This document shows, in pieces, positions 1 to 64,000 of a stretch of DNA of 64,000 bases. The stretch covers positions 9,672,001 through 9,736,000 of the forward strand of contig OZ024755.1 of assembly GCA_964016885.1 (NCBI GenBank), in the 5' to 3' direction. The notes under the pieces were generated by a model, which ran no database searches, was not told the origin of the DNA, and was given only the letters and a program-made list of their open reading frames with translations. How positions within the stretch are numbered: position 1 is the stretch's first letter; every line of letters begins with the position of its first letter. Made by a program: the position numbers and the translations under genes. Origin of the DNA: Eledone cirrhosa. Lineage: Eukaryota.

Positions 1-221
1 AAAATTATATTTTATCAAAATATTTGCTACTGAAAGAAACTTTTCTGTTAATCTGCCTACAACCCCAATACACCCGTTGTATATCCATGTTTTACATGAG
101 TCACTAAATCCTTTTAAGGTGGTGCCCCAGCATGGTCATAGTCCAATGACTGAACCCAGTAAAAGAAATTTTAGAAAAGAAAGATCCAAGAAAATGTTTG
201 TAGAAATCAATAAGCCACTTA

Positions 222-497
<276 letters not shown>

Positions 498-774
498 TTA
501 GCCTTAAGTCCTGAACCACATAAAACCACATTAGTAAGACATTATTGAACAGTTCAAAACAACACTATGACTCTGTCACATGAGAGATTAAAGCCTTTAT
601 TACTGCAAATCATTACAACGATCTGTTCACTAGTAAAGCTATTATAAATATTTGAATTAAACCCACTTTTAGATATTTTCTGCTAAATCCTTATTAGATG
701 GTTAAAGTTAATTTATACTAATGATTCTCACTTATCTCCCAGGGAAGGAAAAGAATCCACACTGAGAAAAAAAT

Positions 775-962
775 TGTATATATATCAAATGAAATGCTAA
801 TATAGCCAACTATAGTGTACATTGTATATATATATATCAAATGAAATACCAATATATCCAACTACAGTGTATATATATCATGAAATACCAATATACCCAA
901 CTGTAGTGTACATTGTGCATATATATCAAATGAAATATGAATGTACCCAACTACAGAGTATA
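775..962. repeat. Degenerate ~40-55 bp intronic minisatellite
   Basis: About 4 copies of tatatcaaatgaaata...ccaactacagtgtac. Confidence 0.7.
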
Positions 963-969
963 TATATTA

Positions 970-1413
<444 letters not shown>

Positions 1414-1900
1414 TTAACATGTTTGAACTCCTTTCCAACAGTTCATAACTTCAAAGCTAGATGGGATTACTAGTTTATTGATGTGACGTTAGTCAATCAA
1501 AGTAGTCATTTTACTTAAGAAAAACTTGGCACAGCAACTGTAGCTGTGTAAATTATATGCAGCAGTCAACACAACAGGTTAAAGAAACATTTAGTAGTAG
1601 TGCTGGTGCCATGATTAAAGCATCCAGTCCACCCTTAAAAGGTGGTAGGACCAGGGTCACAATAAATGTTCCCAGTCCACTCTGTAAAGTGTTAGTGATA
1701 TCACAATAAAATGCACTCAGTACATACTGTAAAGTGGTTGGTATTAGGATGAGCATCCAGCTATAGAAACCACAACAAAATGAAACATGATCAAAAGATG
1801 GTTTTCTGAGCTGTCTAGTCTCAGAACATAAACACCCTAACTACTAATCCAAGTGTTTACACAGTATATAAAAGAATATAATAAATAACTTAGTATTTAC

Positions 1901-2042
1901 TTTGTATTAGAGAACTCAAGACTGATAACATTAAATATTTTGTCTCGATCGGGGCTGTTGTAGTATTCTGTCCATTCTCGCATCAACATCTTATAGTCCT
2001 CTTGCCGGGCAACATCAATAACATCGATTTCGCGCATAGATC
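1901..2042 (-). CDS. KDM7A/PHF8: KDM7A/PHF8-like, exon 6
   Basis: GSMREIDVIDVARQEDYKMLMREWTEYYNSPDRDKIFNVISLEFSNTK. Confidence 0.93.
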
Positions 2043-2104
2043 CTGGAAAGATCATCGATATAGATATATTACATAGATCCTGGAAAGAACATTAAGGGGA
2101 TTTG

Positions 2105-2375
2105 GGGGTTCTTAATGAAAAGAGCCACTAGTATTATTATCTTGTTACAGCTTTCAGCTATGAAAGTTTAGCTGACCTCCACAGAGTTGCATCTCATAGG
2201 AGGTTTCTTGGGTATTTTAATGAAAAGAGCCACTAGTAGAAGGTTTAGCTAACCTCTGCAGAGTTGCATCCCATAGGAGATTTTTTGGGGTATTTTAATG
2301 ATATCATTATTATGTTATAGCTCACACCTATGCAAGTTTGGCTGGCCTCCAGTCAGATGGCATTTCATGAGGTTT
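2105..2375 (+). repeat. ~95-100 bp satellite-like repeat; same family as 58790-59300
   Basis: Recurrent catctcataggaggtttcttgggtattttaatg. Confidence 0.65.
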
Positions 2376-2692
2376 AATAACATAACAAACGTTTTCATTT
2401 TTAGACTGGTGTTAGGAGCATAATAAAATTCTCTTACATAAAATTTAATTTGAGGGGAGGGTAATTTATGGTTCTTATGTTGAAAGATTTGAATTTAAAT
2501 AGGCTTTAAAGTAGATGGTTTGGTTTCATAGAACCAGAGCCAGTTTGGGCCAAGTTGGTATGAAAAGGTCTATAATAAACAGTTTTAACATCATAGAAAG
2601 AACCATTTGGTATTAAAAGGGTTAAAATGAATATTAGATTTATAAATAAAACATGCAATAAAGTTTTTAAAAAAGATCAATTTGCTACATAC

Positions 2693-2856
2693 CCACAAGG
2701 TTTTCTATGTCTTGTATAGAGAAGTCATATGGTGGTACTTTTATTTCAAGACCATCTTTTTTTTCTACTAAGATGGGAACTTCAAAGCCATTCTCTTCAA
2801 AGTAAGGTACGGTTAGATCACTGCCTTTTACCCGTAATATAGGAATTTCACTTGCA
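2693..2856 (-). CDS. KDM7A/PHF8: KDM7A/PHF8-like, exon 5
   Basis: ASEIPILRVKGSDLTVPYFEENGFEVPILVEKKDGLEIKVP...IENLVG. Confidence 0.93.
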
Positions 2857-2891
2857 CTGAAATAAAAATAATGATAATTATTAATATTATT

Positions 2892-3226
2892 GGAGGTACA
2901 TGGCTTAGTGGTTAGAGCATTGGCCTTGCAATTGAAAGGTTGTGAGTTCAATTCTCAGACCAGGTGATGCGTTGCTTCCTTGAGCAAGACACTTTATTTC
3001 ACACTGCACCAGTTTACTCAGCTGTAGAAATGAAATGATAGGGACTGGGGTCCCTATCATTCCACTGCAAAGTGATCGTGGAGGTGCCACGGCAAAAAAA
3101 GCACCCAGCACTCACTGTAAATGAGGTTGGTGTTAGGAAGGGCATCCAGCTGTAGAAATCAAGCCAGAATCAGTTTCCGTCCCACCCTTGCAAGCAGGGA
3201 AAAAACGGACATAAAAATGATGATGA
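2892..3226 (+). mobile_element. tRNA-derived CORE-type SINE with RTE-like 3' tail
   Basis: A box tggcttagtgg, B box gagttcaattc, CORE-like ccttgagcaagacactt...cagtttactcagctgtagaaatg, (tga)n tail; closely similar reverse copy at 60918-61234. Confidence 0.85.
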
Positions 3227-3941
3227 TTATTATACACAATTTTGTACATATATGATTCCTCATTAACATGTCACTCAGTTCTCAGAACTACTTCCATGCT
3301 TATTTCACTCTAGCTATTATCAATGTCTGGTCCACCTTTTCCATTCCCATCACACCCATTATTTAACTCTGCTGGCATGGGTTGGAGAGGTCATCCCAGA
3401 CGTAGTCAGTACTTAATTGAAGTTACTGTCCTCTCACCGATAGTCGGGAGGGTTCTTATATCTCACTTACATGCAGTCTGGTTTTGATGGGGTTTCTACT
3501 GCTGTATGCCCTTCCTAATACCAACCTCTTTCCTAGGTAACAAAAACAATATATATACACACACACACATAAAATATATATCCTCTACACACATCGTCCA
3601 TGTCTCAGTACCATCCACTTGGTATTGTGGACCGCAAAGTATTTGTGTACTAGCTGTATATATGTAGGTAACACGGTAAAAACCTCCCAGTCCACACTGT
3701 AAACGTGGTTGGTGTTAGGAAGGGCATCCAGCCATAGAAAACCCGCCAGACAGTCCTATACGAGCAGGATAACCAATCTTGCCTCAAGTGGGAAAACTCC
3801 CATCCAAATCCATGCAAGCGTGGAAAATGGACGTTAAACGATGATGATGTTGATGATGATGACCCCAAGAGATAAAAAGCTGAATAACAATTAGAAAATC
3901 AAGTGCATATTTATACAAAGTAAAATTTAACAATACAATAC

Positions 3942-4000
3942 CTTGTAAAATTTCTGTTTTTTAATTCTTTTATGAAAGTCACAGTTCCAGTCTGCACTGC
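3942..4000 (-). CDS. KDM7A/PHF8: KDM7A/PHF8-like, exon 4
   Basis: AVQTGTVTFIKELKNRNFTS, resembling the linker of PHF8/KDM7A; phases fit. Confidence 0.92.
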
Positions 4001-4322
4001 CTTGAAAAATAAATAAATCACAAAATAGAAATCAGTTTATGCAAATGAGTTAGAAATGAGTTATTCCTAACATGTATAAAGGTAAAACCATGTATGAAAT
4101 AACAAAGATAAATGAGAGGAGATATAATTGGTTTAATAAATCACACAGAGATTGAACCCAAAGTGAACCCTGTGAAACATGAAATATAAAGCTTCAACAC
4201 ACACATATACAGAGAACTAAACTAAAATATCTGGTTCTCAACCCTCACAGACAGCTTCACTGGTCTACTGAAATAAAATAATCAGGAAAATATTTCAGTA
4301 AACAAAATAGGATTTGACTTAC

Positions 4323-4378
4323 TTTTGATGAGTCTGTTTCAGAGTAATCGTGGCGATGCCAGTTACGTCTTTTCTTCA
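4323..4378 (-). CDS. KDM7A/PHF8: KDM7A/PHF8-like, exon 3
   Basis: LKKRRNWHRHDYSETDSSK (KKRRNWHRHDY is typical of KDM7A). Confidence 0.93.
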
Positions 4379-4926
4379 CTGGAGTGAAAATATTTCAGAA
4401 AAACAGTTAGGAAAATATTACTAAATAGATGCAGACAGAGAAATATATAAAATATATTATATAATACATAATATACATCATCATCATTTTACAACTATTT
4501 TTCCATGTAGGCTAAACAAAAGGTTGGGAGGACCCTTTAGTCATGTCAAGGACATGACACCCTCCTTAGTGCTGGTGATCTACACACTAAAAGCACCCAG
4601 GTAGTTGGTGTTAGGAAAAGTATCCAGCCATAAAAAATTTGCCAAACAAGGAGTTAGGAGGATCCTTTAGTTTGTGTCAAAAGACAAACAACTTCTCCTT
4701 TGCACTCAATATGACTGTACATAAGCAGGATATAGACCTCCTTGGCCTACCTGGGATGTCAGTGGCTTTACTTCAGTACTGACTTGATCTATGTAGACCC
4801 ATCCATTCCTTGCTAGCAGGGAAAGCGGACGTTAAATAATGATGATGATGATGTATTGTAAAGTTATAGTACTGTACTTACAAGTGAGAAGATGGTAGTA
4901 TTGTAAAAATATAATACTATACTTAC

Positions 4927-5012
4927 ATGTGAGAGGCCCATGTTCTTTCTGACAGTTTGGGCAATGGTATATCTCAATATCGGAAGCTTGATGTTCTTGG
5001 ACACCAACACAA
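4927..5012 (-). CDS. KDM7A/PHF8: KDM7A/PHF8-like, exon 2 (PHD finger second half)
   Basis: [29 protein letters not shown]. Confidence 0.95.
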
Positions 5013-6298
5013 CTAACAAAAAATAAAAATTGAATTTTTTTATTAGATTAAATAAATAAAAATATATACAGCTAGTACACAAATACTTTGTGGTCCACAA
5101 TACCAAGTGGATGGTACTGAGACCTGGACGATGTGTGTAGAGGATATATGAAAATTGGAAAGAAATGAAGCTTGCATGCTCTGATGGATGTGTAATAGTA
5201 ATATACATGAATGGCAAAGCATAAATGAACTGAGAGAGAAACTGGGCATAAGAGGGGTCAGTGTGCAAGAAAGGAAACTGCAGTGGTATTGACATGTGAT
5301 ACATATGGAGGATGATAGCTGTATAAAAAGTGCAGGGCATTGTAGGTGATATATGGGATGAAGTGATAAAAGCTGACCTCACAAAATCAAAACTCTCAAA
5401 GGCAATGGCACAAGATCGAGATCCCTGGCATTATGCAATATAGCAGAAGACCCGTCTTCCCATGTGCATGAGATGAAGCATACATCTAGGGGGCACTAGT
5501 ATGTACTGCTTCTCTCCTCTCCCCTTCCATATCTTAACACCCCATCTTTCACCGGCTAAGTACCCCACCTTAGACCTACCTCTCCAATTACCATCCTAAC
5601 ACATGCACCCCCCCCCCCCCTTCATATTCCAAATCTGATACACCTCTCTTGTGCAACACACGCATACAAGCATGGAAAGCTGGACATGTTCCTCCACATT
5701 GTTGCTGAAATGGTTAAAAACTGTCAGTCTAACCATGCTATCTAAACATTATGTATTCATGAGCTGTCATAACAACAACAGGATAGGACTTGGATTTCTA
5801 TTATAAAAACACCCGAGAAGTGCTTGAAACTTTCCTAAGATTTCATAAATAGTTGATTTCCTATACATAGATGGGTATTACATATGTGGGTATTACATAT
5901 GTGAGACCCTACAGTATTGATAAGGGTATGTGAGCGACAGAGAGGGAGAGGGCTTAATGTATGTATTCAGCTGTTTTCAATACAGAGATTGTTCACAACC
6001 CTTGCTTCGAAGTCGACAGGTTTAGGCAAGTACTTGGCTGAGTAAACAGATACTATAAAGGGATTCTATTTTATTTTTCATAATTATTTCAGTAAATGAA
6101 ACAAAACAAAAACATTATGATGGTTTTGAGAGACAGAGGGGAAATAACTCACATGATAATAGAAAAGAAAGTTAATATGCAAAACTAAGGTAAATCAACT
6201 ACGAATACTTGTATATACATATATATCAACTGTCTACGTTGGTATCTAGGTTAGAACTACTTTGGTTTTCGAACAGAATCACGAATAATATTTAATAG

Positions 6299-6346
<48 letters not shown>

Positions 6347-7618
6347 ATAGTAAATATATATATATATTTAATAGTCAATATATATATATATACATCGATA
6401 ACTGCTATTATAAAGATATAAATATAAAATAAAAACAAATGTACTTATGAAAATGTTTATATATACACATATATAAATAAGTGTTGATGCGCTAGCAGCT
6501 GAAAAGTAAAGATTTAGCATCTGATACTAACTTCCCCTGCATCTGGCGATCGTGAAAAGTGAAACAGCTTCACAGAATTAATCGTAATCAATAACAGTCT
6601 GTGAGGAATATCGATATAAAGCAGTTAGCAATAATAAAACAGTACCTTCAATACGATTTTATTAATGCTAACTGCTTTTAATGGCTGGCAATAGCAACGA
6701 ATTTAGTAAAAAAAATAAAAAAATAAAAAAAATGGAAGTAACAACGCCATTCACTATCTTTAGGAAAAAAAATAATAATAGTTGGAATCGTTTGAATAAG
6801 GAGCGTAAATGGTTGTTTACAATTGTTATTTAATGAAGGAGACGTTCTTGGTTATAATGGTGGTGGTGGTAGTGGCAGCAGTATTGATAATATATATGTA
6901 TATTCACAATTCGAATATAAAAAAAAGTTCTTAGTTATAATTAATTGTATTTATAAAATATAACGTTTTCTCAATAGTAAGTAATAATAACACTAAAAAA
7001 AATATGATGAAAGAAAAGTCAAGTTCGAGCTGAGTGTGTGTAAGTAAATATAGCACTGTATCTGAGATAGAAGCAAGACGATCTGCTTTTCTCGTATACA
7101 CTAATTACACTAACATATTTTATCGACATTACACAAGCTCGTCGCAGAATTATAAATATGATTGTTAGAAGCATAAAGCAATATATAAAATCTATAACGA
7201 AATTTAGAGAGAATTATTAAAATTTGTTGAGCAAACGTTAAAGATTTGAAAATGTATTAATGTCAATAAAACGTAACTAGGTCCAACTGAAGAAAGTGAC
7301 AGGGGCATCATATATACAAACAAACATAATAGAGCCACTTATGTTAAGATTGAAATTCGTTTTATCAATATGATTTAGGTTTATTTAACGCTATATAAAG
7401 GTATAAATAAATACGTATTAATTAATAAAATGAAAAGATTTTAGAAAATCGAAAATGACAGGTAGGTTAAAAAAAACAGGGTGTATATGGATAGAAATGT
7501 TGATGGAAAATAAGAAAAACAGTGCAGCCTGCTTGAAAGGACGGGTGTATGTTTGGCTGCATGCTTACTGCAAATATGTAAACGAACATTAGAAAAAGGT
7601 TAATAGATGCATACTTAC

Positions 7619-7722
7619 TTTCCATGAAACCAGTCATTGCAGACGTCGCATTCGATCATAAACCGCGTATCATCATAAGGTAGGCGACATAAACAGTACA
7701 CAGTTTCATCCTCAGCCGCCAT
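7619..7722 (-). CDS. KDM7A/PHF8: KDM7A/PHF8-like, first coding exon (PHD finger)
   Basis: [34 protein letters not shown], then GTAAGT donor. Confidence 0.96.
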
Positions 7723-7753
7723 GATGAGGGTTTCCCCTTAACAGAACAATGAT

Positions 7754-8046
7754 CCGGAAGTGACACGAGTGTGTGTTGCATGCTGGGTAAAACTAACACT
7801 CATTACACTATCTCCTTGCCTCTTGCTTCAATCATGACCAGCAGTAAAACAACTGCCTGCTTTTTACTCCTGTCTCTCTATCTAACACACATACACACTT
7901 AAACAGCAGCACAGCTTTTATACACCAACTATATATTATATCTGGTCACACTAACACTACTCCACACTTGATTCACTCGGACTAACAAGAGAAAAAAAAT
8001 GTAGAGCAGCCGTCCTTTTTTTTTCTTTTCTAGTGCCGCCATATCT
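7754..8046 (-). promoter_or_regulatory. Putative KDM7 promoter motifs: ETS (CCGGAAGT 7754-7761), ZNF143/Staf-like (7777-7789), YY1 (8035-8046)
   Basis: Motif matches just upstream of the ATG; TSS not determinable from sequence. Confidence 0.5.
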
Positions 8047-8379
8047 GTTTTTTTCTAATTGTTTTTGCTAAAAAATGAAGCATCTTGTGTGATTTAAATT
8101 ACTCGTTATTATATATAATTATATATGTATATATATATATATAGGGAGTGGTTATTAAGAGAAGTGGATTTATTGTTTGATAAATATTTAATATATAATC
8201 ATAATCATCAATGTCCTTTAAAATAATTTTTGCTAAAAATGACGCATCTTGTGTGGTTTAAATTGCTTGTTAGTATTTCTTTTGGTTAACAGAATCACAT
8301 TTATTGTTAAATTAATATTCAACATATATTATCGTAATCATCTATGCCTCTTCATATATATATATATATATATACACAC

Positions 8380-8426
<47 letters not shown>

Positions 8427-8605
8427 TACACTTACATATGTATACACATACACACAAACATATATACATATATATACACATTAGATGCCTTTTTAAAATT
8501 ATTTTTTTGCAAAAAATGACGCATTTTGTTTCATTTGAATGATTTTGATTGCTTGATTTACTTTTTGTGGGCTTTATTATTAGATTAATATTTGATATAT
8601 ATTTC

Positions 8606-8814
8606 AAAATATAGTCGCCGCAATGCAGATAACTATAATAATAGTTGATTACGTATAAATTACCCCTGAAAATGGAAAAAGTGTACAGAAACTTCGAGGC
8701 TGCGTGGATCGTTTCCCCGCGTACGTTTCAATCCATTTTCCCCGTCTCCAGGAGTACTTTACCCGATTTATTTAACCATTATTATAGTCATTTGCATCGC
8801 GGCGACTAAATTTT
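8606..8814. mobile_element. Palindromic MITE-like element
   Basis: ~40-bp imperfect terminal inverted repeats (tagtcgccgcaatgcagataactataataat / attattatagtcatttgcatcgcggcgacta) plus weaker internal symmetry. Confidence 0.75.
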
Positions 8815-10432
8815 CCAATGATTCTGGAGTTAACCAGTGTTAAACCCCCCCCCCCCTCTATAATATGGACGAGGTGTTAAATTTTCATTACATTTATTGC
8901 GGTGTGACGCGCGTTTCGCGATTGATCGGCTCAAGGTTCGATCTGTATAGATCGGGCCCGACACTGGAATCAAAAGCTCATCTGACATCTATAATATTTA
9001 TATTCAAATACATTTTAGGAATTTAAACAAAATTTATATAAAAAGAGAAAATTCACATTCAATCACATCACAAGAGGTGTTGGAGCAAGCTAACTTATTT
9101 GCAATATTGCCGTGGGTAGTAGCAAGGCCGAGGCGTTGGAATAGAAATTAGACGTTAAATGGTGATGATGAATTATTGCCTGGTCGCAACAAATCTTTGA
9201 TATCTCCCATAATTAAACATGACATTCTAATGAATGGCGTTTGATGATGCATACGAATAAAGAATATTTTATATTTTCAGGTTTCAGTATGATTTGGTTG
9301 CTCAAGCACCCAGTGTAGGGTGTTCAACTCATAATCAGAAGGTAGTGAGTTCCATTCCTGGACTGGGTGGTGCATTACACTTTATTTCAGCTTTCTCTGC
9401 CACGTTGAATCTTCCCTCCTGTCTATGGAATGCTCAGCCACTTGCACATAAATTTCATGAGCAGGCTGTTCCATTATTAAAAAAACTGGAATACTTATTC
9501 AAGCTGAAAGAGGTCCAACACACACACACGTCAACATAGAAATTGGTGTAGGCATGGCTGGTTAAGGAGATTGCTTTGCAACTATGGGTTCAGGTTCAAT
9601 CCCACCTTAAACAAGTGTCTTATGAGTGAAATTTGGTAGTAAATCAGTGCTTAATTGAATTTAATGTCCCCCGCATATGGACTATGTGTTACATATATTC
9701 TAATTTTGGCATGGTTTCTATAGATGGATGCCTTTCCTACCACAAACTCTTTAGAGAGAGAAATAATTGAAGAATGGTCTCAAGAAACAATCTCACGAAG
9801 ATGACACACGTACGAACCGACTGGCAATATGCCAAGATACAAAAGACCCACCAGTACAAGCACTGCAACACTAAAAGTAAATGTGTGAAACAGTATTTAG
9901 CAATTGAATGAGACAATGTAGAGTCTTAGATGTATTTTCTGTCTGGATGAACTGTCTAGTATTGATGCCACAAAAACACAACCTGTACACTTTGTAAAGT
10001 AGTGGTGGTGGTGCCTCAAAAATGTGCAGTACACCCTATAAGGTGGTTGGAACATGAGATCACTCAGACCATGCCAGCATATGGGAAACTAAGTGATGAT
10101 GATGTGTCCTAAAGTCGAAGTCTTGAAATATATTTGAATGTATCTTTAATACATATTGGAATAATAATGGTTTCTATATTTGGCACAAGCCCAGCAGTTT
10201 TGAGGGGAGGAGAAGGTTGATTGCATCAGCTTCAGTACTTGGCTGATACTTTATATTATTGACCTCAGAAGGATAAAAGACAATGTTGACCTTGGTGGAT
10301 AGTTAATGCTAAAGAGTTAAGCTAGTGTTTGGAATATAACTTAAAAATTCTTAAATAAAATTATGATAGGTTTTTAGATAAATATAAACAAAGTGGGGTA
10401 TCAAAAGGGGTTAAAGAATAGTAATATCTCTT

Positions 10433-10470
10433 ATGCTTCTCAGTCTTTTGGCTAAGATCAAAGTGTAGTA
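10433..10470 (+). pseudogene. U2: 5' fragment (~38 nt) of U2 snRNA
   Basis: atgcttctcagtcttttggctaagatcaaagtgtagta matches the U2 5' end through the GUAGUA branch-point recognition sequence. Confidence 0.85.
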
Positions 10471-10661
10471 GCTCTTATACACCAGCCAGGTCTAAGGGGG
10501 ATAATATGACTTGCTCTTATAATATATGGTCAAGTAAAGTGTTAGCACAAGCAACCAAGTCGACAAAAGGAAACAATAGACTCCAACAAAGCACCTTTAC
10601 AATCTAATGATAAAAGTTAGGAGAGGGGTAACTTTCTGGAACCTTGGTTGGACAGAATATC

Positions 10662-10975
10662 TCAGCTGTGTCTTACAGACAAGATGGTGAACACATTCCT
10701 ATGGAGAACAGCCAGCGATGTCAACTGCATCAGCCATTCCACCTTGCAGGGCTCCTTCAGGTGTATACTCGTCAAGATTTGGTGGAGGAAAATGGCAGTT
10801 TGGAGACTGAGGACACTGGATGTATCAATAGTGACCAGCAAAAAATGGAAACAGTCAGTCAATGCTTGGTATTTAGTCATCTGCTGCACTTCTCTGTTGT
10901 GGGCTTGGTACCAGAGGTTGAGCCTGAAGCAATTTTGGCATCAGTGGTGTCACATGTTACATCCTAGTCTGTGAT
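10662..10975 (-). mobile_element. CRE-clade non-LTR retrotransposon 3' end (restriction-like endonuclease), decayed
   Basis: *DVTCDT, then (other frame) KYQAL...FLLVTIDTSSV...FLHQI...EWLMQLTSLAVLHRNVFTIL, fitting the CRE RLE C-terminal consensus. Confidence 0.7.
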
Positions 10976-11374
10976 GGGAAATAGTAAAGATAAAAGTTAT
11001 GCTAAATGGAATAAATTTAATACAGTAAAGAATTGAAGCCTAACATTTTGGGCATGCCTCACCTATGAAGGGTCTTTTTCTTTCAATGAAATAATTTATA
11101 CAATTTTGTAAACAGTAATTTGAGAGTACAGAATTTCTCAGGGTTGTCTTCTGCAGGAAGAACATAGTTAAGTACAATCTAACATACTTAATGTGGTTAA
11201 AAGAGGTGCCACAGTGACATACAATTTTATCGACTTTGAATGGATGAAAAGCAAAGTCGTTTTTAATCAGTCATTGCCCTCCTAGATGGATTGTCTTCAC
11301 TACGGTTTGCAGAGCCCATAATATTGGTTTGTTGGTCGAATGACATTTCAAAAGTATAGCAATAAATAGAAAAA

Positions 11375-11540
11375 GCAATTCCATTGTGGAAGAATCATTT
11401 TAGCCATTGAACAATACACTAGATCTGTTAACTTCGCTTTACATTTAACATTTATATCTTGGTGTCCAAATTTTTGTCGCACTGTTTGTGACCTGGTCAC
11501 TGACACAGATCAAGTCATTTACCAGAGAAGTATAACGACG
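11375..11540. repeat. Half copy of a dispersed foldback repeat family (also 48850-49502 and 53030-53315)
   Basis: gcaatt...gaatcattttagccatt...tgtttgtgacctggtcactgacacag is shared among the copies. Confidence 0.65.
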
Positions 11541-11850
11541 AAATATGAAGATATGCCGTATATACTAGCGTAAAAGGCGTCCTTTTCTATGGACTGTTTT
11601 AAAGGTTAAATGTATGCGGTTGACTATTACTCTTAAGGGGATAAAATTGACGCTAGAATCCCCAAACACTAAATCAGTATCAGAAATACGGCCATTGCTA
11701 ATTTGTATTGCACTAACATATGTAAGAATTGTGCATCAAAACACTAACCAATAATAGGCTAACGTGGAAAAAACATCATTTCTACATCGTATGTATGGGA
11801 TAATGGCTTGACTAACAAATATATTGATCCTCACATGCATCACCTGATAC

Positions 11851-12021
11851 CTCGGTGGAGCTGAATCGTTGACAGCGAAGTTCTTGTCATCGTTAGCGGC
11901 TCGCCTTACCAAGGTGTCAGGTGATTTACGCGAGGGTGCTTGGTTGTTTCAGAGCCTTAGCCTCGCCATCATTCGCAGGAATGCTGCGAGTGTGTTGGCT
12001 TGCCTCAAAAATTTCCGATGA
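11851..12021 (+). mobile_element. CRE-clade retrotransposon 3' coding remnant
   Basis: LGGAESLTAKFLSSLAARLTKVSGDLREGAWLFQSLSLAIIRRNAASVLACLKNFR*. Confidence 0.8.
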
Positions 12022-12443
12022 CTCTTGTGGTGTGTGACCGATTAACACATTTAGTGTTGAATTGATGTTTTTTTGTGGGGGGGGGGGGGGGGGCTTTTTC
12101 TCTCGCTTTGATTATATATTTTTGTATATTATATTTATAAGGTTCCTAGCAATAATTAATTGTATATAATATTATGTGTGTTTATATTTTCATTCTGTAA
12201 GAATTATAATCAATTTGTAATGTTATTTATACAACTGAATAAAATCTTCAGTAATTGCTCAAATATATCGATCTGTGAAGAACTAGGGCGATCTTTACAT
12301 GAGATATATGGAAAATTTCGAGGTGGGGCTGTTTTTTTTTAACCATAAATAAGGACGGTGAGTTTTATACGGGTATATAGGATAGCTCAAATATTGTTCT
12401 CGTAAGAAAACGTAAATATGTTTTGTTATGATTGTAATATGGT

Positions 12444-12458
12444 GTCGCCATTAGCAAC
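12444..12458 (+). promoter_or_regulatory. RFX X-box, probable CDK20 promoter element
   Basis: GTCGCC-ATT-AGCAAC fits GTNRCC-N0-3-RGYAAC; a candidate donor AG/GTGAAT follows at 12545/12546. Confidence 0.6.
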
Positions 12459-12736
12459 GAGTCAACTGTGTAAATCCCGAGACAGGAAATATCTGGCATA
12501 TGTATAGGACACCTCCGTCTCGTGGACACGATTTAAGTTAAAAAGGTGAATAAAATTATTTCAAATATTTATTTCTCTCCTCTAGATTTCTAAACAATAA
12601 TTAATTATCTACTACAGTAATATATTATCCTAAACTATAAGCAATTATGTTGCTATAATTATATATAAATTAATTATTGCTAGAAGAAATATACCATAAA
12701 ATGCACAGAGGCTGATCAAACATTTTCGTGTGTGTA

Positions 12737-12830
<94 letters not shown>

Positions 12831-13319
12831 CCAGCTAAGTTGGAACAGCTATGAAATCCAATTATATACATAATTATTATTTTGAATCATGCATATATAA
12901 TATATATAGCCGATACTGTCCAGCATCGCTTATTATTTCTTGTTACTAAACTATAATTATATATTAAATATAAAGGCTACACTATTAAACATTTTACGTT
13001 TGTTGTTGTTCGACAAATATTGTTGTGTCAGATACTTAAAGTATATATTTGCCAAGTAATTGATTCATAACACACTCAATGCAATTTTCGTGGAAGAAAG
13101 ACTAAGTATATTCTTTAAGATGGTGTGATTTCGAACGTTGATTAAGTGAGTATGTATTAATATATATAAGGTTTATGGTTGACAAAAGAAACAAATCAAG
13201 AAAATAAGGAATCGGATGGGGGGGGGGCAGGGAACAGACATACACTACAACAAAGAATGTTAGTGTTGTTTATGGGGCGTCACTATCAATAACTCTTTCG
13301 TTTCTTCTCTGTCCCAGAT

Positions 13320-13590
13320 TCTGTGGTGGAGGGAGGAATCACTGGAATTGTAGCCGAACGGAGTAAACTTCTAGAATGCCATGATTTATCGGTAAATCAC
13401 ATATTCAATGTGACATTAGATACGTTCGCTATCAACTGGGTCCCTGACAACGAAATTTTTGTTATTGTTGGTGGCTCGCCTTACTGAAGTATCTACTCTT
13501 GGAGAGTGTACTTCGTTATTCCTAAACATTAGCCAAGCTATCGCCCATGGCAATGATGTGAGTGTCTTGGCATGTCTCAAAAATGTTTAA
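13320..13590 (+). mobile_element. Second, more decayed CRE remnant of the 11851 family
   Basis: Shares ggctcgccttac and gagtgtcttggcatgtctcaaaaat with the 11851 copy; AERSKLL..HDLSVNHIF remnant. Confidence 0.65.
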
Positions 13591-13665
13591 TGGGGGCACA
13601 GATATTCTCTTGTTGAGTATTTTTTTTATTTTTTATTCTCTGATTAATTTCTATTGATTTATTTC

Positions 13666-14029
13666 CTGCACACTAAAAATAAATTTAATTTCTTGAATTT
13701 TAGTAATGAGAATGACGTGGTGAAGAGTGATGTGACACTCAGAAAGAAAAATAATGAATGAGATGGTTAGGTAATGTGCTGGGTGAGAGGAATAGAGCCA
13801 GTGATGAATATTGTGAAGAGAGAGAGAGATTGTCATTGACGTACTTAATCGTAAACATTATATAGATTCTCTCTCTCTTCACAATATTCATCACTGGCTC
13901 TATTCCTCTCACCCAGCACATTACCTAACCATCTCATTCATTATTTTTCTTTCCGAGTGTCACATCACTCTTCACCACACCATTCTCATTACTAAAATTA
14001 AAGAAATTAAATTTATTTTCAGTGTTCAG
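13666..14029. repeat. Long inverted repeat (arms ~13666-13827 and ~13868-14029, 40-nt spacer)
   Basis: Arms are reverse complements with about 6 mismatches in ~162 bp. Confidence 0.95.
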
Positions 14030-14040
14030 ATGTCACATAT

Positions 14041-14118
14041 ATGATGGAACAGTATACAATTCTTGGAAATATTGGTGAAGGGGCTCATGGAATTGTTTTT
14101 AAAGCTAAATATAAGCAG
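14041..14118 (+). CDS. CDK20: Cyclin-dependent kinase 20 (CCRK), coding exon 1
   Basis: MMEQYTILGNIGEGAHGIVFKAKYKQ; GEGAHG is the CDK20 glycine loop. Confidence 0.96.
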
Positions 14119-14647
14119 GTAAGGTTTATCAATATAGTTATTTAATATACTGTGGGTCCCCACATTTTACACTGTTTAAATTAGTTCAGTTTTGAACTTT
14201 TGTGGTCAGAAACATTTTTTTTTTTCAAATGAATAAAAGCTGTAAAATTCTTAACATCCTGTTCCACATGAAGTCACATTACCTAACATAAGGGAGAAAA
14301 CGGTAACCTCCTTCCACTATCATTCTTTTTCTGATTTTTTTCAACCTTATTTTAAACTGTATATTTACTAAAAAAACCTTCCATTATAATTTTATGTCAG
14401 AACCTTTGTTAAGTAATGGTCCAAACATCAGCTTAATAACAAGAAAGTTATATTACTTAATCTATCGAAATTCTTGATTATTTTCAACTGAAATTCCTAG
14501 ACAGCATATTTCATTAGATATATGGTAATGAAAAAGTTAATTGCAAACATATGTTGAGATGTTCTTCTTGGTTCGTTATATTTTTAATGTGAAGTTATAA
14601 TCTAGAAATGTTTGGAATAAAAATGAAAATTTCTGTTTATTTTTTAG

Positions 14648-14721
14648 AATGGTCAAACTGTTGCATTGAAGAAAGTCAGGTTAAAAAAATTGGAAGATGG
14701 AATCCCAAGCACAGCCATTAG
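14648..14721 (+). CDS. CDK20: CDK20 exon 2
   Basis: NGQTVALKKVRLKKLEDGIPSTAIR. Confidence 0.95.
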
Positions 14722-15295
14722 GTAATTTTTATGAAGGGAACATTATCATCCTTCTACATTTGCTTTTCTATGCTTGTATAGGTTGGCTGGGTCTTTCCCA
14801 ACACAGCTTCTCTCCACTGGTTGTGTTCCTTCATCATATCCTCTGTAAGGCTTAGTGATTTATGACCAGGTCTCACCACTTCAGTTCATGTTTTCTTCTA
14901 CTGCATATTCTTTCCACTGGGATTGCTCGACACTTCTTCACGCAATGATCATCATCTTTGCACATACCAGGCCTCCATCTTACCTCAGGATCAGAGGCTT
15001 TGCTTCAGTATTGACCAGTCTGTGATGATATGTTCAGCCCTTGCTATTAGGGAAAACAGATGGATGTTGATGATGATGTCCTTCTGAACTATGTAAAGTG
15101 TTTAGGATCCAAGTGTTTCATGTTAACCCTTTTAATACCAAACAGCTTGATTAACTTTGAAAAGTGGTTTCACATAAAACTCTAGGTCTAAAGATTATTG
15201 CCTTCAGTTTCAATTACTTTTAATTTTTTTTGAACCTAGCTTCATACTTGACTTATAGAAGTAAAATTCCTTTTTATTTTCTGTTCATCTTTCAG

Positions 15296-15335
15296 GGAGA
15301 TAAAGGCACTACAACAGATAGAAGAAAATCCATAT
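15296..15335 (+). CDS. CDK20: CDK20 exon 3
   Basis: EIKALQQIEENPY. Confidence 0.93.
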
Positions 15336-15672
15336 GTAAGTTATATATATATTGATAAATCTTAATTTTATTTCAAATCTCTTTGAGTAAAATATTTTAT
15401 AATCATCATAATCATCATCATTTAATGTCTATTTCCCATGCTAGCATGGGTTGAACAGGTTGTTATGGTCTAAGGCTACACAACAGAATGGTGGGGAAGG
15501 GGGCATGGCTTGCTCATACATTCCATATTTGGCATGGTTTCTACAGTTTCATGCCCTTCTTAATGTCATCATTATCATCATTTAATGTTGGTTTTTCCCT
15601 GTTAGCATACATGTTTTTAGCAAAATAAATCTATAATCTATAAAGAATATAGGAATTTATTTTACATTTCAG

Positions 15673-15861
15673 GTGGTCAGACTTTTAGATGTGTTTCCTC
15701 ACGGTGCTGGATTTGTATTGGTTTTTGAGTATATGTTATCAGATCTGTGGGAGGTGATCCATGATTCCGAGCACCCCCTCACAGAGTCTCAGTTGAAATC
15801 ATATCTACTTATGCTGCTCAAAGGTGTGGCATTTTGTCACAAGAACAATATTATGCATCGC
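15673..15861 (+). CDS. CDK20: CDK20 exon 4
   Basis: VVRLLDVFPHGAGFVLVFEYMLSDL...LLKGVAFCHKNNIMHR. Confidence 0.96.
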
Positions 15862-16137
15862 GTAAGTTTATTTCTTTCAACCGAACATTGTCTTACTTTT
15901 CTCAAATGTCTGTATGGGTCCTTAACTACTGAGGGAGTTGTAGGGGCATACGGCATATCTTGGGCATTTTTTAAACCTGGCAGAGCACATCTCCTCTCCA
16001 GGTCTGAATACAGCAGATTTCTTCTAGAGAAGGATAGAGAGTGAGAGAATGGAAGTGAGAAAGAGACACAAAAGAACTGACCCCAGTACTAGACTGGTAC
16101 TTTTTCATTATAGATAATAAACATTTGTTTCTTGCAG

Positions 16138-16259
16138 GATTTAAAACCTGCTAATTTGTTGATCAGTTCCACTGGACATTTGAAGATTGCTGATTTTGGA
16201 CTGGCCAGAGTTTTCCAGAACAATAGTAACTGTGAATATAGCCACCAGGTGGCTACAAG
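16138..16259 (+). CDS. CDK20: CDK20 exon 5
   Basis: [41 protein letters not shown]. Confidence 0.96.
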
Positions 16260-16789
16260 GTAATGTTGACATTTTATGGGAAAAAGCTAAATTTACTGTT
16301 CTACGACATCTACTTTGGTCACCCCACTACCTTTTATATATCTCCATGGTACTACAGGAAGAAAATATAATACAGTAACAACAAAGGTTTAAATCTCTAT
16401 ATATAAAACACAATGTCTGTTGTCCTGGCTGTCAAAAAATATCTTGGGCCAAGAGCAATGTTATTAAGGTCATATCCACTGAAAGTTTTAGTTATTGATT
16501 TTACAATTTTGAGACAAAAGAAATGCTCCTGTGGCATTGTTCCTGATGAGAATATTAAGATAATGGATCCAGAAAATTTCTAAAAACTAAACGGAAAGGA
16601 GTTGATTGTCAGATCAGACCAAGAAAACTGTTTCCCTTAACCTTTCTCTGTTTTCCAGGAAAAAAAAGACCTTGTGAAAGTTTCAGAGGTCAGATTAGTT
16701 GATAGTACACAAAAAAAAAATGAGGAAAAATAATTATCTCCTGCTGATATCATGAGGAGTAATCTATAAATTTACCATTGTTTTTATAG

Positions 16790-16852
16790 GTGGTACAGAG
16801 CTCCAGAACTTTTGTATGGAGCAAGGAAATATGATGAAGGTGTTGACTTATG
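16790..16852 (+). CDS. CDK20: CDK20 exon 6
   Basis: WYRAPELLYGARKYDEGVDLW. Confidence 0.96.
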
Positions 16853-17523
16853 GTAAATATATTTGCTTTATCAGAATATGACATTATACTTAACTAAACG
16901 TTGTTGTTGTGGTTGGACTTCTGTTGATTTCAACAGTGAATGTTTCTATGGAACAGCCTGCTCATGAAATTAATGTACCAGTGGTTGAGTATTCCACAGC
17001 CACATACACTCTTAATGTAGTCCTCAGGGAGAGTCAGTGTGACAAGGCTGGCCCTTTAAATCACAGATATAACTCATTTTGCTGGCTGAGGGGACTGGAT
17101 CAATGTGAAATAAAATGTCTTGACACAATATATCGCCAGGAATCGAACTCACAACCTTACAACTGTGTCAAACACCCTAACTTTTAAGCCACACACTTTC
17201 AGAACTAAACTTTATTAGTACATTCTTTTATGAATGAAATAAGTAATACTGTGTCAACATGTCTCTTGACCAAACTGTAAAGAAAACAACAATATATGTG
17301 TATGTGTGTATGTATGTATTTAAGTATGTGTGTGTGTATATGCCTGCATGTGTGTGAATCAATGTGTTTATGTATATATATATATATATATGTGTGTGAG
17401 TGTGTGTATACTATAGTCTCCTTATGTCTTCCATTGTTTAAATGTTTTGATAATTTCAATACCCTATTTTCAGTTATCTTGTGATACTGTTTGATAATAA
17501 ACCCCTTTTTATTTCATTTTCAG

Positions 17524-17575
17524 GGCTGTGGGCTGTATTTTTGGTGAGCTGCTGAACAATTCCCCTCTTTTTCCA
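17524..17575 (+). CDS. CDK20: CDK20 exon 7
   Basis: AVGCIFGELLNNSPLFP. Confidence 0.95.
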
Positions 17576-17596
17576 GTATGGTTAATTATATAATTG

Positions 17597-17719
17597 TATT
17601 CATCATCAACATCATTACCAGCAGCATCATTATCACCCCATCATCACCATTATCATCGCCATCAACACCACCGACATCATTACCACCAACAGCCTAATCA
17701 CCATGTCCCCCATCAACAG

Positions 17720-17754
<35 letters not shown>

Positions 17755-17790
17755 CCAACACCATCGCCAACACTAGCAACAGCACCATCT
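17597..17790. repeat. Compound CAT/CAC/CAA trinucleotide microsatellite (intronic)
   Basis: Direct reading; it produces the spurious poly-His ORF. Confidence 0.9.
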
Positions 17791-17990
17791 TAATGACCAA
17801 TATACACTGTTGATATATTCTGTTTAGCTACAATTATTTTCATTGATTGTTCTTGTTAATTAATTATATTAATTCGTAAATTAATTAAATTAATTAAGCG
17901 AAAATCTAATCTTAGAATCTTTTCCCTCAGCTAAATAATGAGAACATATCTAAAACTAATAAAATATTGTTTTTATGAAACATTGTGAAA

Positions 17991-18250
17991 TATAAGACAG
18001 TACAGTGCAAGTTAGAAATACATGAGTGAAAACTGGAGTAAAGTAAGTAAAACAAAACAACAGTTTACACTTTTACCTTATATTTCAGATGTTTCGGGGT
18101 TAAGACCCTATTTTTTCACAAGAAAGGAAATGGAATTTGATGTTGATTATTTTCTTTTGAAAAAGGTATCTTAACTCATGAAAGGTAAAAATGTAAACTG
18201 TTGTATTGTTTTGTTTTTCTTCACTCTTGTATTGTACTGTCTTTCTTATA
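17991..18250. mobile_element. Foldback/MITE-like element; relative at 41938-42105
   Basis: agacagtacagtgcaag ... cttgtattgtactgtct ends; internal acagtttacacttttacct / aggtaaaaatgtaaactgt. Confidence 0.65.
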
Positions 18251-18321
18251 ACAGCCCCAACTACATAATTCAATGTTTTTATATTTATATAAATTTACCC
18301 TTTTTTCTCTCTTCTATTTAG

Positions 18322-18393
18322 GGTGATAATGATATTGAGCAGCTGTGTTGTGTATTGAGAGTTTTGGGAACACCAACTGAGAAAACATGGCCA
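18322..18393 (+). CDS. CDK20: CDK20 exon 8
   Basis: GDNDIEQLCCVLRVLGTPTEKTWP. Confidence 0.95.
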
Positions 18394-18780
18394 GTAATCA
18401 TTATTAAATTTTTGTTCTACAATATTTTGTTCTGTACCTCTCAGTACAAGTCTCAGTAGAATTTAACTTGCATCATTAACCCTTCTGATACCAAACCACC
18501 TGAAACAGCCCAGAGTTCTATGATCCAAAATTGTCTATTTTGTCTGTTTTGATACCAACCAAGCCAAAACCAGCTCTGGTTCTATGTAGCAAAACCACTT
18601 ATTTTAAAAGATTCATATTTATATTAAAATCTTCAAACATAATTTTATTTAAGAAATGTGATCACAAAAGGTTTAAAGTTTCTATATTTATCTTTAAATC
18701 TTTCATCAGAAATTAAATTTTCTCTGATTAATTATTTATTATATTTTTATAATTGTTTTTTCTTTCTTTAAAAATTGAAG

Positions 18781-18936
18781 GGGATGTCAGAATTACCTGA
18801 TTTCAAGAAGATTACATTCCCAGAAAATCCTGCAATTCCGATCAAAGAAATAGTTCCAGATGCCTCAGCTTGTGCCTCGGACTTACTTGAAAAGTTCCTT
18901 ATGTATCCCTCCAAAGAAAGGATAGCAGCCAAAAAG
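18781..18936 (+). CDS. CDK20: CDK20 exon 9
   Basis: GMSELPDFKKITFPENPAIPIKEIVPDASACASDLLEKFLMYPSKERIAAKK. Confidence 0.95.
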
Positions 18937-19452
18937 GTACATTCATAACACTCTGTTATGGTTTTTTTTAACTGTATATTAATACAGCAGTCCCCAACCT
19001 TTTTATAGCATGGACTAATGGCATGCAAGACAATTTTTCCTTGGACTGAGGAGGGGGTGATTTCGATGTCGGTCACATGCGTAACAAAACACAATAAACA
19101 CTAAAGTAGTACTTCTTCACCCACTTGTTCCTGAGAGGGTTGAGTGGGACAGAGTCCTCAAACACTCCTTCCAACGGGTCCTGTCAGAAGCAACCGTCTC
19201 CAACTAATCTGGCTAGATCCTCAAGCAAAACCAGATAAGCCCATGGATGTTATTCAACCATCTTGCTCAGGGTCTACCCATGGGTCTCCTGCCAGTTGGT
19301 TTTGCCCGTAAAATATGTCCAGCAATTTAAACTCAGAACATAAAGAGCTGTAACTAAATGCTGCAATGCCTTTTATCTGATGCTCTAATGATTTTGCAAA
19401 TCCATCGCCCTCTGTGAAATTCTGTATATACCTTTGATTTCTTCTTTTGCAG

Positions 19453-19632
19453 GCTTTACTTCATCCTTACTTTTTCAGTGTTCCCCTTCCTTGTCATCAT
19501 TCAGATCTACCAGTGCCTTACAGGGGTTGGCAGGTGAGACGAAGACAACAAACACATGACTACAATCCAGATATTCCTTTGGAAAAATCTCTTATCTCTC
19601 TCGACGCATTATCTGTTTTTATGGATCAATAA
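19453..19632 (+). CDS. CDK20: CDK20 exon 10 (last coding exon)
   Basis: ALLHPYFFSVPLPCHHSDLPVP...MDQ*; joined CDS 1026 nt. Confidence 0.95.
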   Translation, partial: ALLHPYFFSVPLPCHHSDLPVPYRGWQVRRRQQTHDYNPDIPLEKSLISLDALSVFMDQ

Positions 19633-22600
19633 TAGACTCTTATAGAAATAGTGGACATTCTTAATATGTATAATCCATATTATAATGGCTATACACATTT
19701 TTGTCTGCCTGTCACAGATAGTATCTGACAGAAATATCACTGCTTTTCTGGTGACAGGAGGGTAAGGTTTGAACCCAGAGAGTCGGATCAGATGCCATTC
19801 TACACCTTAACAATTTCACCAACCACCTACCCTTGGATTTAAAAGGAAAAATTGACTTGCAGCAGGACTTGAAGTCAGAGCCAGGCATTTAATCTGACAG
19901 TCAAATGACTGCCAATTCACTATATCAATAGAATAAAAACCAAAAATGCTGTTATGTTAGAATACTTACAAGAAGAAGAGTGTCAGTGAAACTGGAGTGT
20001 CCTATGTATGCTGCATGTATGAGAAGTGCCATGATTTAGTGTAGTGAGACATATATGATGAATGTGGAGTTACAATAAGAGGTTTGCTGTATGTCCCTGT
20101 AAATATTTCTCTAAAGTTACTCAAACATTATTTAATCCTGTATGTCATTTATGTAATTATATTCTAGAAATAAATTATTTAAATATCATCTTATCTTTAA
20201 TCATTTCCATGTGTCAGTATTCAATATGAACTATAGGGTTTCTCTAATATAAATCATTAATTCATCAAAACTCAAATTTCCTAGTTTGTATAATTGTCCA
20301 TATATTCAGTAATCCTGGTATATATATGGTATACCAATCTTTATCTTAATTAACTAAATTTACAGGGAAAGATGAACACTTTAAAACATTAAAATTGCAA
20401 TATTAACCATCTTTATTACAGATTGTTATAAAATGGAAAAATATAATAAAACAAAAAAAAAACATTTTACACTTACTAATTGTATAACTGATTTTCTGTG
20501 TTAATATATATATAAACAAAATAATAAAACAACCAAAAATATTGAGATACTTGAATTCAATGAAGTGACATGAATGAGTTAAGCATTTTTTAAAAAAGAA
20601 CTTTATCTTCATATTGAATTAGTTTTTAAGTTCATATTGAATTAGTTTTTAAGTTCAAGAATAAAAGAAATGAGTGTATTACAAATTATTACTTTTGGAA
20701 TATTTTGAGCAAAGAATTCTGAGCTTTCAATGGAAATAATAATATAATTATTTCATGGCAACATTCCCTCTATTTTGATCAACAAGACAGTTTGCTTGTA
20801 AAATTAACGTGCAAGTGGCTGAGTATTGAACCTTCATTGGTTCTGATGATGAATGTTCCAGATATTTCAATCAACAAAATAACCTGCTCATAAAATTAAA
20901 ATGTTAAGTGGCTGAGTATTCCACAGACATATGTATGCCCTAAAATATTTGTTGAATCTCCAACAATTCTGACAAGTGTTCCAGTTGATTCAATCAACAG
21001 AACAGCCTGCTTGTGAAATGAATATGTAAGTAACTGGGTTAACATTTCACAGACACGTGTACCCTTAATATAGTTCTCAGAGAAATTTAACATGTCATAA
21101 TATGACAAGGTTGGCTCTTTGAATTACAGGTACAACTTTTTTTTTTTTCCAGCTGAATAAACTGGATTGCCCAAGAGAACAATGTGCTTACCACTAAGCC
21201 ATGCACTTTCACTATAAAATAAAATAAAATAAACACTGCTAAATGACAAGTTTTTGTGAATAAAATATTTTTCCAAGGATGCCCTGTAAGTTTTGTGACT
21301 GAAGACACTACAGTAGCAGTAAAATATTGGTAGGTTAAGTTAGATAAACTTGAATATTTCAAAACAAGTAATAAGTATATCAGTTGAAAAAATGTCATGT
21401 TTTTTTATTTGCTTGTTTTGTCTCTCTGAAGTGTAAAACCTCAGGTGGATGTTGCCCTATGGTCCCAGTGGACAAGATTTAAAAGGTGTTACCCCAATGG
21501 TTAGCAAAGGTGATATGCTGAAAGAGCCAGTCTAACTTGCAGAGCTGGTAATGGAAGTTACTTTCTTTAAAAAATTCAATAATATATAACAAGGTTTCTT
21601 CAATATGATCAAATTATTTTGAATTGCTTGATTAGCAACCAAAGTTACAAAGATGGGCCAAGAAAAGTTTAATTATTCTAATAACCTCCACACCATCCAG
21701 GACTGCATCAGTGGGGTAGTGATGTTGGGTGTTCTTCAGAAGAAAAATGTATATTATATATTTACTTGTAGGCCATTGTAATTTAACTTCGGCTGGATTT
21801 GAACTCATAAAAACAATGTCCCAAATAATAAATTATGAAATAAGCAATAAAAAATAAAAAAATATTTGAAATACGGCAGATAAGAAAACCAGTTTATGAA
21901 ATAACCCTAAAATGGGGTAAGCTTGACTTACATTTATATAAGTCATTGTCCTGAGCTTATTTACCAAACATATTTGTATATTTACACTGCAAAATGTCTA
22001 TACGAGGTGAAAGAGATCGGATGAAGGGAGATAATTGGAAGACGAAATGTTCAGATTTTGTTGATAAGAATACAGAAATTAATAAAAAACAAAAATTGAA
22101 ATTAAATATATTGCTGCTTTATATATGAAAATAAATGTTATAAAAACCTTCCCAGTCAGATAGTGAATAATAGTATATATGGTTTTGTGACCGTTTGTTT
22201 TTAGTTTCTGAATAAAATGCAAACACACACACACAACTTTCAATTTTATATGTGGATATAACATTGATAACTTGGATAGGTTTCGGCCAGTATTGGCTCA
22301 GGCCATGCCTAACATTATAGCTGTATAAGCATGGAAGAGCTGAACATAAGAAGAATTGTATTATGTAATAAAATTGCGCCGGTTTCAGATATGTAATGTG
22401 ATGGATGATGATTGTTGAGTGAAGAAGGGCCAAGAGTTCCAAGTGGAAAGGAGTTGGGGAAGAGGAAGGCCAATAAAGATGTGGGCAGAAGTGGTTAAAC
22501 TACATCTCACATAGGAAAGAATCAATTGGAGAGATGTTGTATGGAGAACGCCTCTAACCCATACAAGCATATATATATATATATATATATTGTGTTTGTT

Positions 22601-23059
22601 GGGAAGGGCATCTAACAGTAGAAATCTTGCTGAACATGGAATATACGAACAAAATATAGTCCCTTCAAACTCTTTAATGTCGGATTACGACAAGCATGGA
22701 AAGCAAACATAAATTGATGATGATGATGTGTGTGTGTGTGTGTGTGTACATACATACACTTTCTGCTTAGAATTGGAAAGGTCTAAATATAAAAAACTGT
22801 GCTAGAGACAAAATAGAAAGAAGATTGCTGTGGTATGGCCATAGGGTAACGAAATGCAAGGAGTTCCAAGTAGAAAGAAGTTGCAGTAGAGGAGGGTAAA
22901 GGAAAACCTCAAACCTTTTAGAAGGGATGACAAAAGTAATGCAAAACCCAAACATAAAGAAACAGATGTAAAAAAAGATGTTGATGATGATAATGATGAT
23001 ATAAACATGCATTCTTGTCTGCTCAGAATTGGAAAGGTGAGAATAATTCGGCTCTTTTC

Positions 23060-23520
23060 ATAAAAGTCTCGGCTCAAATGTTGAGTGATTAACCTAACTA
23101 TGTGTAAAGGGGACCTGGAAGCTTTCAACATAGAGAAAGGCTCAACTAATTTAGAATACTGGAGAACTGCTGCCTGATGAGAGAGAGAGAAGAGTCCACT
23201 TCTAAGTAGGTCACCTGTTACCTAGGTGACCTAATTAGTAATGGAGTAGGTTGTTCTGAAAGCATAGTAGCTAGAATAAGAACAAGCTGGAAGAAGTTCA
23301 GGGAGCTACTACCTTTGTTGACAATAAATAATACCTGCCTGAGAAGTGCAATGTTGCATGACGGTGAAAGCAGATGAATAAAGGCTGGTGAGAAATGAAA
23401 TGAGCATGCTTCATTGGATGTGTAATGTTAATGTGTATGAACAATGAAGCATGAATGAACTGAGAGAAAAACTGCGCATTAGAGGAAAAAGATACAGCAT
23501 GTAGGAGATAAGATTACACT
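23060..23520 (+). mobile_element. Decayed RTE-clade LINE fragment
   Basis: gctagaataagaacaagctggaagaagttcagggagctact and gaaatgagcatgcttcattggatgtgtaatg, homologous to 39183-39712. Confidence 0.7.
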
Positions 23521-24198
23521 GGTGTTTTTTTTCCTGGAGTTGGAGGTGGTGGAATTTCTGTCATGTGACCTCTGAAAATAGTGAGGAAATGTGTAGTGGA
23601 GTCATTAGGAGAATGCATAAAATATATCAATTTAGAAGCAATTAAAAGGGTTGACACTAAGAAAGGCATCCAGCTATAAAACATTGCTTCTAAAAGGACC
23701 TCATGATGAATATGAAGCCTATCAAAGGGGCCTGCAAGGCTAACCCTTACTTTATTTTGTGGGGAAATGGTCATTAAAATGCTTGTTGTATTGGTATCAA
23801 CTTATATATAAATATATAAGTTGATTATGTTGTAGAAAATTTCAGATTGGATAAAAATGTAAAAATGTTGAGTTGAAATTCAAGAGAACCATTTAGAAAT
23901 AGGAGATTCAAGTTACATAGAAAATGATAACTATGTTGACTGTTTTCTAAATCCTAGCATGAGAGATGATAAAATACACATAAAAAAAAAACATTGATAA
24001 AAGGCTGAATTATAATAATTTTACAATTTAGGGCTGAGTTTTAAATATTTCTAGAAAAATTATTTAACAGAATATTAATTCTAATCCAGGTAATCTATCT
24101 TGTTTACAACAATATTACCTCTTTTTAATTATTTATAATAATAATAAATTTGCTGGATATTAATTAAAACTTTGAATTGCAAGATATTATGCTAAAAC

Positions 24199-24672
24199 TT
24201 AACTCTTAACATCCTGAAATGCATTTGTGAGTTTTATATTGAATAATAATATTTGATTTGTTTACAAGCAAACAACCTCATTATGCTATTATTATTATTT
24301 GATATAAAACTCATGAATGCATTTATGTATCCGCTATGTTAGAGCAGACAACCAAACCCTCAAATGATCAAGCAGAAAATGTCTTAAAAGGGGTTTGTTA
24401 ATTCAAATGATTTTAGTATCTTTATTACTGGACAGGAGATGGGCTGTGCCAGGTTTTAAAATGCCCTGGAAATGCCGTATATCAATATGGCACTCCTATG
24501 ACTCTACCAGGAGTTACGAGACTAACAGAACAGATTACGGAGAAGATCTTCGTGTAAATATCCAGTAAACTAAAGAGTAATTTTTAATGTAGTGCCACCA
24601 TAGTGCTGTTCTGTACTTTTCAAGAATGTCATATTAATGTGGTTTCGTGCGGTACAGGATGTTAAGAGTTAA
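24199..24672. mobile_element. piggyBac-like MITE (TTAA TSD, TIR ctcttaacatcctg)
   Basis: ttaa-ctcttaacatcctg ... caggatgttaagag-ttaa; shorter relatives at ~29225, 40717, 50770-51125 and 58544-58722. Confidence 0.75.
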
Positions 24673-25946
24673 AAATCTAATTAATGTTACTTTAAAATGT
24701 TCAAAAAAGTCATCCAACATATAAAGCTTTTTAATAATTATATTATCCCTGTAAAGCATAGATATAGAGCTACATGTGGCTCTTTAGCCTATCACAAGTG
24801 GCTCTTAGGCACTCTGAAATTAAAACAAAATTTATATTACAATAAAAGCCACAATTTATAACCTGACTGAAATGATTTCAGATAAAATTTATATTATTTA
24901 ATATGTATTTTTTTAAAAATAAAAATGTTATACAGATTCAATAATCTCAATTATTTTTGTTATGAATTTTTTTTAAAGATAAAAAAATTGTTAACCCCGG
25001 GTAAAGAGGAATTAGTTAATATATATCCTGATGTACACAGCAACATCACATTAAGTAACAGCTATCTCTCTCATTGGTTTCTTCATTTTTTTTTTTACTT
25101 ATTCACAAGTAGTTGTTGATAGAAACCAATGTATCTCAATATGTAATGAACCATTAAACATGTTAAATCTACCATTATATTTGTAAAAACATGTTAAATC
25201 TACTAGTATATTTGTAAAAACATGTTAAATCTACTAGTATATTTGTTAAAACCATTAATTAAACCACTGAATCAGTTAAACCATTAAGTCTGTTAAAACT
25301 ACCACGTAATGCAAAAAACTGAACAGAAACAAATTGAAATCATACAATGTAAACCATGAATAATATATCATGGAGACTGAGAATTAAGTTTGTTCACCAG
25401 TAATACACTGGAGCTTGTGTTATTTTGAAATTGAAGTAAAAAAAAAACGTTTTATATGGTGTTAAATAGAAATAAAGATTTGAGAGAGTATTAGTATTAA
25501 ATCACTTGGTAATTTTTTTTCTTTTAAAATACAAATTTTTTGAAAAGAAAATGAAAATGTTATGCCAAAAAAAGAAGACATTTTAAAAATAAGGTTTATA
25601 AAAATAAAATCTATAAATACTTTTGCGTAAAAAAATCAGCAATGTTTTAAAGCCCAAACAATTATGTAGACGGAATTTTGATAGAATAGTAGGCACAACC
25701 AATAATATTTTTTTTTTAAATCTATTAATCAGGCATAATAGAGAGCATTAACTAACCACTTTAGATTTAATGATTATAGAACAAATATAATCCTGTTTTA
25801 TATTGAAAATAAACATCAGAAGTAGAAATACTGAAGGTGTTGTTATATTTTACAAGTTTGCTTGACTTCAATATATCTACTTCTGAATTTAATTTTCATT
25901 ATGTTTAGTGAGATATATATAAATACATATATGTATGTATGTAAAC

Positions 25947-26008
<62 letters not shown>

Positions 26009-26480
26009 ATGCACATATGCCAAAGTAAGTTTTATGCTACTGAGCAAAAAAAAAAACTACTTCAGACAGAAAAAATGTGGATAATCACCTGTTTGATTTA
26101 AGCACAACTACTTTATAGTGATAAATCATGTGTTGTGTTTCTTTGCTGGGTATCATAAAATTTACTTTGAAATTTGAATCTCCCACACGCTTTGTAGATT
26201 TTATTATATATATATATACATAAAATAATGTTAGTGGATGGAAAAATGAAAAAGCATTAAGAGCAACAAAGCAAAAAATCTATAAAATACTGATTTATAA
26301 TAAAAATTTCTATAGTTGACAACTAGTGTTCTTAATGCTTTCTATCGCATCATTTGTGACAGTAAGCCCACATACACACATACACGTATATTATACTAAA
26401 TCAGCTGATTTAGTATAATACTCATGTGTATATGATGGGTACTTGTGTATATAAATTGAGATTCTTGAAAATTGAACTAA

Positions 26481-26549
26481 TTATGCTTCCTCTTCACATG
26501 GTTGACAAGTGTCGAGGGCTTCGTTTCGGGACCTTCCACGATGTAGGAT
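26481..26549 (-). CDS. PFKFB: PFKFB distal terminal coding exon
   Basis: tttttgcag|ILHRGRSRNEALDTCQPCEEEA*, resembling the PFKFB1 tail (R.PEEALDT); phase 0 matches the 34395 donor. Confidence 0.8.
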   Translation of the reverse strand: MLHRGRSRNEALDTCQPCEEEA

Positions 26550-26881
26550 CTGCAAAAACATCAAAAAAGCCAAATGTAACAAAAACCACAAAGCATAAAA
26601 GTTACATTGACTTAGAAAAAGAATTGCTATGAGAAAAAGGTTTAAGAAGATCATTGCTATGATTTTACTGACATGGAAGTCCACCTTTTTGAAGACCTCC
26701 TCCCCCACTATCTTGGCTCTCAGAAGCACTGAGATCAGTGGAAGTCACCAAGCTATCCTAGAACAAGAACTAGGTGATGAAAAGTTACATTGGTCAGATG
26801 TGGTTGCATGACTAGCTCAGCCACTTGTGAATGTGTAGAAGTAAACCACACTATGGAGTAGCACTGCCTTGATTGCTCTCA

Positions 26882-26983
26882 GTGACCCAAAGGCAGCTCA
26901 AAAGACTGTGACCCAAAGGCAGCTCAAAAGACTGACTCAAAGGCAGCTCAAAAGACTGTGACCCAAAGGCAGCTCAAAAGACT
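26882..26983. repeat. 26-bp tandem repeat, ~4 copies
   Basis: gtgacccaaaggcagctcaaaagact. Confidence 0.9.
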
Positions 26984-27183
26984 TTGCAGCAGATTTCAGA
27001 AAAAATACAAAGAGCCATGTGGAGAGGTGGAAAGTTGTCTTAGGACCAGTGTTCATCATAGTTGAAAGAGACAGGCAAAGAAAATCCTGGTGTGAAAACA
27101 ATAAGAACTTGACAGGGTTCATCAGTGACTCTTTTGTGTAGGATGGAGGACAGAGACCAGTGGTGGTTACTGACTGGAAAAAT

Positions 27184-27437
27184 GTCTAGAGTGGCACCCC
27201 AACTGGCTACATCAGTAGCACATCTAAAGTGCCACTCTGTCTGGCTACACTAGTAGCACAGGGCACCCCAATGTCTAGCTACATAAGTGATACATCTAGA
27301 GTGGAACCCCAACGTCTGGTTACACCAGTGACACACCAACGTCTAACTACACCAGTGGCACATCTAGAGTGGCACCCCAATGTCTAACTACACCAGTGGC
27401 ACATCTAGAGTGGAACCCCAACGTCTAACTACATCAG
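27184..27437. repeat. ~40-bp minisatellite
   Basis: acatctagagtggcaccccaatgtctaactacaccagtggc, ~6 degenerate units. Confidence 0.85.
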
Positions 27438-28440
27438 TTCAATATGATGACAATGATAATGATGTTCATAACAAACTGATTTCTGTTGATAAATAAATAA
27501 CATTATTGCTTTATGTTTTATAAGTACTATCTTTAACCCTTTTGATACCAAACCACTTGAAACTGCTCCTGATTCTATGATATAAAACTGTTTAAGTGTT
27601 TGTATTTATCTAAAAACATTCCATCATAATTTTAAGTAAGAACCGTTGTAAAATTATGTTCGAAACACCAGTTTAATAACGAGAAAGTTATATTACTAAA
27701 TCCCTTCAAAATTATAGGAAGTTTCTTTCATTAGAAATATAGTAACAAAAGGAAGATCATATGAAAAGGATGTGGTCACCTAACCTGTCTAACCCATACA
27801 AGAGATTAAATGGTGATGACAATGATGATGATGACGAGGCGTTATAAACAAGAACATTAAGAATATACAGATAAAACTAATATTTTAATTCTTGTATAGC
27901 AGTGCCAATATAAGAGAAAAGCCTAGCTAATATACATAAAATTATTTAATTAAATATTTTTTCATTCAAATATATAACAGTATAACATGCACCCAATACA
28001 CGCTGTAAAGTAGTTAACAATAGAAAAGGCATGCAACTGCAGAACCCTGCTCAAACTGGAACATATGTGAGATGTGGCGTCCAGCCCATTTGGAGAAGAC
28101 AGTAACTCCTGTGAAATACTTATTTTGTTTGACACAAAACATCCAACCCATGCCTACATGGAATAATGGATGTTAAATGGTGATGATGATGAATTGTATA
28201 TATTATCTATTACCATATTTTCTTGTGTATAATATCAGAAATTTTGAACTAAGTCATATTATACGCAAAGAAATACTGTGATGAAAAAATAATGTAAAAA
28301 TACTGAAATAAAAAAGAAAAAAAATGAGTTCAGCATAAACATAAAAACAATATCCATATATTTGTTAAATTGTTTGAACAAAACTAGGAAAACTGAAAAG
28401 CATTAGTTTTGTCTTTGAAAGAACCAAAGTACAAAGACAC

Positions 28441-28836
28441 ACCGTATTTTCTTGTGTATAATACACTAAATTTTGAACTAAAATTAAGGTAAAAACGAGG
28501 GAGGGGTTATATTCACATTATCCAAAACTTTTACTGAGCTTAAAAATACTTAATTTTAAATGACAAGATTACAAATATGTTGATAATTGTTTACAAAATG
28601 TATTTTTATATATTGTCAATATTTGTTATTTGGGAATCAGCATAATTGAATATTGTTTGTCTCACAGGCAGGAAATTGATAAAATATATATCAAGATTTT
28701 GGTGGATAATATGGTTAAAGTTTATGAAAATATTTACATACACATGACTGTACACCAGGGTTGTATTATACACAAGGATGTAATTTATTGTTTTATCTTC
28801 AGAATTAGGCTAAATTATACACAAAGAAATACAGTA
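28441..28836. mobile_element. pogo/Tigger-like MITE; ~70-bp internally deleted sibling at 28212-28279
   Basis: ccgtattttcttgtgtataa ... ttatacacaaagaaatacag-ta. Confidence 0.65.
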
Positions 28837-29150
28837 TAACAAAAAAGAAAACAACTGAAAATTGTTTAATAGGTTAAAATCAATCACAATTATTCTAGAA
28901 ATATATATTAGTAGCACATATTTAATTCTTGTCAGTATAATGTAGTAGTCTCCTTATACTGAGATTATAAGTGGTGTACTTTATTATTAAGTCAAGAAAA
29001 CTATAACATTCGGCTATATGACAATATACAGTTAAGAAGGAAACAATGCTGTTTTATACTTTTAACATATAATAATAATAATATTGATTTCTTTATTATA
29101 TGTTAAAAGTATAAAACAGCATTGTTTCCTTCTTAACTGTATATTGTCAC

Positions 29151-29183
<33 letters not shown>

Positions 29184-29470
29184 CAATTTGCAAGCCAAAC
29201 ATGTAACACAAACTAACAATTTCTTTAACTTTCAACATCCTGTACAAGAAACCACATTAGCAAGACATTCTTCAAAAATACAAAACAGCAATATCACTGC
29301 ATTACATTAAAAACTGATGTTTTTAACGTAATACTGCAAATTTTCACAATAATCTGGCCACTACTAAAGATACTATAAATATTTGAATTAACAAAATCAT
29401 TTCATTTCATTTCATTTGAGTCCATGCCCAGGCCAAGTCGAAGACTCCAAAAATATTTTCTGTTAAATCA

Positions 29471-29682
29471 TTAACCCTTTAACATTAACATTACTCTATA
29501 TATATTATTGCATTTTTGTGGTGAAGGCTTTATCTCACATAATATCGAATGAGATTTTGATATTATTTATTTTGAGAACAATATCTTAACATAAGTATGA
29601 GCAGCCAGTTATGGCTGATTTGAAAAGAAAGAGATGAGAGAACTCTGGCCGGATATGGCCAGTTTAAATGCTAAAGGGTTAA
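29471..29682. mobile_element. piggyBac-like MITE (TTAA...TTAA); copies at 33708-33924 (reverse) and 41642-41867
   Basis: ttaa-ccctttaacatt ... aatgctaaaggg-ttaa. Confidence 0.8.
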
Positions 29683-30158
29683 AGGATGTTATAAGTTAAA
29701 TCTATAGAAAGAGTTGAACCTGCTTCTATGAAAATTAAATGAAAAATGTTTTAAAAATTTTAAACAAGTTTCATGCAGAAAGTACAGTAAACATTGGCAG
29801 ACACTGTAAAAATAATATTTGAGTTAAACACAGTGCTAATATTGAAAGCTAAAATATTCCAGTGATAATCTGAATGACACACACACATACATAAAACAAA
29901 ACAATTTAGAAATAGTTTTGTATAAAATAGATTGAAAATGAGAAGAAACAATAGTGGAAGTTAGTTCGAAAGACATTGTTTTATTGACAAAAATATGAAT
30001 GTTCTTTGATATATATATATATATATATATTTGCTAATGACCATAAACAAGCATACAAATCTTGTTGATAGAGTTGTTGAACTGGAAATTCCAGTTACAT
30101 AGCTTAATAAGCCATATAGAGTTTTATTCCTTCAAAAATGTCAGATTGATTTATAGTC

Positions 30159-30230
30159 TTATTCCATCAATATGTTGTTAGATTGATCATACAGTGTAGA
30201 TGTGTTGTTGACACTTTTAGAAATTACTGT
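30159..30230 (-). CDS. PFKFB: Candidate PFKFB proximal alternative terminal exon
   Basis: ctttttatttcag|TVISKSVNNTSTLYDQSNNILME*, phase 0, AATAAA ~30 nt after the stop; no homology support. Confidence 0.45.
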   Translation of the reverse strand, partial: TVISKSVNNTSTLYDQSNNILME

Positions 30231-31143
30231 CTGAAATAAAAAGATAAATTACATTTACAAATATCCTTCTGGCAGTTTCCTTATTCATGAGTCCCAACCG
30301 AATTATATGGTCTGGAATGAAAAGTAAGACAAATTTCCCATCATATTGTATTCGTAATATACAAAAATTCCATAAAGCAGAAGATAGTTTGTAGACAATG
30401 TTGAAGCTTTCAATTTCAAAGTAGAGTAGCAAATCATATATAAGCAAGTATTTCGTATTTTTCTTGACAACATTTTTGGAGGGTAATTTTCTTTGTTTTT
30501 CATTTTTCCAGCTCATCCAGAAGACAAAATGTTACAATTAATTACTGATTCCATTAATAATTGTTCTAAAGCCAGACTGAAGTAAGCACTAGATGACCAT
30601 ATACAAAGTGAGTCATAAGTAACCGGGCAGTCAATGTATTTTTTATTGCAACTATACAGCAATGCTCAACAATGATTTACTGCCAAGTTTTACAAAATGG
30701 CCATATTCTTGTAAAATTAGCAACATGTTAAATTATGTTCCTAACACCACCTTACTTACTACAAAGTAATTTTACTAAATCCCTTCCAAATATATTTTTA
30801 TTATTTTCAAAATTAATTGGAAAATACAGGCAGTGTATCCCCCAAGAAATATGGTAACAAAATGGTTAAAATACAACAAGTATTTTAAGGCCATTTTCCC
30901 CTTTTAATCAGGGAATAGCCATGCAGACCCCATGTCAAGATTTTCCCTATTTCCTTAGCATCTGAATTCCTCTTCCACTATCTTTTGCTATGCCTTTGTT
31001 GGTCTTCCCCTTCCTCTACTTCCTTCCATATTTATTTCTATCACTTTCCAATCCAGTCAGTTTCATCATTCTTCAAAATATGTCCCAACCATCTCACTCC
31101 ATTTCTCTTCAGAACATTCATCACTGGCTCTATATGACCTGAT

Positions 31144-31320
31144 TGGCAGTATCGGTAGAGGGTCGGACGCCATGCTTTCCAGCATAGTTACATCCCTTTA
31201 CGATCTGAGTTCAAATCCCGCCGAGGTTGACTTTGCCTTTCATCCTTACGGGTTCGATAAAATAAAGTACCAGTAATGCACTGGATAATTGCTGGCCTTG
31301 TGCCTAAAGTAGAAACAATT
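31144..31320 (+). mobile_element. tRNA-related SINE with Deu/Nin-like central domain
   Basis: gagttcaaatccc B box followed by gactttgcctttcatcctt..gggttcgataaaata.agtaccag; many reverse copies in the window. Confidence 0.75.
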
Positions 31321-31844
31321 ATATGACCTAATCATTTCATCCCATTTCTCTTCACAAAATTCATCAATAATTATTCACATTAACCTTTGCAATCCATTTG
31401 TTTTTTTTTCCTCTCTGAATGATACTTCGGTCATCCACCGTTCTCATTTCCAGCCTTCTCTGCTACTTCATGTTCATCATCCATGTTTCGATGCCATAAA
31501 TTGTGGCATCAATTGTCATCAAATATTTTCAAAAATAAATCCTCATATTTTGCTAAGACAATCATCAATGAGATGATGAATGTTTGTGATATCATTGGAT
31601 ATTAACTTCATTGGTTGTACAACATTTAATAGAAATAGCATTTGTCAGCAGAAAGGAAAGGTTTAACAATTGATAAATACATATATATTGAAGTAGAATG
31701 AGATGAAATCATAGCTGACTATTATCAATACTGACTTGTATTAATTGTAAAAAGTCTCTACTGCACATGAGGTGAATTCATTTGACACTTCTGTGATATT
31801 GGTCACACACTCCACTACACATGAGGTGAACTCTATGACATTCT

Positions 31845-32200
31845 GTAGTCAACAGAGCTGTTGTCAGTACATTAACATGTAGTTAACAGAGATGTTAATA
31901 CATTGACATGTAGTCAACAGAACCGTTAATGCATTCACATGTAGTCAACATAGCTGTTAATAATACATTCACATGTAGTCAACAGATCTGTGAATACATT
32001 GACATGTCAACAAAGCTGTCAAGACATTCACATGTAGTCAACAGAGCTGTCAATACATTGACATGTAGTCAACAGAGCTGTCAATACATTGACATGTAGT
32101 CAACAGAGATTTCAATGCATTAACATGTAGTCAACAGAGATTTCAATGCATTAACATGTAGTCAATAGAATTGTTAATATGTTGATACATAGTCAACATA
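31845..32200. repeat. ~31-bp minisatellite, ~11 copies
   Basis: acatgtagtcaacagagctgtcaatacattg. Confidence 0.9.
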
Positions 32201-33083
32201 GGAGCAGTCTGATAAAATCATAATCATAGAACTGCTTCCTTTTATATATCACGAGAAAATAACAATATAAAGAAACACGTTAACAAAGGTGATTAAGAAT
32301 AACACAGTATCCTCATCATCATTATTTTACGTCCGCTTTTCCCTGGGCTGAGAGAGAAGAGGAATGAGCTGCAGTGCGAGCGAGAAGACTACAGCTATGA
32401 ACATGTGATGTGTATGGAGTGTGACAGCTGTATACATGAAGTGCATAGCATTTACATGTGAATGGAATGTGTAGAAGAGATGTGAGAAGACATGGGATGA
32501 AGCGGTGAAGACTGATCTCAGGACACTGAGCCTGAAGAAGGAATGATGTACGACTGCGATGACAGATGACATGCAGTGTTAAAGAAGATCTGTCCACCAA
32601 TACAAGCATGGTGAAACAAATGTTAAGATAGAGGTAGTAGAGGTGGCTGGGAAGTATAGTATATAAACTTGGGTCTCTTGCCCAATATATCCTTTTAAGT
32701 CCATCTGCTGTCCTTCCTCCATCTCTTTGATACCTTCTCATCTCTCTATCACCCACCCTTTCTCCTCTTCACTGTACCATACCATTTATATAACTAGGGA
32801 CGACAGTGGATCTCTTATTCACTGTACCATGCTACACATTCTATTAATGATGGTATTGGATCTGTCTGGATTCGATACCCCTCTACTAACATCCTCATCC
32901 CTCTCTCCTATTGAGACAAATGTATAAAAGTTGACACTGAGTCTATTCATATTCAACACTCCCTACCATCATCTATTTCTGTGCCGACAGCCCCCATTCC
33001 CTCACTTCCCCACACCACCCTCTGGTTAGCTCTTTTCTATTCACTTTTTTTATCATATCTTTAATGAATGAAGACAACCTCAC

Positions 33084-33275
33084 TAGTGCTGGTGCCACGA
33101 TAAAACACACCCAGTACACTCTGTAAAGTGGCAGTGCTAGTGCCACGATAAAACACACCCAGTACACTCTGTAAAGTGGCAGTGCTGGTGCCACGATAAA
33201 ACACACCCAGTACACTCTGTAACGTGGCAGTGCTGGTGCCATGATAAAACACACCCAGTACACTCTGTAAAGTGG
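33084..33275. repeat. 48-bp tandem repeat x4, amplified from a SINE segment
   Basis: agtgctggtgccacgataaaacacacccagtacactctgtaaagtggc. Confidence 0.9.
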
Positions 33276-34298
33276 TTAGTGAACAAGCAGAGACAACGTA
33301 AGATCAAGAGGACCTTCAAATAAAAACTGGTTTGGACTGTGACAACCTATCCAAATGCTGCCACCATGGAAAGCATGTAACAACTGATAGTGATGAAATA
33401 TTGCTACGAAATCAGTTTGGTGCATGTGACTTTTAAAAGAAGACAATTGTTTTAAAACCAAAACTAACTTATCGTCACAAATGAAATCATTGTAACAATT
33501 CTTAAAAAGATATTCCATGTAAAATAAATGGTGACAACATTTAGAAATTAATACAAAATCTTTCTCAGAAAATGTCTTCAAATATTCATCACCTAAATTC
33601 ATATAAAAATGTTCATCTTTATTAATTTATTCAAAATGAAATTTCACATGCTGAGAGCTCAAACCAGAAAACTGCAGCTGAATTCAGATAAAATACAATT
33701 AAAATGGTTAACTCTTAGCTCTTTAGCATTTAAACTGGCCATATCTGGCCAGAATTCTCTCACCTCTTTCTTTTCAAACCGGCTGTATGTTAAGGTATTG
33801 TTCTCAAAATAAATAATGTCAAAATCTCATAGATTCGATATTATGTGGGATATTATGCGAGGTATAGCTTTTACTGTGAAAATACAACAGTAAATATAGA
33901 GTAATGTAAATGCTAAAGGATTAAAGTATTGTACCACATATAGCCACATTAACATGGCATTCCTGAAAAGTATAAAACAGCACTATTACTAAATTTTCAC
34001 GATGCTCTGTCTGCCAGTAATGATACTGTAAACATTTGATTTAATAAACCACATTAGCAAGACATTCTTGAAAAGTATAAAACAATACTATGACTGCAAA
34101 TTTTCATTTTAAAGATACAATTTGAATTATGAAACCCATGTTTAGCTATTTTCTGCTAAATAATTACAGGATGTTTAGAGTCAATGTAGAGGTGTCTTCA
34201 TTACTGGTTAATAAAATGATTTACAGAGATGTTAGTTATTAATTCCCATTAGTTAGTAACAAATTACTTTAGTTAGAAATTCAAAGTTGAAGTTTTCA

Positions 34299-34541
<243 letters not shown>

Positions 34542-35095
34542 TCATTTATAACAACAAGTTACATTGAAAATAATAAACAAATGATATAATGAATGAAGAA
34601 AAATGAAAAGTTAAATGTGAGATTATTTAATTTGTTACATATACATCACAAGCTGTTGAATGAGTTAAAGTATATGAGCTGATAATATACACAGTTGTAC
34701 ATTTCAATGTTCCTGGACAAAGTAATCACAAAAGACTTTAATGCAATAAACACTGTTGATGTTAAAAGTAGTATCAAGGAGGAGGTAGTGGTCTAATTTT
34801 ACTTCAATTGAACATAAATTAACCCTTCTAGTATTGTAGAACCAGGGGGCTGAAACTGCTCTTGGTTCTACGATAATAAGCTGTTATTTTTATGTTTATA
34901 TTTATCTAAACACCTTGCAACATAATTTTATGGAAGAACATTTGTTAAGTTCCACCAGGTTAATAAAGAAAAAGTTAGTTATATTACTAAATGACTCCAA
35001 ATTTTTTATTATTTTCAAAAGTATTTCAAAAGCATAGGCAGTGTCCTTTAGAAATATGGTAATGAAAGGGTTATAGATATCAATGTTTATGTATA

Positions 35096-35194
35096 CGGGG
35101 TGTCCCCAAAAATGTATACACACTTTGATTACCTGTATAGGCAATATTTATTAGAATGCTGTTGAAGTGGGTATACATTTTTGGGGACACCCTG
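35096..35194. mobile_element. 99-bp Tc1/mariner-type MITE with TA TSD
   Basis: ta-cggggtgtccccaaaaatgtatac ... gtatacatttttggggacaccctg-ta. Confidence 0.85.
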
Positions 35195-36229
35195 TATATT
35201 TGGTGTTTAAATCCTTGTTAATAATTGATAACCTCCTGAACCACAGACCAAATATATAAGATAAATTTTTACAATCAATTCATTTCTAATCAATAAGTAA
35301 AAGTTCAATAATTCATTATTTCTTTATTGAATACAAAACCAAATGAGATTGATTTTTTTTTTTTTTCATCACCAGAAACCACCTCTGGTTCTGGGATACA
35401 AAACTGTTTGTTTTAAAGTGTTCATATTTATCTACCTTTCTTTATAATTTTATGAAAGAACCAGCCTAACAATTTTTGGGGAAGTGGAAAGTTGATTAAA
35501 TCGACCCCAGTATGTTACTTTATTTTATTGATCCTGTAAGGATGAAAGGCAAAGCTATCATTGGCAGGATTTGAACTCAGAACGTAAAGGGCTGCGACAA
35601 AGTAGAATGTTCGACACCATACTAATAGTCCAATCCTTAACCAGGCTAACAATGAACTGGTTAGTTATATTACTAAATCCCTTCAAATTCTTGATAATTT
35701 TCAAAATCATTTGAAATATGATACACAGTATCTTTTATTAGATATATGGTAACAAAAGGATTAATTATTTAATCATTTTAGTTGAGACCACCTTTGATTT
35801 TATCCCACTGATTAAAGATAGTATAGGAATGTTGAACACTGAAACAAAATCTCACACATTATTAAACTAAATATATTTAGAGCAGTTAGTGTCCTGGTAA
35901 AAAAAATAAAAATTGTCAAAAAAATTAATTTAATGTGACATAATGTTTAAGATAGGTCAATTTGATAATTTATTGGATTTAATTTCAATACCATTTATCC
36001 ATTAAAAAGATGGAGAAAAGCATGTAAATATTAAAATTGTAAATATCATAAGTGTCAACTTTAAGGCATAAACTTCATTGAAAGAAAGTGAAGTGAGTTA
36101 AATTTGACACAAAATTTGAGATTTTCAATTGACAGAGCTGGGCTAACGAGTTCCAGACATAATCACTGCACACATCTACAAAACATTATCACACCTTAAA
36201 CAGAAGAAGCATTTAACTACAACCCTTGT

Positions 36230-36710
36230 AATAACTTCAAAGGCTAGGCTTTCTTCACCATCACTGATTATCTCTCCTGGAAGGACTGCACCTTAAAGAT
36301 TGGACCTTTCTCTTCAGGACCAAACAACCATTAACATTCTATAAAGCTCAGGTGAAATCCACAATGAAGTATTGTTTCCATATCTGTATGGTACTACACA
36401 CACACATATTTTATACTGCATCCAGAGAAAGGTCATCGGATTGTTTGGCATGATGTCACTAACAAACACATTCTAACCTCTGGGCCACAGGCTTGCTGTT
36501 TCATCTCTCTGCCTTTTTTAGCATTACTAAAATGGCTACTGCTCCTCAGAATTAGCTGATCTTGAGCCAACTGTACTCAGGCACTCCGGAACCATCTGTT
36601 ACTGCCCCACTTATTAACCTTCCAGACCCTACATTAACCCCTATATCTAGTCGAATCTTCTCAAAATGTCAGTCCTCAAGAATTGCCTCCCTGTACATCA
36701 TTTCTGAAGG
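36230..36710 (+). mobile_element. Decayed CR1/Jockey-group LINE 3' region; reverse-strand relative near 46020-46150
   Basis: YKAQVKSTMKYCFHI and IQRK remnants of the LYKAQVRP.MEYCSH.W...IQRKA motif. Confidence 0.6.
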
Positions 36711-39182
36711 CCAAACTAAATAAAATAACATAAAACAAAGACTGAGCCAAAAAAGATAAATAATATTGAACAAAACAAAACAAAACAAAAAACGGTCATA
36801 GATTATCCCAAGTCCAACGGTCCGTCTGGCTGGAGTTTATCCCATTTTCATTTGTGTTCATTGATTGATGGAATGAGACTCTCTCTCCTGGATGAGATGC
36901 TAGTTCATTGCTGCAACTGCTGCTGGTATTCATTTTCAGCTGAATTAACTAGAGCAATGTGAAATGTGAAGTGTCTTGCTCAAGAACACAACATATCACC
37001 ACTACTTTGGCACCAAACAGTATACCCATTACCAAATTATTCATTGACCTTTAAACAGGACATGGAATTTTCAAGCAATAACTACCTTCATTTAATGAAT
37101 AAATTTATTGAGAACAAAATATAATATGTGCACATCCAATTTTATTGATGATCATCCTTCTGGAATATCAACAAAGCAATCACTGAAATTATCGTGAATA
37201 CAAGCTGCCGAAATGGTGTTCCTCCGAAAGGTCTTTTTTTGAGTAACATTACTCAATGGGGTGGGTAGCTTGGAGATCAGAGAGTAACTCCAGGTAGAGC
37301 CGCTACTTCTCCAAATTGAGAGATCACAGCTCCAATACTATGGGCATGTTGGTTAGAATGTCTCAGGAAAGAATTGCTGGACAGATTTTTCGGACAAAAC
37401 CAACTGGCAGTAGGCCAAGGGGTAGACCCCCGAGCAAGATGGTTGGATAACATCTGTGAGCTCGGTTGCTTCTGACAGGACCTAGTGGAAGGAGTGTTTG
37501 AGGACACTGTCCCCAAAACCCTTGCAAGAATAAGTGGGAGAAGAAGATAGTTTAAATTCTTGAGATAGCCATAATATTCATCACATCATAATGCAATCTA
37601 TAGCTGCATACTCAACAACTTACCAGTATCCTTTGATTTCAACCCTTTTGATAAGAAACTGCTTGAAACCACCTTTGGTTCTATGTTACAAAACTTTGTT
37701 TCAAAAGGTACATATTTATCAAAAAAAACCTTCAATCAGAATTTTATGTGAGAACCCTTTAAAACATTCCAAACACCAGCTTAATAATGAGGAAGTAAGT
37801 TATTACTAAAACCCCTCCAAAATCCTGATTATTTAAAAAATTATTTGGATATCCATAGGCAGTGTTTTTCATTAGAAATATGGTAATGAAGAGGTTAAAT
37901 AGTCTGTAGTAGCAACCATACTGAGGAATACTATATTATTGACTTTCAAACATTATCAAAATACTTTTGACATTTAACATTTCCATTTAACCCTTTCATT
38001 ATCATATTTCTAACAAAAGAAATTGCCTCTGTTATCATCATTATCATTGTTGTTTTATGTCCATTTTTTCAAGCTTGTATGAGTTGGATGGTTCTTTTCC
38101 AGCACAGCATCCCTCTACTTGTTGGTTGCAGCCCCTCATCATCTCTATCAGCTTCAGCAAATTGTGATCAGTTCTCACAACTTCCACCCAGGTCTCCCTT
38201 GGTCTCCCTCTACTGCAGTTTCTTTCCACAGAGATTTCTTGCCACTTCTTTACTCAAAGATCATCACCCATATACATCACATGTCCATCCAGATCTGTAT
38301 TCTTTCCTGCACACTACACCTGATTCCTCTTACACACTTTTCATGCTTCATTGTTCACACATACAAACATTGCACGTTTCAATTCTTTTTAAAAATAACC
38401 AAACATTTGGATAACATCCATGAGCTTGGTAATCCAGCCAGATGAACTGGAGATGGTTGCTTCTGAAATGACTCTCTGGAAGGTGTTGGAGGACTTTGCT
38501 CCAATGACCCTCCGAGAAATAAGTGGGAGAAGAACAACTAAATTGTTCACTTGTAAGCTAATAATAATGTTGGGAAGATATGTTGATAAATTAGATCATT
38601 GAAGGAGATTTCTAATCTTACACTGTTAACCCCTTGAAACCAGCCGAGGTTCTACAATAAAAATTATTCATTTGAAGGGGTTTATATTTATCTAAAAAAA
38701 ACTATCATAATTATATGTAAGAACCTTTGTTAAGTTACACTCCAAATTTCAGCTTAGTAATGGGAAAGTTAGTTATATAACTAAATCTATCTAAATTCTT
38801 GATTGCTTTCAGAATGATTTGAACATCTTTCATTAGGAATATGGCAATGATAGTGTTCAGATTGAAACAAATGATTATTAAGTTGCTGAACATCTCATTA
38901 ATTATAGGTGAGACAATTACTTTTCACATCCTTTGTACTACTTTTAACACCAACACATGAATCATTTGTTAACAAATAATTTTAGTGAAATACCACACAC
39001 ACACATATATATATATATACACATTAGTATGTATATATATATTTTTGCTGCTTTTTTTCCTTCCACACACCACACAATTTTAAGCTAGATAGGAGTATAA
39101 ATTCAAATAATCACATATATGCTTAGAGCAGGTACTATAAATATATATAGATATATACAGACACACACACACACATTATATA

Positions 39183-39712
39183 TCATCATCATCATCATTT
39201 TACGTCCGCTTTTCCCTGCTTGCAAGGGTGGGACGGGTCTTATTCAGCACAGCATCTCTCCACTTGTCACGGTCCTTCATCATCTCCACCGTGAGCTTCA
39301 GCAATCTGAGGCCTGTTCTCACCACCTTGCCCATGTTTTTTGTGGTCTACCTCTACCACGTCTTCCTTCAACTGGCATTTCCTGGCACTTCTTCACCCAT
39401 CGGTCATCCTCCATGCACATTACATGTCCATGCCACCCTCTCAGACATAGTTTCTCTTTCAACACATTCATGCTGGGTCGTTCACGCACATTGACATTGC
39501 ACATCCAACGGAGCATGCTTGCCTCATTTCTCTCCAGCCGTCACATATCCTCTGCAGTTGCTGCCCATGTCTCACTACCATGCAGCATTGCGCTCCTCAC
39601 ACAGGCATCATATAACCGGCCTTTCGTACGCAGGGAGAAACCCTTCTTCGTCAGCAGAGGAAGCAGCTCCCTAAACTTCTTCCAACCCGTCATTCTAGAT
39701 ACTATGGCCTCG
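39183..39712 (-). mobile_element. RTE-clade LINE 3' end
   Basis: MLRWMCNVNVRER...WHGHVMCMEDDRWVKKC...VEGRRGRGRPQKTW plus (tga)n tail. Confidence 0.85.
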
Positions 39713-42700
39713 GAACCCCCCCCCCCCCCCTCTCCACATTGCTACCAACATAAGCCACTAAAGCTAGAAGCTTTACATATTTTCAACTAGACTGAATGAC
39801 ACCAGTGGGCTAAGAGAGCAACTCAGCCATATTTTAACTAGACAATTATTCCACCTTCCAGACAAAACAAGACAAAACAAATAAAATAACAATATACATG
39901 AACATAAACCAGCTGTTATTGAGATGCATCTGTAAATGCCATATAACTTCTTTAAAATCATATTTAAGTCTGTGGCACTGTCCACGATAGAGATTTGTCT
40001 AGTACAACCTGTCATCATATAACCTTCAGCAACATGGTAATTGGACTTGACCTAAATACAAGCCTTATGATATCAAGGTATGACAATTTACCATGAATCA
40101 GCATGTCTTCCTTCACACACACACACACACAACTTTAACAAGGAGTAAGGTATTAAAACAATATTGCTGCTTTAAGATCTTTAACCCTTCGATACCAAAC
40201 TGCCAGAAACCATGTCTGGATCTATGCTATGAAGATGCTTATTTCAAAAACCTTCAATCATAATATCTGTTAATCTATGCTCAAAAGCATAAGCTCAATA
40301 TATATATATATATATATATATATCACCTTGACCGACCAGTCTGTCGGGTGTCAATTCGGCGCCGCTGGTCACAGCACGCCGTCCATTCCTCTCTGGATCG
40401 TGCTTCCCTCATACATGTAGTCCCAATCGTATTCTTCAAATATATATATACACAAACTTGATTATATGTATAAATAAGAAGGGACTTGATTACATAGTTA
40501 TATAATTATCACTGTCTATAGATGGCTAAGTATAGACAGGATATAGGATACATGTGTGTGTGTATGGATATAATTAGATTAAGTTTCCAACATAATCTAA
40601 TTCTATATATATATATAATCTAATTCTATATATATATGAGAGAGAGAGTGGTTTCATTATATACCTATTTAAAATCATCAGGAAAGCCCTAAAGGTGAAA
40701 GAAAGTGAGGCATCTTTTAACCGTTAACATCCTATACCACACAAAACTATATTAAGACATTCTTGAAAAGTACAGAACAGCACTCTAACTGCATCACATT
40801 AAAAACTTAAGTCTTTAATACTGCAGGCTTTCACTGAATTGTCCACTACTTCTTGCTCAATGAAGCCAGGGCCATCCTAAGCCAACGATCCCAAAGCATT
40901 GTCGTGCGTAGAGCCGATAAAGGACTTAATTACTACCCACAATTGTCCACTAGTACAGATAATATAAATTTTTGTATTAACATACCTGTCTTTAGATATT
41001 TTCTGCTCAATCATAGTTAAGATGTAATTATTTTTTACCTAATATATATATCTATAATAACAGTACTGCATAAATATAAATCCAACAAATATATTATAAA
41101 GTTAAAACAGCTGAAATGATGAGAATGTTTAGTAAATGTTTTAAAAAAACTATATCAGTATCTATACCATTTGCTCTCTTGTATTCAAAAGTTAGGAAGA
41201 GAAGGTGATGATTACATTTTTAAGGTCTGTGAGTGGTTTTAGTAAAATAAATATTGTTTAATTACATTTTTATGGTCTGTGAATGATTTTAGTTAAATAA
41301 TATTGTTTAACTGAAATTATTATTTATTTTAATTTTTATTATTTTACAGATTTTAGTTCTTAACTTGTTTTTTAACTGGATTTCTAAAGAAATATGCTTA
41401 TTTTAATTAATTAGTGAAGGATTTGAGATTTATAACTAAAACTAACTCTTTCATTAACATATCAGTAAAATAACTTGAGAGAAATAGCAAAAGAGGAGAT
41501 ATATATATATATATATAGGAACCGACAGCTGAGCTCAAGCCGTTTCGACGGCTAATTCTGCGTTATGGTCCACCTGGTTCCTTACCACATTTCCTTTGTT
41601 ATATATATATATATAAAGTTTTCATTTAAACAGGATCCCTTTAACCCTTTAGTATTTACATTACTCTATATATACTATTGTATTTTGTGGTATAGTCTTT
41701 ATCTTACATAATTATCTCACATAATATTGAATCTTTAAGATTTGATATTATTTCTTTTAAGAACAATACCGTAACATAATTATGAGCAGCAAGTTATGGC
41801 CGATTTGAACAGAAAGAGGTGAGAGAATTCTGGCCGGATACGGCTGGTTTAAATGCTAAATGGTTAAAGTACCAGTTTTGGGCAGGAAAAATATTGTTTT
41901 GTTTTAATGGTAAATGGCTGGAAGTAAAATCAGAATTGTACAATGCAAGTTAGAAATATAGGAGTAAAAAGAAAAGTAAAGAAAAACAAAATACAACAGG
42001 CTACACTTTTGCCCTCTATTTCAGGTGTAAACAGTTGTTTTGTTTTTTTCTTACTTTACTCTCTATTCTAGTTTTCACGCTTTTATTTCTAACTTGCATT
42101 GGACAAGCTTTCCAAAAAAAACCCCAAAAAACCCAATCATAACCACACATCTCACAATGTTTAATGTGAACTAAAATTACTATAAACTTATTTACACACT
42201 TCCATGTAAAGACCCCACCGTCCCATTTCTTGTGCACTCTTGCAGCAAATAAAGAAATCTATCTTTCATACATTGTATATGCTAGTGTCTATTACTTATT
42301 ACAGATATATATAGAGAGTAGTCTAAGAAATATTAATTTTATTTAAATTTAACTCAATAAAAAATATATTTAATCTTAATATTTAGAAATATTTATGCCA
42401 GTATTATAGACATATACCTGAAAATGTCACCAAGAATGACAATACAATCATATTCTGGGATATGGCAATGCAGACAGGGACATAGCTTAAAAAGTTCACT
42501 TGGCAATCATAAGGTGTCAGGTTCAATCCTACTGTGTGGTATCTTGGACAAGTGGCATTTACTTTAGATTAACCCATGTCTTGTTAGTGAAACCGGATAG
42601 ATGGAAAATGTTTGGAAGCCCGGCAGATGGACTCTACCTGTAATTTAAAGGGCTGCTCTTGTCATACAGTATATCATGCTGAATCTCCAAGATTTGAGTG

Positions 42701-45700
42701 AAGGGTACATGTGTTTGTGGAATGCTCAGTCACCTGAACATTAATTTCATGAGCAAGCTGTTCTATTGAATGAATAACTGGAACAATCATCATCAAAACT
42801 GACAGAGGTCTGTATTTTGTTCCTATATGTATTACATTGTAATGTATATATGTACTTGTAATTCCTGGTGGAGTCATAGGGGCGCTGTAGTGACATACAA
42901 TATTTATTGGGCATTTTGTTTAAACCTGACAGAGCACATCCCCTCTCAATGACTGAACACAGCTGATTTCCTCCAGAGTAAGGAGAGAGAAGGGTGAGGA
43001 AGAATCCACCCCAGTACTAGAGTAGTACATTTTTTTTTTATCAACCTCAGAAGGATGAAAGGTAAAATTCACCTCAACAGAATTTTAACTTAGAGTACAG
43101 AGAACCAGAACAAATACTGCAAAGCATTCTTTCCAACATTCCAATGACTGTCAATTTGCTGTTTACATTCTAATATATATATATATATATGTTATATATA
43201 TAATTTGGTAGCTCCAAGGAAGTTTGGTTAACAAAACAGTCTTTTTTTGTCAAATATATATGATGTTCATTTTCTATGCTTCTCTATCTATTCATTGGCC
43301 TGTAAAATGCCTTTGATGGTGCATGCTGGGGAAACTAACATATATTACTGTTTCAAGAGTGTTGGACAGGCATGTATTAAGTTAGAATTGGTTGTAACTT
43401 CAATCCCCAACTAATTATTATATTCTCAATGCAAATTGGTCAAAGTGCTGTGGAAAAAGTTCAAACTCTGGTTATGATTTCAAAAGATGTCATGACAAGA
43501 GAAGAAAATCTCAATTCGATATGTAGAAAGGGAGCAGAGAGGAATGTAGTACTGTGTTTTTAATAGTCAAGTTGATAACTGCATTATACTACTAAGAGCT
43601 TGGTTATAACATTCTCAGTTTATAGCGTTGTTTTATGATGCCATAAGGCATAACATCACTACTCCAAGAATGTGAACCTAGAATGTGCAGAGGAGCATTC
43701 CCTTGTGCATGCCGCCCCATGGTCCCAGTGGAGGGATTGGAAAAATACATTACCATGGAGGAGGGCAAGGGTGACATGTTTTTAATTAAAGCTATAAGCA
43801 TATAAAATATATCTGACAGACAACCAGAACTTCAGATGTGATAGATGTTCAGGAATAGTTGGTAATAGGAACAATGTACTTGTACTAGTGTTGGTGTTTA
43901 CCCAGGATGGGTTGAGCTGCCTCCAACCAGTGAATCTACAGCATTGGGAACTGAGTCTACCCTTTTGTGGTGATCATAGATATCTGATGCAGATATTGTC
44001 TGACAGACATAATTCCAGTAGTAGACAGCATAACCAGTGAATCCACAGCATTATCAACAGAAGCTGCCCATATATAATAATCAGAGATGTCCAATGCAGG
44101 CACCATATATATTCCAACATCAGGCACCATATATATTCAAGGGGTTTTCATGTAACAAAATTCATAAATTGCTCAAATAGTTTATATTTAACAGCTTGGT
44201 CTTGTTATCAGATGATATCATTAATTATGTTGAAGGCAGGGGTGGTGTTATCAATAAGGCCAACCAGGCATCCATCTAGGGTGCAAACCTCAGAGAGCAA
44301 TATTACCGAACCTTGAAGGATCACAGTTTTATACAAATTTGTATAATATATAATAATTTCCTGCAATCAATAAATACATCGCTAAACATCTTTGCCACAT
44401 AGCAGTGTTGAGGGTCATATGGTGTTATGACTTGTAATATGATTTGGTGCTGGAAAGTATGGATTGCAGACTGGGAAATGCTGGCTTATTAATTTTCTCA
44501 GTGTGGTCAGAGCAAAACTAGGTTCATCAGCTTACCGAACTGTAAGTTGAAGTTATTTTATTTGGGAGAATGGGAGATATATATGGAACGATCGACTTTC
44601 GTCAAATCGGACCAAGGAAACAATGTTTCCATTGGTCTTTCCAATTGCTAATACTATCTATCGGTCGCAACTCCAGGTAGAAGGAACAACGTGAAATAAA
44701 GTGTCTTGCTCAAGGACATAACGCATTGCTCGGTCCGGGAATCGAACTCACAATCTCACGATTACAAATCCAATTCTCTAACCACTCAGCCACATGCCTA
44801 AGTGGGATAAGTGGGGGTAGGGTACACATTTTAGGGTTAGCTTAGGGTGCTAAATATCCAGGTACCAGGTCAGGCTGGAGGTAGTTCTAACATATATAGC
44901 AGGTAGAGTGAGAAAGAGGTAGAAGTAGCTCAGGCAGTTGTTAACTTTGTTGGTAACAAAGATTGTCTCTCTCTTCTTTAGTAAAAAGTTGGCTGTGAAT
45001 GTCAGAAGTAGAACTTTGCACTTCTGTGAGACATTGAATATGGTGGGGCTGCAGAAAACTGGAGATAAGCAAATCAAGAATAATGTTGGATGTACAATAA
45101 GCTTTTGCAGGAGAGAGAGAGAGAGTGTGTGTGTGTGGTGTGTGGTGTGTGGTGTGTGGTGTGTGGTGTGTGGTGTGTGGTGTGTGGTGTGTGTGTGTGT
45201 GTGCGCAGGTAAAATAAAAATAAATAAATAATATAAATAATAATAATTATAATAATAATGACAATAATAATAATAAAAACAATAATGATAATAATAAAGT
45301 AGCAGGTTTATTACAGACATCAGAAGATGTGTGCTTGGGGTGGTGGTTTCACTAATAGGAATAAAGGACACTTAGTGAGTGAAAAAAAGTGTTGAATGTT
45401 GACAGTGGAAGGTATTTTGTGACAGACAAAGACTAAGAAAGACGTGTGGTGAAGTGGGAGATCAAATCTTAAGATATTTAGCAAACAGAAAGCATGCCAG
45501 CAAGAAGAAAAATAGATGTTGCTGCTGCTGCTGCTGTTGTTGTTGTTGGTAGTGTTGATGGCTGTGATAGTGGTGGTGATGTGTGATGTTTGTATTTAGT
45601 GGAAATTTGTCAATTATGCTTTTGAAAGGTGAATTAATTAACATGAATTAATTGGAGGAATTTGATTAATAACAATAGTTATATTATTTGTCATTTTAAA

Positions 45701-45742
45701 AAATTAATTTTCATGAATTACAGGAAATTTTTTTTTTTTTAC

Positions 45743-45980
45743 TGGTTTGGCTGGAGGGAGGGACTGTGGTCATGGCGTTTGGTTGGAGGAAGGGTCTGTA
45801 CTCATGATGTTTGGCTGGAAGGATTGTGGTCATTGTGTTTGGCTGGAGGGAGGGAAGGACTGTGGTCGTGGTGTTTGGCTGGAGGGAGGGAAGGACTGTG
45901 GTCGTGGTGTTTGGTTGGAGGGAGGGAAGGACTGTGGTCGTAGTGTTTGGCTGGAGGGAGGGAAGGAATATGGTCATGGT
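45743..45980. repeat. 36-bp G-rich minisatellite, ~6 copies
   Basis: gtttggctggagggagggaaggactgtggtcgtggt. Confidence 0.9.
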
Positions 45981-46440
45981 ATTTGCATGCCTCCAAGATT
46001 AGGATAATTAATGCAGTTATGTTCCACTTGAACATCTGCAAGTCAACAGCTACTGGAAAGACATGCAGGGATGGAATTCCAGAAGAATAGTGTTCTGGGG
46101 AAGAAGGACTGGATGTAAGTGGTTAGAGTGTGGTGTGATAGAATGGACACAAGATGGATGATCAAACGATGAAAGAAAAGGGGAGAGAGAGAAGAACAGA
46201 AAATACAAGATTGCTATGACCCTATTGGAAGAAGTTTTTTGAGATTTTTGTTCATGGAGTCAGTAAAGACTGGGTGGGAAGTGTCTAGGTTGCATGTGGA
46301 TGATATTTGAGTAAGAAAAGTTAGAGAGAAATGAAGAGTAGTTATCTGTGTAGAGGTGGGAGTTGGTGGTGGTGACAGTAAGTCAGAGGAATTGTGTGGG
46401 TCAGGGAAAGATCCCAGATAACTGAATCCTAGGGTACATT

Positions 46441-46922
46441 AGAGTTAATAGAGTGTGGATGAAGGAGAGCTCCGACATAAGTGAACCCTGAGACACACTA
46501 GAGTTAATAGAGTGTGGATGAAGGAGAGTTCCGACATAAGTGAACCCTGAGACACACTATAGTTGATAGAGTGTGGATGAAGGAGAGTTCCGACATAAGT
46601 GAACCCTGAGACACACTAGAGTTAATAGAGTGTGGATGAAGGAGAGTTCCAACATAAGTGAACCCTGAGACACACTAGAGTTAATAGAGTGTGGATGAAG
46701 GAGAGCTCCGACATAAGTGAACCCTGAGACACACTATAGTTGATAGAGTGTGGATGAAGGAGAGTTCCGACATAAGTGAACCCTGAGACACACTAGAGTT
46801 AATAGAGTGTGGATGAAGGAGAGTTCCGACATAAGTGAACCCTGAGACACACTAGAGTTAATAGAGTGTGGATGAAGGAGAGCTCCGACATAAGTGAACC
46901 CTGAGACACACTATAGTTGATA
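46441..46922. repeat. 59-bp tandem repeat, 8+ near-identical copies
   Basis: agagttaatagagtgtggatgaaggagagttccgacataagtgaaccctgagacacact. Confidence 0.97.
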
Positions 46923-47846
46923 ATGTATGGGTGAGGGAGAGATCCCATATAACTGAAAACAGCAGGTAGCTTTGCCAGGGGGATGGCATGGAAGACACAG
47001 ACAAAAGCCTTGAAGATGCTGAGGTTAACATTGTTTTTACAAAATTTCTCAAGGATAAGAATCTACTGGTTGGTGGCAGAGCAGAATAAGTCTTATCACA
47101 CTTCTTGTCTGCTATCCCTTTCCCCGATACACACATATTGCACTATTTCTCTCCTACCAACAACATGTCGCTACCATTGCTCCTTTCCCTCCTCTACCAT
47201 TTTTCCCCCACTTTACACTCATATTCAACTCTCACCTCATTTGACCTCCTGGTTATCACTTGCCTTCAAATTCAACTCTTCAGCACTTTTGATTCGAAAA
47301 AGTGGAGGTGACATAGTTATGAAGAGGAGTCGTTTTGCCATGTAGGGGCTAAGCAAGCTCTCTAGTGTTGGTGCCAAAATAAAATACACCCAGAACACTA
47401 TAAATAGGTTGGTGTTAAGAATTCACACCAAGAATTGGAACATACAAGTGAGGCAGGGTAGTAATTCCGAATAAGAACCGACTTGGATTGTAGCAACCTA
47501 CCCAACCCCTGAAAACATAGAAAGGTGTAAAATGACGATGATTATGATGGTGATTGTATGTGTGTGTGTGCGCGCACATATTATTCCAATCATGGTTATT
47601 TTCTCTATGTTATGTTGAATAGTGAAGATAAATATATTTAAAATAACAAGTATGGTCTATTAAAGATTATACTTGTATTATTGATATAACAATTTTTGTT
47701 TAAGTTTAACACTAGGCCACACATTTTGAAGGGATGTATTCAGTTTAATAGATCCCAGTATATATATATATAGGTATGATCTATTAAAATGCTAAGCTGA
47801 AGGCAATAGTAGGAAACTCTCTAATTATATAACATTATAAATGTCT

Positions 47847-48088
47847 TTAACCCTTTTGTGACTGCATTTCTAATGAAATACACTATTTCAATTAATAAAT
47901 TAAAAATTTTGAGAGATTTACTAAAATCATTAATTGTTTTGTTATTAAGATAGTGACTTAATATATGGTACTTATATCAATAAACTTATGTTTGAAAATT
48001 TAAATTGGAACCCTTTAAAATGGGTGGTTTAATTTATTTTTTATAAAGCCAGTGCCAGTTTTATCCAGGTTGATATCAAAAGGGTTAA
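47847..48088. mobile_element. piggyBac-like MITE of the most abundant local family
   Basis: ttaa-ccctttt ... aaaaggg-ttaa; relatives at ~2400-2625, 18477, 27535, 34820, 37640 and 60290. Confidence 0.75.
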
Positions 48089-48849
48089 GGTGTTTAGCAT
48101 TGCAGATGTATCTCATTTTTTTAAAAACAGATAAAAACTATATATTTTTTATCTACTTTAAGCAAAACTTAATTGCTTTTGCGCAAAATACCAACAGAAC
48201 ATGCTATTGGTAAATAGGCATTTGGAATTTAAAATTTACATCTGCTTAAAAAAAATATATATATATATATAAAGCACACAGTAAAATTAAATATTCACAC
48301 ACAAAGTTTTTCAAACTAATTTCTCTAATTACTCAAAACAAGAAAAACAACTAATTATTTTTTGTGCTAAATTCAAACTCAAAAGAATGTTTTTAGATTT
48401 TAGTTACAGTTTGTACATTTAAATTTTAATATAGTTTATATTTCTAGGTTTTAGTATAGATTTTATATCAATTTGGATTTTTAAAAAATCAGTTTTGTTT
48501 TATGAAGGATTATTCACTAAAGAAACCCAGGTCACCTTATTCAAAAATTATAAGTGTATGAATAAAGTGACCTGATTACATTACATATTTTGTAAGATAA
48601 TTAGTGTGTCTCTGGTAATTTAGTTTAATATTAGTTTGATGGTGTTGAGGATATATATATTTTAAAAGAATTAGCACCACACCCAGAGAGATATTTCAAT
48701 TGGTCAGGTATAAAAAACTTAACCTGTTTTTTAGTGTATGTTGTTTCTATTGATCAGTTCTTGATTTAAAATTAAGCTAAAAAATTATTAATTTAGGAGT
48801 TGTACTTGTCTGACAAGTGACATCATCTGAGACAAGGTGTTGAAACTAA

Positions 48850-49502
48850 AGCAATTACATTGTGAAAGAATCATTTTAGCCATTCAAAGACATACAAAAA
48901 CTTCTCTTTGCATTCATCATTAATTTTTCGGTGTTAATATTTTCATTGCACCGTTTGTGACCTGGTCTACTGACAGTATTATAGTGGCCAGATTACAGTG
49001 TGTCAGTGGAACTGTGTCAGGGGCCAGGTCACAGTGTGACAGTGGAGTTGTGTCAGTGACCAGGTCACAAAGAGTGACAGTGGAGCTGTGTCAGTGACCA
49101 GGTCAGAAAGAGTGACAGTGGAGCTGTGTCAGTGACCAGGTCACAAAGAGTGACAGTGGAGCTGTGTCAGTGACCAGGTCACAAAGAGTGACAGTGGATC
49201 TGTGTCAGTGACCAGGTCACAAAGAGTGACAGTGGATCTGTGAAAGTGACCAGGTTACAAACAGTGTGACAATGGAACTGTGTCAGTGGCCAGGTCAGTG
49301 TGACAGTGGCGCTGTGTCAATAACCAGATTACAGTGTCAGTGACCAGGTCACAAAATTGTGACAATGGAGCTGTGCCATTGACCAGGTCACAAAGAGTGC
49401 AACAAAAATGTTAATACCAAGAAACAAATGACAAATGTAAAGTGAAGTTAACAGTTTCTGTGTTGTTGAATTTCTAAAACGACTCCTCCACGACATAATT
49501 GC
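48850..49502. repeat. Foldback element with internal 38-bp minisatellite (~48985-49400)
   Basis: Imperfect ~120-bp inverted arms around gtgacagtggagctgtgtcagtgaccaggtcacaaaga repeats. Confidence 0.8.
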
Positions 49503-49705
49503 CATTTACTCCATCAATTCAATTGATATATATATATAGCAACGGGAAGAAGAAGAATAAAAAGAAAAAGAAGAAAATACTAGCTAATAATAAATGTTGT
49601 TAGAGAAACCAGAGTGCAATATCAGCAGCAGCAGTGTAGCAACACAGTGTTACTACAGGAATATCACACACACACACACATACAACTAACTAGATAAGTT
49701 GGCAA

Positions 49706-49821
49706 TCATGGCTTGATACTCCACCTGAGCAAGGGTATCTCTTCCAGCACACAAGTGCCAAATGGTGTCATAGTCATTTTCACTAAAGTCTCACACGGGA
49801 CAGGCACATATGGGATCTCCT
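49706..49821 (-). CDS. PFKFB: PFKFB paralogous alternative exon (duplicate of the 34395-34522 exon, with its own stop)
   Basis: Phase-1 acceptor gives EEIPYVPVPCETLVKMTMTPFGTCVLEEIPLLRWSIKP*, aligning with [29 protein letters not shown]. Confidence 0.75.
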
Positions 49822-52800
49822 CTAGATCGTGGTTTTGGTGATACAAAAAGGAAAAAAGGCAACACCAGTTAATGGTATGTATATGTAAAAGAAATGTTTT
49901 ATCTCCATGACATTAAAAGAAGCATAAAGAATGACTCTAGTAGTACTCAGTGTGTTGACTTTGAAGAATTCTATTGAAGAAGAAAATAAAAAGTAAGATA
50001 TATATAGATATAGATATATATGTGTAGTGATTTTATACAGTCCAATGTTTTCAAATTCATACTACACATGTTTCAAAGTAAGACAGATATATCCAACTTA
50101 TCATTAGGCAGTTTTTGCCTGATGATAAGTTGGGCACATTTGTTTAACTTTGAAACATGTGTAGTGAGAACTTGTAAACCTTGAACTATATTAAAACAAC
50201 TCTTCTCACAAAATTGAGTTCTCTCCCCACCTTTGGATATTCTAATTGCTATATCTATATATATATATATATAAAACAAAGATGAAAATGCATGCATATA
50301 TGTATTCTATGTTTTACTTATATTTATCAGTGTCTTCTCATAAAAAACTAATTCAACTTTCAAATAGCCAGTGTCTGTAATCTACTAGTTTAACTGTTCC
50401 CAGATAATCTTGTTATTTGTGTGAATCTGTACTATTTGTTCTGTAATGAACAGCATATACTGAGAATAAACAGTATATCATTTGCTGTAATATACAATAC
50501 AAGTATCAAAAGTAATCCATCATTATGAGAATATAGTTGTGTTTGCCATCATTATCATCATCATCATCATCATCCTCTTTATGTCTGCTTTCCATGTTGA
50601 CATGGGCTGATGTCTCAAGGTCCCAGACATGACAAGACAAGAAGGGGTCTGATAACCACTATGGAACACATTTCATTTCAGACAAGCCTTCAGTTTCAAT
50701 GGCTTTTACAATATTTTATGACAAAAATATTTTGTCATTAGAGCTAGTGATACAGTAAAACTCTGGTAAGTAAAAAACAGTACTATGACTGTATTACATT
50801 AAAAAGTCTTTAATTTATTGAAAATTTTCACAACAATCTGTCTCTGTCCACTAGTAAAGATACTATAAACATTTAAGTTAAGAATCCCTCGTTCAATATT
50901 TTCTGTGAAATCATTACAGAATGTTATGAGTCAATTAACAACCATGCATACACAGCAGATCTTTTTAGCATAATTGACTGCATCACATTAAATATTGAAG
51001 TATTTACTTTAATACTGCAAATTTTCACAACAATCAGTCAGCTAGTAAAAATATTATAAACATTTGAATTAACAAACCTGTTTTTAGATATTTTTTACTA
51101 AATAATTTACAGGATGTTAAAAGTTAAAATAATTTGTTGAAATTTGTTGAATTTGTCCCATATTGCAGATACCTAAATAGTCCAAATCTATTTCTACAGC
51201 AGACTGATTTCATGTTGACTTAAATGACATTTCTTGAGTGTATGTTAGTGACAGAGAGAGGTGATGAGAGATGATAAGAGATGATAATGTTAGGTAAGAT
51301 CTGCAGATAATATTCCATTGACACCAAGAAATCCAATGTGTTTTCTGGTCCTAAAAAGAATATGAGAACTGAAAAAAAAATTATATAATTAATCTAATTA
51401 TACTCAATTTTCTTTGAATGAAAGAGGAAGCTTTATTTTTTTTATCTACCTTTCATTTATATAAATTTGAATTTTTATCAAGTTAATTTTGAAATAAAAT
51501 TACATTGTTGTTAGTTGTGTATTAAAAAAAGAAATTTCATATTAAAAAAACAAAAAAGAATCAAGCAATTTCATTAAAAGCCAAGAGGTATCATCCTCTG
51601 GAAATAAAAACACTTGATTAAACTCCATCAACAAACAACATACAAGTTTTGTCTATGAAAATTTAAAAGGTAAATAATACATAAAAAAAAGGAAAGGAGT
51701 CAATCATCAGATCAGACGAAGAAAACAATCTTTAATAAGAAAAAAAATTTAAGAGAAAAATGGAGAGAGTGTACAAGCATGTGTTTTATATAAAAACTTT
51801 AATGGGCATGATGAATGTTATCTAAAATATGCAGCAGATTATTAGAAACTTTAACATAGCAATAAAAGCTGGAACTATATTGATGATAGCTTCAAAGAAA
51901 AATAATTGAGAATGAAAGGGAAAAAGAAAAAGTAAGGAGTTGATTGGCATATCAGACCAAAGTCCCCATTGATCTTTCTATTGCTGATATTATCTGTCTA
52001 TCATCAAATTGGATCGATGAAACTGGGTTTCATTAGTTTTACCATTGCTGATATTATTTGTTCATCACCAGATCAGACCAAGGAAACTATGTTTCCACTG
52101 GTCTTTCTATTGCTGATATTATTTGCCAGTCATCAGATTGGATCAAGGAAACTATGTTTCCATTGGTCTTTTCATTGCTGATACTATCTGCTGGTGACAA
52201 CTCCTGGCAGAACAAGACAAGATTTGAACTCAGAAAGCTGAGAGCTGAATCAGATACCACAAAGCATCCTGTCTGACTGTGATCTTTTTGACACCAACCT
52301 GCCTAAAAACACCCCCAAGTTTTATGATACAAAACTTCTTGTTTTAAAGTGTTTATATTTGAATTAAAACCTCCCGTCATTCAATTTATGTAAGAACCAT
52401 TTTATGAAGATCCAAGCACCATCTTAATGTAAAATTATTTTATTTAAATACCATGAGTTTCCTTATTATTTTCAAGATTTATTGAAATAGTGTATTTAAT
52501 TAGAAATATGACAAGACATTTTATTTCCTGCTGCCTCAGTTTACTCAGCTGTAAAAATGAGTTGCAATGTCACTGGTGCCAAGCTGTATCAGTCTTTGCT
52601 TTCTCTTGGACAACAACGGTGGTGTGGAGAAGGGAGACTGGTATACATGGGTGACTACTGGTCTTCTACAAACAACTTTGCCCAGACTTGCACCTTGGAA
52701 GGGAACTTTCTAGGTGCAAATCCCATAGTCATTTGAGACCGAAGGGGGTCTTTACTCTTTACCCTTTTATGGTATTAAAAGGGTTAACAATCCTGCCAAT

Positions 52801-53844
52801 AGAATGGTACTTTGTTGACCACCTAAAGGATGAAAGGTAAAGTTAACCATCGTATGATTTGATCTCAGAGCTAAGAGAGCTAGAAAAAATACTAAGGCAT
52901 TTAGTCAGATGCTCTACCAAGTCTGCCAATTTGCTGCCTGAAAAAGAAAAGGAAGATTCTGACTAAAATATGTCTATGTATATAAAGAGAGGAACCAGTT
53001 AAACCGATGTATCAAAGAAGAGTTGCAGGGTTGTACTGGTAAGTAACTTGATCTGTGACTGAGTTGAAACTAAAGTGTTTACAGCATGGAAGAGTCATTT
53101 CAGCCATTCAAAAACACACAAAAACTCTTAAATTCACTTTACATTGATTATTTATATCTTTATCATTTATTTTAGTGGAACTGTGTTAGTGACCAGATAA
53201 CAAATAATGTGATGAAAATTTTTATACCAAGAAATAAATGATAAATGAAAAGTGAATCTAACAACAGAATTTGTGGTTTTTTTTTGTTTTGTTTTTACTC
53301 TTCCCTGATGTAATTGATTAAAAGACAAGTCAGAACTAAAAGGAAATCCACATTATAAACTTACTTTAAAGACCGAGAAACAAAATAACATTTATTTTGT
53401 TTCTGATATAATTTAGTATAACTGAACCATATCAATGAATAAAGCTTACAACAACCCTCCCACCACAACCACCCCATATAAGTTTTCAATTATTACATTG
53501 TGCACCAAGTAGCTGAAGTATACTACCAGAACTATCAGACCTGAACACACATGGTACAGAATTTAATAAGAGATATTTATATATTGTGTGTGTGTGTGTT
53601 TACATAGAAAAACATGTATGTTTACATATATAAATGTAAGCATTTACAAATATAAACATGTGTGTTTAGATTCTCATTGCTCACAGCTTTGGTTTAATTC
53701 TGTACTGTTTGTGTACAGATATGACTTAAATTAAAGAAGACATCAACTCGTGAAATTTAAATTATTTGTGAATATGTCAGAGGTGAACTAGCTATATAGG
53801 CATTTGGGCAGAGCTCTGGTGGGCTACTGTATTTGGGTAGTCAC

Positions 53845-54180
53845 TGTCACCTTAATGAAGCATTGAAAACACACCTCTGGTCCACAACAGTCACTCTGTG
53901 TTGTCTTATTTGAGCAGTGAAAACGCACCTCTGGTCCACAACAGTCAGTCTATGTTGTCTTAGTTGAGCAGTGAAAACACACCTCTGGCAACTCAGCACT
54001 CAATCAGTTAGTCAGCACCTTAATTGAGCAGTGAAAACATACCTCTTCCCCTCAGTGTCACCTTAGCTGAGCAGTGAAAACATACCTCTGGTCCTCAACA
54101 GTCAATTAGTCAGTGTCACTTTAGTTGGGCAATGAAAGCACATTTCTGGTCCTCACCAGTCAGCAGTCTGTTAGTCAGTG
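53845..54180. repeat. Degenerate ~40-57 bp minisatellite
   Basis: gagcagtgaaaacacacctctggtcc recurring about 6 times. Confidence 0.8.
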
Positions 54181-56213
54181 TTACTCAGATGTTAGGACCA
54201 GTTTTAAGACCCAGTCCACTTCACAAATACATGCATATGTGTGTTAATCTTCAACAGTTACAAATTTACAAACACCATTAAAATACTAACAAGTGTGTTA
54301 TTTCAAAACAATTATGTGAAGCTGAAAAAATAAAATTAAATCTTATATTTTACTTAATTCTATTGAATAATTGTGATAACAGTGCAATGCATGATTTTAA
54401 ACTTTTAATAAAACAAAAACTAAAAAAGAAACGGTTAAACGCGCTCGCTTGGCATACAAGAGATACATGGTTCAATTCCCCGCAGGCATCTTTATCCACC
54501 TTTTCTCTGTCCCCAGAGGAACTGTACCCAATTCATTTATAGTTATCAGTTATGAAAACATTTTAGTTTTGTCAATCTAAGTGAAAAAAATGAAAAAATA
54601 TTGACTAGAATCAATACTTCTATGCTGAAGTGTGTACAATGAAGATATACACACATATCATCATCATCATATATATTATAAACTAATGGGAGTATATGAA
54701 TAAACAGTCGACAATATATTATGGAGTATAACTCTTAATGTCCTGTACCATATGAAACTGGATGAACAAGAAATTCTTGAAAAATACACACCAGTCCCGA
54801 CTGATTCACATTAAACAAAATTTTTTAGTTCATTGCAAATTTTCACAATGATCTGTCTACCAGTAAAGATACTACAATCAACAAACCTGTTTTTGAATAT
54901 TTTTCTGCTATATCTAGATAGGATGTTAAAAGTGAAAGTCTTAATTACCTCTTTAAATCTCACATATTGAATGGTTAAAACCTCAACTTGATTTTGATTT
55001 ATTGGGCATGTCTTAAATATCAAGATTGTCCATAGATCATTAAAGAAGTGATTTGTAAAAGGGTAGAAAATCAGACAAGCTATATACTATTATAGATTTC
55101 TTACTGGTTTTGAACAAAGGTGGGGGAGGGGGATTTCCAAAGACATACAGCATTCATGTTTTAAGAAAAGAGAGACAGCTAATAAAGCAAGCCTGAAATA
55201 TATATAGATTTCATTAATTTACAGCTAAAAATCAAGAAAATAAGACAACTATGAAATAATTGAAGCAAATATTTGTAATTCTTTTAAATGGCAGAAAAGC
55301 TGAGAAAATAAAAGCAAAGCAAATATGGATGGTTGATTGATGCCTCATTAAAAGGTAGGGGAGTCAGGGATGCAAATGATCAACACTTTATCTAATTTTT
55401 TCCTAACCAATGAGCGGAACATTTGATGATACTTTCAGCAAAAAATATTTTAAATTCAAAGCTATTGTGTGGCAACATTATAATGTGCATGGCACCAATA
55501 CTGCTACTGCACACTACAAACCTGTGTCGCTTAGATGGAACGTTGCAGGTGAAATATTTTGAATTCAAAAGCTACTGCGCTGGAACATTTCATAGCTACT
55601 GCGCAGCAAAGCTTTGATGTGCGCGACACCAATATAGCAATTGCGCGACCGCGAACGCACGCAGCTTGGAAGGGGAAAATTTGCAAGTGGATTTATAGAG
55701 AAGAAAAAGAAAGAAAAGAAAGAAAGCTCTGCTAAATAAAAAAAAATAAAATAAAAATAATCAGTGATTAACAAAATAGAGAAAACAAAAGTCAAGAGGA
55801 ATGAAATGATGGAAGATCACTGAAAGGGAAGTAAATAAAATAAAATGTGGTGCGTTCTCAAGATGAACTGTAAGAGGTACTGATAATAGTTGAAGACCAA
55901 CAAAACTTTCTTGAAACAAAAGATAAAAAGGTAAAAACATACTTGTTAATATAAGTAAATTCAGTTAATTTAAATTGAGTCAGTATTTCACACATATATA
56001 CATACATGAATACAGATATATATATATATATATAAGTGGTCGTGGAGGTGCCACGACAAAAAAGCACCCAGCACTCACTGTAAATGAGGTTGGTGTTAGG
56101 AAGGGCATCCAACTGTAGAAATCAAGCCAGAATCAGTTCCCGTCCCACCCTTGCACGCAGGGAAAAAGTGGACGTAAAATGAAATGATGATGAATGATGA
56201 TATATATACACAC

Positions 56214-56252
<39 letters not shown>

Positions 56253-58006
56253 TACATACATATATGTATGCATATTCATTTCGGGAATTTTACCCGCCCT
56301 AGATAGATAGATATATGCATATGTATATATATACACATATATGTATACATATACATGTGTGCATAGATACAAATATCGAGGTTACAATATTCAAATTTAT
56401 TTCAGCTAATTTGTTTTAGCATTAGTATTAAACCAAAAGGTTCATATGAATCTTAAACATTTTAAGGCCATTTTCCCTGCTAAAACTGGAGTTAGCTTTG
56501 TGGGCCCATGACAAACTTAATCATACACATCATGGGGTCCTTTTTGAAGCAATGTTTTACAGCCAGATGCTCTTCCTGACACTAACCAAATTAGTTGGGA
56601 TACTGTGTAACTATTCTAAACCAGATACATAGTATGATTGAATCTGATCCATTGCAACATTTTGTATTCTAATAGATTATATTTATTAGGATGAACAATA
56701 ACACACAACTGTTTTAAGGCAATTTTCTCTGCTAAAGTAGGGGTTAACTTTTCAGGGTCCATGATAAGCTTCAAATTCATTATAGGGTCCCTTTTGAAGC
56801 AATGTTTTACATCTAGATGCTCTTCATGATACCAACCCTTTTAGTCACCTCTGGGTGCATCAGGGATATGGTGTATCTATTTAAAACTAGATACACACAT
56901 TCTTATTAAAGAATATATCACATATATATAGAAACAAATAATTTTCAAATATTAATTGTAATCTCACACATTTACCAAAGGTTTATAAATATATCCTTTT
57001 GCATTGTCCCCCCCCCCCCCCTTCCTAACACAGCTCTCCCCCATAACATTTTTTCAGGAAAATTCAATAAATTTAGTCATAAAAACTTTAGTTGTTTGTT
57101 TGTAGTTGACGAAACTATAGTAACCCAATATGCATTATAACTAAATAGAATTTTATGTACCATTATAACAATGAAATGAATGGAATATACAAATAGACTT
57201 GCATTTAATATTTGGCGCAGCTTGCATTGGCGTTTAAATGAGTGACTTGAAGAGAGAGTGTAGGGCAAATGTTTGTTTAAAGCAAGCTTGTTTTGAAACC
57301 AGGCAGCTTTGATGCCTGCCACTTACCAGCTATTTAGGTAACTGCCTGATAGAAAACATACTATTAAAAGGGAAAAACATTTACAATAAAACAATATCTC
57401 AAAGAAAGCATGGAATGAATCTGAAGAATTTATAACAAATAATTCTACACACACAAAGGAAACCATTCTGCTCATCACTATTTGAATATAATACTCTACC
57501 TTGCTTTAGTTCATAAGTCAAAGGTCAAATTGAACATCACTCTGCCATACATAATATAAAACAGGTCATTGAAGGGTTTCAGCAGTTTCAGTGTTGTGAT
57601 AAAAGAGCAGCTACAGCTAATATAATAAGGCTATTTTCACTTATTAAATCAGGGTATAGCTTTGTGGTCCCCATGAAAGGATTCATATTCATCTTGGGGT
57701 CCTTTTTGAATCAATGTTTTATGACCAGGTACCCTTTCTAGCACCAAACCTCTCAAACCCCACTGACAACATGCAGGAATGCAATGTACCTGTCCCAAAC
57801 TAGACATACACAACTGTAGTGATAAGAGAAAATTGACAGGGCCCCAGTTTAATCATATTGATGTTATAGCTTACACCTACGGCACTTTAGCTGAGAGTGA
57901 CTCAAGTCTTTCTAGATCGTCCTCTATTGCGTCTTCCTTCCACTGGGGTTTCCTGGTTCACCTACCAGTCATTGTCCATGCACATCACATGTTCATACCA
58001 ATGCAC

Positions 58007-58065
<59 letters not shown>

Positions 58066-58789
58066 GTATAATGCCAGAAGTAATAAAACTCTATTACTTG
58101 GATAAAAAATATGTAATAAAACATTATATATTGAATCTAGTGCTTTCATCCTTCACAAGACTTATCAAGATATAAGATTAATTGTTTCTTTAAACAACTT
58201 TATATTTTGAAACAATGTTTTATATTTTTTATCCAAATGATAAACTGTGTTTTAATACTACTGAAAATTATAATTTATTAATATATTATTCTGCACACTA
58301 CCGAAGATTATACACACACACACATATATATACATATCTACTGTTTTAGATTTATGCTTCGACAGTAGCATGTTATATGTAAGATATTATATGTATGTAT
58401 GAAGCTGTAACTCCATACGAGTGTTGTAGTGTTATACAGCATGTCTTCAGTTCATACTGAATATTATTTTGTCATAAACAAAACAGAAAAAATGAATTTC
58501 AACTTTTGATCCCTATGCTACACATAAACCTCAAAATTAATGCTTAACTTTTAATATCCTGTATTACACGAAACAACACTGTGACTTCATCACATTAAAA
58601 ATGAAAGTCTTTACTCTAATATTGCAAATTTTCAAAATAATCTGTTCACTAGTAGAAGATACTATAAACATTTGAATTAACAAATCTGTTTCCTGTTAAA
58701 CCATTACAGGATATTAAGAGTTATTTGAGTTATAGTGTTACATGCTTGAGGAAGTTTTTAGAATTATTTATAAAATGAAAATGAAGTGA

Positions 58790-59300
58790 AATTTACAGCT
58801 CCCATGTATGCAGGCTTATTTTGGTTCCCTACAAGGTTGTGTCTCACAGCAGGTTTCTTGGTTGTTTTAATAATAGGTGTCCTCACTCTTATGTTGTTGT
58901 TACAGCTCACATATATGTAGGCTTAGCAAGCCCTCTACAAGCTTGTATCTCATAAGAGGTTTCTTGGGTGTTTTAATGATAGTGGCCTTCAGTTCTCTCA
59001 TGTTGCTGTTCCAGCTCATCTTTATAGACTAAGCAAGTCCTCTACAAGGTTCCATCTCACAGGAGGTTTCTTAAATGTTTTAATGATAGTCGCCTTCTAT
59101 TATGTTGTTGTTCCAGTTCATCTTTGTTGGCTTAGCTAGCCCTCTACAAGGTTATATCTCATAAGAGGTTTCTCAGATGTTTTAATGATAGAGACCCTCA
59201 GTCATATCATGTAACAGCTCACACCTATGCAGGCTTAGCAAACCCCTACAAGGTTGTATCTCATAAGTTTCTTGGGTGTTTTAATGATAGAGGCTCTCAC
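58790..59300 (+). repeat. ~95-105 bp satellite-like array, ~5 units
   Basis: cagctcac...gcttagcaagccctctacaaggttgtatctcataagaggtttcttgggtgttttaatgatag. Confidence 0.8.
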
Positions 59301-59713
59301 TCATATCAAGAAGAACAATGTGAAATGAAACTTCTAGCTCAGGAACAGAATATGCCATATTGGTCCAGGGATTGAACCTTATGATCCCGAGTCCAACACC
59401 CTAACCACTAAGCCAATTATAAGATGAAAAAAATACAATGAAAGAAAATGACCCCCATTTCAATAAGAGAAGCTTTAACTTCAGTGAACCAACATAGAAT
59501 CCACATTCCATGTAATTATTTACATTTAGTTAATTGTTTATGGTGGTGAAAGAAATATAGTATTAATGAAAAATTAGAAAACTAGCAAAATACTTTCTGA
59601 AATTATGACAATGTCTTCAGAATGTACACACACACACAGTTACACACACGTTACATACACACAACCACAAAGGAGGAAAAAAATAATTCTTGTGATGTGA
59701 AATTAATACTTTA

Positions 59714-59827
<114 letters not shown>

Positions 59828-60594
59828 CTACATATTAAAAAATAATCCTAAATATATTATTATATCACCAAAAAAACTTTCATTAAATTTTAGAAACATT
59901 CAGATGTTTACACTATCAACTCTCCCAAATAACTCATGGTTGTTGCTAGATTTGCTAAATATTCTTATCCAACTTTATACTAATTTGTAACTAACTCACC
60001 ATAAATTGTGTTGTACAAGTCAACCTGGCATATAAGTTGATCCAACATATACATTGATACATGTTGATATACATTTATCCAGTGTACACCTTGACCCGAC
60101 ATCCCCCTAAACCTGATGTACTTTTGGAAGCTTAAATTGTTGACTTGTATGTCCCGGTGTACATTAAATTACAAAGAATATTTCTCTCAAGAAATTTAAC
60201 TATTTTTTTTTTATCAGCACAAATTTCTAAAAATAACAATGAATTCAAACAAAAGTGTTCTCCTTTAAGAAACAAAAATTATATATAATCACTTTGATAC
60301 CAAACAACCTGAAACTATCCCTAGCCCTATGGTACAAGGATGATTATTTTTAAATGTTTATATTTATCTAAAACCCTTCCATAATAATTTTATGTAATAA
60401 CATTTGTTAAGTTATACCCCAAACATCAATTTGATATATAACTAGAAAATTAGTTATATTACTAAATTCCTTGAAATTCTTCATTATTTTCCAAATGATT
60501 TAAAAAAACATAGGTAACGTCTTACATTAGAAATATGGTAAAGAAGGTGATAAAATAAAAATAAATTGTTTTGGAAATAGATGGTAAAATTACA

Positions 60595-60915
60595 TTTAGT
60601 TCAAAATGTAGCCATCACTGTCTATACCTAGATTGAATCAGTAACTAAAATGTTCAAAGTATAGCCACCCCAATCGATACATAGCTTATATCAAGTAAAT
60701 AAAGTGTTCAAAATGCAGCCATACATATCTATACCCAGCTAGTATCAAGTGTAGATACCCAATCTATACCCATCTTGTATCAAGTAGTTAAAAGGTTCAA
60801 AGTGTGGCCAGCCCAATCTACACCCAGCTTGTATTAAACAAAATGCTCAAAATGTGGCTATCTCTTTCTATACTCAGATATTATAAAGTAGTTAAAATGT
60901 CCAAAATGTAACCAT
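60595..60915. repeat. Degenerate ~55-bp minisatellite; fragment also at 62755-62850
   Basis: ttcaaaatgtagcca...tctatacccagcttgtatcaagta. Confidence 0.7.
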
Positions 60916-60917
60916 AT

Positions 60918-61234
60918 ATCATCATCATCATTTTACGTCCGCTTTTCCCTGCTTGCAAGGGTGGGACGGGAACTGATTCTGGCTTAATTTCTACAGCTGG
61001 ATGCCCTTCCTAACACCAACCTCATTTACAGTGAGTGCTGGGTGCTTTTTTCCCGTGGCGCCTACACGCCCACTTTACAGTGGAATGATAGGGACCCCAG
61101 ACCCTACCATCTCATTTCTACAGCAACATGAAATAAAGTGTCTTGCTCAAGGAAACAACACATCACCCGGTCCGAGAATTGAGCTCACAACCTTTCGATT
61201 GCAAGCCCAATGCTCTAACCACTAAGCCATGTGC
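60918..61234 (-). mobile_element. CORE-type SINE (reverse copy of the 2892-3226 family)
   Basis: Close reverse-complement similarity with 2892-3226. Confidence 0.85.
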
Positions 61235-61291
61235 ATATATATATATATATTTATTAAAATAACAGATTAAAGTTTAAGCAAAACACCCACG

Positions 61292-61600
61292 TCCTGTAGG
61301 GCCTACATAGGGTTAACTGCCAATAGATTCAAGCAGCGTCTTTACATGCATACCCATTCTTTTCATTACCCTCTAAGAAGGAATATGACGTGACTTTCAG
61401 CTTATATCTGGAGTCTAAAAGACAACCACACCCAATATAAGTTACACTGGGAGATCCTAGCTAGGGCTAGATCGTATAACGGAAATAAAAGACCATGTGA
61501 CCTCTGCGCCGCTGAGGCCCTGGAAATACTCTACGCCACGGACCACATCTTAAACAAAAAATCTGAGGCAATTTCGGCTTGTAAACAAATTGCACAAAAC
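61292..61600 (+). mobile_element. Penelope-like element GIY-YIG endonuclease remnant (Naiad-like)
   Basis: YIGLTANRFKQRLYMHTHSF...T*LSAYIWSLK...WEILARARSYNGNKRPCDLCAAEALEI...LNKKSEAISACK. Confidence 0.85.
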
Positions 61601-62705
61601 TTTCCTGTATTATACCCTAACGGATAGTACGATCTATACGCGGATATTTTACGTCTTGATGTGGTAGCTAAGTATATGTTATGTTTATACCATTACTTAT
61701 TAGCATAGGTAAGTATATATTACCTGTATGTTTTGTGAAGGTACGTATACTTTCTCGTACGTATATTTGATTGTAAATGTTATGGCGTATATTTTATATA
61801 TTCTGGTACATATGCTTTTGGTTATGTGTGTACGCGAGTTTTGCGTCAGTGTGAGTATGTGGGTTCGTACGTATGTAGGGTGTGTGTATATGTGTACTTC
61901 GTGTTTTGGTTGACGTACGTCTCCAAACATTTGTGTATTTTCATGTAGGTATGTGTGTGTGCTTGTCATATACGTATTTATTTATTTATATACGTTTATT
62001 TAATTATTTGTATACACGCACACACACACACACATATTTATATGTGCGTGTATTTGTATACCTATGGCAAGTGTTTTCGCGTATGCTTGTGTATGTACGT
62101 GTATGGATGCGTGTATGTATTTATTTAATTTCAATTACCTCTGTATTTTATTTACTTTATTCTTAACTCTGAAGCGGAGAATCATTCGGTTTCCTAGTTA
62201 AAATTTTAGTCTACGACTTCAGTTGTACCATTTGCGTGGTTTTGTCTTTGCGTGCAGTTGTTCTCGGCGCTCCACATATGACGTATTATCTTCGTTTTTT
62301 CCATTCATTGCCAGAGAACGACTATGAACCACCTAAGAGAATATTAGTCTACGACTTCTTTTATAACAAATGTGGTTCTGTCTTTGCGTGTAATTGTTTT
62401 TCACCGCTCCAAATAATGACGTATTATATTCGTTTTTTCCCGTTCTTTGCCATGGAACGTTTCCACGAACCAAAGTATCGTCTTCCTGTCTTCCTCCGGT
62501 TGCAACGTTTTTTTGAAATATTCACTTCTGCGTTCACAGATTGACTTTGTTAGTTTCAGAAGATCCCGTTAAGGGTGAAAGCAGCAATTCTTTGCTTAAA
62601 CTTTAATCTGTTATTTTAATAAATATTTACTCTACGGTTCTTATATATTTGATATTTATCCTTATCGAGCCTTCTTTGGATTTTAGTCTTCAAATTTATT
62701 ATTAT

Positions 62706-62748
<43 letters not shown>

Positions 62749-62878
62749 TAAATTTATATCCAGTTGGTATCAAGAAATTAAATGTTCAGAGTGGAGCCAT
62801 TCTTGTTTATACCTAGTTTGTATCAAGTAATTGAAATGTTCAAAGTGTAAAGAATCTATTTAAAGTTGACAAACTTAC

Positions 62879-62920
62879 CATAATTACAGGTTCTAAACGT
62901 GCAACAAGATCTTGGTATGA
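62879..62920 (-). CDS. PFKFB: PFKFB exon
   Basis: SYQDLVARLEPVIM, AG/GTAAGT. Confidence 0.95.
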
Positions 62921-63054
62921 CTGAAAATACAATGGAAACATTGGGTAAACAAGAGATTGTTTGGGTGTGAGTGTTACGTTTGTAGAAGTAGTGTAATAGG
63001 AGAGAAGAGACAAAATATAAAGAGTGGGGTCAAAATTATGAGTAAAAAATAGAC

Positions 63055-63320
63055 AAGAGAAAAGAAATATAGTGAGATAGGAGAGGAGGAGACGGAGAGG
63101 AGCAGAAGAGAGAAAGAGAGGAGGGGGAGGAGGAGGAGGAGAGGGGGGATGAGGAGGGGAGGGGTAGAGATGAGGAGGAGGAGGAGGAGGAGGAGGGGGG
63201 CGAAAGAGAGAGGAGGATGAGGGGGGGGAGAAAGAGAGGAGGAGAAAGAAGAGAAGGGAGAGATGGGAGAAAGAGAGATGGAGGAAAGGGGAAAGAGGGA
63301 AGATGGAGCGAGGAGAACAA
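63055..63320. repeat. Polypurine (GA/GGA) low-complexity tract
   Basis: Direct reading; source of the Pro/Leu/Ser-rich spurious ORFs. Confidence 0.9.
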
Positions 63321-63379
63321 AGGTTAGTCTTGTGAGCCACATGGCAAGTATCATGTTTGCCATGATAGTGTTTGTATCA

Positions 63380-63616
<237 letters not shown>

Positions 63617-63693
63617 AAGTCATTTGGCATGTTTCTAGGACTGGATGCCTCCAAAATTATATAAATAAAAATGAAAATAAAAATTAAAAATCA

Positions 63694-63888
<195 letters not shown>

Positions 63889-64000
63889 TCAAGAGTTTTA
63901 ACATGAGAGACACTAGTAATTTAGTAAGTACAGTGTTAATGACTTTTCTGAGGGTTGAGAGAACTCTTTAGTCACATCTAAGACATGGCATCCTCTTTAT

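What the first reader, a model, noticed from the sequence alone, without database searches (positions are those of the whole stretch)
13666..14029. ~162-bp-arm hairpin burying the splice acceptor of the first CDK20 coding exon
Seen: a near-perfect inverted duplication whose right arm contains the pyrimidine tract and both candidate AGs (tttattttcag at 14022, ttcag at 14029), ending 12 nt before the ATG. Four of about six mismatches would be A.C pairs on the sense transcript. Because the arm includes unique intron-end sequence, it looks like a local inverted duplication rather than two TE copies. Established: long dsRNA with A.C mismatches is a preferred ADAR substrate, and coleoid cephalopods edit heavily. 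Inference: structure- or editing-controlled splicing of CDK20, or an endo-siRNA source.
Basis: partly seen in the sequence, partly recalled or inferred. Interest (0 to 1): 0.7.

Follow-up and report, generated by a model that had tools for sequence, protein, structure and literature searches.

The report
Fold-back intron burying octopus CDK20 acceptor
A 162-base backwards copy of an intron's end in an octopus kinase gene (CDK20) is predicted to fold over the splice signal, yet a transcript assembly shows the intron removed at that very signal, and similar fold-backs are common in this genome, so it is likely a tolerated duplication accident rather than a control switch.

Summary
In detail: arms 13666-13827 and 13868-14029, 6 mismatches (4 A.C), 40-nt loop. 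A spliced contig in one public run joins 13611 to 14023 (GT..AG), so both arms lie in one 411-nt 5'-UTR intron of CDK20, 87% of it hairpin, and the buried AG at 14021-22 is used. Outer arms and loop are single-copy; the inner 84 nt are a dispersed LINE-like fragment. An older repeat is cut at 13665 and probably resumes in the loop, so the left arm is likely the new copy (local template-switch duplication). The regulatory reading is unsupported: 14 comparable fold-backs occur in 1.4 Mb sampled; background A.C:G.U is 37:40; editing the A.C sites is predicted to tighten the stem; molluscs reportedly lack Dicer2. Still odd: opening this acceptor costs a predicted 17.8 kcal/mol against 4.0-9.8 for nine other CDK20 acceptors, and all mismatches lie in the outer half that carries the splice signals (post hoc p 0.01-0.02), hinting at selection to loosen the stem. 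Editing and intron retention could not be measured. The scan noted a similar exon-masking inverted copy in another genome (e1-8090466).

The parts
13582..13611 (+). 3' part of the first (non-coding) CDK20 exon as far as the transcript contig reaches; holds two upstream ATGs
   Evidence: (record 10, 1595 nt, depth 23.1)
13612..14022 (+). 411-nt 5'-UTR intron, weak GT donor, CAG acceptor; 357 nt (87%) are stem or loop
   Evidence: joint 13611->14023, GT..AG, one contig, 30 letters on the short side
13545..13665 (+). remnant of an older dispersed repeat with inverted ends; supplies exon 1, the donor and the U-rich 5' tail of the intron; profile match stops at the first base of the left arm
   Evidence: E 1.4e-9
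13151..13267 (-). opposite-strand copy of the same old repeat end, in the CpG-rich putative promoter
   Evidence: E 7.6e-7; CpG obs/exp 0.7-0.9 against 0.33 for the window
13666..13827 (+). left arm: likely the new, inverted copy of 13868-14029
13828..13867 (+). 40-nt loop; single-copy, probably the continuation of the old repeat
13868..14029 (+). right arm: likely the ancestral intron end plus the first 7 nt of exon 2; holds branch-point candidates (A13974, A13988), an 8-nt pyrimidine tract and both AGs
13744..13827 (+). inner part of left arm (mirrored at 13868-13951): fragment of a high-copy decayed coding repeat that also forms 68-90-bp minisatellites; LINE ORF2 C-terminus by recalled motif only
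   Evidence: Pfam gave no family
14021..14022 (+). acceptor AG used in the spliced contig, 8 bp inside the stem base, between two mismatches
14028..14029 (+). second AG at the stem base; use not seen; would put the exon-1 ATG at 13590 in frame with CDK20 (11 extra residues)
14023..14118 (+). exon 2, first coding exon of CDK20 (ATG 14041/14044); coding exons continue to about 19630

Best explanation
The hairpin fills a 411-nt 5'-UTR intron of CDK20 that is spliced at the AG predicted to be buried in its stem, and it is likely a lineage-recent local inverted duplication that the gene tolerates rather than a regulatory device. Shown: anatomy, single-copy outer arms, both arms in one intron, splicing at 14022 in one library, high genome background of fold-backs. 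Inferred: a replication template switch copied the last 155 nt of a 249-nt intron plus 7 nt of exon 2 in reverse and inserted it 40 nt upstream, at 13665/13666. Inferred, untested: the spliceosome still uses the old branch point, tract and AG in the right arm because the outer stem is kept or made open in the cell (proteins loaded on the left arm before its partner is transcribed 350 nt later, helicases, and incidental ADAR editing of A-U pairs), helped by the 5-6 substitutions that have weakened just that part of the stem.
For: Joint 13611->14023 GT..AG with no other letters. Outer arm: 2 of 2 genome matches are the two arms; 24-mer with 2 mismatches 1+1 hits, loop 27-mer 1 hit; no target-site duplication visible at the ends. 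The old repeat profile ends at 13665; with the left arm removed in silico the match runs to the end of the loop, which 0 of 30 shuffled loops did; the loop fits the continuation in related copies at p 0.004, 0.043, 0.061 and 0.68, the left-arm start never (p 0.53-0.98). Background: 14 other ungapped fold-backs with arm >=150 nt, >=93% identity, spacer <=150 nt in 1.399 Mb (13 in 0.999 Mb dispersed, 1 in 0.400 Mb next to the window); 4 of 25 checked are near single-copy like this one. Octopus is reported to be exceptionally rich in near-perfect dsRNA-forming loci (PMC5625713, passages). Template switches of type 1-4-3-2 create inverted repeats and can keep them without selection (PMC5453318, passages). 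Mismatches halve the predicted cost of opening the AG (9.6 against 19.6 kcal/mol for a perfect stem).
Against: The profile gain across the junction is only 1.7 bits and 2 of 30 shuffled loops scored higher, so arm polarity is moderately supported. N-terminal extensions of O. sinensis and O. vulgaris models fit 13622-13664 better than the right-arm end (p 0.004 and 0.047 against 0.995 and 0.60), which could mean the whole hairpin region is absent in those species. The predicted cost of opening branch point to AG is 43.7 kcal/mol, and no call shows how it is overcome. Mismatch clustering (p 0.008-0.021, post hoc) is not what pure neutrality predicts. RNA evidence is one contig from one library; contigs drop rare forms. 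The template-switch events in PMC5453318 are mostly much shorter.
Confidence: 0.6

Rival explanations
1. Editing- or structure-controlled splicing: ADAR editing or temperature changes the stability of the stem, or destroys the AG at 14021, and so tunes intron removal or the choice between the two AGs, which changes the upstream ORFs and CDK20 output.
For: A 155-bp intronic stem is an expected ADAR substrate (PMC5625713, passages). The two AGs give different upstream ORF layouts. Predicted opening cost rises from 18.5 to 27.2 kcal/mol between 37 and 12 C. Inverted Alus can occlude splice sites (PMC7404189, passages).
Against: A.C share is within background. Editing the A.C adenosines is predicted to tighten the stem. 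Only one acceptor is seen. Every acceptor's cost rises in the cold (4.7 to 7.5 without the left arm). No conservation evidence; the arms differ by only 5-6 events.
Confidence: 0.13
2. Stem-bridged splicing: the hairpin stays closed and the spliceosome uses a branch point and U-rich tract in the open 5' tail (A13643 or A13657), reaching the AG across the frayed stem base, like yeast downstream stems.
For: Two YNYTRAY matches in the tail and none in the last 60 nt; tail T fraction 0.68, intron end 0.36, the lowest of 10 CDK20 introns. Opening only 14017-14029 costs 10.7 and the tail 3.5 kcal/mol. Downstream stems occur in 21 of 88 yeast introns (PMC12350175, passages).
Against: Donor-to-branch distance would be 31 or 45 nt; in human extract 46 nt abolished splicing and about 50 nt is the minimum (PMC6692369, passages; the octopus limit is not known to me). 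The U-rich tail and its motif are part of an old dispersed repeat, not evidently a splice signal.
Confidence: 0.08
3. The whole 364 nt is an inserted fold-back element (MITE or Penelope-like inverted insertion) that landed at an old acceptor and brought its own AGs.
For: Peptide extensions of two Octopus models place the 13622-13664 sequence close to exon 2. 12 of 25 other fold-backs have whole copies elsewhere in the sample. Penelope-like elements often leave inverted structures (PMC8557442, passages).
Against: No second copy of outer arm or loop, no target-site duplication, no Rfam match, no hammerhead core motif; the loop appears to continue the flanking repeat; the peptide extensions may come from spliced 5' exons.
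Confidence: 0.12
4. The excised intron is a long hairpin RNA or 5'-tailed mirtron that yields small RNAs against the LINE-like repeat family.
For: The debranched intron would fold at -259 kcal/mol with a 61-nt 5' tail and end at the 3' splice site; its inner stem matches a high-copy repeat.
Against: [quoted passage not shown]
Confidence: 0.04
5. Assembly artefact (chimeric fold-back read).
For: No listed short-read contig spans the loop.
Against: Contigs of runs X1 and X3 cover left flank plus left arm (12840-13771) and right arm plus right flank (13924-14412) with every arm-specific base, and stop exactly 30 nt past the innermost mismatch, as a 31-mer graph does at two identical copies; the transcript contig needs an intron of this span only at its ends. 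An artefact would not carry 6 differences.
Confidence: 0.03

Closest known systems
Short-range template-switch inverted repeats, type 1-4-3-2 (PMC5453318, passages seen)
   Same: Reverse-complement copy of nearby downstream sequence set a short distance upstream, giving a near-perfect hairpin without a target-site duplication.
   Different: 162 nt, longer than the tens of bases typical there; polarity rests on a paralogous repeat, not on an orthologue; the copy covers a live 3' splice site.
Stems that occlude splice sites: inverted Alus, SMN2 intron 7 long-distance pairing (PMC7404189, passages seen)
   Same: Intronic complement pairs with splice signals of the same pre-mRNA.
   Different: There occlusion lowers use of the site; here the site is used in the one transcript seen, and the stem covers branch point, tract and AG together over 155 bp.
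[quoted passage not shown]
   Same: A stem could shorten the effective branch-to-AG distance.
   Different: Those stems hide cryptic AGs and leave the true AG outside; here the used AG is 8 bp inside the stem and an upstream branch point would sit only 31-45 nt from the donor.
Hyper-edited palindromic repeats (Xenopus Harbinger; octopus dsRNA abundance; PMC5625713, passages seen)
   Same: Self-folding 200-400-nt element in a transcript of an animal with heavy editing.
   Different: Not a multicopy transposon; editing at this locus not observed.
Zebrafish (AC)n/(GT)n structured introns (PMC4691745, search listing and start of abstract only; details recalled)
   Same: Intron whose ends are brought together by base pairing.
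   Different: Simple repeats in many introns that help splicing; here unique sequence, one intron, with the AG paired.

Membership tests
Local template-switch inverted duplication | Both arms and spacer single-copy or locally derived, no family of whole copies | tested here: met
Local template-switch inverted duplication | One arm interrupts otherwise collinear ancestral sequence | tested here: inconclusive
   profile stops at 13665 and extends through the loop once the left arm is removed, but gain 1.7 bits; pairwise p 0.004-0.68
Local template-switch inverted duplication | Orthologue without the copied arm | not testable with these tools
   no relatives of G000 held; metagenome scan 0 hits; only peptide hints
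MITE / TIR transposon | Many whole copies sharing termini | tested here: not met
MITE / TIR transposon | Target-site duplication | tested here: not met
   flanks differ at both ends
Penelope-like / hammerhead fold-back insertion | Hammerhead motif or homology to a multicopy element end | tested here: not met
   no Rfam match; recalled core motif absent on both strands; some Penelope-like clades lack canonical hammerheads (PMC8557442), so this is not decisive alone
ADAR-regulated splice site | dsRNA spanning the splice signal in one transcript | tested here: met
   predicted fold and intron bounds; not probed experimentally
ADAR-regulated splice site | A-to-G differences in RNA against DNA of the same animal, tied to isoform change | not testable with these tools
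   only contigs; no intronic contig listed for X4
ADAR-regulated splice site | A.C mismatch enrichment above background | tested here: not met
   4:0 here, 37:40 in 31 other fold-backs; p 0.053 one-sided, 0.125 two-sided
Downstream (branch point to 3' splice site) stem | Branch point upstream of the stem at a usable distance from the donor | tested here: inconclusive
   motifs at 31 and 45 nt from the donor, below the human minimum; no lariat data
hpRNA / mirtron small-RNA source | Phased or discrete 21-23-nt reads from the stem | not testable with these tools
   no small-RNA run available; pathway reported lost in Mollusca
CDK20 (CCRK) gene | Best matches named CDK20 and collinear exons | tested here: met

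The most novel reading that the evidence does not exclude
An intron that is 87% one hairpin is spliced efficiently because purifying selection has punched mismatches into exactly the part of the stem that covers the branch point, tract and AG, with ADAR or helicases doing the rest (or because the closed stem bridges an upstream branch point to the AG). With about 0.2-0.6% of this genome inside such arms, octopods would carry many acceptor-burying fold-backs, a natural set for asking how much RNA structure splicing can overcome and whether heavy editing is what makes them tolerable.
Probability: 0.17. Interest if true: 0.65.

Novelty: new member of a known kind. Interest (0 to 1): 0.32.

Why it matters
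As one more fold-back in a genome with on the order of 10,000-40,000 of them it matters little. Its value is as a compact test case: a 411-nt intron whose whole 3' end is predicted to be paired (17.8 kcal/mol to open against 4.0-9.8 for the gene's other acceptors) and which is nonetheless removed. A minigene and lariat mapping would show whether folding is outrun, unwound, edited open or used as a bridge, a long-standing question about how far predicted pre-mRNA structure constrains splicing in cells, here in an animal with unusually heavy A-to-I editing.

Tried and rejected
Transposon pair or MITE: rejected. Hammerhead/Penelope fold-back: no support. I first read the U-rich stretch 13619-13665 as a stranded old acceptor with the whole hairpin inserted behind it; some searches showed that the stretch is part of an older dispersed repeat, which demoted that reading. 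An RNA-linked origin suggested by the arm ending on the second AG: the used acceptor is the first AG, so the arm end is not the intron end. Fossil of edited RNA (all four transitions read A-to-G on the minus strand): too few, and simpler causes exist. A general rule that fold-backs are more perfect near the loop: not seen (71 inner, 58 outer; of 17 other fold-backs with 3 or more mismatches 1 had all outer and 1 all inner). No RNA holder was listed for the stretch; X4 is of unrecorded kind and judged a transcript assembly from its spliced contig. X4 lists no contig inside the intron except short repeat-family pieces, and X2 has holes in loop and flanks; holes prove nothing. RAD-seq run X5 gave next to no cover of the single-copy parts. 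Metagenome scan for an orthologue: 0. Reverse transcriptase upstream of the inner repeat: not recognised in 12 of 12 loci read, and Pfam gave no family for two copies; the Atlas look-up gave no result. My hand-set exon ends were off by 1-2 nt and gave stops; tblastn gave the open, collinear exons. Literature searches listed no paper on this locus; octopus + CDK20 gave 2 unrelated papers. No supplements were read; editing-site tables in cephalopod supplements could bear on editing here.

Full report
Observation. It folds at a predicted -271 kcal/mol, z = -34, better than 100 of 100 shuffles. The six mismatches are C:T, A:C, G:A, A:C, C:A and A:C; all lie in the outer 76 bp and the inner 86 bp are perfect. 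The gene is CDK20 of an octopod: one exon is 98% identical to O. vulgaris CDK20-like, the cluster holds Octopus and Argonauta CDK20, and ten coding exons lie collinearly from 14044 to about 19630.

Is it real DNA? Short-read contigs of runs X1 and X3 (one sample, which may or may not be the assembled animal) cover 12840-13771 and 13924-14412 with all arm-specific bases and break 30 nt past the innermost mismatch, as expected where two identical copies collapse. In X2 the perfect inner stem appears as short collapsed contigs. No listed contig spans the loop, and X2 has holes in plainly single-copy flanks too, so the loop junction itself is unconfirmed.

Transcript. Run X4 (kind not on record) holds a 1595-nt contig that lands on CDK20 exons and joins 13611 to 14023 across 411 nt with GT..AG ends. 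So both arms are in one 5'-UTR intron, 357 of its 411 nt are stem or loop, and the first AG (14021-22) is used. This is one contig of one library; contigs drop rare forms, so retention, use of the second AG and editing could not be measured.

What the arms are made of. The whole hairpin has no second copy among 271 genome matches; all others cover only query 79-168 or 201-286. The outer arm matches only itself (2 of 2; 24-mer with 2 mismatches) and the loop once; these searches give lower bounds. The inner 84 nt belong to a high-copy decayed repeat (85,936 first-look candidates) that also forms 68-90-bp minisatellites and translates like the C-terminus of a LINE ORF2 (the label is recalled, Pfam gave no family, and no reverse transcriptase was recognised in 12 loci).

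Which arm is new. The sequence before the left arm belongs to an older dispersed repeat with inverted ends. A profile of 8 copies matches 13545-13665 and 13267-13151 and stops at the first base of the left arm; with the left arm removed in silico the match runs to the end of the loop, which none of 30 shuffled loops did, though the gain is 1.7 bits and 2 of 30 shuffles scored higher. Pairwise, the loop fits the continuation in four related copies at p 0.004, 0.043, 0.061 and 0.68, the left-arm start at p 0.53-0.98. I infer that the left arm was inserted into a 249-nt intron as a reverse copy of its own end plus 7 nt of exon 2, the geometry of a 1-4-3-2 template switch (PMC5453318, passages). 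Against this, the N-terminal extensions of O. sinensis and O. vulgaris models fit 13622-13664 better than the right-arm end; they show that the old repeat predates the split, but may be spliced and cannot settle what lies between. With 5-6 differences over 324 nt, against at least 2 in 15 nt of 5' UTR to O. vulgaris, the duplication is probably younger than that split (inference).

Background. In 140 stretches of the genome (1.399 Mb) there are 14 other ungapped fold-backs with arms of 150 nt or more, 93% or more identity and spacer up to 150 nt: 13 in 0.999 Mb spread over many contigs (weighted to the large ones) and 1 in 0.400 Mb beside the window. That is 2.5-13 per Mb, 0.2-0.6% of bases, on the order of 10,000-40,000 per genome. 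Of the 25 longest others, 12 have whole copies in the sample and 4 are near single-copy. Octopus is already reported as exceptionally rich in near-perfect dsRNA-forming loci (PMC5625713, passages). The hairpin as such is ordinary here; its position is the point.

The A.C argument. Among 129 mismatches in 31 other fold-backs 37 are A.C and 40 G.U; 4:0 has p 0.053 one-sided, 0.125 two-sided. Two of the four are adjacent and may be one event, and one looks like CpG decay. Reading the four A.C adenosines as G raises the predicted cost of opening tract plus AG from 18.5 to 23.9 kcal/mol: editing there would close the site, not free it. Editing of A-U pairs is likely for such a stem but was not observed.

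What stays odd. Opening the last 15 nt of this intron costs a predicted 17.8 kcal/mol against 4.0-9.8 for the nine other CDK20 acceptors; branch point to AG costs 43.7, against 6.3 without the left arm and 57.4 for a perfect stem. All mismatches lie in the outer part that carries the splice signals and none is a G.U on the sense strand; p is 0.0096 for six events, 0.021 for five, and other fold-backs show no such gradient (71 inner, 58 outer), although 1 of 17 was all-outer and 1 all-inner. This is post hoc and only suggestive of selection to loosen the stem; homogenisation of the inner part by a later switch would look the same.

Mechanism. Most likely (0.6) the old signals in the right arm are still used because the outer stem does not stay closed in the cell: the outer left arm is made 350 nt before its partner and can be protein-bound (recalled principle), helicases remodel pre-mRNA structure (PMC7404189, passages), and the mismatches halve the cost at the AG. 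A bridged branch point in the open 5' tail is attractive (two YNYTRAY motifs; yeast precedent, PMC12350175, passages) but leaves only 31-45 nt to the donor, under the human minimum of about 50 (PMC6692369, passages). Regulated splicing remains possible because the two AGs give different upstream ORFs. Small-RNA output is unlikely (PMC11114477 and PMC12553114, passages). PMC12871342 was seen as outline and abstract only and does not bear on the case.

Novelty. Seven literature searches listed nothing on this locus. Earlier scan notes describe Penelope-type fold-backs and edited hairpin fossils in this genome and an exon-masking inverted copy in another; they are unchecked leads, and my tests did not place this hairpin with the first two. 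Verdict: new member of a known kind, interest 0.32.

Noticed in passing
window 7621-7722 (-): First coding exon of a PHD-finger gene (Pfam PHD E 8e-6; PHF8/KDM7-like by recall) on the opposite strand, head to head with CDK20 about 5.9 kb away.
   Followed up: partly
window 10432-10559 (+): Decayed U2 snRNA copy (31.2 bits, below the gathering score 46, E 8.8e-5).
   Followed up: yes
window 13151-13665: The CDK20 first exon, donor and CpG-rich putative promoter lie inside an old repeat with inverted ends: a possibly transposon-derived promoter, which the peptide extensions suggest is shared with O. vulgaris and O. sinensis.
   Followed up: partly
window 13300-13490: A low-depth (3.4) 191-nt contig in run X4 upstream of exon 1; strand unknown; may be an upstream start, antisense promoter transcript or DNA.
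   Followed up: no
window 13583-14044: Three upstream ATGs in the spliced leader (ORFs of 16, 25 and 4 codons), one ending in a stop that overlaps the first CDK20 ATG.
   Followed up: partly
L012:1446-2525 (G000:C2:371203305-371204384): Twelve 90-bp tandem copies of a LINE-like coding fragment, open in one frame for hundreds of codons; related 68- and 90-bp arrays at many loci.
   Followed up: partly
L085:3316-5098: A near single-copy fold-back with arms of about 890 nt at 95% identity and a 7-nt loop.
   Followed up: no
L092, L103, L130, L148, L145, L121 and others: Many multicopy near-perfect fold-backs end directly at (TA)n microsatellites.
   Followed up: no
window 29015-29153; 8606-8814: Smaller fold-backs in the window (69-nt arms, 93%; 104-nt arms, 70%, CpG-rich).
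   Followed up: no
G000:C1:143315153-143765160: Nine near-identical matches spaced about 50-60 kb apart: a large tandem segmental array.
   Followed up: no

Follow-up and report, generated by a model that had tools for sequence, protein, structure and literature searches.

The level of Fru-2,6-P2, the main allosteric switch of glycolysis, is adjusted in vertebrates through four genes and by phosphorylation of the tail of PFKFB, the enzyme controlling that level. There, the PFKFB segment that follows the hairpin contributes to retaining Fru-6-P in the phosphatase site, while entry of substrate and release of product are gated by the arm; when about 30 residues are removed from the C-terminus of the rat liver bisphosphatase domain, its Vmax rises. 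Splicing near the 3′ end of vertebrate PFKFB1-4 alters how the enzyme is regulated, with a presumed shift in the kinase:phosphatase ratio; in the matched passages of these sources, the rat PFKFB4 variants show inserts or deletions within FBPase-2, with no mention there of duplication or conservation (PMC4178209, PMC13446353, PMC6131595).

Two further kinds of described system are relevant here. Substitutions that derive from tandem exon duplication are typically ancient and conserved, and their C-terminal cases use alternative poly(A), according to the matched passages of PMC8373072. Non-triplet alternative splicing, treated for C. elegans and human in the matched passages of PMC13247117, comprises NMD-sensitive, alternative C-terminus, and dual-coding classes. 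The main text of the former paper has no mention of PFKFB, and that of the latter has none of pfkb/PFKFB.

The window, by which we mean the whole 64,000-nucleotide stretch of Eledone cirrhosa DNA analyzed here, contains the 3′ part of the minus-strand PFKFB gene of this octopod (Table 1); the rest of the gene, with its upstream exons, lies beyond the window end in adjacent stretches of the assembly. Exons were mapped by tblastn, most of the PFKFB exons in the window being 90-100% identical to O. bimaculoides proteins, and the phosphatase catalytic RHG, KR, and HQ motifs are intact in the upstream exons of the window. The canonical exon, for which the start was corrected to 34522, matches solved PFKFB structures (E 1e-15). 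As in the window, two PFKFB tail types are seen in bivalves and gastropods. Two ORFs containing KLTP, at 56750 and 56498, were rejected as exons, being repeat copies. Lying tail to tail with PFKFB are CDK-type kinase exons (15637-19629, plus strand; Pfam Pkinase match), which we take to be CDK20-like, and JmjC demethylase exons with weak Pfam JmjC matches, presumably KDM7/PHF8-like, occupy 222-2954 on the minus strand.

Table 1. Features of the PFKFB gene in the window (window coordinates).
Feature	Position	Strand	Remarks
Three more bisphosphatase-domain exons	63867-63718, 63544-63440, 62920-62879	-	
Upstream PFKFB exon, HQAV motif	59740..59827	-	88 nt; phase-1 donor 59740 serves both acceptors
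Duplicated exon as 97-nt (3n+1) cassette	49725..49821	-	Acceptor AG 49823-49822, displaced pyrimidine tract; weak donor CAG/GTGGAG
Read-through extension past weak donor (terminal form)	49706..49724	-	TGA 49708-49706
Candidate 3′ UTR	49400..49705	-	Covered by read-through contigs
Canonical exon: terminal hairpin and NTHR	34395..34522	-	128 nt
Shifted-frame TAG	34453..34455	-	58 nt upstream of next exon junction
Likely alternative last exon, TVISK type	30162..30230	-	Weak tblastn E 0.013; X6 contig loose end of TVISK type
Last coding exon, ILHRGR type	26481..26549	-	X10 and X4 contig loose ends

The 25-kb intron upstream of the canonical exon had been proposed to hide a second copy of that exon, and we confirm that the duplicated PFKFB exon at 49821 is real, spliced, and old. 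The segment reads as the original prediction had it, with an AG directly before its start, a phase 1 that matches the 59740 donor, and a 38-codon frame running to the TGA. Its paralogy to the canonical exon is borne out by a local BLOSUM62 score of 53, reached by 0 of 5000 shuffles, and the segment is the top of the 1313 AG-started 32-codon windows in the intron (the runner-up scores 38). Profile-profile comparison relates the two exons over 29 columns (E 7.2e-6), so that they are homologous, with identical phase and position, the duplicate having one additional residue after the hairpin Gly. The proposed distinction between E-[LI]-P-Y in the duplicate and NLAY in the canonical exon carries no weight, as DLPY is retained by the canonical exon of both O. 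bimaculoides and Mya, the latter of which has the duplicate too. The idea that the duplicate compensates for the canonical Pro-to-Ala change was rejected as well.

Splicing was assessed in public contigs of five runs, taken from 12 that were listed, none of them on record as RNA. In X10, X4, and X6, which come from three studies and carry three organism codes, contigs stop at 49822 and continue into the end of the 59740 exon, so the junction proposed originally, 59740 to 49821, is found in contigs (overhang in three of the four runs compared over 49400-50200; 29 letters in X10 and X4, below the 31-letter bridging rule). The contigs joined in this way give no cover of the intron just upstream, and X1 is unspliced across the 49821 acceptor. 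In X10 and X6, there are also contigs that break off at 49725 and run on into the start of the canonical exon, a joint seen from both exons, which makes CAG/GTGGAG a working donor and the duplicated exon a 97-nt cassette. Both junctions are bridged, with over 200 letters to either side, by a 708-nt contig of X6 that holds the upstream exon, the cassette, and the canonical exon. The duplicated and canonical exons each have a single good genome match, which makes it unlikely that the joined contigs come from a retrocopy.

The cassette is not the only form. Contigs of X10, X4, and X6 (three of four runs) read through past the stop, again with the upstream intron absent, and the form that skips the duplicated exon was seen in X3. 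In X10, which shares its study with the DNA source and is thus not independent of the assembly, contig depths are 68.6 for skipping, 49.6 for the exon, 28.3 for the cassette exit, and 19.8 for read-through; these are flat k-mer figures that give presence and rough order, by which the cassette form looks at least as common as the terminal form. Because 97 nt is 3n+1, splicing from the cassette shifts the frame of the canonical exon, which is then read over 23 codons as far as the TAG, and both exits remove the NTHR arm and the tail. The original prediction of a C-terminus lacking NTHR and tail is upheld for the terminal form, by the contigs and by an annotated protein of Gigantopelta, although it had missed the donor at 49725/49724 and with it the cassette exit. 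The cassette-form transcript holds both exon copies, and either-or use of the copies holds at the protein level and for the read-through form.

It is possible that the cassette form is the sole true mRNA and that the read-through contigs represent unspliced precursor held at a slow donor, in which case the terminal protein would not be made. A canonical poly(A) signal is absent within 1 kb after the stop, the first ATTAAA lying at 48629, and the library types are not on record, both of which would fit a precursor. However, read-through at the canonical donor was found in none of the four runs, and the annotated Gigantopelta terminal form shares RWS with the window and has its stop nearby, so we regard this reading as rather improbable.

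The duplicated exon has evolved under constraint at the protein level. None of the five substitutions relative to other octopods changes a residue (22 synonymous and 74 non-synonymous sites; Fisher P 0.0004, or 0.002 allowing for transitions), and since the five changes are common to X1, X4, and X6, they count as one comparison. No difference is listed for these three runs in the read-through extension. In the first 118 nt after the read-through stop, there are five differing sites and two small deletions versus 11 of 49 synonymous sites (P 0.0007, a value biased by the mapping threshold), which suggests that this sequence is under regulatory constraint. The conserved stretch after the stop (49705-49560, minus strand) contains UG repeats, a CUG repeat, and UAG/CUAAC words, which we take to be possible splicing-regulator sites.

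In our wider search of molluscs, 163 proteins were gathered via an upstream-exon search and cluster members, of which 128 are canonical, six carry the duplicate, 11 have other short ends, and 18 are without the region. The carriers are Mya XP_052779616.1, Tegillarca KAJ8302352.1, Littorina KAK7102213.1 (P0088), Gigantopelta XP_041348571.1 (P0155), and two further gastropod proteins, one grouping with Pomacea (identical core) and one with pulmonates; Pfam PF01591 (6PF2K) and PF00300 (His_Phos_1) score above cut-off in the alternative isoforms P0088 and P0155. The NTHR arm, invariant in canonical mollusc exons, is missing in all six. Five of the six are of the cassette type and continue into the shifted-frame canonical exon, although the Tegillarca model departs before the stop, and the Gigantopelta isoform is of the read-through type, with the RWS ending of the window plus two residues. 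The weak donor sequence and both exits thus appear common to octopod and gastropod.

The five scored mollusc copies are identical to the window copy at 11-20 of 31 residues, compared with 6-12 for any duplicate against any canonical exon, and the length of the duplicated segment differs across molluscs only by a whole codon. As the duplicates are closer to each other than to any canonical exon, a single duplication is indicated, likely predating the split of cephalopods, gastropods, and bivalves. The original prediction was right about age and constraint; the duplication is mollusc-wide rather than cephalopod-specific. Three chiton isoforms seen are all canonical, and none of the 16 octopod proteins listed from a cluster of 21 contains the duplicated exon. 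The exon peptide alone gave one chance match among PDB sequences (E 0.92), no Pfam match, and none of three candidates in a search of 5.8 billion proteins; the ESM Atlas yielded only short unnamed clusters, and a six-copy profile returned from 2153 candidates only four of its own inputs and is uninformative on the range beyond molluscs.

The same intron contains, at 51372-51193 (minus strand), a decayed sequence, interrupted by a stop and by gaps, that matches the terminal exon used alternatively in isoform X4 of O. bimaculoides. As the 11 mollusc proteins with other short ends break off abruptly after a 59740-type donor, this intron seems to attract truncating exons. Pomacea proteins P0141 and P0142 differ by an unrelated in-frame insert of 28 residues at the matching junction. 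Both the decayed match and the other short ends, along with the weak splice sites, might be taken to mean that the duplicate is dead or drifting and is included via splicing noise. This reading is very improbable and already largely refuted, given a dN of 0 alongside the five synonymous changes, a peptide conserved from octopus to bivalves, and junctions in three studies.

The shifted frame of the canonical exon has regularities of its own. The first stop in this frame falls at an identical Cys-Arg pair in the window and in all four proteins that reach a stop, and two early stop sites are avoided in these five of five readable lineages. A shared stop site is expected in 8-9% per lineage by simulation and was met in nine of 44 distinct metagenome exon groups (from 79 of 80 loci, L060 being left out; none identified as mollusc), and we treat the shared position as suggestive because isoforms that stop earlier may be lost in annotation pipelines. 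Upstream of the stop, three of three substitutions change residues of the shifted tail, all of them synonymous in the canonical frame. The hydrophobic-X-hydrophobic C-terminus of this tail is not evidence, as it follows automatically from the canonical codons.

These features bear on whether the exon serves unproductive splicing, as a poison exon that leads to NMD, its coding constraint being historical or exerted via the read-through form only. NMD is expected for stops more than 50-55 nt before a downstream exon junction, and the cassette stop, whose position is conserved, exceeds this limit marginally. The 3n+1 length in all five cassette-type proteins, the weak splice sites with conserved flanks, and the rarity of annotated isoforms (six of 163) also fit a poison exon. 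However, the synonymous-only changes and a peptide conserved over three classes indicate amino-acid constraint, earlier stops that would better suit NMD are avoided, and inclusion is well represented, with an X10 depth of 28 versus 69 for skipping (rough figures) and the X6 contig path. SCN8A 18N and SCN1A 20N are duplicated poison exons that are taken as non-productive; as in these, inclusion of the mollusc copy brings a premature stop, but the frame of the mollusc exon stays open and is constrained at the amino-acid level. Unproductive splicing seems an unlikely account, and NMD is similarly unlikely to be the main purpose of the exon, whereas it is probable that the exon makes a functional protein. 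Partial degradation of the cassette exit and translation of the read-through exit would be compatible with each other.

The alternative and canonical isoforms of Littorina were modeled with AlphaFold2 from 27-row alignments. The terminal hairpin is rebuilt in both models (strands 401-408 and 411-418, pLDDT 78/81 and 75/80); as 22 of the 27 rows are canonical, the hairpin of the alternative isoform may be imported from the alignment. The tails of both models have pLDDT < 50. In structure comparison, the alternative model was matched to PFKFB (Foldseek E 1e-49; Z about 33), and residues 232-421 of P0088 align to the whole of 1fbt, the isolated rat bisphosphatase domain (Z 22.7, rmsd 2.7, 185/190). 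The 1fbt chain ends at residue 31 of the canonical exon, and a 191-residue chain with a matching end point has been deposited as the phosphoenzyme intermediate. That the duplicate ends where 1fbt ends makes a stop at this domain boundary compatible with folding, and we infer that the product of either exit would be a folded, armless enzyme. The truncated rat liver domain (PDB 1fbt, 1tip, 1c7z) matches the duplicated exon in its end residue, but it was engineered, retains the canonical hairpin, and lacks the kinase domain, unlike the mollusc isoform.

An armless enzyme could act in either direction. The protein might be made while its diverged hairpin and lost arm cripple Fru-2,6-P2 binding, leaving a kinase-dominant, PFKFB3-like, glycolysis-driving form. 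The duplicate is identical to the otherwise near-invariant exon at only 11 of 31 residues, the arm that it removes is the invariant one, and PLH is replaced, with Glu in place of His in six of seven copies; this conserved change could impair the phosphatase instead of releasing it. We assume that Ser302 of PFKFB3 corresponds to the position of an Arg in the window. Against impairment, the catalytic residues are intact, including this Arg where PFKFB3 has Ser302 (PMC6131595, matched passages), and a domain cut at the matching place forms the phosphoenzyme. A kinase-dominant form appears doubtful to us, slightly more so than a poison exon.

The account that we favor, with somewhat more confidence than doubt, is that a paralogous exon, a conchiferan tandem duplicate under purifying selection, would yield a PFKFB with a full catalytic core, without the NTHR arm or tail, and likely shifted toward the phosphatase. 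When splicing leaves from the weak 49725 donor, the 97-nt exon puts the canonical exon out of frame, as a 23-residue filler ending at 34455; when the donor is read through, a stop follows six codons later. The two predicted proteins would have the new hairpin in common and be distinguished only by a short disordered end, from which the conserved function would be the swap of the hairpin together with loss of the arm. Inclusion would then de-repress the phosphatase, lower Fru-2,6-P2, and act as a brake on glycolysis, a direction predicted from the effect of C-terminal deletion in the rat domain, and the switch would operate by splicing instead of tail phosphorylation. Weighing both directions, we estimate phosphatase de-repression to be about three times as likely as phosphatase loss.

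Duplications at the matching place also occur outside molluscs. In three metagenome loci from compact-intron animals (L091:2643-2768, L074:8975-9160, and L046:2-95), an upstream duplicate of the PFKFB exon forms the terminal exon and ends just after a degenerate NTH; the L074 copy has a small intron of its own. Compared with the mollusc copy, this duplicate resembles the canonical exon far more, and it probably represents a separate duplication. In other loci (L053:965-1246, L066:473-755, L073:318-599, and their relatives), the canonical exon is followed some 159 bp downstream by a nearly identical tandem copy in which DTHR has become DTYR, and the two are a candidate mutually exclusive pair. 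Among the matches listed for the mollusc-type profile in 79 metagenome loci, there were canonical-like duplicates only, and no duplicate lies between the HQAV and canonical exons in L040, L055, L069, L086, L089, L092, or L094. Intronless PFKFB-like ORFs on a long branch (L019-L025), some in genomic-looking contigs, might be retrocopies or come from an intron-poor lineage.

Overall, tandem exon duplication, non-triplet splicing, and PFKFB 3′ variants are already known, and the isoform itself exists, without a name, among the automatic annotations of a few molluscs; the combination of these elements in PFKFB and the depth of their conservation appear undescribed. We found no description of a mollusc PFKFB duplicated-exon isoform in the openly available literature covered, and none in the matched passages of PMC6937325, PMC13446353, PMC6131595, PMC13247117, PMC8373072, PMC8780674, PMC4178209, PMC13280272, and bioRxiv 10.1101/429704. 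As in tandem-duplicate substitutions, a homologous copy swaps part of a domain, and the read-through form would use alternative poly(A); unlike them, the mollusc copy is also spliced before its paralogue, which is silenced by frameshift and not by mutual exclusion. As in non-triplet splicing, a 3n+1 cassette sets the next exon in a second frame, of 69 nt here, above the 60-nt dual-coding threshold, but the mollusc cassette is a paralogue of the exon that it reframes, which distinguishes it from the cases in the matched passages of PMC13247117. Whereas the main variants of vertebrate PFKFB1-4 concern the tail after the catalytic core, as far as the matched passages of the sources cited above go, the mollusc variant swaps the last hairpin of the core and removes the NTHR arm.

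An architecture in which a duplicated exon, with two exits, shifts the frame of its paralogue was missed by the octopod annotations examined, and the mollusc isoform would be a natural counterpart of a truncation otherwise known only from an engineered construct. In its broadest form, to which we give somewhat less than even weight, there would be a mollusc splice switch predating the class split, in which the duplicate replaces the last phosphatase hairpin and silences its own paralogue by frameshift, the armless PFKFB resetting fructose-2,6-bisphosphate, for example, in muscle or hypoxia, with another animal lineage having arrived at a similarly truncated isoform by duplicating that exon separately. 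Only one canonical exon was found in the octopod genome. If true, a splice switch conserved in three classes of mollusc would set the kinase:phosphatase ratio by another route than that of vertebrates.
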